A stretch of DNA of 63,833 nucleotides, the filler included, from a bacterium (GTDB taxonomy: Bacteria > UBP18 > UBA7526), in assembly GCA_030615855.1 (NCBI GenBank). It is 5 parts of 5 records of this genome, joined end to end, with 100 filler letters (N's around TTAATTAATTAA, not from the genome) between each part and the next. Parts side by side here need not be neighbours in the genome. Positions count along the whole stretch, not along the records: positions 26,207 to 38,066 come from JAUWYL010000002.1; 4 more parts are not named here. One strand, 5' to 3'. This document shows, in pieces, positions 1 to 63,833 of this stretch. Positions within the stretch are counted from its first letter, which is position 1, and each line of letters starts with the position of its first letter. The translations under genes were made by a program, and so were the position numbers. The notes beneath the pieces are model-generated. The model saw nothing but the letters and a program-made list of their open reading frames with translations, made no database searches and was not told the origin of the DNA.

Positions 1-36
1 CATCTCTTCATCCCGTTTTTTCTAACATAGGTCGCT

Positions 37-621
37 TCACAAATAAAGAGGAAAGACAATATCACTTACACAACAAGGAATCCAGACGGCAAGGAATAAG
101 AATAAGAAAGTAATAACAACCGAGATCCAATTTATTACCCCGCTCAAAGCCATCATAATGTGAAATAATGATGCCCAGGTGCTCAGTAAAACATGGCCTG
201 CATGGGGAAATTTGGTAGTCGGCTTGAGATAGGCAAGGGCAATACCAATAATTGCTAAAGGATTTACCAGCCACCATTTCTCAATAAAACCAATATGGAT
301 TTCCTTATTAGGAAGACGGAGCAAGGTCTCTCCTAAATAAGGAATTAGGGAATCGCTTAAGGTGGCGATACCGATTGAGCCAACATAACCAATGATAAGT
401 AAAATCCAGATTCTAACTTTACCCTTCCGATAGAGCTTATACATAGATGCCGTGACCAGGGCGCTTAAAACGACATGGATGGGATGTAAGGTATAGAAAA
501 TATTATAGGAAACCCTGGAAGGGAGACGGTAAAAAAGGAACATAATGATAATTCCGGTAACGGCACCGAAAGCAGTGAATGGGGCATGTCTCTTTAATTC
601 TTTGACTATGTGCTTAGACAT
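37..621 (-). CDS. Conserved hypothetical multi-pass membrane protein with His-containing helices
   Basis: 194 aa, about 6 hydrophobic segments, motifs HAPFT, LHPIH, PHAGH, CCVSD; last gene of minus-strand run. Confidence 0.7.
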   Translation of the reverse strand: MSKHIVKELKRHAPFTAFGAVTGIIIMFLFYRLPSRVSYNIFYTLHPIHVVLSALVTASMYKLYRKGKVRIWILLIIGYVGSIGIATLSDSLIPYLGETLLRLPNKEIHIGFIEKWWLVNPLAIIGIALAYLKPTTKFPHAGHVLLSTWASLFHIMMALSGVINWISVVITFLFLFLAVWIPCCVSDIVFPLYL

Positions 622-623
622 CT

Positions 624-1280
624 TTAATCTCTTCTGCCGAATACCAAGGTTCCTATCCTTACCATATTAGCCCCTTCCTCAATAGCAATCTTATAAGAAT
701 TGGTCATGCCCATAGAGAGGTATTTCATCTCAACACCTGGCAGATTAAGCGATTTAATCTTCTCAAATATCTTTCTGGTTTTTATAAAATAGGGTCGGGA
801 ATCCTCGGGATTCCCAAAACGAGGACCCATGGTCATAAGACCCATTATCTTTATATTGGAAAGAGCAGAGATCTCTCTTATTAACTCTAAAGCATCCTCA
901 GGGAAAATACCCGCTTTCTGCTCTTCCCTACCACTATTTATTTCAATCAATACCGGCATTATCTTACCGATTGCCCTACACCTCTTATCGATTTCTCTTG
1001 CTATCCTTACAGAGTCAACGGTTTCTATCATATCAAATATCTCTACGGCTTTCTTGGCCTTATTCCTCTGTAGTGGTCCGATGAGATGCCACTTTGCCCT
1101 TCTTCCAATTACCCTGAATGCCCTCTCTGCCTCCTGGACATAGTTCTCTCCAATAATCTTCACCCCGACATCTACGGCCTCTTGAATCTCTTCTGCTGTC
1201 CTGGTCTTTGCGGCTCCTACCAATGTCACACCTTCTGGCAATTCACTCAATATCTTCTCTACATTCTCTTTAATTGTCAT
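624..1280 (-). CDS. yggS: YggS/PLPBP pyridoxal-phosphate homeostasis protein
   Basis: GENYVQE, WHLIGPLQRNK, LSMGMT, VRIGT motifs; start trimmed to ATG at 1280. Confidence 0.93.
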   Translation of the reverse strand: MTIKENVEKILSELPEGVTLVGAAKTRTAEEIQEAVDVGVKIIGENYVQEAERAFRVIGRRAKWHLIGPLQRNKAKKAVEIFDMIETVDSVRIAREIDKRCRAIGKIMPVLIEINSGREEQKAGIFPEDALELIREISALSNIKIMGLMTMGPRFGNPEDSRPYFIKTRKIFEKIKSLNLPGVEMKYLSMGMTNSYKIAIEEGANMVRIGTLVFGRRD

Positions 1281-2118
1281 GAAAAACCCTCTTAAATAGT
1301 TCTTTGAATTTTGCTTTGTATTCTGGTCTTTCTTCAATAATTGGAGTACCTTTTGAATAAGCAAAAGCAATCTCTTTACTATAAGGAATCTTAAGGAGGA
1401 CGAGGATTTTGTTCTCCCGACAGAATTCTTCTACTCTTTCATCTCCAATACCATCCCGGTTGATAATCACTCCAAAGGGAATTTTTAGTTTCTTAACTAC
1501 TTCTACTGCCATCTTCAGATCGTGCAATCCAAAGGGGGTAGGTTCGGTTACCAAAAGACAGAAGTTGCTTCCCCGGATGGACTCCACCATAGGGCAGGAA
1601 GTTCCTGGAGAGATATCGATAATAACTATTTTGTCCTTCTTTATCTCTCTTTTCAAGCTGCGAATAATAGGTACTGCCTGGGCCTCTCCTACATTGAGCC
1701 TTCCCTGAATAAAATCTATCTCCCCCGCCTTACCTTTCTCCACTACACCAATAGGTCTTTCTATTTCTCTGATTGCCTTCTGGGGACATAAAAGACTGCA
1801 CCCCCCACAACCCTTGCATAATTCAGGAAAAATAAGAACCTTTTCTTTAACCAAAGCTAAGGCATTGAACTGGCAGACCTTAACACAGATTCCACAGGCG
1901 TTACACTTCTCTTGATCGACCTGAGGAACGGGAATATTAACTGACTGGCTTTCTGTTAAGGTGGGTTTTAAGAATATATGAGCATCCGGCTCTTCCACAT
2001 CGCAGTCTAAGAATTGTACCCCATTTTTAATGCTTAAAGCCAGATTAGTAGCCACGAAGGTCTTTCCCGTTCCTCCCTTGCCACTAGCTACAGAAATAAT
2101 CATCTGAGAGTTATTCAT
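1270..2118 (-). CDS. MinD-superfamily P-loop ATPase with inserted 2x[4Fe-4S] ferredoxin (COG1149-like)
   Basis: SGKGGTGKT Walker A, DCDVEEP, CxxCxxCxxxC twice, PGTSCP, EPTPFG; start uncertain (2118 or 2103). Confidence 0.9.
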   Translation of the reverse strand: MNNSQMIISVASGKGGTGKTFVATNLALSIKNGVQFLDCDVEEPDAHIFLKPTLTESQSVNIPVPQVDQEKCNACGICVKVCQFNALALVKEKVLIFPELCKGCGGCSLLCPQKAIREIERPIGVVEKGKAGEIDFIQGRLNVGEAQAVPIIRSLKREIKKDKIVIIDISPGTSCPMVESIRGSNFCLLVTEPTPFGLHDLKMAVEVVKKLKIPFGVIINRDGIGDERVEEFCRENKILVLLKIPYSKEIAFAYSKGTPIIEERPEYKAKFKELFKRVFHDN

Positions 2119-3106
2119 TGAACTTCTCTTCAAAATAATTCCTGAAGAAATCCACGATTTTTTTATTTCTTATTAGAATGTCACTATTGTGCCAGAGTTC
2201 CAGGCCCCCATAAGACCAGTTTGTAGAACCTAAGAATACGCTATCGTCAATAATAACTACCTTGGCATGAGTGATAATATCTTCATTATCAAGCCTTGCT
2301 TCAATACCATTTTCTTTAAAATATTCTATTGTCTTACCATTCATCCTATTCAACCATTCATTGAAGTCACTTTTTTCCAGGATTACTTTTACTTTTACCC
2401 CTCTTTTTCTTGCTTTTATCATCTCATCGGCTAAGATATCGGCTCTGGTATCTTTTGAACTACTTAGTTGAAATCCATAAACCATGACCAATGTTCTTTT
2501 ATTCGCTTTCTTCATCATTGCCCGAACAATATCGAAGTATTCTCTGTCAATAATAGGGATTATCTCCCCTCTGAAACTTTTAAAAGGGGAAATATCTTTT
2601 GAAGAATCTTTCCATAGATAATCGAAATATTCTTGGAAATATTCGGCCATTTTTCTATCTTCTATCATTACATTTGCCTCATTGGCATAACCTAACGACA
2701 TTTCTGTCCAGTTTGTCGAACCAATTAAAACAATTTTTTCATCAGAGATAATTATTTTGTTGTGGGTTGTCTTTTTTGGGGAATCAAACCTCGCCTCAAT
2801 ATTCTTCTTTTTCTCTAGGGATTTTATAGTCAGTCGATTGGCTGCTAAGCGGTCATCGAGCAGTATCCTTATCTTTACTCCTCTTTGAGCCGCTTCCCTC
2901 ACCTCTTTTATTAAAGTATCTACCTTTCTCCCTTTCTTCGCCACGAACATAGCAATAGAGATGGATTCTTTAGATTCCCTTATTAGCCTCTGGGCATAAG
3001 GAAGATATTCCCTATCAATAACTGGAATGGTTTTGGATGATACTTCAGCCAAACCAGAAAACAAAAGAAGAGTAACTAAAAGGAAAATTCTACAATGTTT
3101 CGTCAT
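2111..3106 (-). CDS. Secreted phospholipase D-superfamily protein with two HKD domains
   Basis: Signal-peptide-like N-terminus; HNKIIISD..GSTNW and HAKVVIID..GSTNW. Confidence 0.88.
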   Translation of the reverse strand: MTKHCRIFLLVTLLLFSGLAEVSSKTIPVIDREYLPYAQRLIRESKESISIAMFVAKKGRKVDTLIKEVREAAQRGVKIRILLDDRLAANRLTIKSLEKKKNIEARFDSPKKTTHNKIIISDEKIVLIGSTNWTEMSLGYANEANVMIEDRKMAEYFQEYFDYLWKDSSKDISPFKSFRGEIIPIIDREYFDIVRAMMKKANKRTLVMVYGFQLSSSKDTRADILADEMIKARKRGVKVKVILEKSDFNEWLNRMNGKTIEYFKENGIEARLDNEDIITHAKVVIIDDSVFLGSTNWSYGGLELWHNSDILIRNKKIVDFFRNYFEEKFNE

Positions 3107-3160
3107 TTCATCCTTTAGCCCTTTAGGTTCTCATCATCTTTGTCCCACATTTTCTCTATA

Positions 3161-3334
3161 TCAAGGACGGCCGCCTCGCATTCTTCCTTTTCCTCTACCA
3201 CCACGACGACCTCTACCAGCACCACCGCGTGGTGTTCCGATACCAGCACCCATGGGTCTACCGGCTCTTCTTCCCAGTCCTCTTCCTGTTCCTGGGCCTT
3301 GACCTTCCGGTCCCGTTCCGTTTCCAAGTGGCAT
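3161..3334 (-). CDS. Small DUF5320-like Gly/Arg-rich protein
   Basis: MPLGNGTGPEGQGPGTGRG N-terminus shared with paralogues at 6828 and 7264; GGAGGTG RBS upstream. Confidence 0.75.
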   Translation of the reverse strand: MPLGNGTGPEGQGPGTGRGLGRRAGRPMGAGIGTPRGGAGRGRRGGRGKGRMRGGRP

Positions 3335-3354
3335 TTCAATCACCTCCTTTTTAA

Positions 3355-3400
3355 ACACAGATTATCACAGATTTATTACAGATTAGCACAGAGCATAGAT
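3355..3400. repeat. CACAGAT-type periodic intergenic repeat (about 10-bp period)
   Basis: acacagattatcacagatttattacagattagcacaga; related copies at 7678, 15351, 37282 and inverted at about 56170. Confidence 0.8.
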
Positions 3401-3408
3401 ACTCGATC

Positions 3409-3897
3409 TTAATTTTTATTCGTTATTTCTTTTATGATTTGGATGTGGCTGGAAAAGGGGATATGGGGTAATTTCTTTATAGGAAAGAACCTTGCTTCCT
3501 GGGCATCATCCCCGGCTGCAAGTTCCTTCTTCTTCACCTCTACTTCATAGGCTACAACCAGTATATTCTTATACATTTTACTTCTTTGTCTATAAACCCC
3601 AATTAATCCTGAGATTCTTCCCTCTAAATTTGTCTCCTCTTTTAATTCTCGCAGACAGGCTTCCTGAGATGTTTCCTCAATCTCGATGAAACCAGAAGGA
3701 AGGGTCCATCTCCCTTTATGGGGCTCAATGCCTCTCTTAATCAGAAGAATTTTTTTATCATCTTTGACAACTGCTACCACTGCCGGAAAAGGATTTTCAT
3801 AATTTATCCAACCACATCTTATGCAAACCAATCGTTTCCGTTTATTAATATTAATCTTTCTTAAAGGATATCTGCACTGGGGGCAGTACTTAATCAT
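3409..3897 (-). CDS. NUDIX hydrolase with N-terminal zinc ribbon
   Basis: CPQC..CIRC; Nudix box GFIEIEETSQEACLRELKEETNL. Confidence 0.92.
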   Translation of the reverse strand: MIKYCPQCRYPLRKININKRKRLVCIRCGWINYENPFPAVVAVVKDDKKILLIKRGIEPHKGRWTLPSGFIEIEETSQEACLRELKEETNLEGRISGLIGVYRQRSKMYKNILVVAYEVEVKKKELAAGDDAQEARFFPIKKLPHIPFSSHIQIIKEITNKN

Positions 3898-4385
3898 CTC
3901 TTTTTCTCTATCTTTCTCAGCTGCTTTCTGATAGACTTTAATTTCTTACGCGAGATATGGTCGATAATTAATATCCCGTTTAGATGATCAATCTCGTGTT
4001 GTAGGGCACGAGCAAAAAGGCCTGCGGCGCCAATCTGTTGTGTCTCTCCATTCTTATCTATTCCCTCTACAATGACCTCCTGGGAACGCTTTATCTCCAA
4101 GAAGATTCCTGGCAGGCTCAGACACCCTTCGGGACCTGTTGCCTTTCCCTGGCGCCAGAGAATTTTGGGATTGACCAGAGCAGTCAGCCCCTCTCCCACA
4201 TCAACCACAATGGCCCTCTTCAGAACTCCAACCTGGGGAGCCGCTAAACCTATTCCTTCATCATGATACATGGTATCTGCCATATTATTCAAGAGTTTTT
4301 TGATTTTTCCATCGACTTCTTCTATCTCCTGGCATTTCTTTCTTAAGGCCGGATTGCCATATAGTCTAACCTTCAAAACTCCCAT
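3894..4385 (-). CDS. def: Peptide deformylase
   Basis: GIGLAAPQ, EGCLS, QHEIDHLNG motifs. Confidence 0.97.
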   Translation of the reverse strand: MGVLKVRLYGNPALRKKCQEIEEVDGKIKKLLNNMADTMYHDEGIGLAAPQVGVLKRAIVVDVGEGLTALVNPKILWRQGKATGPEGCLSLPGIFLEIKRSQEVIVEGIDKNGETQQIGAAGLFARALQHEIDHLNGILIIDHISRKKLKSIRKQLRKIEKKR

Positions 4386-4407
4386 TCTTAAAACCTCCTG
4401 GAATCTC

Positions 4408-5118
4408 TTAATCTATTCTCGTCTCTAATCCGGCGCCTACCCTGATAAAATTCTCCTTGAACTTTTTCTCAAATAGAGCAATTGCTCTATTCCCGGTACA
4501 GTGACAGGGACCAGCCTTTTCCACCCCTAATCTTTTGAACTCTGAAATTACTCTATTCGCCCTCAGAGAAAATTCCAGATGGAAACCGCCCAGGACTAAA
4601 TAGACTTTTTTCTTTAAACTTTCCTTAATTTCTTTTACCATTCTTGCAATGCCCGGGTGGGCACAGCCAGTAATGATGGCAAGACCTTTATCCGTTTCTA
4701 TAGTTAGGGGGATCTCTTTGGGTCCCAATCCTCCCATCTGGGGACCAACCAGGATTCCCTCCGAGATATTAGCCATTCCACTTACGGGAGAAAACTTTAT
4801 ACCTTTTTCTTTCAAGTTCTGTTTAAAAGTCTCCGGAAAGGTATCTCCAAAATAGACTGCTACCTCTTTATTTCTGTCAATAATTGCTTCCAGACCACCG
4901 GTATGGTCCCAGTGAATGTGGGAGAGAACAACGGTATTAATACTTTCCGGCTCTACTTCTAAAGCCTGTAGATTAAAGAGAAGTCCTTGGCCATCGCCAC
5001 CGGTATCGAAGAGGACTCTCTTTCCTTGATGGTCAATGAGGCAGGAGAAGCCCCACCCGGTCTTCAATCCTTCTCGATGTAATCGATTATCGTAAACTAT
5101 TCTTAGTAATGTGCTCAC
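4408..5118 (-). CDS. Metallo-beta-lactamase-fold hydrolase (COG1237-like)
   Basis: SHIHWDHTGG, TGCAHPG, GGFHL, PCHCTG. Confidence 0.88.
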   Translation of the reverse strand: MSTLLRIVYDNRLHREGLKTGWGFSCLIDHQGKRVLFDTGGDGQGLLFNLQALEVEPESINTVVLSHIHWDHTGGLEAIIDRNKEVAVYFGDTFPETFKQNLKEKGIKFSPVSGMANISEGILVGPQMGGLGPKEIPLTIETDKGLAIITGCAHPGIARMVKEIKESLKKKVYLVLGGFHLEFSLRANRVISEFKRLGVEKAGPCHCTGNRAIALFEKKFKENFIRVGAGLETRID

Positions 5119-5999
5119 TTTCTCACTTTCTCATCTGCTCCACCTGATGCTTTAAGAACCGCGCCCCCTACCCTTACTCCAATATGGCGGGCGATGACCG
5201 GGCACTTCACTTGTAATAGAAAATAGATTCTATCGTCTTCTTCGTCACTCAATGATTCGTAATTCCCCTGCCCCTTGGCAATAATTATATCTGCTTTACC
5301 ATAAATTTCTAAGAAATTTTTAGAACATGAATTCAGGATAGTGCCTGGAATATCAGAGCCGTTAGAAACGACTCGGGCCACTTCACTCATAGAGACTTCT
5401 TGGGCATCATTCAAGGTAACATCATTAATGATTGGTGCTCCACGCACTACATAGTAAACTTCTTGCCCTTGATCTCTTTTATCAATCTCTTCAATCAAAA
5501 TTTTATCAAAGACAATCTCTCCCGCATTGTCACCCAGATAGAGAATAGTCCTGGCCTTATCCAAAGATTGAACAAATTCTCGGTAATGGTCAATAGTCAA
5601 ATTTGCTTTTAATGTTTTTTCTTGAGTCTTTTCCAGATCAAAATATCCCTTTGCTGCTGAATCCATGATATTTCCGACAATGGCCAATTTTATTGCAGTA
5701 AGTAAAGGCTCCTGAGAATTCTTAATAATTCCTTTAAATTCGGAATATTTTCTTAGAACCAACTGGTTATATTTACTTTTAACTTCCTTATAAGGATCGG
5801 AACAATAGGTTAGCTCCTTCAGTGTCTTATGAATGAAGTGACCAATCTGAGGAGGGGGAGTACGGGGATTCATGCGACAGAGATTGAACATTACCTGATT
5901 AAGAACCATTCTTTGGATGGTTTCATCATCTGTTGCCAAACGAGCTGCTTCCAGGGCTTGCCTTAAGAAACAGGGAAAGCATTCTAAGTAGGTTTTCAT
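5115..5999 (-). CDS. DUF89/ARMT1-like damage-control phosphatase
   Basis: CxxC N-terminus, GNIMD, DNAGEIVFD, KGQGNYE, KC motifs. Confidence 0.9.
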   Translation of the reverse strand: MKTYLECFPCFLRQALEAARLATDDETIQRMVLNQVMFNLCRMNPRTPPPQIGHFIHKTLKELTYCSDPYKEVKSKYNQLVLRKYSEFKGIIKNSQEPLLTAIKLAIVGNIMDSAAKGYFDLEKTQEKTLKANLTIDHYREFVQSLDKARTILYLGDNAGEIVFDKILIEEIDKRDQGQEVYYVVRGAPIINDVTLNDAQEVSMSEVARVVSNGSDIPGTILNSCSKNFLEIYGKADIIIAKGQGNYESLSDEEDDRIYFLLQVKCPVIARHIGVRVGGAVLKASGGADEKVRK

Positions 6000-6052
6000 G
6001 GAAATACCCCAATTAGTTGGTTAGTCAGTTTTCCAGTTGCCAGTTGAGATTT

Positions 6053-6089
6053 TAAAAAGAATGGCTGTGGCCTTTAAAAGCCACAGCCA
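6053..6089 (-). terminator. Probable intrinsic terminator after the nifX-like gene
   Basis: TGGCTGTGGC/GCCACAGCCA stem followed by a T-run on the minus strand. Confidence 0.6.
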
Positions 6090-6113
6090 GCGCAAAAAAT
6101 TTCCTTCATCTTG

Positions 6114-6737
6114 CTATTTCTTCTTCTTTTTTTTCTTCTTGTTCAACTCGGCGATTCTCTTCTGGATCTGGTCCATCTGTTGCTTTAGCATCTGAGCCTG
6201 ATCTTCAAGCATCTGGAGTTCGTCTTCCTTACTTATCTGAGGAGCTTGGGGTGGTTGAGAAGGAAAGCCCATGGGCTGCTGCCATCCCATGCCCATTCCT
6301 CTGCCCATACCCATGCCTCTTCCCATACCCATGCCACGGCCCATTCCCATGCCAAAACCCATTCCAGAGCCCATTCCCATGCCGAACTTAGCCCCCACAC
6401 TGGGACCAGTGGTGGGTTGTAACTTTCCACCCTTATAGGCATTGAGCGCTTCTTGGACAGTGCCGCTCACTCCTACAATGACCTTTACTCCTGCTTGAGA
6501 AAGGACCTGGAAGGCATTGGGACCACAAGCACCAGTCAAAACAACCTCTGCCCCTTCATTAACCACTAACTGGGCGGTCTGGATCCCGGCTCCACCCAAT
6601 GCAGCGACATTTGGATTCTGAATGGCCTTGAACTTCATGGTTTTTGGGTCAACGATGATGAAGTACTGGCACCTTCCAAACCTGGGATCTACCGGGCTGG
6701 ATAAATTCTGTCCGGTAGAACTTACTGCTATCTTCAT
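6114..6737 (-). CDS. NifB/NifX-family (FeMo-cofactor-binding fold) protein with Gly-Met low-complexity linker and DUF5320-like coiled-coil tail
   Basis: MKIAV..RFGRC..GGAG..CGPNA; GMGRGM repeats; EDELQMLEDQAQML tail. Confidence 0.88.
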   Translation of the reverse strand: MKIAVSSTGQNLSSPVDPRFGRCQYFIIVDPKTMKFKAIQNPNVAALGGAGIQTAQLVVNEGAEVVLTGACGPNAFQVLSQAGVKVIVGVSGTVQEALNAYKGGKLQPTTGPSVGAKFGMGMGSGMGFGMGMGRGMGMGRGMGMGRGMGMGWQQPMGFPSQPPQAPQISKEDELQMLEDQAQMLKQQMDQIQKRIAELNKKKKKKKK

Positions 6738-6743
6738 TCTTAT

Positions 6744-6820
6744 ACCTCCTTTGCAACCGCCAAAACGCTAAACTAAACTTAAAGATGCCAAATTTTCGCG
6801 CTTTAGTGGATATTCTGCGC
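6744..6820. repeat. About 75-bp duplicated intergenic element including RBS, copy 1
   Basis: Near-identical to 7180-7254 (ttgcaaccgccaaaacgctaaa...gccaaattttcgcgc...ggatatt). Confidence 0.85.
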
Positions 6821-6827
6821 TTTATTT

Positions 6828-7172
6828 TTACCAACCATAGAACCAGCGGCCACGACCTCTACCCCATCCGCGGCCAAAACCACGACTCCAACCGCAGCCA
6901 AAGCCACGGCCAAAGCCTCGACCAAATCCCCGGCCAAACCATGGTTGTGCCATGCCAGGATAAGGCAATCCCCCATAAGGCATAACCGGCCTATATGGAT
7001 ATCCTGTTCCTGCATAGCCATATGGCGCTGTTGCTCCATAGGGATATCCCATTCCGGCATAGCTATATGGGGCACCTGCTCCCGCACCGTAAGCTGGCAC
7101 GGCACAAAAACCCATGCCACGACCAGTCATCGGCCCCATGCCCATCGGTCCAGTTCCATTTCCAAAAGGCAT
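6828..7172 (-). CDS. DUF5320-like Gly/Tyr/Arg-rich protein
   Basis: MPFGNGTGPMGMGPMTGRGMGFC; GRGF repeats. Confidence 0.8.
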   Translation of the reverse strand: MPFGNGTGPMGMGPMTGRGMGFCAVPAYGAGAGAPYSYAGMGYPYGATAPYGYAGTGYPYRPVMPYGGLPYPGMAQPWFGRGFGRGFGRGFGCGWSRGFGRGWGRGRGRWFYGW

Positions 7173-7179
7173 ATTTCTC

Positions 7180-7254
7180 ACCTCCTTGCAACCGCCAAAA
7201 CGCTAAATTAAACTCAAAGACGCCAAATTTTCGCGCCCTGGCGGATATTTTGCG
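7180..7254. repeat. About 75-bp duplicated intergenic element, copy 2
   Basis: Matches 6744-6820. Confidence 0.85.
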
Positions 7255-7263
7255 GTTTTGCGT

Positions 7264-7659
7264 CTACTTCTTTTCTTTGCTCAGTTCTGCGATTCTTTCG
7301 TTGATAGCCTCCATCTCTTGCTGGAGGGCTTGAGCATTATCCTTCAGCATCTGGAGTTCCTGTTCCGGGGGAACTTGTCCGGTGGGAAAACCAGCTCCAT
7401 ATGGTGCAGCATACCCCATTCCGTAATAGGGGTAGTCATATCCCATCCCTAAATATGGATTGAAATAGGGATAAGCCCCCCATCTTCCGAAGCTTCTACC
7501 ACGACCTCTGCCGAATCCACGGCCAAGGCCAAATCCTCTGCCAAATCCAAAGCCAAATCCTCTGCCAAGGCCAAGTGGTCCTGGTATTTGACCAGACATC
7601 CAGAGTGGCGTGCACCAGCCTCCCGTTCCCCAGGGTCCTGTTCCATCTCCCCATGGCAT
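7264..7659 (-). CDS. DUF5320-like protein with C-terminal coiled coil
   Basis: MPWGDGTGPWG, GRGFG repeats, EQELQMLKDNAQAL..INERIAEL. Confidence 0.82.
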   Translation of the reverse strand: MPWGDGTGPWGTGGWCTPLWMSGQIPGPLGLGRGFGFGFGRGFGLGRGFGRGRGRSFGRWGAYPYFNPYLGMGYDYPYYGMGYAAPYGAGFPTGQVPPEQELQMLKDNAQALQQEMEAINERIAELSKEKK

Positions 7660-7677
7660 CTTAATCACCTCCTTTCA

Positions 7678-7723
7678 ACACAGATATTCACAGATTTATT
7701 ACAGATAGACACAGATCACAGAT
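7678..7723. repeat. CACAGAT-type periodic repeat
   Basis: Five CAGAT units. Confidence 0.75.
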
Positions 7724-7755
7724 GTTGGAAATCGATTCTTCCGGTTAAGTTTTTA

Positions 7756-7860
7756 GGTTAAGGTTAGGTTGTTGGTTTAGTTGTTAGGTTAGGTAGTTGG
7801 TCTTAAACACCTAACCCTTACCAAACTATCAAACTCACTACTTTATCCTAACCCAACTAC
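7756..7860. repeat. About 105-bp GGTTA/TAACC imperfect hairpin repeat, copy 1
   Basis: Nearly identical to 23483-23588; G/T-rich arm followed by C/A-rich arm. Confidence 0.88.
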
Positions 7861-7901
7861 CCACTATCTTAGACTTTAGTAACTTTTATCTCTCCTACTG
7901 A

Positions 7902-8351
7902 TCATCGGCATTTATCGCATAATCCATAAAATTGCAACTGGTGGGTGTTAATCTTGAAATTATACTTCTTTGATAGCGTTTTTCCAATCATACTTAAGAA
8001 TTCCACTTCATCATCTATGAAGTCAGTATAATCGATTATCCTTCCGCAGCTGATACAGATTAAATGGTGATGGTGTTCACTTCCCGGTCCAGCGGTTAAC
8101 TCATATCTGTTCCTGCCGTCTCCAAAGTCAAACTTAGAGATCAACCCCATCTGGGCTAAGAGATCCAGGGTTCTATAGACGGTAGTGAGGCCAATGGCAG
8201 GATATATCCTGCGCACCGCCATATAGACCTCTTCTGCACTCAGATGTCTCGATGTTCGACTTAATACATCCAGGATAATCTGTCTCGGCAGAGTCAACCT
8301 ATATCCATATCCTTTAAATCTTCTCTGCCACCAAGGAGGCCCACCAGGCAT
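7902..8351 (-). CDS. Fur-family transcriptional regulator
   Basis: RLTLPR, HLSAEE, TVYRTL, HHHHLICISC, CDKC; start trimmed to ATG after GGAGG. Confidence 0.95.
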   Translation of the reverse strand: MPGGPPWWQRRFKGYGYRLTLPRQIILDVLSRTSRHLSAEEVYMAVRRIYPAIGLTTVYRTLDLLAQMGLISKFDFGDGRNRYELTAGPGSEHHHHLICISCGRIIDYTDFIDDEVEFLSMIGKTLSKKYNFKINTHQLQFYGLCDKCR

Positions 8352-8371
8352 AAATCCCTCCAATAGTTATT

Positions 8372-8390
8372 GAAAATGGTTTCCATTATC
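8372..8390 (-). promoter_or_regulatory. Fur box
   Basis: GATAATGGAAACCATTTTC, 15/19 match to GATAATGATAATCATTATC, directly after the -10 box. Confidence 0.8.
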
Positions 8391-8419
8391 ATTATATTAC
8401 GCAAAAATCCATTTGTCAA
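8391..8419 (-). promoter_or_regulatory. Sigma70-type promoter of the fur/DUF5320 operon
   Basis: TTGACA-17 bp-TATAAT, perfect consensus. Confidence 0.85.
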
Positions 8420-8529
8420 GTCTTTTTTTGTACCGCGGATTTCTTTGGATTGCAGACTGTGTAGGCATAAACATCGCAGATTATTGCGGATGAATTCCTT
8501 GACACAGATTAACGCGGATTTGTGCAGAT

Positions 8530-8565
8530 AAAAAGAAAGGCCCCGATTCATTACGAATCGGGGCC
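8530..8565 (-). terminator. Intrinsic terminator
   Basis: GGCCCCGATTC/GAATCGGGGCC 11-bp stem followed by TTTCTTTTT on the minus strand. Confidence 0.75.
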
Positions 8566-8580
8566 CTCCAAAGACGCTAA

Positions 8581-9330
8581 CTAAAACTCGTAGGTGAGAC
8601 CAAAGGTGACCGTGCTATCCGGACTGGCCGAAGTCAGGCCTACCCCATAACCAGCATCCAGGATGATGCCATTTGGTAGCTCGTAGTTGAAACCGGCCAG
8701 GGCAGAACAGGGATTTCTAGAGACTGTAGGATCGACCTGTCTCTCACCAGTAACCTCGGCTACCAGATTGAACTTGTCTGTCAGGGCATATTCCCCGGCT
8801 GCTCCATAGGTGAGGCGCTCATCCCTGGAGCCGGTCTTTGCTCCCGTAAGGAAGATATAGCCAAAGTTCAGATGGGTGGTGAAGCGATCAGATCCCTTGG
8901 TCAGGATTCCGGTGATGGTGTGTTCTACATTTCCGGTGCCCCGCCCATCAGCCACCGAACCAGTATCCCATTTTTGGGTCCACTTTAAAGCTAATGAGGG
9001 CCTCTTCCTCTTCTCATCCAAGAAGCGGTACTTAATCTTGGTGGTCATATCCCCAAACCCATCCTCGGCAACCTCAGGAGATTCATAGGGTATCTCTAGG
9101 CCGATATCGATCCTCTTGGTTATCCCGGTGGTAAGGGCCATGGTGGTTGTCCAGTCCTTGGTATGGGTGCTGTGGGTGTGGGAATACTCCTCACCCAGTT
9201 CCACCTGGAGATGGCCGGGTTCTACGGTTCCCGTATCGTCTGTGGCCAAGGGTCTTCCAGCAAAAGCAATGGATGTTCCTCCTAAGATCAAGATGCTTGC
9301 CAAACTAACTACTATCCAGACTTTCTTCAT
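8581..9330 (-). CDS. Outer-membrane beta-barrel transporter-family protein
   Basis: Signal peptide, RPLATDDTGT N-motif, GFGD, alternating beta pattern, C-terminal YEF. Confidence 0.8.
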   Translation of the reverse strand: MKKVWIVVSLASILILGGTSIAFAGRPLATDDTGTVEPGHLQVELGEEYSHTHSTHTKDWTTTMALTTGITKRIDIGLEIPYESPEVAEDGFGDMTTKIKYRFLDEKRKRPSLALKWTQKWDTGSVADGRGTGNVEHTITGILTKGSDRFTTHLNFGYIFLTGAKTGSRDERLTYGAAGEYALTDKFNLVAEVTGERQVDPTVSRNPCSALAGFNYELPNGIILDAGYGVGLTSASPDSTVTFGLTYEF

Positions 9331-9353
9331 TCATTTCACCTCCTCTCTTTTTA

Positions 9354-9376
9354 TTGCAATTGCATCTCATTCTCAA
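9354..9376 (-). promoter_or_regulatory. Putative Fur-family operator (type 2), copy 1
   Basis: TTGCAATTGCATCTCATTCTCAA; related to 11480 and 11986. Confidence 0.65.
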
Positions 9377-9416
9377 CTATATCTTAAAAAAATTTGCTCC
9401 TATTTATTTCTTTTAA

Positions 9417-11123
9417 TTATAAAATTAAATTCAGGATGCCTCCTACCAAAAAGGCACTAACAATCATGATCCCGGTAGCCTTGAGCATATCCTTTAACCC
9501 TAACTCTTTCAGAAGCACGATAAAAGTAGCGATACAGGGAAAAGACATGGCTAAGACTACGCTACCCACTACTAACTGCTGAGCAGTGAGATTCAAAGGC
9601 CCGAGCATCCCCAGGGCAACATCCTTTCTCAAGAAACCGATGACTAAAGCAACTACTGCTTCTTTGGGAAGGCCTAAAATTCCATGGATGAGAGGTGCCG
9701 TGAGATTGGCCAGAAAGTCAAATACTTTCAAGAAATAGAGGATATTGACTACTAGAACACCTAATAATACGAGAGGTAGAGCTTCTCTCAAGAAGCTAAG
9801 GATGCGCATCCAGAGTTTCTTTACCGTTGTTCGCCAGGGAGGCAGGCGATAGGGTGGAACCTCGATCAATAGCGGAGGGCTGAAACCCTTCAAAACACGA
9901 TTTAGAATGAGTCCCAGGAGAAGCCAGACGAGGAATAATGTTCCATAGACCATAGAGACATACTGGCCGCCATGCTTCCCTACAAGACCGAAGATCATGG
10001 CCTGAAGCGCAGCACAGGGAACACCAATGGAGATGAGAGCGCTGGCAATGAACCTTTCCCTCTTCGATTCCAGGATGCGAGTGCTCAATATTCCAGGGAC
10101 GTTACATCCCAAGCCCAATAGGTTGGGAATGATGGCATAGCCGTGGAGACCAAGTCTGTGCATCAGATTATCTAGAAGAATGGCTAAGCGGGGAAGGTAG
10201 CCGGTGTCCTCCAAGATTCCTAAGACAAGATAGAAAGAGAGGATATAGGGAAGGACCATGGCCAGGGGCACATAGAGCCCGGTGGTGAGAAGGCCGAAGG
10301 ACTGGACGAAATCAATCCCGCCCTCAATCAGTTTACCAATTAAAATGTCGTGGAGGAAGCCTCCCCTACCAAGAAAGAGGCTCAATTTCGTTATTAGGGG
10401 AAGATAGAGCTTGGTGAAGAAGGGCTCTAAGAGATAACCGATGAGCCCCTCACCAATGAAGCGAATTATCTTGAAGGAAAGGAAGAGGACAAGCATTGCT
10501 ATGGGAAGGCCGCTTAGGGGTCTCGTACTCGCTTCTTCTAGCACCTCCCGGAGGGTGTGATGGCGATGGGTGAGGATCTGAACTTCATGAGTGATTTTAC
10601 CTATATTGTCCCACCTCCGGTGTTCTGTGCGCTTTATTGGTTTCTTTCTCTTTGCCTCTTCCAGACGGGAGAACAATTCCTTTATTCCTTCACCCGTTAT
10701 CCCTACCGTAGGAACAACGGGAACACCCAAAAGTTTCTCTAACTTCTCAACATCGATATTTATTCCCCTATGTTTTGTCTCGTCCCAGATATTAAGAGCA
10801 ATTACTGTGGGAACTCCCCTCTCAATGAGCTGTAGGGCCAGATTCAGGTTTCTCTCAAGGTTGGTGGCATCTACGATATCGATGACCAAATCCCCTTCTT
10901 TAAGCATCTCTACCGCCACCTCTTCGGCCTTAGAGGTGGGCTCTAAGGTATAAGCACCAGGAACATCGATGACTTCTACCCTCTTCCCTTTATACTCTGT
11001 CCAGCCCTTGGTGAACTCCACTGTAGTTCCCGGATAATTGCTGGCGATAACATGAACCCCGGTCAAACGGGAAAAGATGACGCTCTTCCCCACATTGGGG
11101 TTTCCCATAAGGAGAATTCTCAT
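9417..11123 (-). CDS. feoB: Ferrous iron transporter FeoB
   Basis: GNPNVGKS, NYPGTTV, DVPG, GLGCNVP gate motif, TM domain. Confidence 0.96.
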   Translation of the reverse strand: MRILLMGNPNVGKSVIFSRLTGVHVIASNYPGTTVEFTKGWTEYKGKRVEVIDVPGAYTLEPTSKAEEVAVEMLKEGDLVIDIVDATNLERNLNLALQLIERGVPTVIALNIWDETKHRGINIDVEKLEKLLGVPVVPTVGITGEGIKELFSRLEEAKRKKPIKRTEHRRWDNIGKITHEVQILTHRHHTLREVLEEASTRPLSGLPIAMLVLFLSFKIIRFIGEGLIGYLLEPFFTKLYLPLITKLSLFLGRGGFLHDILIGKLIEGGIDFVQSFGLLTTGLYVPLAMVLPYILSFYLVLGILEDTGYLPRLAILLDNLMHRLGLHGYAIIPNLLGLGCNVPGILSTRILESKRERFIASALISIGVPCAALQAMIFGLVGKHGGQYVSMVYGTLFLVWLLLGLILNRVLKGFSPPLLIEVPPYRLPPWRTTVKKLWMRILSFLREALPLVLLGVLVVNILYFLKVFDFLANLTAPLIHGILGLPKEAVVALVIGFLRKDVALGMLGPLNLTAQQLVVGSVVLAMSFPCIATFIVLLKELGLKDMLKATGIMIVSAFLVGGILNLIL

Positions 11124-11362
11124 TATTCTTTTACCTCGACTATTATTCTACTTGCCATGCCGAAGCCTATAGCGATCTCGGTGCCCCCAATCCTTACGGT
11201 AACTGGGCCTCTCATAAACATGGCACTTACCTTGGTTACTTTCTTTCCTGGCCTAATCCCTATGGCGGAGAGCCTGCGGGTCATACCAAAGCCTCCCATA
11301 ATCTGAATTACCCGACCGCTCTGGCCTCTTCTTAATTGGGTTAAGGGAATTTGTTTCGCCAT
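11123..11362 (-). CDS. feoA: FeoA
   Basis: RRLSAIGIRPG, GPVTV, IAIG; coupled to feoB. Confidence 0.93.
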   Translation of the reverse strand: MAKQIPLTQLRRGQSGRVIQIMGGFGMTRRLSAIGIRPGKKVTKVSAMFMRGPVTVRIGGTEIAIGFGMASRIIVEVKE

Positions 11363-11377
11363 ATATTCTCCTTTTTA

Positions 11378-11475
11378 CCCCGTTAGATAGTAAATGTTGT
11401 TAGATTTCAAATATTATCCTAATGGAGAGTACCCCTTTGATAAAAGAATATTTACGTGTTAAACATCTAATGGGG
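11378..11475. mobile_element. MITE-like element with CCCCRTTAGA...TCTAAYGGGG termini (long form)
   Basis: Terminal inverted repeats; its two ends together equal the 29-bp element at 62137-62165. Confidence 0.6.
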
Positions 11476-11479
11476 CAAG

Positions 11480-11502
11480 TTGCAATTGCGTCTCAATTAC
11501 AA
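11480..11502 (-). promoter_or_regulatory. Putative Fur-family operator (type 2), copy 2, upstream of feoA
   Basis: TTGCAATTGCGTCTCAATTACAA next to GTGACA-17-TATATT. Confidence 0.65.
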
Positions 11503-11526
11503 ATATATCTTAAAAAAATTGTTTTG

Positions 11527-11973
11527 TCACGCATTTTTTAAGATTTTTTTTTGACATTTCCTACAGTATCCTTTGATTCCTAACCTGTGCTCTATGGGTT
11601 CAAATCTATACTTTTTACAGATTTTATTTTGCAGTTTTTCTATCCGATTTTCTTTAAATTCGATAACCCTGCCACATTTTATGCAGAGCAGGTGATCGTG
11701 ATGGGGATGGCCAAAGACATGTTCATAGTAGACCCTATCCCGGCAGCGAAGGGCCTCCCTGATTAGGCCACTCTCAATTAGTAGGGGGAGGGTGCGATAG
11801 ATGGTAGCCCGGGAGATGATCCTGTCCTTCTTGCGCAGTCTTCCAAAGAGCTCTTCTACATCGAAATGCTTATGAAAGGAGAAAACCTCTTTTAGAATAA
11901 GTTCCCTTTCCGGGGTGAATTTCAATCCCTTCTTTTTCAGGTGATCCCTGAATCTATCTTCCTCAGTAATCAT
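11527..11973 (-). CDS. Second Fur-family regulator
   Basis: GLKFTPER, HFDVEEL, RATIYRTL, HHDHLLCIKC, CRKC; start trimmed to MITEE after GGAGG. Confidence 0.94.
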   Translation of the reverse strand: MITEEDRFRDHLKKKGLKFTPERELILKEVFSFHKHFDVEELFGRLRKKDRIISRATIYRTLPLLIESGLIREALRCRDRVYYEHVFGHPHHDHLLCIKCGRVIEFKENRIEKLQNKICKKYRFEPIEHRLGIKGYCRKCQKKILKNA

Positions 11974-11985
11974 ATTCCCTCCTAG

Positions 11986-12036
11986 TTGCAATTCGGTCTC
12001 AATTACAATTATACCCTTATGTTCTGTATTTGTCAA
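11986..12036 (-). promoter_or_regulatory. Sigma70 promoter (TTGACA-17-TATAAT, 12036-12008) with adjoining type-2 operator (11986-12008)
   Basis: Perfect -35/-10; operator TTGCAATTCGGTCTCAATTACAA. Confidence 0.8.
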
Positions 12037-13507
12037 GTTTTTTCCAGCGGAGGTTGGGTCTTCGGGCAGCGGTGACCGCATCGAGTCTTCTCCGTCCACC
12101 TTTGGTGGACGGATGGGTTCGTCCGCCTTCAGCGGTCGGATGGGGGGCGGTCTTTACTATCTCTGGATTCTCTTCTGTTTCTTTGGCGATTCTTATCATT
12201 GCACTAGCGAATTCATCCAGGGTTTCTTTCGATTCTGTCTCCGTGGGCTCAATCATAATGGCTTCAGAGACGATTAGAGGAAAATAGATGGTGGGGGCAT
12301 GAAAGCCATAATCTAAAAGCCTCTTTGCAATATCATTGGTATGGACACCTTCCTCAAGTTGCCTTTTACCAGAGAGAACGAACTCGTGCATACAGACCCT
12401 ATCAAAAGGAAGGTAATAATAGGATTTTAACTTCTTCATGAGGTAATTAGCATTCAAAACCGCATTCTCCGCTACCTCTCTCAGGCCTTCTGGTCCCAGA
12501 GTCCTCAGATAAGCATAGGCCTTGACCATCACTCCAAAGTTTCCATAGAAGGTCTTTATCTTGCCGATAGATAAGGGTCTATCATAATCTAACCTATATC
12601 TATCCTTTTCCTTCTCAATAGTCGGTTTAGGTAAGAAAGGAACCAGAGATTTCTTTACCCCTACTGGACCAGAGCCCGGACCTCCCCCACCATGAGGGGT
12701 GGAAAATGTCTTATGGAGATTAAGATGGATGATATCAAAGCCCATATCCCCTGGTCGAGCAATCCCCAAGAAGGCATTCATATTCGCCCCATCGCAATAG
12801 ACTAAAGCGCCCTTCTGATGTGCTATAGCAGTAATTTCTAATATCTCCTCTTCAAATAGGCCCAGAGTATTGGGATTAGTGAGTATAATGCAGGCAACTT
12901 CTTCATCCAAAACCTTCTTCAGCTCTTTTAAATCGACTGTTCCTTTTTCATTTGATCTGATGGTGATTGATTCATATCCGCATAAGGTAGCGGAGGCGGG
13001 ATTCGTTCCATGTGATGAATCAGGAACGATGACCTTGGTCCTCTTCTCTTTCTTATGCTCGAAGTAGGCCTTTACCATCATCAGGCCAGCCAGTTCTCCC
13101 TGAGCACCGGCTGCTGGCTGTAGAGTAAATCCATCCATCCCGGTGATCTCACATAAGACTTTTCCAAGATGATATATGAGTTCCAGGGCCCCCTGGGATA
13201 ATTCCTCGTCCTGTAAGGGATGGGATGATCTAAAACCAGGAAGTTTTGCTATCTCCTCATTTACCTTGGGGTTATACTTCATAGTGCAGGAACCTAAGGG
13301 ATAGAATCCAGTATCTATCCCATAGTTCTGAGTAGATAACTTAGTATAGTGTCTTACTACTTCTACTTCGCTTACTTCTGGCAGGTTGAGTTTAGAACGT
13401 AGGGAATCCTTTGGTACTAGTTCTTCTATCTTCTTCTCTGGAACATCGCAATCAGGAAGGCTTATGCCCACTCTTCCCGGACGACTCTTTTCAAAAATCA
13501 ATTTCAT
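12017..13507 (-). CDS. gcvPB: Glycine decarboxylase subunit 2
   Basis: [32 protein letters not shown]-lysine motif, IEPTETE. Confidence 0.97.
12091..12140. repeat. Two tandem 23-bp palindromes lying in frame in gcvPB
   Basis: TCCGTCCACC-TTT-GGTGGACGGA and degenerate TTCGTCCGCC-TTC-AGCGGTCGGA. Confidence 0.75.
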
Positions 13508-13522
13508 TTTGCTTCCTTTGCT

Positions 13523-13610
13523 TCCGTCAGTCCGTCAGTCCGTCGGTCCGTCAGGCCGTCGACGGATTCAACGGATCAGACGGGTCAACGGGTTTAACGG
13601 GTTCAACGTC
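13523..13610. repeat. 8-9-bp periodic repeat (CCGTCAGT / CAACGGGT) across the gcvPA stop
   Basis: Tandem units in opposing orientation; encodes the VEPVKPVDPSDPLNPSTA tail. Confidence 0.75.
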
Positions 13611-14945
13611 TTTACTTCTCAAAACACTAACTAACTTATCGATCTCTCCCCTGGAGTTCATCTCTGTGGTGCAGAATAGAAGATGATTCTTTAATTCCGG
13701 ATAGTATCTCTCCAATTCTAAAGGACCAATGATCTTCTCCTTTACTAGAACTTGATTTATCCTTTTGGCATTTTTGCATTTGACGACAAATTCATTATAG
13801 AACGGGGAAGAAAAAACTTCTTCAAATTTTTCTATTTCCTTTATTTTTCCAAAAGCATAGTGTGCCTTCTGGGTGGAGAGTTCTGCTACTTTTCTCAAGC
13901 CTTCTTTCCCTAAGGAAACCAAATAGATAGTGGCCGCCAGGGCACAGAGGGCCTGGTTGGTGCAGATGTTAGAGGTTGCCCTCTCCCTTCTGATGTGCTG
14001 TTCCCTCGCCTGTAAGGTTAGAATATATCCTCTTCTGCCCTTTGAATCCGTAGTTGCCCCAACTAATCTTCCGGGAAGTTTCCTCATATACTTATCTTTG
14101 GTGGCCATAAAGCCAAGATAGGGGCCACCAAAAGATATAGGATTTCCAAAGGATTGTCCTTCTCCCACCACAATATCTGCTCCTAATTCACCAGGAGGCT
14201 TCAATAATCCTAAAGAGGTAGGCTCAACTATTGCTACAATAAACAAGGACTTGTTCTTGTGAGCGATTCTTTCTATTTCCTTTAGATTTTCTAAAGAGCC
14301 GAAGAAGTTTGGGTTCTGGATTAAAACGGCTGCGGTTTTATCAGATACTTTCTTATTCAATTCTTCTAAAAATGTGATTCCATTCTCATATCCCACCTCT
14401 ATAATCTTTAAATCTTTCGCCTGAGCATAGGTTTTGACTACTTCTCTATACTCGGGATGAATAGTTTTTGAGATAATAATCTCTTCCCTTCCCGTAATAT
14501 GGAAGGCCATAATCATGGCCTCGGCAAGAGCGCTTGCTCCATCATACATACTGGCATTGGCCACATCCATTCCGGTTAACTCACAGATTAGGGTCTGAAA
14601 CTCATATATCGTTTGTAATAATCCCTGACTTGCCTCTGGTTGATAAGGGGTATAGGAGGTATAAAACTCACTCCTCCCCACTAGATGAGGAATGATTGCG
14701 GGAATGAAGTGATGATAGGCCCCGGCCCCTAAGAAGCAACTGTAATGCTCCAAATCGGCATTCTTCCCGCTTAAGAGGCGCATCTCTTTTACTAATTCTA
14801 TCTCAGAGAGGCCTTTTGGTATTTTAAGGTTTTTCTTTAATAAAAGTTCTTCTGGGATGTTCTTAAATAATTTTTTAATAGATTTAACACCCAGAAATTT
14901 GAGCATCTCTTTTCTATCTCGATCGGTATTGGGAATAAACTTCAT
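13551..14945 (-). CDS. gcvPA: Glycine decarboxylase subunit 1
   Basis: FLGAG, YTPYQPEASQG, NASMYDG, REQHIRRERATSNICTNQ. Confidence 0.97.
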   Translation of the reverse strand: MKFIPNTDRDRKEMLKFLGVKSIKKLFKNIPEELLLKKNLKIPKGLSEIELVKEMRLLSGKNADLEHYSCFLGAGAYHHFIPAIIPHLVGRSEFYTSYTPYQPEASQGLLQTIYEFQTLICELTGMDVANASMYDGASALAEAMIMAFHITGREEIIISKTIHPEYREVVKTYAQAKDLKIIEVGYENGITFLEELNKKVSDKTAAVLIQNPNFFGSLENLKEIERIAHKNKSLFIVAIVEPTSLGLLKPPGELGADIVVGEGQSFGNPISFGGPYLGFMATKDKYMRKLPGRLVGATTDSKGRRGYILTLQAREQHIRRERATSNICTNQALCALAATIYLVSLGKEGLRKVAELSTQKAHYAFGKIKEIEKFEEVFSSPFYNEFVVKCKNAKRINQVLVKEKIIGPLELERYYPELKNHLLFCTTEMNSRGEIDKLVSVLRSKDVEPVKPVDPSDPLNPSTA

Positions 14946-15331
14946 TTCTCCTCGGCCTTGATAGATTTCTCATATTCCTCAGCACTCAGTAGGAAGTCGA
15001 GTTCCTTCGGGTTCTTTATTTTGATTTTAAAGATCCATCCTTTTCCATAGGGTTCCTCATTGATCAGTCCTGGTTTATTTTCTAATTCTTTATTTACCTC
15101 TAGTACTTCACCGCTTACTGGGGCATAAATGTCGGAGACAGATTTAACTGACTCTACGACTGCCACTGCTTCTCCTTTAGAAACAACCTTGCCGATTTGG
15201 GGTAGTTCAACAAAGACCACATCCGTCAACTGCTCCTGAGCATAATCCGTAATACCCACCGTTCCCATCTCTTTCTCAACCCTTATCCATTCATGGGTCT
15301 TGGCATATTTCAGCTCCTTCGGTATTTTCAT
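14942..15331 (-). CDS. gcvH: Glycine cleavage system H protein
   Basis: THEW, GITDYAQ, ESVK lipoyl-lysine motif. Confidence 0.97.
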   Translation of the reverse strand: MKIPKELKYAKTHEWIRVEKEMGTVGITDYAQEQLTDVVFVELPQIGKVVSKGEAVAVVESVKSVSDIYAPVSGEVLEVNKELENKPGLINEEPYGKGWIFKIKIKNPKELDFLLSAEEYEKSIKAEEK

Positions 15332-15350
15332 ATTACTTCCTCCCTTTCAT

Positions 15351-15543
15351 ACACAGATTACCCAATGCGCTTCGCTGGCATTGGAGAGAGCATCAAATTG
15401 ATTAATACTTAATCATCAACGGCGGTGAACGAAGTGCGCCGTTCAATATTATGCATTGGCACAGATTATTTACAGATTACAGGATGCACTCTGTTAGCAT
15501 CCTAGAGAGCATAAATAGTTAAGCATTGCCACAGATCACAGAT
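15351..15543. repeat. CACAGAT repeat interrupted by two related hairpin-AGAGAGCAT...GCATTG units
   Basis: Units at about 15362-15459 and 15481-15529. Confidence 0.55.
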
Positions 15544-15554
15544 AAAACTCAAAA

Positions 15555-16655
15555 TTAAGCATTTTTTCTCTTATAGAAGGGGGTCTTTACGATTCTGGCT
15601 TTTACTGGTTCCTCTCTTATCTGGATTTGGATTTTAGTTCCTTCTTTGGTAAAGTCGGCTTTGACATAGCCTAAGCCAATGCCCTTCTTCAATGTGGGTG
15701 AAAAACTGCCACTGGTTACTATTCCAATTCTTTTCCCGTCTTTAAGAATGGGATAGTTATGACGGGGGATACCACGCTCAATAAGTTCGAAGCCTACTAA
15801 CCTTTGTTTAACTCCTTCTTCCTTTTGCTTTAGTAGAGCCTCTTTTCCGATGAAGTCTTCTTGATTAAACTTTACTGCCCAGGCGATGTTTGTCTCAAGG
15901 GGGGTCTTGGTCTCATCTATATCATTTCCATATAAGAGCATGGCACACTCTAACCTCAAAGTATCCCTCGCCCCTAATCCGATGGGCTTAATTCCTTCTT
16001 CCTTCCCGATTTCTAAGATTCTATTCCAAACTTTAGGGGCGTACTCGGGTTTAATGTAAATCTCGAGGCCATCCTCACCAGTATATCCGGTGCGAGAGAT
16101 AATCGCTTGGCTTCCTTCTACCGTCCCCTCTTGAAACCAGTAATATTTTATCTGGGAAAGGTCTAAATTTGTTACCTTCTGTAAGATTTCTTGACTCTTC
16201 GGACCTTGAAGGGCAAGGAGGGAGGTCTCATCGCTAATATCTTTAAGAACTATATCTTTGCCAAATCTTCTGGCAATCTCTTCTATCCATTTATAGTCTT
16301 TCTCAATATTTGAGGCGTTGACCACCAGCATAAAACGCTCATCACTAAACTTATAGACTAATAAATCGTCAATGATCGTTCCCTTATCATTACATATCGG
16401 AGTGTAGAGGGCTTGATTGTTATCTAAATGAGAGGTATCATTTGTAATGAGTCTCTGAACGAATACCAAGGCATCCTTCCCCTTGATGGTGAATTCCCCC
16501 ATATGGGAGACATCGAATAGGCCAACCCTATTCCTCACCGTATTATGTTCCTCAATGACCGAGGTATAATAAACGGGCATAAGCCAGGGACCGAATTCAA
16601 TAATCTTCGCCCCTAATTTTTTATGAATTTCAAAAAGTGGAGTCTTTTTAGGCAT
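15555..16655 (-). CDS. gcvT: Aminomethyltransferase
   Basis: KKTPL, FDVSHMG, SRTGYTGEDG, GLGARDTLRLE; start trimmed to MPKK. Confidence 0.97.
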   Translation of the reverse strand: MPKKTPLFEIHKKLGAKIIEFGPWLMPVYYTSVIEEHNTVRNRVGLFDVSHMGEFTIKGKDALVFVQRLITNDTSHLDNNQALYTPICNDKGTIIDDLLVYKFSDERFMLVVNASNIEKDYKWIEEIARRFGKDIVLKDISDETSLLALQGPKSQEILQKVTNLDLSQIKYYWFQEGTVEGSQAIISRTGYTGEDGLEIYIKPEYAPKVWNRILEIGKEEGIKPIGLGARDTLRLECAMLLYGNDIDETKTPLETNIAWAVKFNQEDFIGKEALLKQKEEGVKQRLVGFELIERGIPRHNYPILKDGKRIGIVTSGSFSPTLKKGIGLGYVKADFTKEGTKIQIQIREEPVKARIVKTPFYKRKNA

Positions 16656-16692
16656 AGTGATTTTCCAGTTATGTATGATCAATAGCAAAGTG

Positions 16693-16755
16693 AAATAAGA
16701 ACCTGACTTCGTCAGAACTTTGTTTTACTTATTGAAGTTCCGATGCCTTAAAATA
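16693..16755 (-). repeat. 63-bp structured dispersed element, copy 1
   Basis: 57/63 identical to 47171-47233; related copy inside rsmG. Confidence 0.85.
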
Positions 16756-16817
16756 GGTGGATTGGTTGGATTAGTTGGATTTAAAATCCACCTAATCTCC
16801 TAATCCAACTAGTTTCC

Positions 16818-18149
16818 TTATTGACTTTTTAACTTCCTCAGAGCGAGATCAGTAGCGGCCAATAGAACATCTGGGATGTGGGAAGTGGCCGGAGAATAGG
16901 CAAATTCTACTTTACTTAAATCTTCCAGAGAGAGATTAGCCTTTATTGCTAAGGAAACGATATTTATCCTCCAGCCGGTTCCCTCCTCTCCAATCTCCTG
17001 GGCACCGAGTATCTTACCTGTTTTGGTATCTGCTATAATTTTAAAGGTAATCTCTTTTGCTTCCGGAAACCATTTGGGCCTGGTAAGACCCTTTACTTTG
17101 CCTTCCACTACTTCATAACCATAGGACTCTGCCTGAACCTTATTGAAACCGACAGAGGCTATCTCCAGATCGCTGATAAGGGAGACGAAGGTGGCTAAGG
17201 CTCCTTCATATCTTGCCTCACCACCACAGGCATTAATGGCTGCCACTTTTCCCTGCTCATAGGCCGGGGTAGCGAGATAGGCAGAAAAAGGTCTCTTATC
17301 TATTAGAGAAAAGACCTGGGCACAGTCACCAGCAGCATAGACATCCTTTATACTCGTCTCCATTCTCTCATCTGTTGCGATTCCATAACTACTGATCTTT
17401 ATTCCCGCCTTCTTCGCTAGTTCTGAGTTTGGTCTTACCCCACAGGAGATGATAATAATATCGTTAGGAATCTCTTTTCCATCTATGGTAACCGACTTCA
17501 CATCCACCCTTTCCACCCTTTTATTGAGGAGTATCTTGATCCCCTTTTTCTTTAATCGTTCTTCCAAAATCTCGCTCACATCGGGGTCAAGCGCCTTGGG
17601 CAAAAGGCTTTTTAGCGCCTCTACAATGATGACTTTCAGACCTCTCTTATTTAGGACAACTGCAGCCTCCAATCCCGTTGCCCCAGCGCCAATGACCAAG
17701 GCCTCCTTCGCCTTCTTAGCCACTCCCTTTATCTTCACTATATCTTCTAGACTCTTAATGACGAAGGCTTTCTTATCTTTTAACTCTCTTAGTCTTGGAA
17801 TAGGAGGAATAAAGGGAGTGGTTCCCGTAGCGAGGATTAAGGAGTCATAGGAGACATTCTCCCTTTCGCCACTTTCCAGATTCTCAATCTTGATGCTCTC
17901 CTTCTCAGGAATAATCCCGATTGCTTCACGATTTAGATGCTTCTTTATCCCAGAGATCTTTAAGGTATATTTCAATTTCTCCGGAGAATCTACTCTTCCA
18001 TCTAAGAGGAAGGGTAGGCCACAGGAATGAAGCAGATCGAACTCCTTCTTATCAATGATTGTAACCTCATTCTTAGGATATCTCTTCCTGATTGTTAAGC
18101 AGGCGCTTACTCCTGCTGTCCCCAGACCGATAATGACTATTTTAGCCAA
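16818..18149 (-). CDS. FAD-dependent pyridine nucleotide-disulfide oxidoreductase (NADH oxidase/CoA-disulfide reductase-like)
   Basis: GxGxAG, single redox Cys in HSCGLP, ATG, GAGATG, YAAGD, dimerisation domain. Confidence 0.85.
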   Translation of the reverse strand: MAKIVIIGLGTAGVSACLTIRKRYPKNEVTIIDKKEFDLLHSCGLPFLLDGRVDSPEKLKYTLKISGIKKHLNREAIGIIPEKESIKIENLESGERENVSYDSLILATGTTPFIPPIPRLRELKDKKAFVIKSLEDIVKIKGVAKKAKEALVIGAGATGLEAAVVLNKRGLKVIIVEALKSLLPKALDPDVSEILEERLKKKGIKILLNKRVERVDVKSVTIDGKEIPNDIIIISCGVRPNSELAKKAGIKISSYGIATDERMETSIKDVYAAGDCAQVFSLIDKRPFSAYLATPAYEQGKVAAINACGGEARYEGALATFVSLISDLEIASVGFNKVQAESYGYEVVEGKVKGLTRPKWFPEAKEITFKIIADTKTGKILGAQEIGEEGTGWRINIVSLAIKANLSLEDLSKVEFAYSPATSHIPDVLLAATDLALRKLKSQ

Positions 18150-19677
18150 TTCCTTCTTCCTTTTTTAATGTTCTTTTTAGTATCTTGCCCGTGAGGGTCT
18201 TGGGTAGTTCCTTCCTGAACTCTATTTTGTGAGGGACCTTATAGGAAGCTAATCTCTCCTGGCAGTACTTAATGATCTCTTTCTTAGAAAGTTTCCTTCC
18301 CTCCTTCAGAGCAAGAAAGGCCTTGGGCACTTCTCCCTTCACCTTATCCTCTACTCCAATAACCGCTACCTCAGCGATAGCGGGATGGGAGTATAATACC
18401 TCCTCTATCTCTCTGGGGTAGACGTTTAGGCCACGTACAATAATCATATCCTTCTTTCGGTCAACTATATAGATATAGCCCTCTTCGTCTATCTTGGCCA
18501 AGTCTCCGGTATAAAGCCAGCCCCTCTTCAGGGTCTCCTCTGTTTCCTGGGGAAGGTTGTAGTATCCTCTCATGACATTGGGACCTCTAACGATGAGTTC
18601 TCCCACCTCTCCCCTTTTGAGCGAACGGCCTTGGTCATCAACCACATCTACCTCCACCCCGGGCAAGGATAACCCAACAGAGCCCGGCTTTCTTATATCC
18701 TTAACCGGGTTCAAAGAAACTACAGGCGAGGCCTCCGATAGGCCATAGCCTTCGATCAAGGGGATACCGAACTTCTTTTCAAACTTCTTCAATACCTCAA
18801 CTGGTAGTGCTGCTGCCCCGGAGACAGCGAGTCTCAAAGGATTTAAGAATCTAAAGGGGCGGAAGGTGAGTATTCTGGGGAGAGAAAATTGGGTCAAGAT
18901 ATTATAGATGGTTGGGATACCGACAAAGATGGTGGGCCTTTTTCTTATGATCTCTTTTATCACCTCTTTGAAGGCTTTTAAAGATTCAATGATGGTTATC
19001 TTCGCTCCCAGATAGAGGGGAACCAGGATGCAGACCGTGGTAGTGAAGGAGTGGAACATGGGAAGAACTAATAAGAAGTTATCCCTCGGTCTCAGTTGGG
19101 CTGCTTCGGCACTGGAGATGGTGTTGGAGATAAGGTTATTGTGACTCAGGCAGGCGCCTTTTGGGTATCCAGTAGTTCCCGAGGTATAGATAATGACCGC
19201 GGTCTCGGTCTCTGCCACTTCAGGGAAGATAAAAGAGATTCCCGGAGTTACCAATTCTTCAAGGGTAACCGTTCCTGAGATGGATGATTTATTGCTAATG
19301 ATGATTCTTTCTAACTCCTCAAGCCGGGGACGCAAGGGCCCTACTGTTTTCATAAAACCCTTTGAGGTTATTAAAGTAGAAACTCCAGCATCATTCAAGG
19401 TATGTCTTAGTTCCTCTCCCTTCAGGAAATTATTCAGAGGAATAACGATTCCTCCCATCTTTAGAATGGCAAAATAACTTACGATAAACTCTGGACAGTT
19501 GCCCAATAAAATTCCTATCCTATCTCCCTTTCTGGCTCCTTTCCTCATCAATCCAGAGGCCAATCTATCGACCCTTTCTCCCAATTCCTTATAGGTAATC
19601 CTCTCCTTCTTAAAGAGAATGGCGTATCTTTTCCCATACTTCCTAATACTTTTCTCAAGCATTTCAGTTAGAGTCAT
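18142..19677 (-). CDS. fadD: Long-chain fatty acid-CoA ligase (AMP-binding)
   Basis: YTSGTTGYPKG, EGYGLSE, TGDL, DRKKD, GKILK. Confidence 0.88.
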   Translation of the reverse strand: MTLTEMLEKSIRKYGKRYAILFKKERITYKELGERVDRLASGLMRKGARKGDRIGILLGNCPEFIVSYFAILKMGGIVIPLNNFLKGEELRHTLNDAGVSTLITSKGFMKTVGPLRPRLEELERIIISNKSSISGTVTLEELVTPGISFIFPEVAETETAVIIYTSGTTGYPKGACLSHNNLISNTISSAEAAQLRPRDNFLLVLPMFHSFTTTVCILVPLYLGAKITIIESLKAFKEVIKEIIRKRPTIFVGIPTIYNILTQFSLPRILTFRPFRFLNPLRLAVSGAAALPVEVLKKFEKKFGIPLIEGYGLSEASPVVSLNPVKDIRKPGSVGLSLPGVEVDVVDDQGRSLKRGEVGELIVRGPNVMRGYYNLPQETEETLKRGWLYTGDLAKIDEEGYIYIVDRKKDMIIVRGLNVYPREIEEVLYSHPAIAEVAVIGVEDKVKGEVPKAFLALKEGRKLSKKEIIKYCQERLASYKVPHKIEFRKELPKTLTGKILKRTLKKEEGIG

Positions 19678-19739
19678 GGCGTACTCCTTAATATTAAGTT
19701 AACAAGTTGATACGTTGATAAGTTAATAAAAAAATATCC

Positions 19740-19860
19740 GGTTACGGTTAGGGTCACGAGGCCCGTTTCGTTTAGGGGTTACGTAGTTCGTCTTTTAAAG
19801 ACGTAGCCTTTAGGCGTTACCGATACGGGCTTCGTTGCCGTAACCCTTTTACCTAACCTA
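19740..19860. repeat. GGTTAC/GTAACC-type composite hairpin repeat, copy 1
   Basis: Shares gcccgtttcg, cgatacgggyttcgtt and cgtagccttta blocks with 24046-24190. Confidence 0.65.
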
Positions 19861-19890
19861 TATTTTATACCTTGTTAACTTGTATACTTG

Positions 19891-20571
19891 TCAACTTCTA
19901 TCTTGCGTTCTTAGCCGATTGACGAGAAGGTGGGCCTGACGGGTAGGCTCGGGCAGTCTATAGCCTCTCAGGCATTTTAGGACTATCTCTATGGAACTCT
20001 TCAAATCTATTCTGTGGCCAGGAGAAACAAATATGGGAGAAATATCCTCTTTAGTCCTCAAGACAGCACCGATGATTTCACCATCATCTTTTAATAGGGA
20101 ATAGGAACCTTTTTCTCTTTCTGGCTCTTGATAAGTGCCGATTAGTTTCGACTTGGCACAGCCAATGGTTGGCTTGTCTAATAGGATTCCCATATGGGTG
20201 GCCAGGCCCAATCTTTTAGGATGGGCTATCCCCTGGCCATCGAATATTATAACATCCGGCTCAATCTTAATCTTCTTGAAGGCCTCAACGAGAAGGGGTC
20301 CTTCCCGAAAGGTGAGAAGGCCTGGGATATAGGGGAACTTCAAACTGCCTATAGCGCGTTGTTCCTCTAAAATTTTTAACTCGGGAAAGGAGAAGACAAT
20401 GACTACTGCATAAGCCCTGTTGCTTTTTTTGGAAAAAGAAATATCTGCACCCGCGATTCTTTCAGTCTTAGAAAAGCCTTTCTTCAGGATAATCCTTTTT
20501 CTCAACTCTTCCTGTAACTTGCTCGCTTCTTGAGGACTTACATCCCAGGAATGAGAAAATACAGGCTTCAT
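19891..20571 (-). CDS. nfi: Endonuclease V
   Basis: AGADIS, FPYIPGLLTFRE, DGQGIAHP, VSPGH, RLPEPTR. Confidence 0.96.
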   Translation of the reverse strand: MKPVFSHSWDVSPQEASKLQEELRKRIILKKGFSKTERIAGADISFSKKSNRAYAVVIVFSFPELKILEEQRAIGSLKFPYIPGLLTFREGPLLVEAFKKIKIEPDVIIFDGQGIAHPKRLGLATHMGILLDKPTIGCAKSKLIGTYQEPEREKGSYSLLKDDGEIIGAVLRTKEDISPIFVSPGHRIDLKSSIEIVLKCLRGYRLPEPTRQAHLLVNRLRTQDRS

Positions 20572-20597
20572 CTATTTTCCTGAAAATACTAAACGAG

Positions 20598-20745
20598 CAA
20601 TCAAATTTCTAATTACTAATTTCTAACAAGATGTCCAATTCTTAAATGTCAAATGTCCAATCCAGATCATTGGAAATTGGGTATTGGATATTGGAAATTT
20701 TCCCACTTTCACACTTTCTCACTTGCTCACTTTCACACTTTCCTA
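20598..20745. repeat. 7-bp (CCAATxx/ATTGG) and 8-bp (CACTTTCx) periodic intergenic repeats
   Basis: Related arrays at 50296-50360 and 59755-59795. Confidence 0.65.
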
Positions 20746-21018
20746 CTTTGCCAATCTATCCTTCAGTTTCTGGCTGGGCTTGAAGAAAGGCACCTTATGG
20801 GCTGGAATTTCGATCTCCTTTCCCGTGACCACATTCCTTATTTTGCGCGCTGCCCTCTCTTTTGTTTCAAACTTCCCCAAGCCCCTAATAATTACCTCAT
20901 CTCCTTTGGCCAGAGCCCCCTGGATGGTCCTTGTCAGACAATCGATGATGGCTAAGGCATCCTTCTGGAAGAGGTTTGTCTTTCGGGCAATATAGACCGC
21001 TAAATCCAATTTATTCAT
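20743..21018 (-). CDS. HU/IHF-family DNA-binding protein
   Basis: MNKxDL, IRGLGKF, RNVVTGKEIEIPA, FKPS. Confidence 0.93.
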   Translation of the reverse strand: MNKLDLAVYIARKTNLFQKDALAIIDCLTRTIQGALAKGDEVIIRGLGKFETKERAARKIRNVVTGKEIEIPAHKVPFFKPSQKLKDRLAK

Positions 21019-22400
21019 CCTTTCGTTCCTCCCACGATTATCTTTGGAATACGGAGGGTGGGCTGGCCATCTGAGATGGGAACCCCTTGTCCTTCTTTGC
21101 CACAGGTGCCGATCTCAAATCCTAAGTCATTCCCCACCATATCGATCTCTTTCAGAATCTCGGGGCCATTGCCTATTAAGGTTGCACCCCTCACTGGTTT
21201 AGTGATTTTACCATCTTCAATGAGATAACCCTCTTCAACCTCAAAGACGAAATCACCGTTGACGCTATCCACCTGCCCCCCGCCCATCTTCTTAACAAAT
21301 AGTCCTCTTTTTGTTGATTTGATAATCTCTTCTGGATTGCTTTTCCCAGAAGCGATATAGGTATTACTCATCCTGGGGATGGGTCTGTAGTGATAGGACT
21401 GCCTCCTTCCATTCCCTGTCGGGTTTATCTTATCTTTTTTGGCGGTCAGATAGTCATAGAGATAATTCTTTAATATTCCATTTTCGACTAAGACTGTCCT
21501 CTGGGAAGAATTCCCTTCGTCATCGAACCTATAGGAACCCCTCTTATCGGGAAGCGTGGGATCATCGATAACGGTGATTAAAGATGAGGCTATTCTTCTG
21601 CCTATCTTCCCACAGTATTTCGAAGCTCCCTTCTGGATGATGTCTGCCTCCAGGCCATGACCGATGGCCTCGTGAATCATCGTCCCTCCTGCAGAAGAAG
21701 ATAAGATAACGGTCATCTCTCCCGCTGGTGCCTTCTGGGCCTCTAACATTAGGATGGCCCCTTTCGCAGCAATGGTAGCGATCTCTTCTGGAGAAATAGC
21801 ATCGAATATTTCCCAGCCGATAAATCCTCCCTTGGTCTCCGTTCCTGTCTGTAGAATCTCTCTTTCTTTGACAACGACCGTTACGCTGAATAGAAGTTGT
21901 ATCCTTTCATCCTCTGCTAAGGTTCCATTTGAATTGGCAATAGTAATCTTCCTGATGCTATCCCCATAGCCGATCATCACCTGTTTAATTCTTTTGTCTA
22001 TGGAGCGAGCTTTCTTATTGGCTTCCTTTACAATTCTTACCTTATCTTCTATCTCGACTTCTGAAGGAGGTCTTTTTACTTTAAAATTAACATTTGCTTT
22101 AGCTGGCTTGAGATCGATCTTTATCTTCTTTGCTTTGCTAGATATTCCTTTACTCAGCGTTTTGGCAGTTTTGACGAGGCCTTCTTTGCTTAATTTATTG
22201 GTAGAAGTGTAGAATGTTTCACCTTTAGAGATTAGTCTCAAGCCGGCCCCGCTATCAGTTCCAGAGGAGACGACTTCAATCTTATTCTCCTCACAGGAGA
22301 TACTAATGGTCTCCTTCTCCTCAATGAAGACCTCAGCGAAGTTTTCCCCGCCAGAAAGGGTAGTTTCTAAAACTCGAGTTAGGATATTTTCAGAAAACAT
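21015..22400 (-). CDS. tldD: TldD-family metalloprotease
   Basis: HEAIGHGLEAD, FDDEG, TGNGRR, PRMSNT, CGKEGQ. Confidence 0.94.
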   Translation of the reverse strand: MFSENILTRVLETTLSGGENFAEVFIEEKETISISCEENKIEVVSSGTDSGAGLRLISKGETFYTSTNKLSKEGLVKTAKTLSKGISSKAKKIKIDLKPAKANVNFKVKRPPSEVEIEDKVRIVKEANKKARSIDKRIKQVMIGYGDSIRKITIANSNGTLAEDERIQLLFSVTVVVKEREILQTGTETKGGFIGWEIFDAISPEEIATIAAKGAILMLEAQKAPAGEMTVILSSSAGGTMIHEAIGHGLEADIIQKGASKYCGKIGRRIASSLITVIDDPTLPDKRGSYRFDDEGNSSQRTVLVENGILKNYLYDYLTAKKDKINPTGNGRRQSYHYRPIPRMSNTYIASGKSNPEEIIKSTKRGLFVKKMGGGQVDSVNGDFVFEVEEGYLIEDGKITKPVRGATLIGNGPEILKEIDMVGNDLGFEIGTCGKEGQGVPISDGQPTLRIPKIIVGGTKG

Positions 22401-22455
22401 TTTCTTATATGCTTTTTATTCGTGTAGCTTCGTGTTTTGGTTCTTGCATTCTTGC

Positions 22456-23460
22456 CTAACGGTTCGTGTTTTTTCGTGTCTTCTGGTATTTCCATACCGC
22501 CCTATTATGCTCTTCTAAACTGGAAGAGAACTCGTGGGTTCCATCATTTCGAGAGACAAAGTAGAGGTAGTTGACATCTGCGGGATATAGGGCAGCCTGA
22601 ATGGCCTCTCTCCCCGGATTTCCTATGGGGCCAGGAGGAAGATCCCGATATCTATAGGTATTATAGGGAGAATCTATTCTAAGATGTTCCTTCTTCAGAT
22701 CTCCATCGAAGGCCTCTCCCAGGGCATAGATGACTGTGGGGTCGGATTGCAAGGGCCTTTTCGCTTTTAATCTATTGTGGAAGACAGCCGAAATAAGGGC
22801 CCTCTCTTCTGGAGCACTGGTCTCCTTCTCAATGATCGAGGCCAGGATAATAATCTCGTGAAAAGTAAACTCTAACTCTTCCGCTCTTCTCCTGTCTTCT
22901 TCGGTCACTTTTTTGTTGAATTGGAAGACCATGAGTTTAATAATCTCTTCTCCCCTCATCCCCTTGGAGACTCGGTAGGTCTCTGGAAAGAGATATCCTT
23001 CCAAGCTCTTTGCTGGGATGCTGAATTGAGAGATAAATTTAGAATCTTTTGTCAATTCGATGAATCTCTCTTTCTCTGCTAAACCTTTCTTCTCTATAAC
23101 TGAGGCAATCTGGCGAGTATTATAACCCTCTGGAATGGTGAAGGGATGGGCAAGGACCTCGCCCCTTTCTATCTTAGAGAGGATCCTGGAAAGGTTCAGA
23201 GAAGAACTTAGTTCATACTCTCCGGCCTGGAGCCTATCTTCTGTCCCTTTCATCTTGGCTAAGACTCTAAAGGTTAAACCATTTCTAATCAGTCTCTCTT
23301 CCTTTAAAAGGCGGGCGATCCTCTTAGCATTCATTCCCCTTGAAATCTCAATGACTTTAACTTGAGAGGACTTAGCATCCAGGGGGATATAAAGTTGGTA
23401 AATAACAATGCTAAGAATGATCAGAATAACGATAACGATTCCAGTATTTTTAAGGTTCAT
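22456..23460 (-). CDS. mltG: Endolytic transglycosylase MltG
   Basis: TIPEG, EGYLFPETY, ASIIEKE, LQSDPT, SPYNTY, PPGPIGNPG. Confidence 0.95.
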   Translation of the reverse strand: MNLKNTGIVIVILIILSIVIYQLYIPLDAKSSQVKVIEISRGMNAKRIARLLKEERLIRNGLTFRVLAKMKGTEDRLQAGEYELSSSLNLSRILSKIERGEVLAHPFTIPEGYNTRQIASVIEKKGLAEKERFIELTKDSKFISQFSIPAKSLEGYLFPETYRVSKGMRGEEIIKLMVFQFNKKVTEEDRRRAEELEFTFHEIIILASIIEKETSAPEERALISAVFHNRLKAKRPLQSDPTVIYALGEAFDGDLKKEHLRIDSPYNTYRYRDLPPGPIGNPGREAIQAALYPADVNYLYFVSRNDGTHEFSSSLEEHNRAVWKYQKTRKNTNR

Positions 23461-23482
23461 GGAATACCCCAAATTTGGTTAG

Positions 23483-23588
23483 GGTTAAGGTTAGGTTGTT
23501 GGTTTAGTTGTTAGGTTAGGTAGTTGGTCTTTAAAAACCTAACCCTTACCCAACTACCAAACCCACTACTTAACCCTAACCCAACTAC
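23483..23588. repeat. About 105-bp GGTTA/TAACC hairpin repeat, copy 2
   Basis: Matches 7756-7860. Confidence 0.88.
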
Positions 23589-23602
23589 CGGAGACTTTAG
23601 GC

Positions 23603-24010
23603 TCAGGATTTTGTTCTTTGGCTGTCTAAGTAACTCTGGAGAATGAGCACTGCGGCCAATTTATCTATTACTTTTTTTCTCTTTGCCCGACTCAAGTCCG
23701 CTCTTAGGAGGACTCTTTCCGCCTCTTTTGTAGTAAGCCTCTCATCCCAGGTAAGAATGGGTAGATTAATCTCCTTCTTTAGTTCTTCGATAAAGTCCAG
23801 AACCTTCTTCCCCTGTTCCCCGATGCTTCCATCCATATTCTTAGGAAGTCCTACCACAATTTTCTCAATATTATAATCGCTTACTGTTTTCTTCAATTCC
23901 TTTATATTCTCGCGCTTTATAATAGAAATCCCCTGGGCAATGTAACCCAGGGGATCTGATACGGCAACCCCGATCCTCTTTTCACCAGCGTCCAATCCCA
24001 TTATTCTCAT
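23603..24010 (-). CDS. ruvX: YqgF/RuvX pre-16S rRNA nuclease
   Basis: [15 protein letters not shown], VGLP, DERLTT, IDKLAA. Confidence 0.95.
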
Positions 24011-24045
24011 TGGTTTTACCTTAGTTAATAAGTTGATAAGTCATT

Positions 24046-24190
24046 GGGTTAGGGTTAAGGTTAGGATGCCCGTTTCGGTTACGTTATTCGGTTACGTAAC
24101 CGTAACCCCTAAACCCCGTTGATAGCGAAGCTTATCTACGGGGTAAACGATACGGGTTTCGTTACCGTAGCCCTTTAACGTAGCCTTTAA
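24046..24190. repeat. GGTTAC/GTAACC composite repeat, copy 2, with nested CCCCG...CGGGG hairpin; overlaps the alaS stop
   Basis: Similar to 19740-19860; internal ccccgttgatagcgaagcttatctacgggg. Confidence 0.65.
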
Positions 24191-26106
24191 TTATTTGGAG
24201 GACTTCTTTCAGGGCTTGAGAGAGTTCTGCCGGGTTCTTGCCTCCTGCTTGGGCAAAGTCCTTCCGTCCTCCTCCGCTCCCTTTAACAATCTTTGCTACC
24301 TCTTTTATAATCTGGTTGGCATCCAACTTATCTGTTAAGTCTTTGGTTACCACACAGACCAGTCCCACCTTTTTATCCATCACCGAACCTAAGACGATTA
24401 CTCCCGATTTCAGTTTATCCTTTAGGAGGTCAGAGGCATTGCGTAATTCCTTGATACCCAATCCTTCCATCCTACTTGAGATTACTTTAATTCCTTCTAC
24501 TTTAACTACTTTCTTTATTAACTCCTCTCTTTTCAAAAGGGATTCTCTGCTCTTTAATCTTTTGATCTCTTTCTCCAGTTCTTTTACCCTCTGAACTAAT
24601 CTCTCCACTCTCTCCAGAACTTGAGAGGGCGCTACCTTTAACTCTCTTGCTATCTTAGATAGCAGGCCCTCTCTCTCCTTCATAAATCTATATGCTCCTT
24701 TTCCCGTCAAGGCCTCGATCCTTCTTACTCCAGCGGCAATGCCGCTTTCGCTTACTAACTTAAATAAACCGATTTCGCCCGTGGCCTCTATATGGGTTCC
24801 TCCACAGAGTTCCAGACTAAAATCCCCTATTTTAACCGTCCTCACTCTCTTTCCATACTTCTCACCAACCAGGAAGATAGCCCCTTTCTTCTTTGCTTCC
24901 TCAAACTCCATCATTTTGGCTTCTACTTTAATATTCTCTCTTATCTTTTCATTGACCATCACCTCAACTTGGGAGATCTGTTTATCGGTCAAAGGAGCAA
25001 AGTGGGTGAGGTCAAAGCGCAGCCTGTCGAAAGAGACGAAGGAACCGGTCTGCCTCACGTGCTTTCCTAAGATTTTTCTTAATGCTCCCTGCAATAGATG
25101 GGTGGCGGTATGATTCCGGGCAGTTGACTCTCTCTTCCCTATATCGATACTTGCCTCTATCTTGTCTCCTTTTCTAATACTTCCTTTAACAACTTTTGCC
25201 CTGTGGACGATTATCTCTGGTAATGGCCTCTGGGTATCTAAGACCTCTATCTTAGTTCCTCTCTTAGTAATTATTCCTTTATCTCCTATCTGACCACCTG
25301 CCTCGGAATAGAAGGGAGTAGTATCAAGGATAATATCTATCTCATCCCCGGCCTTTGCCCTTTCTACCCTCTTATCAGCCTTAATGATTGCTAATATCTC
25401 TGCTTTCAAGGTGGCCTTATCATATCCCTTAAATTTTGTGGCCTTCAGTTCTTTCGCCAATCTATTATAGATGGTCTTTACCCTTGATTGGCCGATCTCC
25501 TTCCAGGCCATCCTCCCTCTTTTCCTCTGTTCTTCCATGGCCATATCAAATCCTCTCCTATCTAAGGTTAGGTTATGTTCTGCGGCGATCTCCTGAGTAA
25601 GATCAATAGGTATCCCATAGGTATCGTATAACTCAAAGACCTTCTCTCCTGGAATTTCTTTTCTCTTCTCTATTGATAGATGAAGAAGGAGATCATCGAA
25701 TATCCTCATTCCTTGCCCCAAGGTCTCCAGGAACCTTTTTTCCTCACCCAAGACAATCCTTTCCATATGTTCTTTATCCTTTGATAGTTCTGGATAGGGC
25801 TCTCTCATGATATCGATAACCACCGAGATTAACTTATGGAGATAGGGCTTAGCAAGTCCCAGGTTTCTTCCCTGGGAGAGGACCCTCCGGATAATCCTAC
25901 GAAGAACATATCCCCTTCCCACATTGGAAGGAAGGACTCCATCATAGATCAAGAAGGTAACGGCTCTTATATGATCTGCGATGATGCGCAGCGTCAGATC
26001 CTTTATTTTATCCTGGCCATATCTTACCCCGGATAGAGAAGTAGTATAGTCAATAATTGGCTTCAAGAGGTCGGTGTCAAAAGTATTCTCTTTCTCCTGG
26101 AGAATC
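24162..26106 (-). CDS. alaS: Alanine-tRNA ligase, 5'-truncated by contig end
   Basis: IADHIRA, GRGYVLRR, LYDTYG, NHTATHLL, ELCGGTH, GGGRKDFAQAGG. Confidence 0.97.
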
Positions 26107-26206
26107 NNNNNNNNNNNNNNNNNNNNNNNNNNNNNNNNNNNNNNNNNNNNTTAATTAATTAANNNNNNNNNNNNNNNNNNNNNNNNNNNNNNNNNNNNNN
26201 NNNNNN
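26107..26206. other. Contig linker (N44-TTAATTAATTAA-N44)
   Basis: Six-frame stop spacer flanked by Ns. Confidence 0.97.
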
Positions 26207-26327
26207 CAACACTCATTACTTCCCAAGGAAGGGGAGGAAGAATGCGGCGCAGATAGACAACAACAATAGCCTCTAAATAGCCAAAGGCAATCCCAAAGAT
26301 AGTAACCAATCCCAACTTTAATCTCAT
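26207..26327 (-). CDS. Partial membrane protein (N-terminus only)
   Basis: ATG overlaps the TolC stop; reads MRLKLGLVTIFGIAFGYLEAIVVVYLRR into the gap. Confidence 0.6.
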
Positions 26328-27871
26328 TTTTCTTCCTCAAACAAAATATTTTCTCTCTCCAGAACCGTCCCCTTCGCTTTCTCTAAATCGATCAAGGATT
26401 TATTGTAATCGATTATTGAGCGTAAATAGCCGCTCTGCGATTTGGCCAAATCCTCTTGATACTCTAAGATATCGTGGGTTGTGGTAAGGCCTTCCTTAAA
26501 TCTTTCCTCCTCTGCTGATAGTTTTCTTTCTCGCAGTCTTCTTACTGTTTCTGCTGCTGCTACCCTCTTATAATCGGTATTGGTTCCTCTTACTGCTTCT
26601 CGAACCTGGATAATGATTTTCTGCTCCAGATTTTTAAAATCGATCAAGGCTTTCTCCTTCTCTAAAAGCCTCTTTTTATACTTACTCCTTGCTCCTCTAT
26701 TCCCTAAGGGATATTCAAAAGAGAGGCCAGCTGACCAAGACTCATACTCACCTTTACTCATTTCATCAAAGGCATCATTATAGTGTCGATCCAGGCCGTT
26801 CAGGCCGAAACTTCCCTTCAGATCCAAAGTGGGCAAGCGTTCATTCTTAGCTACCTTTATTTTAATATCCTTATTCTTTAGATCGATCTTCTCCTTCTGG
26901 TAATCAGGTCGCTTCTCGAAAGCGGTCCTTACGCTCTCCACGAGATCAATCTCTCTTGCTTCTAAAGGAGGCTTATCCAAAGGGATAATATCGAAGTTCC
27001 AGAGTTTTGGATCCTGGATGAGATTGGTGACTATCTTCAGATTATCCTGGGTATCGGAGAGCATTTTTTGGGCAATAATAACCTCTTGCTTCCGAGAAGC
27101 AACCTCGGCTTCTGCGGCCAATACCTCGAGCTGGGAAACGGTTCCTGCCTTCATCCGTGCTTTATTTGTCTCCAATAAATCCTCGGCTCGCTTTAAGGAA
27201 AGTCCTTTGACCTTCAAATTCTCAAGAGCAAAGACCAGTTCCCAGTAGGCCTTCTCTGTCTTAGTCACAGTATTAATTACCTCTTCTCTCAACTCTTCAA
27301 GTGAGATATTCTTATTATTCTTAGCAATGAGGATATCTGCCCTATTCACCTCAATACCAAAATCCTTTAATAATGGTTGAGTAAGGGTAAAGGTAAGGCT
27401 TGAGGTATAGGCCGGATTGGGGCTCTGGGAAGCAGGAAGCCGGTTGGTCTCCAGGCGATTATTCTTAAATGCTAAATCATAATCCCCACCAGTCAGGAAT
27501 TTCTGCTTTAGACCGGCATTGAAATCATAATTCTTCTGTACCGAATCAAAAGTGCCCGTAGTCGTAGAAGAGGTAGTGTGGGTTTCAGATTTGTCTGCTG
27601 AAATATCCAAGGTGGCTGTAGGATCAAAGTCTGATTTTGCCTTTATAATTTCGGTCTCCTTGATCTGGGGCACAAGACGAGTAGCGGCCACATCCAGATT
27701 ATTCTTGAGAGCAAAGAAGATACAGTCCTGAAGGGATAAAGAAACGGTTCCCTTCTCTCCCTCAAGATTTTCTAAAAAAGAAGAAAGCTCTTGAGGCTCA
27801 GCAAAAATAGACTTGGAGAAAAGGAGGGCAAAAAAGATAGAAATGAGAATATAGATTATTCTTTTAATCAT
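26324..27871 (-). CDS. TolC-family outer-membrane efflux protein
   Basis: Signal peptide, LSLQDCIFFALKNN, LTQPLL, two OEP repeats. Confidence 0.92.
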   Translation of the reverse strand: MIKRIIYILISIFFALLFSKSIFAEPQELSSFLENLEGEKGTVSLSLQDCIFFALKNNLDVAATRLVPQIKETEIIKAKSDFDPTATLDISADKSETHTTSSTTTGTFDSVQKNYDFNAGLKQKFLTGGDYDLAFKNNRLETNRLPASQSPNPAYTSSLTFTLTQPLLKDFGIEVNRADILIAKNNKNISLEELREEVINTVTKTEKAYWELVFALENLKVKGLSLKRAEDLLETNKARMKAGTVSQLEVLAAEAEVASRKQEVIIAQKMLSDTQDNLKIVTNLIQDPKLWNFDIIPLDKPPLEAREIDLVESVRTAFEKRPDYQKEKIDLKNKDIKIKVAKNERLPTLDLKGSFGLNGLDRHYNDAFDEMSKGEYESWSAGLSFEYPLGNRGARSKYKKRLLEKEKALIDFKNLEQKIIIQVREAVRGTNTDYKRVAAAETVRRLRERKLSAEEERFKEGLTTTHDILEYQEDLAKSQSGYLRSIIDYNKSLIDLEKAKGTVLERENILFEEEK

Positions 27872-27875
27872 CTAT

Positions 27876-28517
27876 TTACCCTTTCTTTATTCGCGTTGAT
27901 TCGCGTCTTTTCTCTGACCCCTTCAAAAATAGTTCCATAACCAGAGGGGCGTTAGAGACTAAGGATTCTTTCTCTTTACTTAACATCCACTGGAAGGCAA
28001 GAGCATCTATTATTCCTCTTAAAGTAGCCGCCACCTTCTTGGCATCCAGGGCTTTAAATCTGCCTTCCTTTATTCCCTCTTCAATCACTCGGGCAACGAC
28101 GTCGATATACTTTAAGTAGCGGTCCATAATCCTCTTGCGCAACTCATCCTTTAATCCCAATTCGAAACGGCTCGATTCTGAAGTAATAATTTTAAAGAAA
28201 TCTCTATTGGCCTCGTAGAATCCTAACTGGTGCCTAGTTATAGCACTAAGTTTTTCTACTGGACCTTCTTTTTTCTTAGCTTCTTTCCGTATAAGATTCA
28301 TTAGATATTCTGTCTTCTCCTCTACCAAGGAATAGAAGAGTTCCCTTTTGTTCTTAAAGTAAAGATATATCGTTCCCTTAGCCAGCTCTGCTTCTTTAGC
28401 AATCTCGTCAATGGTTGCCTGATGAAAACCTTTCTGGGCAAAGACCCTCTGAGCAGCTTCTAAGATCTCTCTCTTTCTTGCCAACCGTTCCCTTTCCTTT
28501 CTACTTAATTTCTTCAT
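27876..28517 (-). CDS. TetR/AcrR-family regulator (FadR/YsiA-like)
   Basis: [30 protein letters not shown]. Confidence 0.93.
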
Positions 28518-28539
28518 CCCTATACTCCTTAGTCATTTT

Positions 28540-28592
28540 ATGACTGACTGTTCATTCATTTTAATAATAACATGAAAAAACCCCCTTGTCAA
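28540..28592 (-). promoter_or_regulatory. Promoter TTGACA-17-TATTAT with downstream TetR operator ATGAATGAACAGTCAGTCAT
   Basis: -35 at 28592-28587, -10 at 28569-28564; imperfect palindrome 28540-28559 resembling the Bacillus FadR box. Confidence 0.72.
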
Positions 28593-28828
28593 GTCTTTTC
28601 TGATTCCTAAAAAAGTCACGGATTTAGACAGATTTAAGCGGATTTAAACGGATTAACCATTGGAAAGGAGACTCCGTCTGCATCCGCTATAATTCGTTTG
28701 CATCTTTTTAGAAATCAATTTTTGCAACGCGAATAAAAAAACTCAAAGAAAAATCCTCGGGCATCTAAATAAAGTCTGGACTCTTGTTCTCTTTCTATCC
28801 ATTTCTCTTCATCCTAGATAACTCTTAA

Positions 28829-28868
28829 TTGTTGCAACTTGTGTCCGATCGGACAATAAGTGCAACAA
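28829..28868. repeat. 40-bp composite palindrome, copy 1
   Basis: TTGTTGCA-ACTTG-TGTCCGATCGGACA-ATAAG-TGCAACAA. Confidence 0.92.
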
Positions 28869-28879
28869 AATCTTGACTG

Positions 28880-29638
28880 TTAGAAAGTCCTCTCTACTGC
28901 AGTTAATAACTCCCGAGCCTCTGCTTCTCGCCAATCTTCAGGAAGAAATCTTTGAGGTAATTTAGGGTCAGAGTATAAAATTTTCCTAAATTCTATTCTG
29001 GCGAGGTGCTTAAAGGCATTATTGATCGCTGGCTTCTTCAGACGCTTGTTCTTTAATATCTTTCTTATTCTCTCTTCCCATTTAATAATGAACTCTTCAT
29101 ACTCTTTATTCACACTATCTAATTGGGGCCAGGTCTTATAAATTAGTTCGTGTAATCTCTTATCTTCCTTCAGATACCCTTCAAAGGTCCAGATATATTC
29201 TCGATACTTCTGGAAGGCAAGTAATTTTTCTACTTTTTCCAAAACATTATGAGGCGAAATCCAAACGCTGCGATGCATCCTTCCAAATCCTAATTTTTTA
29301 AGTTCTTGACGCAGTTCTCTACGCGCTTTATGTTCTTCCTCTGGAATATCAAAAGAAACCAGACGCCACTTACCATCCCATCTCTTTTCTTTCTCTGGGA
29401 CAATAAGAGATAGAGTTTCCAACAATTCTTTTCCTTTCCTGCTTAGTAGAAAAGTAATTCCTTTCTTTTTATTCCCTCTCTTTATATAGCCTTCCTTCTG
29501 TATCCGGCTTAAAGTAGCACGGGCACTGGAAATAGCAAGAACTTCTGTTAGATACTTCCAGATAGCACGGTGAGGAGTAAATAAAAATTCACCAATGCTA
29601 TCTATGAGAATTAACAGTTCGTCTCTTTGAGAAAGCAT
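28880..29638 (-). CDS. PaaX-family regulator (wHTH, Cas2-like central domain, PaaX C-terminal domain)
   Basis: RATLSRIQKEG wHTH, WDGKWRLVSFDIPE..LR..LGFG..SVWISP, DPKLP..FLPEDW. Confidence 0.88.
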   Translation of the reverse strand: MLSQRDELLILIDSIGEFLFTPHRAIWKYLTEVLAISSARATLSRIQKEGYIKRGNKKKGITFLLSRKGKELLETLSLIVPEKEKRWDGKWRLVSFDIPEEEHKARRELRQELKKLGFGRMHRSVWISPHNVLEKVEKLLAFQKYREYIWTFEGYLKEDKRLHELIYKTWPQLDSVNKEYEEFIIKWEERIRKILKNKRLKKPAINNAFKHLARIEFRKILYSDPKLPQRFLPEDWREAEARELLTAVERTF

Positions 29639-29666
29639 ATCTCCACCTCCTTAATAAAGAAGATAA

Positions 29667-29706
29667 ATGTTGCAATTTGTGTCCGATCGGATAATAAGTG
29701 CAACAA
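29667..29706. repeat. 40-bp composite palindrome, copy 2 (same orientation as copy 1)
   Basis: ATGTTGCA-ATTTG-TGTCCGATCGGATA-ATAAG-TGCAACAA. Confidence 0.92.
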
Positions 29707-29731
29707 AATTAAAATGACGAGTTATTGCTAT

Positions 29732-30208
29732 TTAGTGGTGAAGGAGGGCTAAGATCTTGGCCCAGGTAATGATTCCCTCTATCATCGATACCCAGATGAT
29801 AGTACCGATGAGGTTTCCCAGGGCAAAGAGAAAAAAGCTTTCCTTATATTTCAATTTGAAGATAAGGGTTAAGAATAGGATGTTGAACGGTCGACCTGCG
29901 GTGGGAATGGCGGGCATGAGGAAGAGACTCGCCTTTCCCATGGGTCTTGCCCAACCTATCATTTTTGACCTCGAGATTCTTTCCTGAAGGGATAGTGCCT
30001 TCTCCTTTGCTAAAGAAAGAAACCTCAGACTGAAGGTTCTCTCGTAAGCCCAGTAGAGGATAAGGAGGACTAAGAGGTCCATAAGATAGGCAGAGATGAA
30101 GATGAGATACCCATTGAGATTAAAACCCACAGCATAGGGAACAGAGGCCTTCCTTCCCCAGAGCAGATGTAAGCCGATATATCCTAAGATGATACTAAAT
30201 AATCTCAT
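29732..30208 (-). CDS. Small multi-pass membrane protein, function unknown
   Basis: 158 aa, about 4 hydrophobic segments, overlaps upstream stop (ATGA). Confidence 0.7.
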   Translation of the reverse strand: MRLFSIILGYIGLHLLWGRKASVPYAVGFNLNGYLIFISAYLMDLLVLLILYWAYERTFSLRFLSLAKEKALSLQERISRSKMIGWARPMGKASLFLMPAIPTAGRPFNILFLTLIFKLKYKESFFLFALGNLIGTIIWVSMIEGIITWAKILALLHH

Positions 30209-30828
30209 CTTCTTTGCCTGATAAAGAGAGGCAAAACTTTTACTTTGAAGAGGGGAAATTTCTTTATTGCTGCTAAAGCAGGGAGAATAAAGGTGAGAGC
30301 AAATAGGGCTGAGGGCTCATGGAAAGTGAACTTGGTGAGAAAGGGAAGGATGGTCATACCCACCACCGCCCCTCCAGGGATCGTAGATTTGAACTTAGCA
30401 AAGGCGAATACCTTCCAGAATATCCCAGCAGCTAAAGCACTTATAGGTAGGATGATGAATAACTCACGAGGTAAAAGGCAGAGCAAGACTCCAATACTAC
30501 AGGATAGGCCTGCTCCTCCTCGAAACCGATAATATATCGGCCAGTTATGACCGGCCACGGTTAGGCTTGCTATTAAGACTACTACTTTATAATCGAGGTG
30601 TAATACCTTTAAAGCAATATAGGTAGGAATAATCGCTTTTGTCACATCCAAGATCAATACTAAAGCACCTGCTGGTCGGCTGACCGCTCTATATACTGTC
30701 GCTGCTCCCGCGTTCCCATAATCTTTGACATCGATGCCCTTTAACTTCTTGCCAATCAGATAGGCAAAGGAGATAGAGCCTAGTAAATAAGTTATAATAG
30801 CTAAAGAAACAGTTTCTAAAAGTTTCAT
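30205..30828 (-). CDS. PlsY-like acyl-phosphate acyltransferase paralogue 3
   Basis: YLLGSI, GNAGA, DVTK, GHNWPIYYRFRGGAG. Confidence 0.85.
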   Translation of the reverse strand: MKLLETVSLAIITYLLGSISFAYLIGKKLKGIDVKDYGNAGAATVYRAVSRPAGALVLILDVTKAIIPTYIALKVLHLDYKVVVLIASLTVAGHNWPIYYRFRGGAGLSCSIGVLLCLLPRELFIILPISALAAGIFWKVFAFAKFKSTIPGGAVVGMTILPFLTKFTFHEPSALFALTFILPALAAIKKFPLFKVKVLPLFIRQRR

Positions 30829-31640
30829 CCCTTCTTCCTCCACCATCTCGCCTTGGGAGGCTCAAATAGCTCATCGCTTAAGCCGATATTTATCTTTAAG
30901 TCCTTGAATGTTCTCGACTCGGCAAACCTATCCCCTTCCTCATATATGGCATGCTGGATGGGTAGGAACTTTTCTTTATCTACCCAGAGGATCTCCTTGG
31001 TAATGGGATGTTTTCCCTCTTTTTTCTTGGGAATCATCACCAAGCGATAGCATTCCCTTTCCTCGATTTTCTCTATTCCCATAAGTTCTATCTTTCCCTC
31101 TCTATTGTAATGGTTGGCCCTTCCGATAAGACCTCTTAGGTTGCATTCATCGAGTCTCAAGCCATGTCTCGGTGAGCGGACGATGGCAGAATCTGCATCA
31201 AAGGTAAAGACCGCAAAGGGAACGTATCTATGATGGGTTCCCTTTACCTTTCCATCTCGGAAGACGGCCTCTGCCCCTTCCTCCACCCCCTGAAGACCTA
31301 TGGCATGCATCATATTCGGTCTTTTGAAGGAGAGTCTCAAAACCTTAGGCTTATACATCTTTTTCCCAAACCTTGAGAGCTGGTGAGTAACGCAGATGCA
31401 CTGATAGTCTTCCACCTTCTCATAGGCCTCTTTCATCTTCCTCAGGATGTCCTGGACGGTAATTTCTTCTTTAATTTCAGGCTCTGAAATAACCTCTTTT
31501 ATGGAGACTTCAGGAATGGAGACCTCCGGAGCAAGAACCTCGGGAGGTAATTCCACCCCAATCCTAGGTCTCTGGGAAACGATAAAAGGAATGAGAATAA
31601 GGATAAGTAATAAAAGAAGAAATATCCTAACAACAACCAT
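30825..31640 (-). CDS. Membrane-anchored LolA-fold (lipoprotein-sorting-like) protein
   Basis: N-terminal TM anchor, LSFKRP, LWVDKEKFLPI, FKDLKINIGLSDELF C-terminal signature. Confidence 0.7.
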   Translation of the reverse strand: MVVVRIFLLLLLILILIPFIVSQRPRIGVELPPEVLAPEVSIPEVSIKEVISEPEIKEEITVQDILRKMKEAYEKVEDYQCICVTHQLSRFGKKMYKPKVLRLSFKRPNMMHAIGLQGVEEGAEAVFRDGKVKGTHHRYVPFAVFTFDADSAIVRSPRHGLRLDECNLRGLIGRANHYNREGKIELMGIEKIEERECYRLVMIPKKKEGKHPITKEILWVDKEKFLPIQHAIYEEGDRFAESRTFKDLKINIGLSDELFEPPKARWWRKKG

Positions 31641-31830
31641 TTCTGCTCCTTAAAGATATGATAGCATACCAATCTGAATATTGCAAAAAATTTCTTGTTT
31701 CCAAATTCTTATGTTTTTTGATAAAAGTCGGGCGCGTTTCACTTGCCCCCTCTAATAACAGAAACCCGCCAAAAAGGCGGGCATTTAAAACGAAGAAAAA
31801 AATGAGATAGGTTCACTTCCTTTAAAGCGA

Positions 31831-31870
31831 ATGTTGCACTTATTGTCCGATCGGACACAAGTTGCAACAA
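31831..31870. repeat. 40-bp composite palindrome, copy 3 (inverted relative to copies 1-2)
   Basis: ATGTTGCA-CTTAT-TGTCCGATCGGACA-CAAGT-TGCAACAA; 39/40 to the reverse complement of copy 1. Confidence 0.92.
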
Positions 31871-31883
31871 AACTTCCCAATAT

Positions 31884-32486
31884 CTATCTTCTTTCTGTGA
31901 ATCTCTTTATGGGGGGAATCTGTCTTATGATGACTATTCCAAAGAGAAGAAGGGTGAGAATGAACAATGGATGGGACTCTTTGAATCTCATCCAGGTTAA
32001 AATAGGCATCAGGATATAGCCGATCATTGCTCCATAGGCCACAGTAGCCTTCTTTTTCTTCAAGATAAGCCACAGGCCTAGGCCAACTATCAGAGCAACC
32101 AGGAAAGCGATCCCAAATTCCTTAGGCAATAAGATAAGAAGTGCGCCCATGGTTGTTCCCAGGCCCATTCCTCCTCTAAATTGTAGAAATATCGGCCAGC
32201 TGTGACCAACGGTGACTGCTAAAACGACTAAGATTATCGGGATATACTGCTCTTCAGGGAGGAAGAGTACCTTTGCTATATATACCGGAAGGGCTGCCTT
32301 ACCGATATCCAAGAGGGCAACCAATGCCCCCCATTTAGGACCCAACTGTCTCCAGGCACCGGCTACTCCTGGATTATCATACTTCCTGATGTCGATCTTC
32401 TTTACCGCTCTTCCCAAGATATAGGCCCAGTTTATAGAGCCTAATAAATAGGCAACAATGATCATGAGGATGGTTTCGACAATCAT
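31884..32486 (-). CDS. PlsY-like paralogue 2
   Basis: YLLGSI, DIR..DNPG, DIGK, GHSWPIFLQFRGGMG. Confidence 0.85.
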   Translation of the reverse strand: MIVETILMIIVAYLLGSINWAYILGRAVKKIDIRKYDNPGVAGAWRQLGPKWGALVALLDIGKAALPVYIAKVLFLPEEQYIPIILVVLAVTVGHSWPIFLQFRGGMGLGTTMGALLILLPKEFGIAFLVALIVGLGLWLILKKKKATVAYGAMIGYILMPILTWMRFKESHPLFILTLLLFGIVIIRQIPPIKRFTERR

Positions 32487-32508
32487 TTCTTTTCCTTCCA
32501 CTAAATTT

Positions 32509-33141
32509 TTACTTCTTACTTTCTTTTAGCGATTCCTTAATTATGGGAATAAGTCTTTTGGGGACATTAAGGACTTGTCTTACGGCAGCTAAGAAAAGTA
32601 AGAAGAGACTCAAAACAAATAAGGCTTGCGGTCTATAAAAGATCTTAACCATAAAGGGAAGGAGGAGTAATGCTGCGGCTCCCCCACCTGGGGCGGTGGA
32701 CTTGGCCTTCTTAAAGATGGGTAGTTTCCACATAATGAAGCCGGCCAGAATGCCGAAAGGTAGAACGATGGCCAATGCCTTGGGCATGAGGCAGGCCAAG
32801 ATTCCTACACTACAGGCTAATCCTCCTCCACCTCTGAACTTAAAGAATACGGGCCAGTTGTGGCCTACTATTACTGCTACTGCCACAAAGACCACCGGCC
32901 AATAATTGGGCAAAAAGATCTTTGCAGCGATTAGGGTAGGGATGACTGCCTTGCCCACATCTAAAATACCGACTAAAGTGGCCCATTTCCCTCCCATGGT
33001 GCGGTATATCGTTCCTCCTCCTGGATTCCCATAATCCCGGATATCGATTCCTCTCACTATCTTGGCAATGATATAGGCCCAGAGTAGAGAGCCCAATAGA
33101 TAACTTCCCACAACCATCAGAATAACTTTAGTAGTAAACAT
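32509..33141 (-). CDS. PlsY-like paralogue 1
   Basis: YLLGS, DIRDYGNPG, DVGK, GHNWPVFFKFRGGGG. Confidence 0.85.
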   Translation of the reverse strand: MFTTKVILMVVGSYLLGSLLWAYIIAKIVRGIDIRDYGNPGGGTIYRTMGGKWATLVGILDVGKAVIPTLIAAKIFLPNYWPVVFVAVAVIVGHNWPVFFKFRGGGGLACSVGILACLMPKALAIVLPFGILAGFIMWKLPIFKKAKSTAPGGGAAALLLLPFMVKIFYRPQALFVLSLFLLFLAAVRQVLNVPKRLIPIIKESLKESKK

Positions 33142-33238
33142 TCTCCCTCCTATAAATAGTTAACAAGAGACGTTATGCGTTTATGCGTTGACGCGTTTAC
33201 GCGTTCCGCATTTCGCGTTCCGTATAACGTATCAACTT

Positions 33239-34105
33239 TTATTTGACTAAGTAGTATCCAATCCCCCAGCCACCTGGACCAAGGTGAACGATCTCACATC
33301 CCATCTTTCCAATAATGATTTCTTTACAGTCAATGTTCTTCTCTAAGGCTTCTTTTAGGTCTTTCACTGCCTCTGGATTGTCTGCCACAGCAGCGATCAA
33401 GGCCTTTATCTTCTTGGCACCGGACTTCTCCATATCAGCCTTTATGGTCTCAATCATCTTCTGATTCACCTGTTGGATATTCCTTCCCTTTCCTAATGGT
33501 TCTATGGCCTGTGTCCCATACCTCATAATGAGTATCGGGATGACCTTCATTAAAGAGCCAAGAAGGGCCTTGCCTTTGCCTATTCTTCCTCCCTTATGGA
33601 GATACTCCAAATCGGGGAGGGCTAAGATAAGGGTACTTTTAGAAGCAACATCTTGGGCGATCTTGGCCACCTCATCCTTGTTCTTTCCTTCCTTGGCTGC
33701 CCGGGCAGCCTCCAAGATCACTAACCCTATGGGATGGGCAGTGAGCATGCTATTGACCACAGCCACATCTGCTCCTTCTACCTTATTTATTGCCTCCTTT
33801 GCGGCATCAAGAGTTGGTTGGCTAAATATTCCTCCTGCCATGGTGATGTTCACAATGGACTTCCCTTCTGCTGTCGATTTTCGATAGACTTCAGCAAACC
33901 TCTCGACGTTTATTGCTGCTGTCTTGGGAAAACTCTTCGATGCCTTCACCTTTGCCAAGAAATCCTCGGGACTAATGGTCTCCCTGACCCGATACTCTTT
34001 CCCCTCTAAAGTAACTGGAAAGTGAAGCACGTTTATTTCATACTCCTTCCATAGATTATCAGGCAATCCCTGATTACAACCAGTAACAATCGCTACTTTC
34101 TTCAT
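33239..34105 (-). CDS. DegV/FakB fatty-acid-binding protein
   Basis: FPKTAA, LEYLHKGGRIG, HLGPG. Confidence 0.9.
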   Translation of the reverse strand: MKKVAIVTGCNQGLPDNLWKEYEINVLHFPVTLEGKEYRVRETISPEDFLAKVKASKSFPKTAAINVERFAEVYRKSTAEGKSIVNITMAGGIFSQPTLDAAKEAINKVEGADVAVVNSMLTAHPIGLVILEAARAAKEGKNKDEVAKIAQDVASKSTLILALPDLEYLHKGGRIGKGKALLGSLMKVIPILIMRYGTQAIEPLGKGRNIQQVNQKMIETIKADMEKSGAKKIKALIAAVADNPEAVKDLKEALEKNIDCKEIIIGKMGCEIVHLGPGGWGIGYYLVK

Positions 34106-34170
34106 CTTTTTTACCTCCTTTTAATTTTTACTTTTTCATTTTTAATTTTAATTTCTTCGCTCACCCCCTT

Positions 34171-34482
34171 CTATCCTACAAAAGCATATGCTCCAGTGGC
34201 TAAGCCGAGCATCCCGCCTTCAAAGTAGGCCACTCTCAAAGTCTCTGCCAATTCTTCCTTTGTTGCTCCAGATTCTCTTGCCATACGAGATAAATGAGAG
34301 ACAGCACCTGATTGGCCCCTTACTGCATTTATTGCTAAGGCAATCAAGACCTTATACTTTGTATCCAGAGCCCCCTTCTCAAAGACCTTATCCATATCCT
34401 GCATTACAAGTTTAAAGAACTCCGGGTCCTTCTCCTTTATCACCTTAAAATTCTCTGGAATCTTCTTCATAAACTTGGCCAT
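34171..34482 (-). CDS. Carboxymuconolactone decarboxylase/AhpD-like protein without CxxC
   Basis: GALDTKYKVLIALA..H...A.ESGATKEEL. Confidence 0.82.
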   Translation of the reverse strand: MAKFMKKIPENFKVIKEKDPEFFKLVMQDMDKVFEKGALDTKYKVLIALAINAVRGQSGAVSHLSRMARESGATKEELAETLRVAYFEGGMLGLATGAYAFVG

Positions 34483-34531
34483 AAAACCCCCTTCTGATTT
34501 TACTTTCTTACTATCCTACTTTTCTACTTTC

Positions 34532-35383
34532 CTACTTTATCAAATAGGCTATCCCCCAGGACTGGGGCCCGGTATGGACTATACCACAGCAGCCGGTCTC
34601 CCTTAAGGTTATTTCTTCGGGATGGAATCTCTCTTCAACCATTCTCTTCAGTTCCCCTGCTGCCTCTTCATTATCGGCATGCTCTATGATACATTTTATT
34701 CCCTTTGCTCCTCTACTTTCCATATCAGATTTAATGGTTCCAACCATCTTCTCATTTGCCTGGGTGGGACTCCTTCCCTTTCCTACCGGGGTTATTACAT
34801 TCTTTGCGGCGATGATGGGAATGACCTTCATCAAAGAGCCCATCAAGACCTTAGCCTTCCCAATCCTTCCCCCACGGTAAAGATACTCCAGGTCAGGAAG
34901 GGCGCGGAGCAGGTTAGTATTCTCTCTGGCCTTTCGGGCAACTTTCAAGACCTCCTCTTTCGATTTCCCCTTTCTTATTGCCCGGGCTGCCTCTAAGATG
35001 ACCAATTGTATTCCACCTATAATCTGTTCGGTATCAAATATTTCGACCTCTACTTCAGAGACCATTTCCTTTGCTTTCTGGGCAGAATCATGGGTGGCGA
35101 TGGACAAACCAGAGGACATATGCATGGAAAGCACCGCCTTCCCTTCCTTCATAAAGGCCTCATAGGCCTCTGCTAATTCACCAATGGGAAGAGCAGCCGT
35201 CTTGGGAAACTCCTTTGATTTCTTCACTTTCTCCAGAAACTCTTTTGGCTGGATATCCATCCCATCCCGCAAGGCCTCACGACCTAATATTATGGGAAAA
35301 GGAATGACCCTTATTCCATACTCTTTAATCAAAGGAGAGGGAATACCAGCAACGCTTCCCGTAACAATACCTATTTTTGTCAT
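34532..35383 (-). CDS. DegV/FakB fatty-acid-binding protein
   Basis: FPKTAA, MSSGLS, LEYLYRGGRIG, HTGP. Confidence 0.92.
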   Translation of the reverse strand: MTKIGIVTGSVAGIPSPLIKEYGIRVIPFPIILGREALRDGMDIQPKEFLEKVKKSKEFPKTAALPIGELAEAYEAFMKEGKAVLSMHMSSGLSIATHDSAQKAKEMVSEVEVEIFDTEQIIGGIQLVILEAARAIRKGKSKEEVLKVARKARENTNLLRALPDLEYLYRGGRIGKAKVLMGSLMKVIPIIAAKNVITPVGKGRSPTQANEKMVGTIKSDMESRGAKGIKCIIEHADNEEAAGELKRMVEERFHPEEITLRETGCCGIVHTGPQSWGIAYLIK

Positions 35384-35407
35384 TGCAATTTTTACTTTTC
35401 TACTTTC

Positions 35408-37264
35408 CTACTCTACTGATATGATATAATAGTAATGCGGCTGTCCTCCGAAGTAAAGCTGGACCTCGAGGTTAGGATACTTTTCTTTTACCTGGTTCAG
35501 TAATTTATTGGCTTTTCTTTTTCTCGCTCCTTTACCATAGTAGAGGGTGACGATACTATCGCCTTCAGCTACCATCTCCTTTATTAAATCCAGAGCCACT
35601 CTCTGAGGCTTCCTTCCCTTTACTTTTATCTCTTTATGATAAAGACCGATGACCTCCCCCTTTCTAATCTTAAGTTCCTTATACTTAGCAATCCTGGCTG
35701 CCTTTGCTACCTGACCAGTCTTTATTCTTCCTAAGGCCTGACTCATAGATTCCTTATTCTCTTCTATGCTTCCCTCTGGATTATAATCCATCAGAGCCGC
35801 CAGTCCCTGAGGAATGCTCTTCGCAGGAATTACTTCTACCCTCTTCTTGCTCAACTCCTTGGCTTTCTCTGCTGCCGGAATGATATCCCCATCATTGGGT
35901 AAGAGGATAACGTTCTTTGCTTCCATTTTCTCTATGGCCTTACTTATATCCTCTACAGAGGGCTTCAATTTTTTTGGCCCTCCCAGTATCTCATCCACAC
36001 CCATGCTTTTCAGAATTTTACTTAAGCCTTCTCCCGTAGATACCGCAACGATTCCTAATTCTTTAACCTTTACTGCTTCTCCAACCTCCTTCTCCATCAA
36101 GAGGGTCTGGTGCTGCTTATCCATATCGTCTATCTTTACCTTATCTACCTCCCCTAAAGTAGCAGCATATGCCTTTACCTTATCCGGCTCATTGGTATGG
36201 ATGTGGCACTTTGCCAATTCCGAAGAACCAACCACAATGGCACAGTCCCCATGCCTTGCCAATTCATTCTCAATCTCTTTCAAGACTAAATCCTTCCCCT
36301 TGATCAGAAATTCTGTACAGTACTTATACTTTAGTTCCCTTTCCCAAGTGTCAACCGCTCTCTGGGCAGTGCTTCTCACCGCCTTAATATCTAAGAGACC
36401 TCTCTTCTGAATGATCCCCAGGACCTTCTCCCAGGTTCCCACTACCCTCCTTATGCCCGTGGCATTTTTGAGTTTCTGTAAGGGGAGGCGGGAGAGTTTC
36501 TCCTTTGCTGCTTGGATGGTCTTGGCAGCAATGGTCTCAACCTCCTTGATGTCCTTCAGTTCCCCTCCCCGAATGCCAACCAGGATGCTTCGCCAAGTGT
36601 TAATGGTTTTTGCAACCGTAACCTCGACCTTTGAAATTTCCTCCAATGGCTTGCCCTCTATGAGCCTTAAAACGCCTTCTAAGATATAGACAAAGCCCGC
36701 TCCCCCAGCATCAACTACTCCGGCATCCTTCAGCACAGGAAGCATCTCTGGTGTCTTCTCTAAAACTTCTTGCGCTTCTTTATGGGTCTCTCTCAATATT
36801 TTAGCGATATCGCTTTCTTCTTTCGCAATTTCAAGGGCTCTCCTTGCTGATTCCTTGGCTACCGTGAGCATAGTTCCTTCCACTGGTTCCCTCACTCCAC
36901 CATAGGCAGCCTCTGCTCCTTTAAAAAATGCCTGGGCCAATTCTTTAGCCTCTACCCTCTTCTTTCCCTCAAGACCCTTTGCCAATCCCACCAGGAATTG
37001 GGAGAGAATTACTCCCGAACAACCCCTTGAAGCCATGACACTACTTGTGCCCACTTCTTTAGCAATAGAGGATAGGTCTCTATCCTTAAGTTCCTTCATT
37101 GCTTCCACCGCTGCCTTCAGAGTCAAGGACATATTAAACCCCGTGTCCCCATCTGGAACGGGAAAGACATTCAGGTTATTGACCACCTCCATCTTAGAGG
37201 CCAGCCAATCATTAGAAGCAGATAAAGCCTTAATCAACCTTCTTCCGTTACAGTGCTTAATCAT
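35408..37264 (-). CDS. DAK2-domain fatty acid kinase FakA-like protein
   Basis: NVFPVPDGDTG, EGTMLTV, VVDAGG, YCTEF, HIHT, LPN, GGQPHY. Confidence 0.93.
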   Translation of the reverse strand: MIKHCNGRRLIKALSASNDWLASKMEVVNNLNVFPVPDGDTGFNMSLTLKAAVEAMKELKDRDLSSIAKEVGTSSVMASRGCSGVILSQFLVGLAKGLEGKKRVEAKELAQAFFKGAEAAYGGVREPVEGTMLTVAKESARRALEIAKEESDIAKILRETHKEAQEVLEKTPEMLPVLKDAGVVDAGGAGFVYILEGVLRLIEGKPLEEISKVEVTVAKTINTWRSILVGIRGGELKDIKEVETIAAKTIQAAKEKLSRLPLQKLKNATGIRRVVGTWEKVLGIIQKRGLLDIKAVRSTAQRAVDTWERELKYKYCTEFLIKGKDLVLKEIENELARHGDCAIVVGSSELAKCHIHTNEPDKVKAYAATLGEVDKVKIDDMDKQHQTLLMEKEVGEAVKVKELGIVAVSTGEGLSKILKSMGVDEILGGPKKLKPSVEDISKAIEKMEAKNVILLPNDGDIIPAAEKAKELSKKRVEVIPAKSIPQGLAALMDYNPEGSIEENKESMSQALGRIKTGQVAKAARIAKYKELKIRKGEVIGLYHKEIKVKGRKPQRVALDLIKEMVAEGDSIVTLYYGKGARKRKANKLLNQVKEKYPNLEVQLYFGGQPHYYYIISVE

Positions 37265-37467
37265 CCTTTACTCCGTTCTAAGCACAGATATTCACAGATT
37301 ATTTACAGATTAGCACAGATCACAGATACTGAATGCTGGATCATCGATGGACGTAACCGTTTAACGATAACCGAAACGAGCTGCGCAACCGCAACCGATT
37401 ACCGATAACCGATCACTAATCACTTTCTCACTTTCCTATTATCTTACTCTCTTACCTTCCTACTTTC

Positions 37468-38066
37468 CTAAGGTGCTTGATCCATCCATCTCCTGAAGAT
37501 CCAGAAGAAATCCTCGGGATACCTTAAGATGGCGTTCTCTATTATTTTGGTCAACTTCTGGACATTGATTAAGAGGTCCTTCTTTTTATCTCCGGTCTTC
37601 TCCAGTTCTACCTCAGGCTCGATGACTATCTTATGTGTATTATCTCTCTGGCGGACGATGAACATGGGAACGATGGCCGCTCCGGTTCTCCTGGCTAATA
37701 CAATAGGCCCAGGCATGGTAGCTGCTGGATGGCCAAAGAAATCGACCACTACTCCACCTTTAACTGGGATTCTATCGAACTGTAAGAATAGTATACTATT
37801 CTTTCTTAACCAATCGATACATCTATGGGTGCAGGCATGGGGAGGGAAGGCGGGGATGGTATAGGCACCCATCCTTCTTCTCATATCTGCCAATAACCTG
37901 GCTACCCTATCACCTAAGATATCACGGGCAATATAACCAAAGGAATAACCTTCCCGGTTCATCTTAATAGATATCATCATGAAGTTTCCGATGTGAGCAG
38001 AGAGGCCGATTATTCCTTTACCTTTTGCTAAGGCTCTATCCAGGTTCTCTTTCCCTTCTATTTTAA
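37468..38066 (-). CDS. LpxL/lysophospholipid acyltransferase-family protein, 5'-truncated
   Basis: Frame open to the gap: IEGKENL..KGII.LSAHIGNF; VDFFGHPA, GAAIVP, PEDFFWIFRRW. Confidence 0.85.
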
Positions 38067-38166
38067 NNNNNNNNNNNNNNNNNNNNNNNNNNNNNNNNNN
38101 NNNNNNNNNNTTAATTAATTAANNNNNNNNNNNNNNNNNNNNNNNNNNNNNNNNNNNNNNNNNNNN
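38067..38166. other. Contig linker
   Basis: N44-TTAATTAATTAA-N44. Confidence 0.97.
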
Positions 38167-38326
38167 ATAGAGCCACCTTCTTCTTTGCTTTAGCAAGATA
38201 ATAGGCAGCGCAGAGGCCCGCCGGTCCACCGCCGGCGATGGCCACATCAGAGGATAAATAATCCAGGAACTTCTTGGTAAAACTCTCTATGATGGCCTCG
38301 GTTATGATGATCTCATCCAGTTTCAT
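38167..38326 (-). CDS. Thi4-type (ADP-thiazole synthase) N-terminal fragment
   Basis: LDEIIITEAII..DVAIAGGGPAGL; runs into the gap. Confidence 0.75.
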
Positions 38327-38395
38327 CCTTTCCCCTCCTCTAAAAATGATTACAGTGATTATTAAATGATTATGGCAATAAAATCACCAATGGGA

Positions 38396-39553
38396 TTAGA
38401 GTTCTACTTTCTTAAGCTCTTTCAAGACAGCTTTGCGAATTTCTTGGACTTTAGGAAGCTTGGTGACCAACCTTCCCTTCCTCATTAATGGTCTGATCAG
38501 TCCTTCAAACCTTCCTCCACAGGAGCATTTGATGAGTCTCTTATTAGCTAAGGTGACCTCCCTCCTCGCACATTTATTACACTGCCAGACCTGTTTCCTA
38601 CCAGATAATTTCCCCCTTTTAGCAAAGGGCTTTCTTTCGATCTCAACGATATCTAAAGAGAAGTCAATTACTCTTGCATTACTTATCGCTGTCCCCACCC
38701 CATAGGCATCGGCACAGGGATTTAGTTTCAGAATCTCTTCCTCATCCATTCCCCCGCTTAAGAATAACTTTACACTCTTAAATCCCCTCTGATCCAACTC
38801 CCACCTCACCTCTTCCAGTAATCTTAAGAAGTCCCCCCTCCTTGACGCCGGGGTATCGAGCCTTACAGCAAAAAGATTTTTTCCTAGGGCTTTAGCCACT
38901 TTTAAGGCCTCGAACTTCTCATCCCCTAAGGTATCGATTAATGATACCCTCTTTATCTCTTTGGGTATTACTTTATCAAAGGCCTTGGTTGCCTTTATTG
39001 TATCCCCCATAATCAGGATCAGGGCATGGGGCATGGTCCCCACTGCTTTCTCACCGATGAGTTCTGCGCTCTTGATTACTGCTACCCCATCACAACCTCC
39101 TAAAAAGGCACTTCTTTCAATCATGGGAGAGATTGCCGGATGCATCCTCCTCGCTCCAAAACTTATCACTGACCTTGCACCTGCCGCCTTTTTGCATCTT
39201 GCAGCCTTGGTCGCTACCCCACTTGCCTGGCAGATCAATCCCAATAAGGAGGTCTCATAGACCGCGAAGCTACTATACTCCCCGCTAACGGTTAAAACCG
39301 GTTCCTCAGGATAGAAGAACGCTCCTTCAGGTACAGAATCAATACTTACTGGCTTATCTTTAAATAGTTCCACTACCTCTTCTATTCCAGCCAATATCGC
39401 CCAGGGATAATTAGAAGGGAACTTATGGGCTACCACCTCCATGACTACTCTCTTTTTAATCCTTTTCTTCTTTAGAATCTCCTCTGTCCTCTTAAAATAG
39501 ACATCAGTGACCTTCCCTTCCTTTATCTCCTTCTCACTTGCAACATGGAACAT
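38396..39553 (-). CDS. pncB: Nicotinate phosphoribosyltransferase
   Basis: TDVYF, FGARRMHP, GTMPH, VRLDTP, SGG, GVGT. Confidence 0.92.
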   Translation of the reverse strand: MFHVASEKEIKEGKVTDVYFKRTEEILKKKRIKKRVVMEVVAHKFPSNYPWAILAGIEEVVELFKDKPVSIDSVPEGAFFYPEEPVLTVSGEYSSFAVYETSLLGLICQASGVATKAARCKKAAGARSVISFGARRMHPAISPMIERSAFLGGCDGVAVIKSAELIGEKAVGTMPHALILIMGDTIKATKAFDKVIPKEIKRVSLIDTLGDEKFEALKVAKALGKNLFAVRLDTPASRRGDFLRLLEEVRWELDQRGFKSVKLFLSGGMDEEEILKLNPCADAYGVGTAISNARVIDFSLDIVEIERKPFAKRGKLSGRKQVWQCNKCARREVTLANKRLIKCSCGGRFEGLIRPLMRKGRLVTKLPKVQEIRKAVLKELKKVEL

Positions 39554-39569
39554 TTTCTGCTCCTTTGAT

Positions 39570-40088
39570 TTAGATTATTTTTGCTTTAAGGATATTTGCC
39601 ATCTGGTTGAGGGCGAATCTGCCATCCTCTTCACTCAGGGCAGCAATGCTATCCTTAGGAATGGTAACTTGATAGCCTCTCATCACTGCATCTGCTGTAG
39701 TATAGAGAACGCAGATATTGGTAACCAGTCCAGTTATGATTAGTTCCTTTACTCCTAATTTTTTTAAAGTGTTATCCAGGTCTGTTTCGAAGAAGCCTGA
39801 ATAGCGCTTCTTTCTAATTATATAATCTTTCTCTTCTGGTTTCAACTCTTTAATTATCTCTGCCCCTTTGGTCCCTGAGATAGCATGAGGAGGCCAGACC
39901 TTGAACTCCTCATCATCTCTGTCGTGACTATCGCAGATATAGATGATAGGAATTCCTTCTCTTCTCGCTTCTTCTATCCTCTTCTTTAAAGTAGGTGTAA
40001 TCTCCCTTCCTTTAGGAACCTCTAATGGCGCTCCTTCAAGAAGGAAATCATTAAGTATATCAATTACAAGCAAGGCCTTTTTAGGCAT
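39570..40088 (-). CDS. pncA: Nicotinamidase/isochorismatase-family cysteine hydrolase
   Basis: LLVID.LNDF, DSH, WPPH, KKRYSGF, TNICV; adjacent to pncB. Confidence 0.82.
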   Translation of the reverse strand: MPKKALLVIDILNDFLLEGAPLEVPKGREITPTLKKRIEEARREGIPIIYICDSHDRDDEEFKVWPPHAISGTKGAEIIKELKPEEKDYIIRKKRYSGFFETDLDNTLKKLGVKELIITGLVTNICVLYTTADAVMRGYQVTIPKDSIAALSEEDGRFALNQMANILKAKII

Positions 40089-40107
40089 GGTAATACCCCC
40101 TAATTGC

Positions 40108-40227
40108 TCGTTTACGGTTGAGCGGTGCGTTTTACTTGCCCCGCTGGTAAATAGCTACTACTTAATTTGCCCGTCCCAACTCTGTCGGGACTGTTTACCG
40201 TTAACCGTACACCGTAAACTGTTAACC
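40108..40227. repeat. GTTTACGG/CCGTAAAC repeat with nested GTCCC..GGGAC hairpin, copy 1
   Basis: 3' part nearly identical to 41234-41306; the copies flank one gene. Confidence 0.8.
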
Positions 40228-40231
40228 TCTT

Positions 40232-41212
40232 TTAGATTCGTTTGATTCCCAACTCAGTAGCATCGACTGGGGTTACGATTATAGATTTAATCGCTCCATC
40301 TGGCAATCTTCTATAACCTACCTTTACCTTAGGGAATTCCTTTCCATCGCTATATCGTGCACAGAGAGAAGCAGCCTCTTCTAAAGTCTCCGCATCCAAA
40401 TTTCCCCGAACAATGGCCAAGGGTCCCTTGTGACCTATCACATTGAAAGAGGTATCGCCTTCCTTAGCAAGAGACTTAAGCCTCTTATTCTCATCTTTAT
40501 TCCTTCCGATTATAATCTTTGATTCCGCTGAGGACCTGAAGTGCCTTCCCAGTTTAAGAAGTAGAATATTATCTAAGGTATATTCGTTATGCTTTAAGAG
40601 GTCTTTTAGACGCTTGGAAAAGATAGCGTCTGTTAAAAGGCAACCACCTGCTGGAGTGCTATACCTTCTTAAATTATATCTCTTAGCTAATCCCAGTTGG
40701 GGCTTCCTGCTCTTTCCAGAAAGGGCCAATAATTTCTCTCTATTAATCGATCCTCTTTTTTCTGGATCTGTAATTGGCAGGAGTTTTGCAGAAAGGGGTC
40801 TTAAGAGCTTTTCCTGGATATTTGCTCTCTTCGCTATGGCTTCCAGGATTTGCTTATTCTGGGATCTCGGCCTCTGTCCCACCACCTCTCCTGTAATGAT
40901 GAAGGAGGCCTTTACTTCTTCCGTTAGCTCCTTTGCCTTCTTGACCATCAGGATGTGGCAGTCGATGCAGGGGTTCATATTCTTTCCATAGCCATACCTG
41001 GGATTTTTAACAATCTCTAATATCTCGCTTGATACATCTCTGATGTAGAGTTTGATTCCCAGTTCTTCTGCTGCCTCTTTAGCATTCTCTGGGCCAAAGA
41101 ATGGAGAAGTAAAGCTTACTCCCTCAACCTCAATCCCCTGCTCCTGAATTAGCTTAACCGCTAAAGAACTATCCAGACCCCCAGATAATAAGGCCAGGGC
41201 CTTCACTGCCAT
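40232..41212 (-). CDS. PP-loop tRNA thiolase-like protein (ThiI/MnmA-related, DUF814-like C-terminus)
   Basis: LSGGLDS, NPCIDC, TGEVVGQRPRSQ, LRPLSA, PAGGC, GRHFR. Confidence 0.85.
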   Translation of the reverse strand: MAVKALALLSGGLDSSLAVKLIQEQGIEVEGVSFTSPFFGPENAKEAAEELGIKLYIRDVSSEILEIVKNPRYGYGKNMNPCIDCHILMVKKAKELTEEVKASFIITGEVVGQRPRSQNKQILEAIAKRANIQEKLLRPLSAKLLPITDPEKRGSINREKLLALSGKSRKPQLGLAKRYNLRRYSTPAGGCLLTDAIFSKRLKDLLKHNEYTLDNILLLKLGRHFRSSAESKIIIGRNKDENKRLKSLAKEGDTSFNVIGHKGPLAIVRGNLDAETLEEAASLCARYSDGKEFPKVKVGYRRLPDGAIKSIIVTPVDATELGIKRI

Positions 41213-41233
41213 ACTAAAATCCTTATTAGAAGT

Positions 41234-41306
41234 TCGTTTACGGTTGACCCGTCCCGACATTCGTCGGGACTGTTTACCGTTAACCGTACACCGTAAACTG
41301 TTAACC
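41234..41306. repeat. GTTTACGG/CCGTAAAC repeat, copy 2
   Basis: Matches 40108-40227. Confidence 0.8.
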
Positions 41307-41311
41307 CCATA

Positions 41312-42340
41312 TTAGCAGATCCAGCCCCCACCGAGGACAATATCCTTATCATAGAAAACTACTGCTTGTCCGGGAGTAATCGCCCTCTGGGGTTTCTTAA
41401 ACTTTACCCTTGCTCTATTTTTAGATGGGGGGGTGACTGTCGCTTCTGCCTCTCTATGCTGATACCTTATCTTTGCTCTTACCTTTATGGGCTTCTTCAA
41501 TCTGTCAATAGCGACCCAGTTAACATCCCTTGCTATTAGTTCATCCCTGAGTATTTCTTCCTCACTTCCCACAACAATGACATCTCTACCGCTATCAATG
41601 GCTATAATGTATAGAGGCTTGCCAGTGGCGATCCCCAGTCCCCTCCTCTGACCAATGGTATAGAAGGCGATCCCCTTATGTTTTCCCAAAACCTTCCCTT
41701 CTCTATCGACAATCAACCCTTCCTTCAAACTATCCGTGCCTATCCGTGTCCTTAAAAATCCGTGATAATCCGTGTTTGGAACGAAGCATATCTCCTGACT
41801 GGATGGTCTATTATGAATCCCCAGTTCCTTTGCCTTCTCTTTAACCTCTTCTTTAGTGAAGTTCGCTAAAGGAAATAGAGTATGCTTAAGTTGCCTTTGA
41901 TCCAGACCGCACAGGACATAGGACTGGTCCTTCTTCTTGTCTTTTCCCTTCTTCAATAGATATCTCTTTCTTTTCTTATCATAGACTACTTTGGCATAGT
42001 GGCCGGTAGCGATATAATCTGCTCTTAGTTCCCTTGCTTTCTTCAGGAGAGCCTTAAACTTTATCTTCTTATTACAGACAATACAGGGATTGGGGGTACG
42101 GCCTTTAGAATATTCTCCTATAAAGTAGTCGATCACCTTCTTCTCAAACTCTTTCTTGAAATTAAGAAAGTAGAAGGGGATGTCTAATTTAGAGGCCATG
42201 CTTCTGGCAGACTCTTCTGTATTTAGATCACAGCCCAGATTGAGATGGATGCCAACAACCTCATATCTCTCCTTTAAGAGAGAAGCGGCCACAGAGGAGT
42301 CTATTCCCCCGCTCATCCCAACCACTACTTTTTTCTTCAT
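41312..42340 (-). CDS. mnmA: tRNA 2-thiouridylase MnmA
   Basis: MSGGIDS, TPNPCIVCN, ATGHYA, KDQSY, SQEICF, TIGQRRG, TPGQ. Confidence 0.96.
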   Translation of the reverse strand: MKKKVVVGMSGGIDSSVAASLLKERYEVVGIHLNLGCDLNTEESARSMASKLDIPFYFLNFKKEFEKKVIDYFIGEYSKGRTPNPCIVCNKKIKFKALLKKARELRADYIATGHYAKVVYDKKRKRYLLKKGKDKKKDQSYVLCGLDQRQLKHTLFPLANFTKEEVKEKAKELGIHNRPSSQEICFVPNTDYHGFLRTRIGTDSLKEGLIVDREGKVLGKHKGIAFYTIGQRRGLGIATGKPLYIIAIDSGRDVIVVGSEEEILRDELIARDVNWVAIDRLKKPIKVRAKIRYQHREAEATVTPPSKNRARVKFKKPQRAITPGQAVVFYDKDIVLGGGWIC

Positions 42341-43542
42341 TTCTTCATTTGCGATAATTCGCGTTTTTTATTCGCGTCCATTCGCGTCTTCCAGACCCCG
42401 GGAATTCTCGCTCCGCAGTACTTACACCTTCCCTCTATCTCGCCCCCAGTAAAAGTATAGGAGAGATTATTCCTCAAGACATGGAATCCCACCCTCTGAA
42501 TGAGTAGTTTTCTACACCTGGAACAGTAGGTATTCTCTCCTCCATGCCCCGGGACATTCCCGATATAGACATACTTCAGACCCTCCTCCCGGGCAATCCT
42601 CTTCGCCATCTCTAAGGTCTTGACCGGTGTGGGGGATAGGTTCCTCATCTTATACTGGGGCCAGAAACGAGAGAAATGGATAGGAACTTCTTTTCCTAAA
42701 TTCTCAACAATCCACTTACACATTCTTCTTATCTCTTCTAGGCTATCATTCTTTGTGGGGATAATGAGATTGGTAATCTCGGTATGAATCCCTTCTTCCT
42801 TTAGAATCTTCAGGGTATGCAGCACTGGTTCTAAATGGGTATCGGTAAGCTCCTGATAGAATTCATCAGTAAACCCCTTTAAATCGATATTTGCAGCGTC
42901 CAGATATCTGCAGATTTCTCTTAAAGGTTCTTCATTGATATAGCCTGCGGAGTGCATGACATTCATGATCCCAGATTCCTTAGCCAACTTTGCCGTTTCC
43001 AACATGTATTCATAAAAGATAGTCGGCTCAGTATAGGTATAGGCAATGGAAGGGCAGCCACTCCTTTTTGCCATCTTCACTACATCCTTAGGGGGAAGAT
43101 AGTAGTTATCCGTCTCCTCTGGAGGATACTGGGAGATGGTCCAGTTCTGGCAGAACTTACACTTCAGGTTGCATCCTGCGGTAGCGATGGAGAAGGATTT
43201 TGTTCCCGGAAGAACATGGAACAAGGGTTTCTTTTCAATGGGATCGGCATGGACGGCACAGGGAAAGTCACAGACCATGGTATAGAGCCTGCCATTTCGA
43301 TTCTCCCGCACCTTACACTCTCCTCTCTCTCCAGAACGAAGGACGCACCCCCTGGGACAGAGCTCACATTGTACCACACCCTTACCTAAGGACCTCCAGT
43401 ACATGGCGAGACGGGGAGTGATCTCCTTTGCCCTTGGTGTTGCTCCGGTCCTGGGAATCTCACTTTGGGCATTTTTAATCCCCAAGCTTGAGAGAGTCCC
43501 TAAAAGGCCAACAATAAGAAGTAAGATTAAAGTTTTTTTCAT
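42337..43542 (-). CDS. amrS: AmmeMemoRadiSam-system radical SAM enzyme with N-terminal hydrophobic leader
   Basis: CELCPRGC, DPIEKKPLFH, GCNLKCKFCQNW, YTYTEP, YIGNV. Confidence 0.88.
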   Translation of the reverse strand: MKKTLILLLIVGLLGTLSSLGIKNAQSEIPRTGATPRAKEITPRLAMYWRSLGKGVVQCELCPRGCVLRSGERGECKVRENRNGRLYTMVCDFPCAVHADPIEKKPLFHVLPGTKSFSIATAGCNLKCKFCQNWTISQYPPEETDNYYLPPKDVVKMAKRSGCPSIAYTYTEPTIFYEYMLETAKLAKESGIMNVMHSAGYINEEPLREICRYLDAANIDLKGFTDEFYQELTDTHLEPVLHTLKILKEEGIHTEITNLIIPTKNDSLEEIRRMCKWIVENLGKEVPIHFSRFWPQYKMRNLSPTPVKTLEMAKRIAREEGLKYVYIGNVPGHGGENTYCSRCRKLLIQRVGFHVLRNNLSYTFTGGEIEGRCKYCGARIPGVWKTRMDANKKRELSQMKK

Positions 43543-43543
43543 T

Positions 43544-44197
43544 TTATGTCCTAATAACTCCTAAAATTAAGCGGATGCCAAAATAGATTAAGAAGCAACC
43601 ACAGAGACGGCTTGCTACCTGATGGAGAATCGGTTTTAAGGATAGGAGCTTTCCCAAGCTTCCGGCAACTAAAGCAAGGATAATTAAAGGAGAGATGACC
43701 GTCCCTAGGCCAAAGGAGAGACCCCAGAAGGCGCCAACAAAGGGCCCCTCTGCCAGTCCAGCAATAGTAGTCAAAGCACCGAGTAATGGTAAACAGGGTG
43801 AGACGCCGATTAAGATACCGAGTAAAATCATGCTCTTTGTGCTTCTCTCAATCGTCTCTCTATGGAGAATGCGACAGAAAGGAAATCTTACCTTGCCAAG
43901 CATCATGATTATTCCTAAGAGAAGGACAAATATTCCAGCCCCTAAGTATTTCACGAGATTAAACTTTGGAGAAGATATTACCTCTGTTGAGAAATAACCG
44001 ATGCTACTTGCTAGTAAGCCTAAGAGTCCATATATCACTACTCGAGAGGCAGAAAAGATTAGAATATCCTTCAATCCCCCAAGCCAGCTTCTTTTACTCC
44101 CCGCGATATAGGGGAGAAGGATGGGGGCACAGAAGGCGAGGCAGGGTCCAACGCCCATAGTGAGGCCGGTAATGAACAAGGCAGTATGCTCTTCCAT
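43544..44197 (-). CDS. TauE/SafE or DsbD_2-like membrane protein
   Basis: GPCLAFC, SPCLP, FGLGT; 6 TM segments. Confidence 0.78.
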   Translation of the reverse strand: MEEHTALFITGLTMGVGPCLAFCAPILLPYIAGSKRSWLGGLKDILIFSASRVVIYGLLGLLASSIGYFSTEVISSPKFNLVKYLGAGIFVLLLGIIMMLGKVRFPFCRILHRETIERSTKSMILLGILIGVSPCLPLLGALTTIAGLAEGPFVGAFWGLSFGLGTVISPLIILALVAGSLGKLLSLKPILHQVASRLCGCFLIYFGIRLILGVIRT

Positions 44198-45162
44198 TAA
44201 ACCTCGAGCATTCTATCTAGACTCTTCTTTGCTCTTTTGCGCACCTCTTCTGGAATTTCGATCTTATATCTCATCTTTTCTAAGGATTCTGCAACCTCTT
44301 TTAAGGTAATGAGTTTCATACTGGAGCAGATAAGGTTCTCACTTGGCACATAGAAATTCTTACCTGGATTCTCCTTCTTCAACCTGTGAACCACCCCCAT
44401 CTCTGTGCCGATGATGAACTCCTTCGCTTCACTCTTTTTAGCATACTCCAGCATCCCATTCGTCGAGAAGGCCTCATCTGCTAAGTCGATTACTGATAGG
44501 CGGCATTCGGGATGGACGAGCACCTTTGCCTGGGGATGTTCTTTTTTGGCTTTCAATATATCCTTGGGTAATAGGTTATAGTGTGCCGGGCAGAAACCCC
44601 TCCATAAAATGAAATCCTTATCCGTCTTGCTCTCCAGGTATCTTCCCAGATGCTCATCGGGAACGAATAAAATTCTATTCTCTTTTAATGAATTTACTAC
44701 CCCAATTCCATTGGCTGAGGTACAGCAGATGTCCGACTCTGCCTTCACCTCAGCACTAGAATTGACATAGCAGACGATTACTGCCTTAGGATTCTCCTTC
44801 TTTTTTTTGCGCAGTTCCTGGACAGTTATCATGTCTGCCAATTGACAGCCAGCCTCTTTAACCGGTAAGAGAACCGTCTTCTCTGGAGAGAGGATAGCCG
44901 CCGATTCCGCCATGAATTGCACCCCACAGAAGACGACGACTTTAGCATCTGAGGCCTGAGCCTTCTTGGAAAGGTCCAAGGAATCACCCACCAGATCCGC
45001 TAAGTCTTGGATCTCTGGCCTCTGATAGTTATGGGCTAAGATGATGGCCTTCCTCTTCCTCTTTAACTCCTTTATCTTCTCTATGTATTGAGTATCAATA
45101 GACGAGGCAAGCGATAGCGCGTCGTCATAATATTCATCGTCTTTGATATCCCCACTATTCAT
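44197..45162 (-). CDS. nadA: Quinolinate synthase
   Basis: LAHNYQ, FCGVQFMAE, YVNS, HPEC, C..MK. Confidence 0.96.
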   Translation of the reverse strand: MNSGDIKDDEYYDDALSLASSIDTQYIEKIKELKRKRKAIILAHNYQRPEIQDLADLVGDSLDLSKKAQASDAKVVVFCGVQFMAESAAILSPEKTVLLPVKEAGCQLADMITVQELRKKKKENPKAVIVCYVNSSAEVKAESDICCTSANGIGVVNSLKENRILFVPDEHLGRYLESKTDKDFILWRGFCPAHYNLLPKDILKAKKEHPQAKVLVHPECRLSVIDLADEAFSTNGMLEYAKKSEAKEFIIGTEMGVVHRLKKENPGKNFYVPSENLICSSMKLITLKEVAESLEKMRYKIEIPEEVRKRAKKSLDRMLEV

Positions 45163-45192
45163 TAGTCCTCCTTTGTTCATGATAATTTGCGT

Positions 45193-45681
45193 CTATTCGT
45201 GTCCTTGTTTTTCTTTGCGTCTTTCATTTTCCTTTTGCGGTTTTGCAGTTGTAATTCGTGTATATTCGCGTTTCCGCGTTTGCAATAGGTCATCTAGGGT
45301 ATTAGAATCCAAGAACTGGGTGATTCTCTCTCCCAATCTCTTCCACAATAAACGAGGAATACAGACATCTATCCTATGGCATTTGGGTTTCTTCTTGGGC
45401 TCGATACAGGAGATAGGAGCCAGGGACTCCTCAACCGCCCTTATAATGTCAGAGATCCTGATCTCTTTCGGCCTCTTTCTGAGCAGGTATCCTCCTCCTG
45501 GACCGCGCACGCTTTCCACCAGGCCGGCTTTCCTTAATTTCAAGAAGAGCTGCTCAAGATAGTTCAGAGAGATCTCCTCCCTCTCCGAGATCTGCTTCAG
45601 AGGAACCGGGCCATTCTGAGAATAGGAAGCGAGATCGAACATAGCTCTTACCCCATACTGTCCCTTCGTTGAAAGACGCAT
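45193..45681 (-). CDS. Rrf2-family regulator, IscR-like with three Cys
   Basis: MRLSTKGQY, YLEQLF, SVRGPGGGY, C..C..C. Confidence 0.92.
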   Translation of the reverse strand: MRLSTKGQYGVRAMFDLASYSQNGPVPLKQISEREEISLNYLEQLFLKLRKAGLVESVRGPGGGYLLRKRPKEIRISDIIRAVEESLAPISCIEPKKKPKCHRIDVCIPRLLWKRLGERITQFLDSNTLDDLLQTRKREYTRITTAKPQKENERRKEKQGHE

Positions 45682-45789
45682 AACTCCCTCCTCTAAACGC
45701 TGATTTCTTTTATTGCTTACTGTTTTTGCTTATTGGACGCTGATACTCAACGCACTTCGTTTGCCTTGAGATGTTAGCCGCTGATTCAG

Positions 45790-45878
45790 CAGTTCGGAGC
45801 ACGGCCTTCGGCCTTGAGTTCGGTGTTTCCTTTGTCTCCGAACTCTGAACTCTGAACTCCGAACTCCGAACTAAACTA
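45790..45878. repeat. 7-bp GAACTCC periodic element with nested hairpin, copy 1
   Basis: Inverted homologue at 58527-58616. Confidence 0.8.
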
Positions 45879-45900
45879 TCTGCGGTCATCTGCGTTTGCA

Positions 45901-45925
45901 GTGGTTGACTAAATTTGTCAAGTAT
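45901..45925 (-). promoter_or_regulatory. IscR type-1-like operator upstream of the Rrf2 gene
   Basis: ATACTTGACAAATTTAGTCAACCAC, palindromic TTGAC-N7-GTCAA. Confidence 0.65.
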
Positions 45926-45985
45926 TTTTACAAAAAAATAAAAAGTCTCTAAAAAGACGACTTTTCATTCGTGTCTATTCGTGCC

Positions 45986-46402
45986 CTATTCCTTAATCTT
46001 TTTTACCTCGATCTCCTCCTCTTCTGTCTTTACCTTCTCCTTCGGTTCCACCTTTCCCTTCATGTTGCAGTTCCCCTGGAAGATGACCCCTTCTGCGATG
46101 GCCAATATGGGAGTCTGAATATCGCCATATAATTGAGCGGTGGAGAGAAGTTCCAACCTGGTCTCTGCGGTCATGTTTCCCGTCACCTTCCCCCCGATAA
46201 CGATATTGGGGGCCATAATATCTGCCTTTATTATCCCTGTCTCACCAATAATCACGCTATCCCGGGCAAGGATCTTTCCATCCACCTTTCCATCAATCCT
46301 TAAAGTCCCTTCGCACTCTACCGTCCCCTTGAACCGCGAACCATCTCCCAGCAGAGTATTAATCGCTCCTCCCGCAGGAGCAGCCTTCTTCTCTCTAAAC
46401 AT
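45986..46402 (-). CDS. Bactofilin (polymer-forming cytoskeletal protein)
   Basis: LRIDG, VIIGETG, IGG.V.G, IAEG..F.G.C. Confidence 0.93.
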   Translation of the reverse strand: MFREKKAAPAGGAINTLLGDGSRFKGTVECEGTLRIDGKVDGKILARDSVIIGETGIIKADIMAPNIVIGGKVTGNMTAETRLELLSTAQLYGDIQTPILAIAEGVIFQGNCNMKGKVEPKEKVKTEEEEIEVKKIKE

Positions 46403-46404
46403 CC

Positions 46405-47148
46405 CTACCTCCAGTCACTAATATAATCTAAAGGATCTATTTCTTTGTCAAACCTTCCCACCTGGTAGGAGATTCCTCTCCCACCTAAATAGCCGATGGT
46501 CTCACCTTTTTTTACCTTTTTTCCAACCTTGACACTCACTTTTTCTAAATTCTTATATTCTGTCTTGAGATTATTTCCATGATCTATGATTACCTTTCCT
46601 CCAGAAGCACAAAGAATCCTTCCCTCTGCTGTTGCCCGAATCGCACTTCCCGGAAGAGAAGCAATCTCCAATCCTTTAAGAGATTTTGAAATAATCCATC
46701 CCTTCTCAACCGGACTTATGGAGGGGAGGAATGCTTCCTTCATCCTCTCCCCTTCCAATCCCTTCTCCAGTTCAGAGAGGCTCCTCTCCTCTCTTTCCAG
46801 GAACCTTTCTTCCATCAAGACTCGTGGGCTCTCCTGGGCTGGACCACCTGTTGCTACCTCAGTCTCCCGAGAAGAACCGGTCAAGACCTTCAACTTCGCC
46901 TCTAATCCACGAACATCGCTCATGGTCTCTCTAATCTTGGTCACCTCACTGGAAAGCTCTAAGTTGGCTCTCCTTGTCTCAGAGAATGCTCTAAATCTAA
47001 ATAAGAAGAGGCCAGAAAGAATGATTGTCCCTGCGCATAGAAGGATGAGAGAACAAAAGATAGCCAGAGGGATTCTTAGATTATAAGAGTTCCTCTGGCT
47101 ATGAGGAATAAAGATAACGGTTACTAATCTCCTAAATCCTTTTTTCAT
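46405..47148 (-). CDS. M23-family peptidase-like protein, Zn ligands not recognisable
   Basis: TM plus coiled coil, PSISPV, IRATAEG, IIDHGN, VKVGKKVKKGETIG, IDP; start trimmed to MKKG. Confidence 0.8.
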   Translation of the reverse strand: MKKGFRRLVTVIFIPHSQRNSYNLRIPLAIFCSLILLCAGTIILSGLFLFRFRAFSETRRANLELSSEVTKIRETMSDVRGLEAKLKVLTGSSRETEVATGGPAQESPRVLMEERFLEREERSLSELEKGLEGERMKEAFLPSISPVEKGWIISKSLKGLEIASLPGSAIRATAEGRILCASGGKVIIDHGNNLKTEYKNLEKVSVKVGKKVKKGETIGYLGGRGISYQVGRFDKEIDPLDYISDWR

Positions 47149-47170
47149 CAGTTTCTCTCCACAAGTAGCA

Positions 47171-47233
47171 AAATAAGAACCTGACTCCGTCAGAACCTTG
47201 TTTTGCTTATTCAAGTTCCGATGCTTCAAAATA
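47171..47233 (-). repeat. 63-bp structured dispersed element, copy 2
   Basis: 57/63 identical to 16693-16755. Confidence 0.85.
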
Positions 47234-47401
47234 ACACAGGATAGATGGCTTTGTCAAGCATTTTTTGAAACACGGATCTACACGGATAGGAACACGCCTG
47301 CCTGTCGACAGACAGAGATAGGCACGAATTTATCTGTGATCATCCGACCACGACAGCTGTCGTGGTGCCCGAAATCTGTGGTAATCCGTGCATAAAGAGG
47401 T

Positions 47402-48280
47402 TTACAAAGATGAAGAAGGTTCGGGAGGTTTCTGCCCTCTTAACTTCTCTAAAATCCCCTCTAATTGCTCGCTGGAATAATACTCTATCTCAATCCTTCC
47501 CTTCTCTTCACTCACTGGCTTGATCCTAACCTTAGTCCCTAAAGCCTTGTTTAGCTCCTCCTCAACTGCCAGGATCTCCGGGGGTCTGGGAATCACCTTC
47601 TTCGGTGGAAGGACTACCTTTCCTTTTAATTTATTGACCAAATCCTCTGTTTCCCTCACAGATAATCCATTTCTCTTCACCTTCTTGACTGCCTTTATCT
47701 GTAAAGCCCGATTCTCAAGACTCAAGATTGCCAGTCCATGGCCCCGGGAGAGGTTTCCCTTAGAGATCTCCCCCTGGACCTCTTTCGGGAGTTTTAACAA
47801 TCTCAAGGTATTGGCTACCGTTGCCTGATCCTTTCCAATCTCCCTTGCTAAGTCCTCCTGCTTTATTTTGAACTCCTTTATTACCCTGCGATAGGCATAG
47901 GCCTCCTCCATGGGATTCAGATCCTCCCTCTGTAAGTTCTCAATGAGAGCCAGTTCGAGCATCTCAGTATCAGAGACTTCCCTCACAATCAAAGGAATCT
48001 TCTCCAAGCCCAGCCTCTTCGCTGCCCTAAGCCTTCTCTCCCCAGTAATTAGCTCATATCCTCCCTCTACCACCCTTGCCAGCACCGGTTGGATGACCCC
48101 CTTTTCTCTTATGGAAGAAACGAGTTCTTTCAACTTCTGAGGATCGAACTCCTCCCGTGGCTGGAACCTATTCGGCCTTATTGAGGACAATTTGGCCTCA
48201 ATAACATTCTCCTCCTTCACCGGTCCCACCTCTGGTATGAGAGCAGCCAGCCCTTTACCTAATGCCTTCTTAGCCATCAT
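47402..48280 (-). CDS. parB: Chromosome partitioning protein ParB
   Basis: ALGKGL, QPR, GERRLRA, ENLQREDL, HTH. Confidence 0.96.
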   Translation of the reverse strand: MMAKKALGKGLAALIPEVGPVKEENVIEAKLSSIRPNRFQPREEFDPQKLKELVSSIREKGVIQPVLARVVEGGYELITGERRLRAAKRLGLEKIPLIVREVSDTEMLELALIENLQREDLNPMEEAYAYRRVIKEFKIKQEDLAREIGKDQATVANTLRLLKLPKEVQGEISKGNLSRGHGLAILSLENRALQIKAVKKVKRNGLSVRETEDLVNKLKGKVVLPPKKVIPRPPEILAVEEELNKALGTKVRIKPVSEEKGRIEIEYYSSEQLEGILEKLRGQKPPEPSSSL

Positions 48281-48345
48281 TAACCTCCTAATAGTCTCTT
48301 TATCGTTAGCCAGTTTACCAGTTTTTCAGTTAACCGGCAAACAAA

Positions 48346-49113
48346 TTATTCTTTAGACTGTGCAATAATCTCTCTGGCAAATTTCTTGTATGCTTTTGCT
48401 CCCGCACAATGTCTATCGTACAGCGATATCGGTTTTCCAAAACTCGGTGCCTCTGAAAGCCTAACATTCCTCGGAATAACTGTTTTGTAAACTTTATCTC
48501 CGAAGTATTCCTTTACTTCTGCCGCTACCTGATGGGATAAGTTCGTCCTGGTATCAAACATAGTGAGTAATACCCCGGCCAACTTTAAAGATGGATTATA
48601 ATTCCTCTGGATTAAACCAATGGTATTCAGTAGTTGGCCTAATCCTTCCAAAGGATAGTACTCACACTGCATGGGAACGATGACCTCATCAGAAGCGGTT
48701 AAAGTATTTATGGTCAAAAGCCCTAAAGAAGGAGGACAATCGACGATATTGTAATCGTATCTTTCCTTAATATTCCCCAATGCTCTCTTGAGCAATGTCT
48801 CTCGAGATTCTAAATTTACCAGCTCTATCTGAGCACCAGAGAGCTGGATATTTGAAGGGACAAGATCCAAGTTCCTTATCTGGGTGGGTAGAAGGACCCT
48901 TTCTATCGGTCTATGGGCGATTAATACCTCATAGATAGAGTGCTCCACTCTATTCTTATCTATACCCACACCACTCGTTGTATTCCCCTGGGGATCGATG
49001 TCTATTAAGAGCGTTTTCCGACGATGGCTAGCTAAATAAGCAGCTAAATTAACAGCGGTGGTAGTCTTTCCCACTCCGCCCTTCTGATTGACAATAGCAT
49101 AGACCTTTCCCAT
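48346..49113 (-). CDS. parA: ParA/Soj ATPase
   Basis: NQKGGVGKTTT, DIDPQGN, DCPPSLG, PRNVRLSEAPS. Confidence 0.97.
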   Translation of the reverse strand: MGKVYAIVNQKGGVGKTTTAVNLAAYLASHRRKTLLIDIDPQGNTTSGVGIDKNRVEHSIYEVLIAHRPIERVLLPTQIRNLDLVPSNIQLSGAQIELVNLESRETLLKRALGNIKERYDYNIVDCPPSLGLLTINTLTASDEVIVPMQCEYYPLEGLGQLLNTIGLIQRNYNPSLKLAGVLLTMFDTRTNLSHQVAAEVKEYFGDKVYKTVIPRNVRLSEAPSFGKPISLYDRHCAGAKAYKKFAREIIAQSKE

Positions 49114-49155
49114 TTCATCCACCTAGATAAGCCTCACTCCACTCAGCAATCTTCA

Positions 49156-49253
49156 CAGATTAGCACAGATTGACTAAACTGATTAGCACGGATTTAGTGA
49201 TAAGAATCAGTGCTAATCCGTATCTTTTAGTCCGTGCCCATCCGTGTAACTAT
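49156..49253. repeat. 98-bp GATTAGCAC/GTGCTAATC hairpin repeat, copy 1
   Basis: Nearly identical to 51099-51196. Confidence 0.9.
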
Positions 49254-49347
49254 CAAAATTCCAAAGCTTAAATCCATTCTAACACAAAAATAACGAAAAG
49301 CAAGAAAAAAATCTCTACCGCGATTAAACGGCAGGGGATTCATAAAA

Positions 49348-49363
49348 TATTCCACGTGGAATA
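49348..49363. promoter_or_regulatory. parS-like centromere site (variant)
   Basis: Perfect palindrome TATTCCACGTGGAATA upstream of parA. Confidence 0.8.
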
Positions 49364-49469
49364 TTCTGAAGAGTTTACAGTTACCAGTTTACAGTAACCA
49401 GTTTTTTACTGTTAACTGTTCGCTGGTTACTGGTTACTTTTGAGACCACCGATCACCGATTACTGATTA

Positions 49470-50258
49470 TTATCTCAAGGGCCTCTTCTGAGGGATTCCT
49501 GAACAGCGGGGGAATCTATGGGGTGTTTCCAATATCTTCTCAATAATTACTAATTTTCTCAATTTACGGGAGAAGGGGAGTTTTAAAGAGATAATCCCTT
49601 TTAGATCTCCTCCTAATATCTCAATGGCCTTCCTCGCTTCTTCCAGTTCCTTACCTAAATTCTGGCCTTTTTGAGCGATGAATAGACCTCTAATTTTTAA
49701 GAAGGGGATTCCCAACTCAACGAGGATATTTAACCTTGCTAATGCCCGGGCTAAGACTATATCATATCTTTCTCGATATCCTTCCTTTCTTCCATACTCT
49801 TCTGCCCGGCCCCAGATTATCTCTAAGTCCTTTAGTCGCAAGGACTTAGAGAGATATCTCAAGAACTCTATCCTCTTTCTTGAAGAGTCAAGAAGCGATA
49901 GGGAAATCTGAGGTTTTAGAATCTTCAGAGGAATTCCAGGGAATCCAGCACCAGTCCCGATGTCTATAACTCTAATAAGAACCTGACCTTTGGGCAGAAC
50001 CTTGTTACTTTGTAAGTTAAAGTTCGGGTAGGGCGTAATAGGACCAATCTCTTCTATTCCTTTGATAATTGTCAGGGAATCCAAAAAGTGGGTAATGATG
50101 ATCTCTCTTGGATCCTTAAGAGAAGTTAGGTTCATCCTCTTGTTCCAATTCCGGAGGATCTCTAAATAGGTGAGAAACTGTTTGACCTGCCTCTCACTTA
50201 ACTCAAGCCCTAACTCTTCTGCTCCGTCAACAAGGATCTTCTTTAATTTGCTTGACAT
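49470..50258 (-). CDS. rsmG: 16S rRNA m7G527 methyltransferase with an about 20-aa insertion
   Basis: WNKRMNLT, HFLDSL, DIGTGAGFPG, RAE, ARA; located between mnmG and parA. Confidence 0.95.
   Translation of the reverse strand: MSSKLKKILVDGAEELGLELSERQVKQFLTYLEILRNWNKRMNLTSLKDPREIIITHFLDSLTIIKGIEEIGPITPYPNFNLQSNKVLPKGQVLIRVIDIGTGAGFPGIPLKILKPQISLSLLDSSRKRIEFLRYLSKSLRLKDLEIIWGRAEEYGRKEGYRERYDIVLARALARLNILVELGIPFLKIRGLFIAQKGQNLGKELEEARKAIEILGGDLKGIISLKLPFSRKLRKLVIIEKILETPHRFPRCSGIPQKRPLR
49974..50030 (-). repeat. Diverged copy 3 of the 63-bp element, in frame in rsmG
   Basis: aataagaacctgac...cagaaccttgtt...aagttc blocks conserved. Confidence 0.7.
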
Positions 50259-50265
50259 CTGATTT

Positions 50266-50281
50266 TATTCCACGTGGAATA
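50266..50281. promoter_or_regulatory. parS-like site, second identical copy
   Basis: TATTCCACGTGGAATA just upstream of rsmG. Confidence 0.8.
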
Positions 50282-50438
50282 AACGCCTTCGGCGTAAATC
50301 CCAAATTACAAACCCCAAATCACAAACAATCACCAATTACCAAATAACCAATGAACCAAACAGATTGTATCTTGTATCTGCTCAATCTATCCTCTGCTTA
50401 CTTTCCCACCTGCCCTGTATCGTCCCTCGTCCCACCGA

Positions 50439-50966
50439 TCACTGTCTTAGTTGCTCCATATAGATTTTTCGGATATGGTTGAAGATTTTGATATATTCCT
50501 TCGTCCTATAATCGGGATAGGTCCACTCCCAGGGAGTGAAACTCCCTTTCTTGTATCTCAAGGTTACTTCTCCATAGATCCCCTTTTCATAGTATATTCG
50601 GTGCTGATAATCCTTTGTAGTGGCCAAAACTAACTTGGCCGGAGCGAGATATCCCGGATCCAAGTTGATCAAACGATTCCCTCTTTTATCACCAAACCTT
50701 TTCTCTAAGTTATTGGTGAGTATCTTAATCCTGGGCAATTCCTCTGCCTTAATCAGTCTCTTAAAAGAGTAAAACTTTCTCTCCAAATCCTTCCCGAACT
50801 CTTCTTCATAGTAATCCGTCCTATCGAAGGGAAGCAGGGGACTCTCATAATCTACCGGCCCGAACCTCTTCTTCAATGCTCTCAAGGCTCCTTGAAAGAG
50901 TTCTGGCCTATTAGTAAACATCCCTATTACTAGTTTTACTGGTCTATGCTCTTTTACTTTGCCCAC
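50439..50966 (-). CDS. DUF4416-family protein
   Basis: TDYYEEEFG, NLDPGYL, LATTKDYQHRIY, WTYPDY; GTG start. Confidence 0.85.
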   Translation of the reverse strand: MGKVKEHRPVKLVIGMFTNRPELFQGALRALKKRFGPVDYESPLLPFDRTDYYEEEFGKDLERKFYSFKRLIKAEELPRIKILTNNLEKRFGDKRGNRLINLDPGYLAPAKLVLATTKDYQHRIYYEKGIYGEVTLRYKKGSFTPWEWTYPDYRTKEYIKIFNHIRKIYMEQLRQ

Positions 50967-51019
50967 TCTTCTTCCTTTCTCCTCTCGCAAGATAAGCCTC
51001 ACTTCGTTTGGCAATTTCA

Positions 51020-51094
51020 CCCCGCACCTTTTAAATATTCAGAATTTCCTGAATACTTAAATAATGCCTTTATGAATGCTAAAAAGGTGCGGGG
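51020..51094. mobile_element. MITE-like element with CCCCGCACCTTTT termini
   Basis: 13-bp terminal inverted repeat; inverted homologue at 55987-56064. Confidence 0.65.
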
Positions 51095-51098
51095 CAAG

Positions 51099-51196
51099 CA
51101 GATTAGCACAGATTGACTAAACTGATTAGCACGGATTTAGCAATGAGCATCAGTGCTAATCCGTATCTTTTAATCCGTGCCCATCCGTGTAACTAT
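51099..51196. repeat. 98-bp hairpin repeat, copy 2
   Basis: Matches 49156-49253. Confidence 0.9.
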
Positions 51197-53094
51197 TCAA
51201 ATTTCCAACGCTTTAAATAAACCAAGAGTAAGGAGATATCAGAGGGGTTTACTCCCGAGATTCTCGATGCCTGACCGATGGAGACGGGCCTTATGCTATT
51301 CAGCTTCTCCTTAGATTCAATCCTCAGTCCCTCTAGTTTAGAATAATTGAAGTCAAGGGGGATTCTCTTTTCCTCAAGCCTCTTAAATTTTTCTATCTGC
51401 TCCAATTCTCTTTTAATATAACCCTCATACTTCAGGGCAATCTCCACTCCTTGGGCAACCTCAGAAGATATTTTCCTCTCGTCCTCATCGATCTTGACAA
51501 GGTCTTTATATCTCGCCTCTGGCCTCTTAAGAATCTGTGATAGGGAAGTATCCTCCTTTATGGAATCTGTCCCCAGTTTCTTTAAGAGATTATTTACCCT
51601 TCTAGTCGGCCGGGCGAGACTCTTCCTCAACCTTTTGATCTCTTTTTCTATTTGAGTATACTTTCTCTGACATCTCTCATAGTCCTTTCGAGAGACAAGG
51701 CCGAACCTGTGACCATACTTCATGAGTCTCTGGTCGGCATTGTCGCACCTCAGGATCAACCTATGCTCTGCCCGGGAAGTGAACATGCGATAGGGCTCCC
51801 TTGTTCCCTTAGTCACTAAATCATCGATTAAGACGCCAATATAGGCTTCGGATCTATCGAGAATAAAGGTCTCTTTCCCTCGAATCTTCAATACCGCATT
51901 TATTCCTGCCATTAAACCCTGGGCAGCAGCCTCTTCATATCCCGAGGTTCCATTGATCTGTCCAACAAGGAAAAGGTTTTTAACCCTCTTTGTTTCAAGG
52001 GAGGGTTTTAGCTGAGTAGGAGGAACGAAGTCATACTCAATGGCATATCCTGGCTTGGTAATCTCGACCTTCTCCAGGCCCTTCACGGTGTGCAGGGCTT
52101 CAAGCTGTACTCTTTCAGAAAATCCAGTGAAAAAGCCGTTCACATAGTATTCAGTAGTATCCCTTCCCTCTGGCTCTAGGAATATCTGATGCCTCTTCTT
52201 CTCTGGGAATCGGGCAATCTTCTCCTCAATAGAGGGGCAGTATCTCGGTGGAAGGCCCCTTGCTTTACCAGTGATAAGAGGGGAATCTCTTAAATTCTTC
52301 TTAATTACCCTGTGAGTAGCATCATTTGTGAAGGCGAGGTAGCAGGGGATTTGCTTGGTTTCGATCTCTTTAGTTGAGAAAGAAAGGGGCGGTGGGGGAG
52401 TATCTCCAGGCTGTTTAATCAGTTTACTGAAATTGACCGTCTTTCCCTCGATCCTGGGAGGGGTGCAGGTATTGAGCCTGCCCAACTTTAAGCCGATATC
52501 TTTTAGGCTATCAGAGAGTCTATCGGCAGGGAATTCACCCATCCTTCCCGCAGGAAAGGATACTTTACCCATTAAGATTAAACCCCTTAAGAAGGTCCCT
52601 GTTGCTAAGATGATTGCTTTTCCCTTATATTCTATCCCTGTCTGAGTTTTGATCCCGATCGCTTTCTTACCTTTGACTATGATTTTCTCTACTAAGCCCT
52701 GTGTGAGATTAAGATTCTTCTCTTTCTTCAAGACCTTTCTCATGCTTATCCTATAATCTCTTCTATCTGCCTGGGCGCGTGGGGCTTGAACCGCTGGCCC
52801 CTTCTTGGTATTGAGCATCCGGAACTGAATCCCAGTCCTATCGATATTCCTGGCCATCTTTCCACCAAGAGCGTCTATCTCCCGGACGAGATGGCTTTTA
52901 CCCAATCCTCCGATGGCTGGATTACAGGACATATGGGCAATATTATCTAAGTTTGAAGTTATTAGTAGTGCCCTCGTTCCCATCCTTGATGAGGCCAAAG
53001 CGGCCTCACAACCAGCATGCCCCCCACCGATAACGATAACATCGTACTCTTTTTTAAAGGTGCGGAAAGAAACTTTTTTATATTTAGCCATCAT
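51193..53094 (-). CDS. mnmG: tRNA uridine-5-carboxymethylaminomethyl enzyme MnmG
   Basis: GGGHAGCEAA, MSCNPAIGG, PRYCPSIE, GQINGTSGYEEAAAQG. Confidence 0.97.
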   Translation of the reverse strand: MMAKYKKVSFRTFKKEYDVIVIGGGHAGCEAALASSRMGTRALLITSNLDNIAHMSCNPAIGGLGKSHLVREIDALGGKMARNIDRTGIQFRMLNTKKGPAVQAPRAQADRRDYRISMRKVLKKEKNLNLTQGLVEKIIVKGKKAIGIKTQTGIEYKGKAIILATGTFLRGLILMGKVSFPAGRMGEFPADRLSDSLKDIGLKLGRLNTCTPPRIEGKTVNFSKLIKQPGDTPPPPLSFSTKEIETKQIPCYLAFTNDATHRVIKKNLRDSPLITGKARGLPPRYCPSIEEKIARFPEKKRHQIFLEPEGRDTTEYYVNGFFTGFSERVQLEALHTVKGLEKVEITKPGYAIEYDFVPPTQLKPSLETKRVKNLFLVGQINGTSGYEEAAAQGLMAGINAVLKIRGKETFILDRSEAYIGVLIDDLVTKGTREPYRMFTSRAEHRLILRCDNADQRLMKYGHRFGLVSRKDYERCQRKYTQIEKEIKRLRKSLARPTRRVNNLLKKLGTDSIKEDTSLSQILKRPEARYKDLVKIDEDERKISSEVAQGVEIALKYEGYIKRELEQIEKFKRLEEKRIPLDFNYSKLEGLRIESKEKLNSIRPVSIGQASRISGVNPSDISLLLVYLKRWKFE

Positions 53095-53207
53095 TTTTCC
53101 TTTTTCCTTAATTAGTATTCCCGAATTCCCGGGCTATTCTGGCTTTAGCCGGAATCCCGCTTCAGCGGGCCATGCGGGAATGAAATATTTTCTTTTGATA
53201 AAAGTTT

Positions 53208-54578
53208 TTACTTGCCGATGCAAAACTGAGAGAAGATCTCATCCAGGATATCCTCAGTCACTGTCTTTCCCGTAATCTCGCCCAGGCTATCCAGGGTTGC
53301 CTTGAGATCAAGAGAGATAAACTCTGCTGACATATTCTTCTTAATACTCTCTATCATATTCTCCAGACTTTTTCTCGTTCTTCCTAAAGCATCCTTATGT
53401 CGGATATTAGTCACTAGTGTCCTATCAGAAGGAGCAACTCCTCCTTCGAAAATAAGGTCGATAACGAATTTTTCTAATCTTCCTAACCCAGTCTTCTTTG
53501 TTGCCGAGACTTTTAGTACTCTCTTATCATGTAAAATCTTCTTTATCTCATCGGCTTCGATGACCTCGGGAAGGTCGGTCTTATTTATGACCACAATAAC
53601 CTTTTTATCTTTGACATCCCCCATTATCTTATGATCCTCTTTCGATAAGTGAGTAGCAGCATCCATGACAAGAAGGACAAGATCCGCTGTCTTCAGGGAC
53701 CTTCTTGTTCTGGCTATACTCTCCTTTTCAACGATCCCCTCTGCAGTAGTGAGGCCTGCGGTATCGATGATTTTTAGAGGAATCCCCTTTACATTGATGA
53801 TCTCCTCAATGATATCCCGGGTAGTCCCGGGAATTGAGGTCACAATGGCCCTCTTTTCTTTTAATAAGGCGTTGAGAAGACTCGATTTGCCCACATTTGG
53901 CCTTCCAATAATGACCGTCTTTATCCCTTCCCTCAGGACCTTACCTCTCTCGGCACCCTTCAGAAGTTTTCTTACCTCTCTTAAGACCTTCCTTGTCCTG
54001 AGAAGCATCTGAGGAGACTCAAGTCTCTCGATATCCTCTTCGGGAAAATCGATGGCTGCTTCGAGATGAGCGGAGAGATTAATAAGTTCCTGGCGAAGGC
54101 CCTCTATTTTAGAGGAAAGCTCTCCATCTAACTGATGAAGGGCAACCCTCAGGCCCATCTCTGTCTTAGCCCTAATGATGTCCACTACTGCCTCTGCCTG
54201 AGCCAAATCTATTCGTTCATTCAGAAAGGCCCTCTTAGTAAACTCCCCTGGCTCAGCCAATCTGGCCCCATTTGTCAGGCACGCCTCCAAGATCTTTCTT
54301 AAAGGGACGATCCCTCCGTGGCCACTGATCTCGATCATATTCTCTGCGGTGAAGGATCTGGGCTTCTTAAATATAGAGAGCATGACCTCGTCTATCCTCT
54401 CCTTGCTTTTAGGATCAATGATATGGCCGTGATGGATGGTATGGGAGGGGAGTCGGGAAACTTTCTTGGAGAATATCTTACTAGCAATAGAAAAGGCCCG
54501 AGGACCGCTTATTCTAACGATTCCCAGGCCTCCTTCACCGATGGGTGTGGATATGGCGGCGATGGTATCTTTTAACAT
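53208..54578 (-). CDS. mnmE: tRNA modification GTPase MnmE
   Basis: DTIAAIST, GEFTKRAF, GRPNVGKSS, GTTRD, FCIGK. Confidence 0.98.
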   Translation of the reverse strand: MLKDTIAAISTPIGEGGLGIVRISGPRAFSIASKIFSKKVSRLPSHTIHHGHIIDPKSKERIDEVMLSIFKKPRSFTAENMIEISGHGGIVPLRKILEACLTNGARLAEPGEFTKRAFLNERIDLAQAEAVVDIIRAKTEMGLRVALHQLDGELSSKIEGLRQELINLSAHLEAAIDFPEEDIERLESPQMLLRTRKVLREVRKLLKGAERGKVLREGIKTVIIGRPNVGKSSLLNALLKEKRAIVTSIPGTTRDIIEEIINVKGIPLKIIDTAGLTTAEGIVEKESIARTRRSLKTADLVLLVMDAATHLSKEDHKIMGDVKDKKVIVVINKTDLPEVIEADEIKKILHDKRVLKVSATKKTGLGRLEKFVIDLIFEGGVAPSDRTLVTNIRHKDALGRTRKSLENMIESIKKNMSAEFISLDLKATLDSLGEITGKTVTEDILDEIFSQFCIGK

Positions 54579-54591
54579 GAAATCTCCGAGG

Positions 54592-54771
54592 TTAAACTTC
54601 CTGTTCCTTGCCTTTTATTCCCTTAGGAACGATGACTACCTGCCTCTCAATCCCTTCCCCTACGCTCTCAGTCTCAACATCCGGGTCTTCTGCCAAGGTG
54701 GTATGGATGATTCTTCTCTCATAGGGGTTCATGGGCTCAAGGAAAACCTCCGTATTCTCCTCCTTTGCCCT
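54592..54771 (-). CDS. jag: Jag/EloR C-terminal R3H domain fragment
   Basis: Manual translation: [31 protein letters not shown]; canonical position before mnmE. Confidence 0.88.
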
Positions 54772-54871
54772 NNNNNNNNNNNNNNNNNNNNNNNNNNNNN
54801 NNNNNNNNNNNNNNNTTAATTAATTAANNNNNNNNNNNNNNNNNNNNNNNNNNNNNNNNNNNNNNNNNNNN
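54772..54871. other. Contig linker
   Basis: N44-TTAATTAATTAA-N44. Confidence 0.97.
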
Positions 54872-54873
54872 TA

Positions 54874-55986
54874 ATTAAATTCCTGCGAGAAATCATCGCC
54901 ATTCCCAGTCCTTCGGGGGAAGAGGAAAAGGTTGCTAAACGCATTGCCCGGGAGATGAGAAGAGTGGGATTCGATGAGGTTCTCATCGATGAACTGGGAA
55001 GTGTTGTGGGAAAAATTGGTAAGGGAAGAATTAAAATCCTCTATGATGCCCACATAGATACCGTTGATATCGGCAATAGAAGTAAGTGGTCCTTCGATCC
55101 CTATGAAGGAAAATATGAAAAAGGGATTATCTATGGCCGGGGAGCCTGCGATGATAAGGGCTGTGTAGCATCCATGCTCTATGGAGGGAGACTGATCAAG
55201 GAGTTGGAATTAGAAGAAGACTATACTCTATACTTTACAGCGAGCGTAAGGGAAGAGATTCACGAGGGATTGGCTTTGAGCCACGTCATAGAGAAGAAAA
55301 GAATTAGGCCAGATTATGTCCTTATTGGCGAGCCTTCTGGCCTAAATATTGGTTATGGGCACAAGGGAAGAATAGAGTTAAAAATCACTGCTAGAGGTAG
55401 ATCCTGCCACGCCGCTACTCCGGAAAGGGGGAAAAACGCTATCTATGAGATGGCACCCATTGTCTCCAGAATAGAAAGACTGAATAAAAGATTGAAAGCA
55501 AGAGAACCTCTGGGTAAAGGAATGATTGCGGTTACCAGGATTGAGACAGAAAATACCTCTCTAAATACTGTTCCTGATGATTGCGCTATCTATCTTGATA
55601 GAAGAACAACTTTGGGAGAAACAAAGAGAAAAGTTATTCAAGAATTAAAATCCATACTGGGTGGTTCGAAGGCTAAGGTAGAGGTCCTTAAGCATGAGAA
55701 TGGGGATGAGAAGTACTATCCAGAGTGGATATTAGATGAAGACCATCCTCTAATTTTGGTCGGAGTTGAGACTTACAAGACTCTATTTGGTAAAAGACCT
55801 AAGATAAGGACCTGGCCCTTCTGCACTAATGGTTCCTATACCATGGGAATGAAGAGAATACCCACCATGGGCTTTGGCCCCGGTGACCCAAGATATGCTC
55901 ATTCCGTAGATGAGAGAATAGAAGCAAATGATTTAGTGCCGGCTACTGCCTTTTACGCTCTATTCCCTTCTGTTCTTTCCTCTTGA
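54874..55986 (+). CDS. M20/ArgE-family amidohydrolase, YgeY-like, 5'-truncated
   Basis: Frame open from the gap; DAHIDTV, GRGACDDKG, VREE, GEPS, SCHA, FCTNG, GFGPG..AH. Confidence 0.85.
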   Translation: MKFLREIIAIPSPSGEEEKVAKRIAREMRRVGFDEVLIDELGSVVGKIGKGRIKILYDAHIDTVDIGNRSKWSFDPYEGKYEKGIIYGRGACDDKGCVASMLYGGRLIKELELEEDYTLYFTASVREEIHEGLALSHVIEKKRIRPDYVLIGEPSGLNIGYGHKGRIELKITARGRSCHAATPERGKNAIYEMAPIVSRIERLNKRLKAREPLGKGMIAVTRIETENTSLNTVPDDCAIYLDRRTTLGETKRKVIQELKSILGGSKAKVEVLKHENGDEKYYPEWILDEDHPLILVGVETYKTLFGKRPKIRTWPFCTNGSYTMGMKRIPTMGFGPGDPRYAHSVDERIEANDLVPATAFYALFPSVLSS

Positions 55987-56064
55987 CCCCGCACCTTTTT
56001 AGCATTCATATTGACTTTTTAAAATAATTCTCTACGGCTTCTTGAATATATAAAAGGTGCGGGG
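55987..56064. mobile_element. MITE-like CCCCGCACC element, inverted copy
   Basis: Reverse complement shares both ends with 51020-51094. Confidence 0.65.
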
Positions 56065-56093
56065 TTGACAAAAGAGGATAAATTCAATATAAT
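56065..56093 (+). promoter_or_regulatory. Sigma70 promoter of the transcarbamylase operon
   Basis: TTGACA-17-TATAAT, perfect consensus. Confidence 0.85.
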
Positions 56094-56238
56094 CTTTACT
56101 GAGGAGGTGATGGAGACACGAATCTACACGAACTGCAAAGCAAAAGCAGGAAGTAAATTAAACGCGAATCAACGCGGATCTGTGATCTGTGCAAATCTGT
56201 AATCAATCTGTGATGATCCGTGTATAAAGGAGGTAAGT

Positions 56239-57315
56239 ATGAAGACGAACAAATTCTTGGGACGTGATTGGATCGATGCGGAGTTGGATTATTCCAGAGA
56301 AGAGTGGGAAACCATGATTGATGTAGCATTGGAGCTAAAGCGCCGCTGGGCGATGGGGGAAGACCATTCGCATCTTCTCAAAGGTAAAACTCTTTTTACC
56401 ATGTTCTTCAATCAATCCCTTCGCACCCGGAGCACTTTCGCGGCAGGGATTCAGCAATTAGGAGGATTTCTTGTTGACCTGGAACCGAGCAAAACCTACA
56501 CCCCAGCCCGAAAGGGGTATGAGATTCCTTACAAGACAGAACGTATCTGTGATGTGGCTCAGATGCTGGACCGGGTAGGGGAGGCTATGGCCATCCGTAT
56601 GTATGGTGAACCTGCCCAGTGGATTTACGGCTTCGCCAATGCCACCATTAAGGAATTCGCCTATTATATGGAGAACCCGGTTATCAATATGGAATGCGAT
56701 AAATATCATCCCACGCAGGCTTTGGCAGATATGCTCACCATAAAAGAGAAGTTCGGTAGATTTAAAAGACTGAAGTTCGTTATGTCCTGGGCTTACTCTG
56801 GCTCTACACATAAACCATTTGCCGTACCACAAAGTCTGGTTTTGGCGCCGACAAAGATGGGGATGAATGTGGTCTTTGCCCGGCCGAAAGGTTTGGAACT
56901 TGACCCTGAGGTCATCAAACAGTGCAAGAAATTTGCTAAACAGACTGGCGGTTCTTTTGCGGAAACAGACGATATGGAAGCTGCGTTTGAAAACGCTGAT
57001 GTGGTCTATCCCAAATGTTGGGGAGCTATGGATTATTTCGCCCAAGTCGATAAAAAAGGCAAAATCGTCAAGAAAGAAAACCTGGATGGGATGAAGAAAC
57101 TCTTCGATAAGAACAAAGACTGGATCTGCGATGCCAAGAAGATGAAGCTCATCAAACCTAACGGAATCTATATGCACTGCCTGCCTGCGGATCGGGATAT
57201 GGAAGTGACGGATGAGGTCATCGATGGTCCCCAGTCCGTGGTCTTCGATGAGGCAGAGAACAGACTCCATGCCCATAAGGCCATCATGGCACTACTTATG
57301 GGAGGAAGATTGTAA
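56239..57315 (+). CDS. Transcarbamylase (AOTCase/YgeW-like)
   Basis: FFNQSLRTR, HPTQ, SWAYSGS.HKP, HCLP, EAENR. Confidence 0.88.
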   Translation: MKTNKFLGRDWIDAELDYSREEWETMIDVALELKRRWAMGEDHSHLLKGKTLFTMFFNQSLRTRSTFAAGIQQLGGFLVDLEPSKTYTPARKGYEIPYKTERICDVAQMLDRVGEAMAIRMYGEPAQWIYGFANATIKEFAYYMENPVINMECDKYHPTQALADMLTIKEKFGRFKRLKFVMSWAYSGSTHKPFAVPQSLVLAPTKMGMNVVFARPKGLELDPEVIKQCKKFAKQTGGSFAETDDMEAAFENADVVYPKCWGAMDYFAQVDKKGKIVKKENLDGMKKLFDKNKDWICDAKKMKLIKPNGIYMHCLPADRDMEVTDEVIDGPQSVVFDEAENRLHAHKAIMALLMGGRL

Positions 57316-57330
57316 TACAGAGAAGAATAA

Positions 57331-57460
57331 AATAGTTACTAACAGTTACTAAGGGTTACGAACGGTTACTAAGCAGTTACCGATGCTATAAAGCAACCGC
57401 TAGCAACCGATAGTAACAGTCCCGATTTTATCGGGACGTAGTAACCAATAGTAACCGCTG
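57331..57460. repeat. 10-bp GTTAC/GTAAC periodic hairpin array with nested GTCCCGA..TCGGGAC
   Basis: Five GTTAC units then opposing GCAAC/GTAAC units. Confidence 0.75.
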
Positions 57461-57492
57461 TATTCTATGCTTATGCCTGAAAGGAGAGTAGT

Positions 57493-58512
57493 ATGCCTAA
57501 GTCAGAATTGTTTGGGAAGGATTTGATCTGCACCCAGGAGTGGTCAAAGGAAGAATTGGTTAAGGTTTTAGAGTTGGCAGAAGAAATGCAGAGGGGTAGG
57601 TTTTCTCCCCAGTATACCTCTATCCTGAAGGACAAGACCTTCTTCATGTTCTTCTATAATCCCTCGGTGAGAACCAGACAGTCCTTTGAGTGTGCGGCAA
57701 CAGAACTGGGAGGCCATGCCCAGTTCCTGGAGCCCAAGGCCATGCGGCTGAAGACAGCGAAGACAGCAGGGGAGACGGTAGAGGATGCCGCAAAGATTAT
57801 GTCGAGATATGCCTGCGGGATCGGGATTAGGATGTTAGAAGATAAGATCACCAGATATGGAGAAGGGGATGAGCTATTGCGGGAGTATGCTAAGTGGGCC
57901 GATGTCCCCATAATCAGCATGGCTCACGATAAGTACCATCCTTGCCAGGGCCTGGCAGATATCATGGGACTGAGGAAACATTTGGGAAAGGATTTGAAGG
58001 GTAAGAAACTGCTCCTTACCTGGGCCCATGGTGCCCTGGCCCGTTCATGGTGTAGCGTTCAGGAGGCGGCATTACTCTATTCTCGATTCGGGATGGATGT
58101 TACCATTGCCTCTCCTGAAGGATACGACCTCGATCCAGAGGTGATAGAAGAAACAAAGAAGAATTGCTCCAAAAATGATGCCAAATTTGAGATTACCCAT
58201 GATGTTAAGGAAGGATATAAAGGAGCGGATGTTGTCTATTCCCGGAACTGGATGAGCCCCCAGGCTTATCGGGGTGGAGAACTTCGTAAAGAAGAAGAGA
58301 TTGAGAAGGCCCTGAAGTATACTGAATGGATCTGTGATTCTGAAAAGATGAAACTGGGCAATAATCCATTATTCATCCATCCCATGCCCGTTGATCGGGG
58401 GCATGAGGTGACGGATGAGGTGGCCAGCGGGTCCCGTTCCATCATCTACGATGTAGCAGAGAACCGGCTCCATGTTCAGAAAGCCATTATGGCTCTGACT
58501 ATGGCAAAATAG
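57493..58512 (+). CDS. Second transcarbamylase paralogue
   Basis: FYNPSVRTR, HPCQ, HPMP, AENR. Confidence 0.88.
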   Translation: MPKSELFGKDLICTQEWSKEELVKVLELAEEMQRGRFSPQYTSILKDKTFFMFFYNPSVRTRQSFECAATELGGHAQFLEPKAMRLKTAKTAGETVEDAAKIMSRYACGIGIRMLEDKITRYGEGDELLREYAKWADVPIISMAHDKYHPCQGLADIMGLRKHLGKDLKGKKLLLTWAHGALARSWCSVQEAALLYSRFGMDVTIASPEGYDLDPEVIEETKKNCSKNDAKFEITHDVKEGYKGADVVYSRNWMSPQAYRGGELRKEEEIEKALKYTEWICDSEKMKLGNNPLFIHPMPVDRGHEVTDEVASGSRSIIYDVAENRLHVQKAIMALTMAK

Positions 58513-58526
58513 AACGCACATCTGAA

Positions 58527-58616
58527 AAGTTCGGAGTTCGGAGTTCGGAGTTCGGAGAAAAAATACACCGAACTCAAGTGACCCCACCAAAGGCGGGGGA
58601 GCGTGCTCCAAACTAA
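58527..58616. repeat. 7-bp GGAGTTC periodic element, copy 2 (inverted)
   Basis: Homologous to 45790-45878 with a different internal hairpin. Confidence 0.8.
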
Positions 58617-58639
58617 ACCGACTAGAAGGAGGTTTTGAG

Positions 58640-59749
58640 ATGGCAAGAAGAATAAGGCTTTTTGCTTTTGGAGGAAATGAGGTGGCTCCGGCAGGATTGA
58701 CAGATGAGGAGGGAAAATCTATTATTCCCGACATCCCCATGCAATGGCAGAGGACGGATCAAACCTGTAAGGAAATAGCGGATGTGATTACTGCTCATCC
58801 AGAGGACGATTATATAATAAGCCATGGTAATGGCCCCCAGGTGGGAAACATCCTTTTAAGAGCAGAGTATTCTCATAAGATTCTGCATACCTTGCCTTTA
58901 GACGTCTGCGGTGCCGATACTCAAGGGTCAATGGGGTATATGATTGCCATGCTGGGGAACGAACTGAGGAATCGGGGGATAGATAAGATTGTGGCTGAGA
59001 CCGTGACCCAGGTGGTGGTTAATAAGGACGATCCTGATTTTCAGAATCCTACCAAGTTTATTGGCCCTTCCTATAGGAAAGAGGAAGCCCTGGAAAGGAA
59101 GGAGAAGTATGGTTGGGCAGTGAAATTATATTCGAAAGATGAGCAGGGGAAAGAAATCTGGAGGAGGGTGGTTCCTTCGCCGATACCTATAGATATCGTG
59201 GAGATAGACGCAGTAGAATCCGCCTTGAAAGCAGGCATCATCCCCATCAGTGTTGGTGGGGGAGGGATCCCGATAGTCCAGGTGGAGCCAGAGATCGTTG
59301 ATGGAAAAGAGGTTTATAAATGCAACTACGGAATTACCTATACCAGACCCTATGTCGAGGGCCAGCCAAAGGCCAAGATCTATACCGGCGTAGAGGCGGT
59401 CATCGATAAAGATTATGCTACTTCCCTTTTAGGAAGAATGCTGATTAAGAAAGCCAAAGAAAGAGGGGAGGAGTTAGAAGTGAGTTTTACCATCTTTACT
59501 GCAGAGGATGGAGCAAAGCTGAACTATCAAAAGCCGGATCAGAAGGACCTCAGGCATCTTACCTTAAGCGAGGCAAAGGAGCTATACAATCGCAAGCCCT
59601 GCCCTTTCCCTCCGGGAAGCATGGGTCCCAAGGTAAAGTCCATTATCGACTTCTTAGAGGCTGGGGGAAAGGTAGCCTATATCTCTTTAACCAAACTCTT
59701 CGGAAAGACCTTGAAGGGTGAAGCAGGCACGACCATTGTGCCTGATTGA
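58640..59749 (+). CDS. arcC: Carbamate kinase
   Basis: AFGGN, HGNGPQVG, NPTKFIGP, WRRVVPSP, GGGGIP, VIDKD, GSMGPK. Confidence 0.93.
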   Translation: MARRIRLFAFGGNEVAPAGLTDEEGKSIIPDIPMQWQRTDQTCKEIADVITAHPEDDYIISHGNGPQVGNILLRAEYSHKILHTLPLDVCGADTQGSMGYMIAMLGNELRNRGIDKIVAETVTQVVVNKDDPDFQNPTKFIGPSYRKEEALERKEKYGWAVKLYSKDEQGKEIWRRVVPSPIPIDIVEIDAVESALKAGIIPISVGGGGIPIVQVEPEIVDGKEVYKCNYGITYTRPYVEGQPKAKIYTGVEAVIDKDYATSLLGRMLIKKAKERGEELEVSFTIFTAEDGAKLNYQKPDQKDLRHLTLSEAKELYNRKPCPFPPGSMGPKVKSIIDFLEAGGKVAYISLTKLFGKTLKGEAGTTIVPD

Positions 59750-59800
59750 AGAAAAAAAGTGGGAAAGTGAGAAAGTGAGCAGGTGGGAAAGCGAGAAGAA

Positions 59801-59881
59801 GTGAAAAAGATAAAGGGATTGAGGTGTCTGGGATGTGGCCGGGAGTATAGTCCGGAAGAGGTGAAGTACAATTGCCCTTCC
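59801..59881 (+). CDS. N-terminal Zn-ribbon fragment, probably a threonine synthase-like PLP enzyme
   Basis: GTG start: MKKIKGLRCLGCGREYSPEEVKYNCPS into the gap. Confidence 0.55.
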
Positions 59882-59981
59882 NNNNNNNNNNNNNNNNNNN
59901 NNNNNNNNNNNNNNNNNNNNNNNNNTTAATTAATTAANNNNNNNNNNNNNNNNNNNNNNNNNNNNNNNNNNNNNNNNNNNN
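59882..59981. other. Contig linker
   Basis: N44-TTAATTAATTAA-N44. Confidence 0.97.
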
Positions 59982-61094
59982 CACCGTAACCAGAGGTCTC
60001 AACCTCTCTACAATCTTGGGCCCGATCCCGGGCACTCTCCTCAGATCATCAACTGAGGAATAGGGTCGACGGGCAATGATGTCCAGGGCCCGAGCAGGTC
60101 CTATCCTGGGCAGGGTCTTAAGCTCAGCAGCAGAAGCAGTATTGATATTGATCTTCTCCTCTTCAGTGAGAACCCTTACATAATCCCATCTTTCCTCCAG
60201 TGGCGGAGCCTTCCTCTCTGTTACTACCTCATAGGTCTTCCCATCTGTAGTAATGGTAATCATTCCCTGATAGTCTGTGCGATATATCTTGGCTCCCGTA
60301 GCATTCAGCCTATCCAGGGCCTCTTTAAAGGGGAGTTTGTGCTTATTGCCTTCTCCTACACTAATTGTCACCACCTCAGGCTTGACACAATTGAGGAATG
60401 GGGTACTACTAGAATGGGCCGAGCCATGGTGGCCAGCCTTTAATATAGTAGACCTTAGTTCATTACCATATCTACTAATCATATCCCTTTCTGATTCCTT
60501 AGCCGCATCAGCAGTCAACATGAAAGAGACATTTCCGTAGGTAAGTTTTACCACAATGGAAGAGTTATTGGCATCGCCATAATTCGGGCCGCCACCCACC
60601 ACCTGGGCGGTCACTCCCTTACCAAAATCGAGGAATTCTCCCACCTTTGGCTGGCGATACTTTATCTCCTTCCTGCCTCTTACCGCTTTCAAAAGGTCCT
60701 GATAAAGGTAAGTAGTCCCAGGCCACCCGGGGTCAAGGAATTCTACAATCTCAAGGGGGCTCTTAAGAATATAGATCAATCCTCCAATATGGTCGAAGTC
60801 TGGATGGGTCATTATCATCATATCGAGTCTCTTGATCCCCTTCTCTTTCAAGAAGGGAAGGATGACTGTTCTTCCCTTATCCTTACTTACATATCCTGGT
60901 CCTCCCATGCCACCATCGATTAGAATGTTCTTCCCATCTGGGGTGGTAATGACCGTAGAATCCCCCTGACCAATATCTAAGTAATAGACAGTAAGGGGGG
61001 CTTGCCGTCTAAAGGCATCTACCTGGCTAGTAAGACTAACTAAAAGAAGGGCAACGGAGAGGGGAACCAAAAGCCATAGTTTTTTCTTTATCAT
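59982..61094 (-). CDS. Secreted ComEC/Rec2-type MBL nuclease fused to a ComEA helix-hairpin-helix domain, 3'-truncated
   Basis: DIGQGDS, THPDFDHIGG, KAGHHGS, ININTAS..LPRIGP..VPGIGPK. Confidence 0.88.
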
Positions 61095-61321
61095 TTCTCG
61101 CCTCTCTTTAAAAGCTCCTCTTGTAATTTCTTAATCTCTTCTCTTCTCTCCTTCTCTCTTTCTGGATTTATTCTGAAGATAATGTCCAGTACGTTCCCTT
61201 CCCTGGTCCCTTCTGGGAGATACTTCAAGGGAATATTGACTACCTCCCTCCATTCCAACTCCACTACGGCTAAATCTCCTTCTATTCTATCGACCACTCC
61301 CTCGCTCTTCGATTCCTTCAT
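61091..61321 (-). CDS. DUF3006-family protein
   Basis: VVDRIEGDLAV..LP....EG; coupled to the ComEC-like gene. Confidence 0.82.
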   Translation of the reverse strand: MKESKSEGVVDRIEGDLAVVELEWREVVNIPLKYLPEGTREGNVLDIIFRINPEREKERREEIKKLQEELLKRGEK

Positions 61322-61449
61322 CCCGTTAGACCTCCTTTCTCAATTTTCCAAACTCTTTTTAAGCACCAAGTTAAAGGTTTTATCCGTGATAATCCGTGTA
61401 TTCAAGCCCAAGCAGTAAGCAGAATAAAAAAATCCGTGTCTAGAGTATC

Positions 61450-61995
61450 TTAATCTGAAAAGGGAAGCACAAACTCCTGGTACTGGCCGGGATGGTATTT
61501 TCTCTTATTGTCACTCTTCGGGCTCCTCTTCACCCTTATTGGTCGAACACCTGCTTCCCTGGCCTCTGTGATATCTGAGTCACTATCCCCGAAGTAGGCA
61601 ACAAATCTTCCTTTCTCTAAGATGGATGACTTATTTCTCTCGAAGTAGAATTCCCGGGCAAGCCACTTCCAGTTCTTCTTCAACTCCTCCCCTCCATATC
61701 CCTGGCGAGAAGTGATGATTACTGCATCATAGCCCAGGGCCTTATAGACCAAGGCAATAGTCATTGGGACCAGTTTCTTCTTATCCAGATGGAAACTACT
61801 ATTCACTACCCTCCAATATTCCTCTGAATAGGGGCGGGCTCCACTCTCCGCGGCCTCCCTAAAAGATAAGGTGGAGAAGACTAAAGTATCATCGTAGTCA
61901 AAGCCCACCTTCAGATCTCTAATATTCACGGAAGTGAGAACAAGGGCATAGATGCAGACAATGGAGAGCAAGGTAATCTTAACTTTTCTCTTCAT
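61450..61995 (-). CDS. HAD-superfamily class B acid phosphatase-like (AphA-like)
   Basis: Signal/TM, VGFDYDDTLVFS, ITSR, YFGDSDSDI. Confidence 0.78.
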   Translation of the reverse strand: MKRKVKITLLSIVCIYALVLTSVNIRDLKVGFDYDDTLVFSTLSFREAAESGARPYSEEYWRVVNSSFHLDKKKLVPMTIALVYKALGYDAVIITSRQGYGGEELKKNWKWLAREFYFERNKSSILEKGRFVAYFGDSDSDITEAREAGVRPIRVKRSPKSDNKRKYHPGQYQEFVLPFSD

Positions 61996-62024
61996 TTTTC
62001 TAGACTCCTTTTATTCGTGTTAAT

Positions 62025-62052
62025 AAAAAGGTCAGTCTATAAGACTGACCTT
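62025..62052 (-). terminator. Intrinsic terminator just upstream of the AphA-like gene
   Basis: AAGGTCAGTCT/AGACTGACCTT stem with TTTTT on the minus strand. Confidence 0.65.
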
Positions 62053-62136
62053 AATCAAAAACTTCTGGAGAAGATTTTTTCTGTATTTCTTAATTAATGG
62101 ATGTAAATTTAGCACCGGACTTACCCCCTGGGCAGA

Positions 62137-62165
62137 CCCCATTAGATGTTTACTATCTAACGGGG
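62137..62165. mobile_element. Short 29-bp form of the CCCCRTTAGA element
   Basis: Reverse complement CCCCGTTAGATAGTAAACATCTAATGGGG equals the joined ends of 11378-11475. Confidence 0.6.
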
Positions 62166-62205
62166 TAAGGCGATCTCAAGGTGCTACTCTCTTCATTATA
62201 GAAGT

Positions 62206-62234
62206 AGTATATCACTTCAATTATTCTTTGTCAA
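62206..62234 (-). promoter_or_regulatory. Sigma70 promoter
   Basis: TTGACA-17-TATACT. Confidence 0.7.
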
Positions 62235-62674
62235 GTTTTTTTAGAAATTTTTTCGCTCAATAATTCAAGCGTATACTTAGCGATGTCCATAGTGGAAATG
62301 ATTCCCACCACCTTCTTCTCCCTTAACACGGGTACCCTATGGATATGATTCTTGACCATGATCTCACATATCTCTTTCAGGGACGTCTCCTCGTTCACCG
62401 AGAGCACCTCCTTAGTCATGATCTCCTCCACCCAGACGCGATACTCATAGGGGAGGCGGAAGGCATAGTGCTCTACCTCCTCTCCCCTTATATCATAGAT
62501 GGAGAGGAGGTGCTTCTCTGATATGATGCCCACCATCTCTCCCTTCTTATCTATTACTGGAAGGCCGGTGATCTTATTCTTCTTCAAAATCTCATCCGCC
62601 TCTCTGATGCTAGTATTACGGCTTATGGTAATTACTTTCTTAGTCATGATATCCCTTGCCTTTATCTTCTCCAT
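62231..62674 (-). CDS. CBS-domain pair protein
   Basis: ARDIMT..GLPVID..VGIIS; EIMT..HRVPV..VGIIS. Confidence 0.92.
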   Translation of the reverse strand: MEKIKARDIMTKKVITISRNTSIREADEILKKNKITGLPVIDKKGEMVGIISEKHLLSIYDIRGEEVEHYAFRLPYEYRVWVEEIMTKEVLSVNEETSLKEICEIMVKNHIHRVPVLREKKVVGIISTMDIAKYTLELLSEKISKKT

Positions 62675-62723
62675 CTCATACCCCCTGGATTTTGTGTTTC
62701 GTGTTTTTTCGTGTTCCTACCCG

Positions 62724-62746
62724 CCCCGCACCTATGAGGTGCGGGG
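62724..62746. repeat. Minimal CCCCGCACCT-ATG-AGGTGCGGGG hairpin
   Basis: Same termini as the elements at 51020 and 55987. Confidence 0.7.
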
Positions 62747-62781
62747 TAAATGTGGTTTCGTGTCTCATTTCTCTTACTTCC

Positions 62782-63833
62782 TTATCTCTTAAAGGCCTCA
62801 CCCGACTTGGTTATAGCCACCTTTGCTGCTAAGGGGCCGAGCAACTCATTCAGGGCTACCCCGGCCAAGACGACATTGGTAATAATTGTAGCATACTGAG
62901 AAAAATCGGGATTCTGTTGGATAAACAAGATAAGTCCAATGGCCACCCCTGCCTGGGGCACCAGACCCAATCCCAAATACCTCTGGACCGATTTTGGCGC
63001 TTGGGCCAGCCGGGCTCCCATCCCAGCTCCTCCTATTTTACCCACTACCCGAGAAATAAAGTATATTCCTCCTAAAAGCCCTATTTTTAATAGGAGGTGG
63101 AGGTCGAGATGCATACCGGCAATGGTGAAGAAAGCCACATAGATGGGAGGCTCGATGCCCTGGATAGAACCTGCCACCAGATGAATCTTCTTGGAGACAT
63201 TGGCTAAGGTAAAGCCTAAGGCCATATTGGCTAAGAGGGGAGATAGATGATGCATAGTGGCTATTCCACTACATACCATGACCATTCCCAGCATCACTAT
63301 CAGGGCCCCGCTCCTCCCCCTTACCAAGTGTAAGAAGAGGAGGGAGACTAAAGCTAAGAAAACACCGAGGATTAGAGAGCCCAGTATCTCTAATAGGGGG
63401 TGGCCTAAAACAAGAAGAGGGAGAAACTCTCCACCTCCACTTGCCAGGCCATTCATAATGCCATAGACGATGCCAAAGATTATGATGCAGAATCCATCAT
63501 TCAAAGCAACCACTGCTAAGAGGGTATCGGTGAGTGGTCCCTTGGCCCGGTATTCATTCATCACCGCTAAGGTAGCTGCGGGGGCGGTAGCGCTCGCTAT
63601 GGCTCCCAAGAGCAGGGCCAGAGGAAGGACCCCGAGCAATGCCCCTTCAGGGTTTAACCCACAGAGGGAAGGGAAGAGCATCCCAAATATTAGAACCATG
63701 AGAGAGACAAAAAAGAAAGCTCCTAAAGACTCCAGGGGAGCGATGTATTTGATATTTCTTCCTAACTCCTTTATCTTCCTTATTCTGAGTTCACTGCCTA
63801 TGGTAAAGGCGATGAGGCCCAGGGCCAAAGTGG
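62782..63833 (-). CDS. Cation:proton antiporter (CPA2), 5'-truncated by window edge
   Basis: ATAPAAT, VALND, FFTIAG, PQAGVAIG, NELLGP. Confidence 0.9.
   Translation of the reverse strand, partial: TLALGLIAFTIGSELRIRKIKELGRNIKYIAPLESLGAFFFVSLMVLIFGMLFPSLCGLNPEGALLGVLPLALLLGAIASATAPAATLAVMNEYRAKGPLTDTLLAVVALNDGFCIIIFGIVYGIMNGLASGGGEFLPLLVLGHPLLEILGSLILGVFLALVSLLFLHLVRGRSGALIVMLGMVMVCSGIATMHHLSPLLANMALGFTLANVSKKIHLVAGSIQGIEPPIYVAFFTIAGMHLDLHLLLKIGLLGGIYFISRVVGKIGGAGMGARLAQAPKSVQRYLGLGLVPQAGVAIGLILFIQQNPDFSQYATIITNVVLAGVALNELLGPLAAKVAITKSGEAFKR

Follow-up and report, generated by a model that had tools for sequence, protein, structure and literature searches.

A fatty acid kinase gene, two DegV genes and three atypical PlsY genes lie together on one contig of a draft bacterial genome, and most of this cluster recurs in related bacteria. 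Tentatively, it can be read as an operon for fatty-acid salvage, in which the acyl-phosphate produced is passed to acyltransferases whose acceptor is something other than glycerol 3-phosphate (G3P). To our knowledge, PlsY is the only family shown to acylate a lipid backbone from acyl-phosphate, and the only PlsY reaction known to us is the conversion of G3P to lysophosphatidate.

In the Bacillota, FakA and FakB convert exogenous fatty acids to acyl-phosphate, which is then used by PlsY or PlsX. The present locus shares with that route a three-domain FakA, DegV/FakB proteins and, presumably, acyl-phosphate as the product. It differs in that the kinase genes share an operon with PlsY-fold genes and in that the host is an LPS-bearing diderm (LpxC was found in 5/5 relatives).

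The gene cluster

The window (the whole stretch of DNA analysed, 63,833 nt) consists of several short draft contigs with N linkers between them. The locus is one entire 11.9-kb contig (26207–38066), of which position 38066 is the end. The host is a little-known sediment bacterium, and its fatty-acid kinase operon is probably additional to the ordinary membrane-lipid enzymes. The features, in order of transcription, are as follows.

38067–38166, no strand: artificial contig junction, N44-TTAATTAATTAA-N44, like the linker at 26107–26206
37468–38066, minus: LpxL/PatA-family acyltransferase, C-terminal part (PF03279 74.8 bits, profile positions 158–293 of 295)
35408–37264, minus: FakA-type fatty acid kinase catalytic subunit, 618 aa (Dak2, FakA-like_M and FakA-like_C; TIGR03599 559.7 bits)
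34532–35383, minus: DegV/FakB-type fatty-acid-binding protein 1 (PF02645 231.7 bits; TIGR00762 250 bits)
34171–34482, minus: CMD/AhpD-like small protein (PF02627 51.7 bits)
33239–34105, minus: DegV/FakB-type fatty-acid-binding protein 2, the conserved copy (PF02645 196.2 bits)
32509–33141, minus: PlsYa (GGGG; Gln177; Asn180; PF02660 102.6 bits; TIGR00023 85.8 bits)
31884–32501, minus: PlsYb (GGMG; Gln177; Pro180; PF02660 131.7 bits; TIGR00023 106.7 bits)
31764–31782, minus: terminator-like hairpin, downstream of PlsYb and ahead of the LolA-like gene
30825–31640, minus: LolA-superfamily (DUF1571-like) protein with an N-terminal hydrophobic segment (PF17131, PF07608)
30205–30846, minus: PlsYc (GGAG; Lys177; Leu180; PF02660 103.3 bits; TIGR00023 89.0 bits)
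29732–30208, minus: PF06695-like small membrane protein of the uncharacterised 'small multidrug export' family (PF06695 25.9 bits, below the cut-off of 30.7)
28880–29638, minus: PaaX-like regulator (PaaX_M and PaaX_C domains)
27876–28517, minus: TetR regulator with a YsiA/FadR-type C-terminal domain (TetR_N and TetR_C_4)
26324–27871, minus: TolC-type outer membrane efflux protein (PF02321 161.7 bits); the contig ends 117 nt further on

ORF calling placed all 13 genes on the minus strand and Pfam confirmed their families, with the PF06695-like gene below cut-off; the gene order, families and single orientation given in a preliminary description of this DNA were thus borne out. PlsYc shares 22 nt with the LolA-like gene and 4 nt with the PF06695-like gene. 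The hairpin at 31764–31782 is followed, ahead of the LolA-like gene, by a promoter-like site (31687–31658), which would divide the cluster into two transcription units between PlsYb and the LolA-like gene; as terminator- and promoter-like sites are not more numerous in the region than in shuffled sequences, this is only a positional hint. The best promoter-like site upstream of the TetR gene is at 28592–28564, and TetR and TolC look like a separate unit with a promoter-like site of its own.

Fatty acid kinase genes and the LpxL-like gene

All three FakA domains are present: PF02734 (Dak2), PF21645 (middle) and PF13684 (C-terminal); some 100 additional residues separate the first two. The TIGR03599 score is above the cut-off of 396.1 bits and that for the equivalog NF038248 falls short (418.9 against 975 bits). 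Both DegV copies exceed the cut-offs of PF02645 and TIGR00762 and are homologous to solved FakB structures, and both miss the FakB1 equivalog NF038249 (about 118 bits against a cut-off of 350). Among solved structures, those of DegV/FakB proteins are the best relatives of DegV 2 (E 5e-29 to 1e-15).

The contig end truncates the LpxL-like gene, which lacks its N-terminal half; the only full-length orthologue (306 aa, PF03279 136.6 bits) is in L001, one of the related loci described below. The histidine of a 'SAHIGNF' motif, a candidate for the catalytic one, is present, and the protein scores below every NCBIfam equivalog cut-off, with PatA second in the ranking.

The three PlsY paralogues

That the three paralogues have the PlsY fold is supported by modelling and by their Pfam matches. 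An AF2 model of PlsYb (pLDDT 90.3) gave as its best Foldseek matches the Aquifex PlsY structures 5xj5–5xj8 (TM 0.80–0.85). The paralogues thus share the seven-helix fold and the family (PF02660) with PlsY (Aquifex 5XJ5–5XJ9; TIGR00023), together with YLLGS, Asn37, Arg45, Asp59/Lys62, His92 and the Gly-rich loop. Unlike PlsY, all three miss the TIGR00023 equivalog cut-off of 137.2 bits, fall outside the canonical clade and do not adjoin gpsA.

The motifs reported in the preliminary description were recovered on alignment. YLLGS, N37/G39, D59..K62 and GH(N/S)WP are found in PlsYa, PlsYb and PlsYc, motif-2 GGKG is replaced by GGGG, GGMG and GGAG, respectively, and none of the three contains HxxNIxR. 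In Aquifex PlsY, according to Li et al. (2017, PMC5700162), the phosphate of G3P is clamped by Ser35, Arg45, Lys104 and Asn180 and its 2-OH is bound by Ser142 and His177. The same study describes an acyl-phosphate site formed by His92, Thr41 and the backbone of residues 104–107, in which Thr41 hydrogen-bonds to the acyl-phosphate carbonyl, and oxyanion stabilisation by Asn37. Single substitution of Ser35, Lys104, His177 or Asn180 is given there as a loss of 75–99% of activity, and Thr41 to Ala as leaving about 5%.

Most of the residues that hold G3P are gone from the paralogues. Ser35 is removed by a two-residue deletion common to all three; Lys104 is replaced by Gly, Met and Ala in PlsYa, PlsYb and PlsYc, and His177 by Gln, Gln and Lys. 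Asn180 is retained in PlsYa and becomes Pro in PlsYb and Leu in PlsYc. The Ser142 region is exchanged for a longer loop, where the alignment is uncertain, and this loop holds an invariant Lys/Thr pair (K147 and T149 of the multi-sequence alignment A2). Arg45 is the sole phosphate-clamp residue retained across all three. The replacement residues are conserved inside each paralogue group, e.g. Met104 and Gln177 in 18/18 full-length close PlsYb orthologues.

The donor side is better preserved, with His92, GGxG and Asn37 invariant in 13/13 paralogue sequences. The earlier proposal that donor binding is kept and that the acceptor is not G3P therefore stands as regards His92, Asn37, the GGxG elements of the 'phosphate hole' and the loss of most G3P-holding residues; it fails at Thr41, which is Gly, Ala and Ala in PlsYa, PlsYb and PlsYc. 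The donor site is thus incompletely kept, and use of acyl-phosphate is plausible rather than assured. Ala at position 41 also occurs in one canonical PlsY from UBP18.

Conservation in related bacteria

The cluster recurs in four species-level genomes of related bacteria, all independent assemblies (loci L001–L004; drafts of 0.8–1.3 Mb), and partly in a metagenome contig, L058, which carries the LolA-like, PlsYc, PF06695-like, TetR and TolC genes. About 20 close PlsYb clusters were found from several public sources. The neighbourhood is therefore conserved in the main, with the exception of the LpxL-like gene (in just 2/5 loci extending to its position), the PaaX-like gene (in this window only, and missing from the interval that separates the PF06695-like gene from TetR in L002 and L058) and a second DegV, DegV 1 at 34532–35383 having no orthologue of at least 80% identity in L001–L004. 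TetR also follows the cluster in L002 and L058, and TolC in L058. FakA is 87–93% identical in L001, L003 and L004, DegV 2 81–93% in L002–L004 and the PF06695-like protein 87–97% in L001–L003 and L058; Atlas neighbours of the last carry PF06695 at 0.93. The CMD-like gene, whose translation contains no cysteine, is present in L001 and L003 and absent from L004. In L004, FakA, DegV, PlsYa and PlsYb are present and the LolA-like, PlsYc and PF06695-like genes are absent; L001 has a split DegV and a PlsYa broken by N. Pfam identified a PadR regulator and a PF13557 outer-membrane barrel upstream of the L001 cluster. By eye, the ORF lists show ORFs resembling both at the equivalent place in L003 and a PadR-like ORF in L004.

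The paralogues are under purifying selection. Their dN/dS values of 0.075–0.157 (PlsYa 0.075–0.157; PlsYc 0.137–0.143) are similar to those of neighbouring genes, with FakA at 0.055–0.066, and are the opposite of the relaxed selection that had been named earlier as evidence against a new function.

The relatives also encode canonical lipid synthesis. The question of a canonical plsY elsewhere had been raised in advance, and one was found in 4/4 relatives, in a pgsA-like/plsY/gpsA context. This fourth PlsY copy (in relative L005) scores 177.7 bits with TIGR00023, above the cut-off, and lies between genes for a CDP-alcohol phosphatidyltransferase and GpsA. A PF01553 PlsC-type domain and FAS II ketoacyl synthases were each found in 4/4 relatives and PlsX in 3/4, so the paralogues are extras. 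DegV is confined to this cluster in the relatives, and the single genome without DegV also lacks the paralogues.

The wider PlsY-like subfamily

In trees, canonical PlsYs, including the canonical UBP18 copy, form one clade (98* and 99* in two trees) and the paralogues fall outside it. Their residue signature, with Ser35 deleted and no Lys in the GGxG loop, is common to a wider, widespread and unstudied subfamily, which gpsA adjoins in 0/42 loci, compared with 26/30 for canonical PlsY (nominal Fisher p 1e-15, the loci not being phylogenetically independent). Three distant subfamily loci sit by FakA/DegV genes and so connect the subfamily with free fatty acids independently of the present cluster: L029 (ABC1 kinase, patatin lipase, FakA, DegV, PlsY-like), L032 (FakA, DegV, PlsY-like) and L039 (PlsY-like, FadL, DegV-Dak2 fusion). 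As Fak genes lie near the subfamily in only 3/29 loci of at least 6 kb, the link to Fak is lineage-specific. In a scan of 78 neighbouring proteins from 22 subfamily loci of at least 6 kb, no neighbour family accounted for more than 4. Other atypical PlsY-like domains are naturally fused with DegV (P0134) or with FakA modules (P0271).

An exhaustive profile search found 16006 members of PF02660 at E ≤ 0.001. Among the best 149 representatives of these, 92 fail at least one of four G3P-pocket positions, so much of what is named 'PlsY' in this family may act otherwise.

The LolA-like protein

The Pfam matches of the LolA-like protein are marginal (PF17131 31.5 bits, cut-off 30; PF07608 28.6 bits, cut-off 27) and its Atlas neighbours are DUF1571/LolA/MucB_RseB at 0.93–0.94. 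The AF2 model is poor (pLDDT 54); its top structural matches are nearly all from the LolA superfamily at Z 5–9, including LppX (9.1), LprG (8.9), LprF (8.6) and LolA-family chains (8.0, 7.6). By these matches the protein may belong to the LolA superfamily (LolA, LppX, LprG, the RseB/MucB N-domain and DUF1571). Unlike the carriers of that superfamily it has, by eye, no lipobox cysteine after the hydrophobic segment, its gene overlaps a PlsY-fold gene, and LolCDE is not nearby. Close relatives were found in this lineage only. The mycobacterial lipoproteins LppX, LprG and LprF carry complex acylated lipids outward.

Proposed function

In the salvage pathway suggested here, FakA and one or both DegV/FakB carriers would, judging from their families, phosphorylate bound free fatty acid to acyl-phosphate. 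PlsYa and PlsYb would be encoded directly downstream in the kinase unit and PlsYc in the next. Since His92, the Gly-rich loop and Asn37 are kept, and since the PlsY reaction is assisted by its substrate and proceeds without a catalytic base, the paralogues should still transfer the acyl group from acyl-phosphate. The G3P pocket appears, at the sequence level, to have been rebuilt differently in each paralogue, which suggests that the acceptor is not G3P. A hydroxyl or amine that carries less charge or is embedded in the membrane is the probable acceptor, and a lysolipid is one candidate. Housekeeping lipid synthesis would be encoded elsewhere, as it is in the relatives. The second unit (LolA-like, PlsYc and PF06695-like genes) may tie one paralogue to the periplasmic passage of a hydrophobic molecule. 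For the direction of this passage we lean towards fatty-acid uptake or recycling rather than export, because of the barrel upstream of the cluster in L001 and L003 (by eye in the latter), FadL in L039, the patatin lipase in L029 and the FadR/YsiA-type TetR.

The paralogues might instead be G3P, G1P or lysophosphatidate acyltransferases, i.e. isozymes for exogenous fatty acids delivered by Fak, with phosphate bound through Arg45 and the new basic residues. Retention of Arg45 together with the invariant Lys/Thr pair makes a phosphate-bearing acceptor possible, even G3P bound in another way, and the genes immediately follow FakA/DegV, for which PlsY is the known client. Such isozymes nevertheless seem unlikely: three or four of Ser35, Lys104, His177 and Asn180 are changed together, each change alone being so costly in the Aquifex data (PMC5700162), 4/4 relatives already possess a canonical PlsY and a PlsC-type enzyme, gpsA is never the neighbour in the 42 subfamily loci and the three TIGR00023 scores are below cut-off. 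The dismantled acceptor pocket and the loss of Thr41 would also suit proteins that are not acyltransferases at all, whether they serve as membrane docking sites or receivers for loaded FakB, hydrolyse acyl-phosphate or act as carriers by binding acyl-phosphate or fatty acid only, and the natural fusions with DegV and FakA show physical coupling in other family members. This is distinctly improbable, as Asn37, His92 and GGxG are kept under purifying selection, which fits retained chemistry, and mere docking hardly explains three distinct, individually conserved pockets.

The preliminary description had proposed a multiply acylated product shuttled by the LolA-fold protein. In a full version of this idea, the paralogues would act one after another on a single non-G3P scaffold, the LpxL-like enzyme would add a chain, the PF06695-like protein would flip the lipid and the LolA-like protein would carry it outward. 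Three paralogues with three different pockets, the overlapping LolA-like, PlsYc and PF06695-like genes, a LolA-like model matched best by LolA-superfamily proteins (LppX, LprG and LprF first) and the TolC gene downstream are consistent with this. We regard it as quite unlikely, given the scarcity of the LpxL-like gene, the absence of the LolA-like, PlsYc and PF06695-like genes from L004 despite its FakA, DegV, PlsYa and PlsYb, the apparent independence of TetR-TolC and the low pLDDT of the LolA-like model; the barrel, FadL and patatin lipase, moreover, indicate intake or recycling of fatty acids. An assembly or binning artefact, in which the cluster is chimeric or the paralogues are decaying duplicates, is scarcely credible: the window does consist of short contigs joined by linkers, and L001 has its split DegV and interrupted PlsYa, but the order is repeated in four independent genome assemblies and partly in L058, the roughly 20 PlsYb clusters have several sources, and dN/dS does not exceed 0.16.

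Conclusions

A working analogy for the salvage operon, involving no homology, is the LplT/Aas system of Gram-negative bacteria, which retrieves and re-acylates lysophospholipids, Aas using acyl-ACP from its own synthetase domain. Here too an envelope lipid or fatty acid would be retrieved, the fatty acid activated and an inner-membrane acyltransferase would re-esterify it, with the difference that the donor would be acyl-phosphate. A fuller and rather doubtful version is lipid remodelling independent of ACP and CoA. Fatty acids that enter through an outer-membrane channel or are set free in the envelope would be converted by FakAB to acyl-phosphate; three neofunctionalised PlsY-fold enzymes would use it to esterify three different acceptors other than G3P, lysophospholipids or further envelope lipids for instance, and the LolA-like and PF06695-like proteins would move lipid between the membranes. 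If this is true, acyl-phosphate would be a general bacterial acyl donor and not a one-enzyme curiosity.

The cluster offers a clean natural experiment, in that three extra PlsY-fold genes are kept despite the canonical lipid enzymes and are tied to fatty acid kinase genes, no others having been found in the relatives' genomes. Identification of the acceptors would extend acyl-phosphate-dependent lipid chemistry by a new class of reactions and would correct the widespread annotation of such proteins as 'PlsY'.

Results

Five contigs are joined in the window by four N44-TTAATTAATTAA-N44 linkers (26107-26206, 38067-38166, 54772-54871 and 59882-59981), so adjacency across these points (e.g. alaS/TolC and Thi4-like/LpxL-like) is artificial. 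The locus is one entire contig, 26207-38066, on which every gene is on the minus strand. The gene order given in the preliminary description was borne out by Pfam.

Genes of the locus, in order (annotation by Pfam)
LpxL-like acyltransferase, first in order, minus strand, C-terminal half only
35408-37264, minus strand, FakA-type fatty acid kinase, with Dak2, middle and C-terminal domains
34532-35383, minus strand, DegV1, a DegV/FakB-type protein
34171-34482, minus strand, CMD/AhpD-like protein, cysteine-free
33239-34105, minus strand, DegV2
32509-33141, minus strand, PlsYa
31884-32501, minus strand, PlsYb
After PlsYb, minus strand, LolA-like/DUF1571 protein
30205-30846, minus strand, PlsYc
After PlsYc, minus strand, PF06695-like small membrane protein
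Third from last, minus strand, PaaX-like regulator
Second from last, minus strand, TetR with YsiA/FadR-type C-terminal domain
Last, minus strand, TolC

The LpxL-like gene is incomplete because the contig ends inside it. From FakA to PlsYa the intergenic gaps are 24-97 nt, PlsYa and PlsYb are 7 nt apart, and overlaps of 22 nt (LolA-like/PlsYc) and 4 nt (PlsYc/PF06695-like) follow. A 243-nt gap after PlsYb contains a terminator-like hairpin and a promoter-like site, but the resulting split into two units is a positional hint only, as promoter and terminator counts were not above those in shuffles. PlsYb probably starts later than the listed GTG: its orthologues start at a Met five codons downstream (MI[IV]KT...). 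FakA has 618 residues (612 in the metagenome locus L029); the region that separates its Dak2 from its middle domain (residues about 200-311) exceeds the TIGR03599 model in length by some 100 residues and, by eye, seems to contain three similar 'xxTWxxxL' stretches. The CMD/AhpD-like protein encoded between the two DegV genes is 90-99% identical in the related loci L001 and L003; it has no cysteine at all, making a redox role unlikely. A predicted PlsYa-DegV2 complex scored 0.00, i.e. 'no answer', which says nothing for or against pairing.

PlsYa, PlsYb and PlsYc match PF02660 at 103-132 bits. On TIGR00023 they score 85.8, 106.7 and 89.0 bits, respectively, all under the curated PlsY equivalog cut-off of 137.2. 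PlsYb gave a confident AlphaFold model (pLDDT 90.3), whose sole clear matches (five, E < 0.001) are Aquifex PlsY structures (TM 0.80-0.85, rmsd 2.6-2.8 Å, 26-27% identity).

According to Li et al. (2017, PMC5700162), Ser35, Arg45, Lys104 and Asn180 of PlsY clamp the phosphate of glycerol-3-phosphate (G3P), and Ser142 and His177 hold its 2-OH. Backbone 104-107 and His92 form the 'phosphate hole' that receives the head group of the acyl-phosphate, Thr41 contacts the carbonyl, and Asn37 is the proposed oxyanion stabiliser in a substrate-assisted catalysis without a catalytic base. Conservation in PlsY is given as 92.5% (Ser35), 94.8% (Lys104), 91.4% (His177) and 89.1% (Asn180); variants therefore exist.

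Alignment with canonical copies showed that all three paralogues keep YLLGS, Asn37, Gly39, Arg45, Asp59/Lys62, His92 and Gly102/103/105, and share a 2-residue deletion that takes out Ser35. In PlsYa, PlsYb and PlsYc, respectively, Lys104 is replaced by Gly, Met and Ala, His177 by Gln, Gln and Lys, and Thr41 by Gly, Ala and Ala; position 180 is Asn, Pro and Leu. The preliminary description, which had GGKG altered and HxxNIxR missing in all three, was correct in its motif statements, to which the loss of Ser35 adds; its picture is qualified by the loss of Thr41 from all three and the retention of the Asn in PlsYa. The three thus belong to the PlsY fold family and fail the tests that define PlsY itself.

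A word-index search gave 78 homologues of PlsYb, 20 at 74-91% identity and the remainder at no more than 44%. Each of the 18 close homologues of full length retains the Ser35 gap, Met104 and Gln177; at position 180, 17 have Pro and one has Leu. Of the 58 other hits, by contrast, 50 have the canonical residues at positions 35, 104, 177 and 180. The cluster was found in four species-level genomes, one from UBP18 UBA7526 (L001) and three MAGs (L002-L004), with proteins 75-97% identical to those of the window. Against the window, dN/dS ran from 0.075 to 0.157 in the PlsY paralogues and from 0.055 to 0.066 in FakA; the relaxed selection that the preliminary description had named as evidence against its reading is not seen.

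Conservation of the neighbourhood, also raised there, holds for a core of FakA, one DegV, PlsYa and PlsYb, and the remaining genes vary among L001-L004 and the metagenome contig L058. FakA, DegV2, PlsYa and PlsYb are present wherever a locus reaches them (L002 begins inside DegV2 and so falls short of FakA). The LolA-like, PlsYc and PF06695-like genes occur in the window, L001, L002, L003 and L058 and are absent from L004, which also lacks CMD. Among the compared loci the LpxL-like gene is restricted to the window and L001, and DegV1 and PaaX to the window; the window, L002 and L058 have TetR(-TolC) after the cluster. In L001 the cluster is preceded by a PadR regulator and a PF13557 outer-membrane barrel (Pfam); inspection of the ORF lists by eye showed look-alike ORFs in the same place in L003 and a PadR-like ORF in L004. 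In L001 (7802-9452) DegV is divided between two ORFs and a run of N breaks up PlsYa; this looks like draft-assembly damage and not gene loss.

No canonical plsY lies within the 64-kb window. The preliminary description had suggested looking for one elsewhere in the genome, and in the relatives there is one: an additional PF02660 gene in 4/4, matching the full profile at 179-186 bits (the copy of relative L005 scores 177.7 bits on TIGR00023). It carries GSGNVGATN, GGRG and HxxNIKR and is flanked by a CDP-alcohol phosphatidyltransferase and GpsA. The relatives also encode a Cmk-PlsC fusion (4/4), PlsX (3/4), several ketoacyl synthases (4/4) and LpxC (5/5). The finding of LpxC, PlsX, canonical PlsY and Cmk-PlsC indicates that they are diderms that carry LPS and have the ordinary PlsX/PlsY/PlsC route, to which the paralogues are surplus. 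A role for the paralogues as a stand-in for missing PlsC, PlsX or FAS II was rejected, as the relatives encode these (PlsX in 3/4). In the relatives, DegV genes are confined to this cluster. Both DegV and the paralogues are missing from the fifth genome in the phylum set (0.8 Mb), but that genome is incomplete and this co-absence is weak evidence.

Other lipid genes of the relatives were also recorded. Their PlsC-type acyltransferase is fused behind cytidylate kinase (L017:772-2052, 426 aa). Each of the five genomes G001-G005, of about 1 Mb, has 5-8 matches to PF03279 (the LpxL family), some in tandem arrays of three or four (e.g. G002:C80:651-4487 and G003:C11:3300-7097); this late-acyltransferase-like expansion is unusual. 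G001-G004 have adjacent pairs of FabF-like ketoacyl synthases besides the main FAS II copy (e.g. G002:C43:3252-5492 and G004:C18:3241-5234), which could be the sign of a specialised lipid or polyene pathway.

When the 13 paralogue sequences served as the profile in an exhaustive search, 16006 proteins matched with E no higher than 0.001. The top scores, 308-329 bits, belong to the three paralogue groups; one further group has 212, and a continuum runs from 152 down. At one or more of the four pocket positions, 92 of the 149 best-scoring representatives lack the canonical residue, in some cases owing to a truncated sequence or a gap in the alignment; the Ser35 gap is present in 11. All the canonical sequences, that of UBP18 among them, group in one clade (support 98 in FastTree, 151 rows; 99 in a quick IQ-TREE run, 68 rows). 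The paralogues fall outside it, PlsYa pairing with PlsYc (97, then 85). The Ser35-deletion group has support of 92 in FastTree and shows two label changes in the quick IQ-TREE tree, so that its single origin is neither shown nor excluded by these trees. Its signature in alignment A4 is 'D/G-x-P-G-(A/G)(A/S)(G/T)-x-x-R' in place of GSGNxGATNxxR, GG[GMAQ]G in place of GGKG, a longer loop before the P-x-P-x-G segment and absence of the C-terminal HxxNxxR.

A search for fused forms of this subfamily among longer proteins gave five, none of which, by eye, had the Ser35-deletion signature. A 482-aa PlsY-like form in the metagenome loci L054 and L055 was dismissed as an artefact of ORF extension. Natural fusions of other atypical PlsY-like domains are seen with DegV (P0134), FakA modules (P0271), a polysaccharide deacetylase (L096:13463-14764), a molybdopterin oxidoreductase (P0167) and an ApbA-type reductase (P0267); some of these fusions may be gene-calling artefacts.

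Of 600 candidate stretches in a scan of metagenome contigs, 589 proved to encode relatives; the analysis used the 80 best loci. Sorted by residue state, these comprise 42 loci of the deletion subfamily, 30 canonical, 7 other and 1 UBP18-like. Among these 80, gpsA is on the same locus in 26/30 canonical cases and in 0/42 of the deletion subfamily (19/22 against 0/29 for loci of at least 6 kb; nominal Fisher p 1e-15, the loci not being independent). No shared neighbourhood was seen for the subfamily, the commonest Pfam family accounting for 4 of 78 neighbouring proteins (22 loci, up to two genes each side). FakA and DegV lie beside the subfamily gene in 3 of the 29 loci of at least 6 kb among the best 80.

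Metagenome loci with fatty acid kinase genes
L029:4510-10618, one direction: ABC1/UbiB-type kinase, patatin-like lipase, FakA, DegV, PlsY-like
L032: FakA, DegV, PlsY-like
L039:5774-11422: thiolase, HAD hydrolase, Ser35-deletion PlsY-like, FadL/TodX fatty-acid channel, DegV-Dak2 fusion

The gene set of L029 suggests a deacylation/reacylation cycle. The DegV-Dak2 protein of L039 is a single-chain FakB-FakA fusion that runs off the contig.

Discussion

The families, order and motifs of the preliminary description are confirmed. Its interpretation, that FakAB feeds three PlsY-like enzymes whose acceptor is not G3P and which may build a multiply acylated product shuttled by the LolA-fold protein, is upheld in part: the rebuilt pocket and the canonical route in relatives support it, but an obligatory assembly line is unlikely. 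In the mechanism proposed here FakA and DegV would produce acyl-phosphate, which the paralogues would still bind via His92 and the Gly loop. Acyl transfer could still be supported, with Asn37 kept and no catalytic base needed, and the rebuilt pockets would place acceptors other than G3P. That the three pockets differ suggests three acceptors or three positions. A lysolipid is one speculative candidate; it would need one cationic residue to be kept for its phosphodiester (Arg45) and room at the former clamp.

The retention of Arg45 and a new invariant Lys/Thr pair would fit a reading in which the paralogues continue to acylate G3P or LPA and bind the phosphate at a new site. This seems unlikely: the mutational data speak against it, canonical PlsY and PlsC would make such enzymes redundant, and gpsA, usual at canonical loci, is missing from the 42 subfamily loci. 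The export pathway for a multiply acylated product is somewhat less probable again, as the LpxL-like gene and the LolA/PlsYc unit are not always present, which argues against an obligatory assembly line, and it is doubtful that the paralogues are non-catalytic receivers of acyl-phosphate or FakB. An assembly artefact is effectively excluded by the recurrence of the cluster in independent assemblies.

On present evidence the LolA-like protein appears to belong to the LolA superfamily: its Pfam matches are just above cut-off and its Atlas neighbours are at 0.93-0.94, while matches of its model to LppX, LprG, LprF and LolA (Z 7.6-9.1) are supportive only, the model being poor (pLDDT 54). It could transport cargo in either direction. 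Outer-membrane channels accompany the cluster or its kin (the PF13557 barrel in UBP18 relatives, FadL in L039). Together with the L029 lipase and the FadR/YsiA-type TetR, these channels make the salvage of free fatty acids or recycling of lipids seem likelier than a pathway that builds and exports a new lipid.

A literature search found no PlsY-family member with a non-G3P pocket and no operon of Fak with PlsY paralogues, although supplements (e.g. Supplementary Fig. 6 of PMC5700162) could hold surveys. Nor did it find anything on DUF1571, on fatty acid kinase with PlsY in Patescibacteria, or on lipids of UBP18. For the PlsY family the analysis supplies a subfamily signature, together with a testable prediction on the acceptor.
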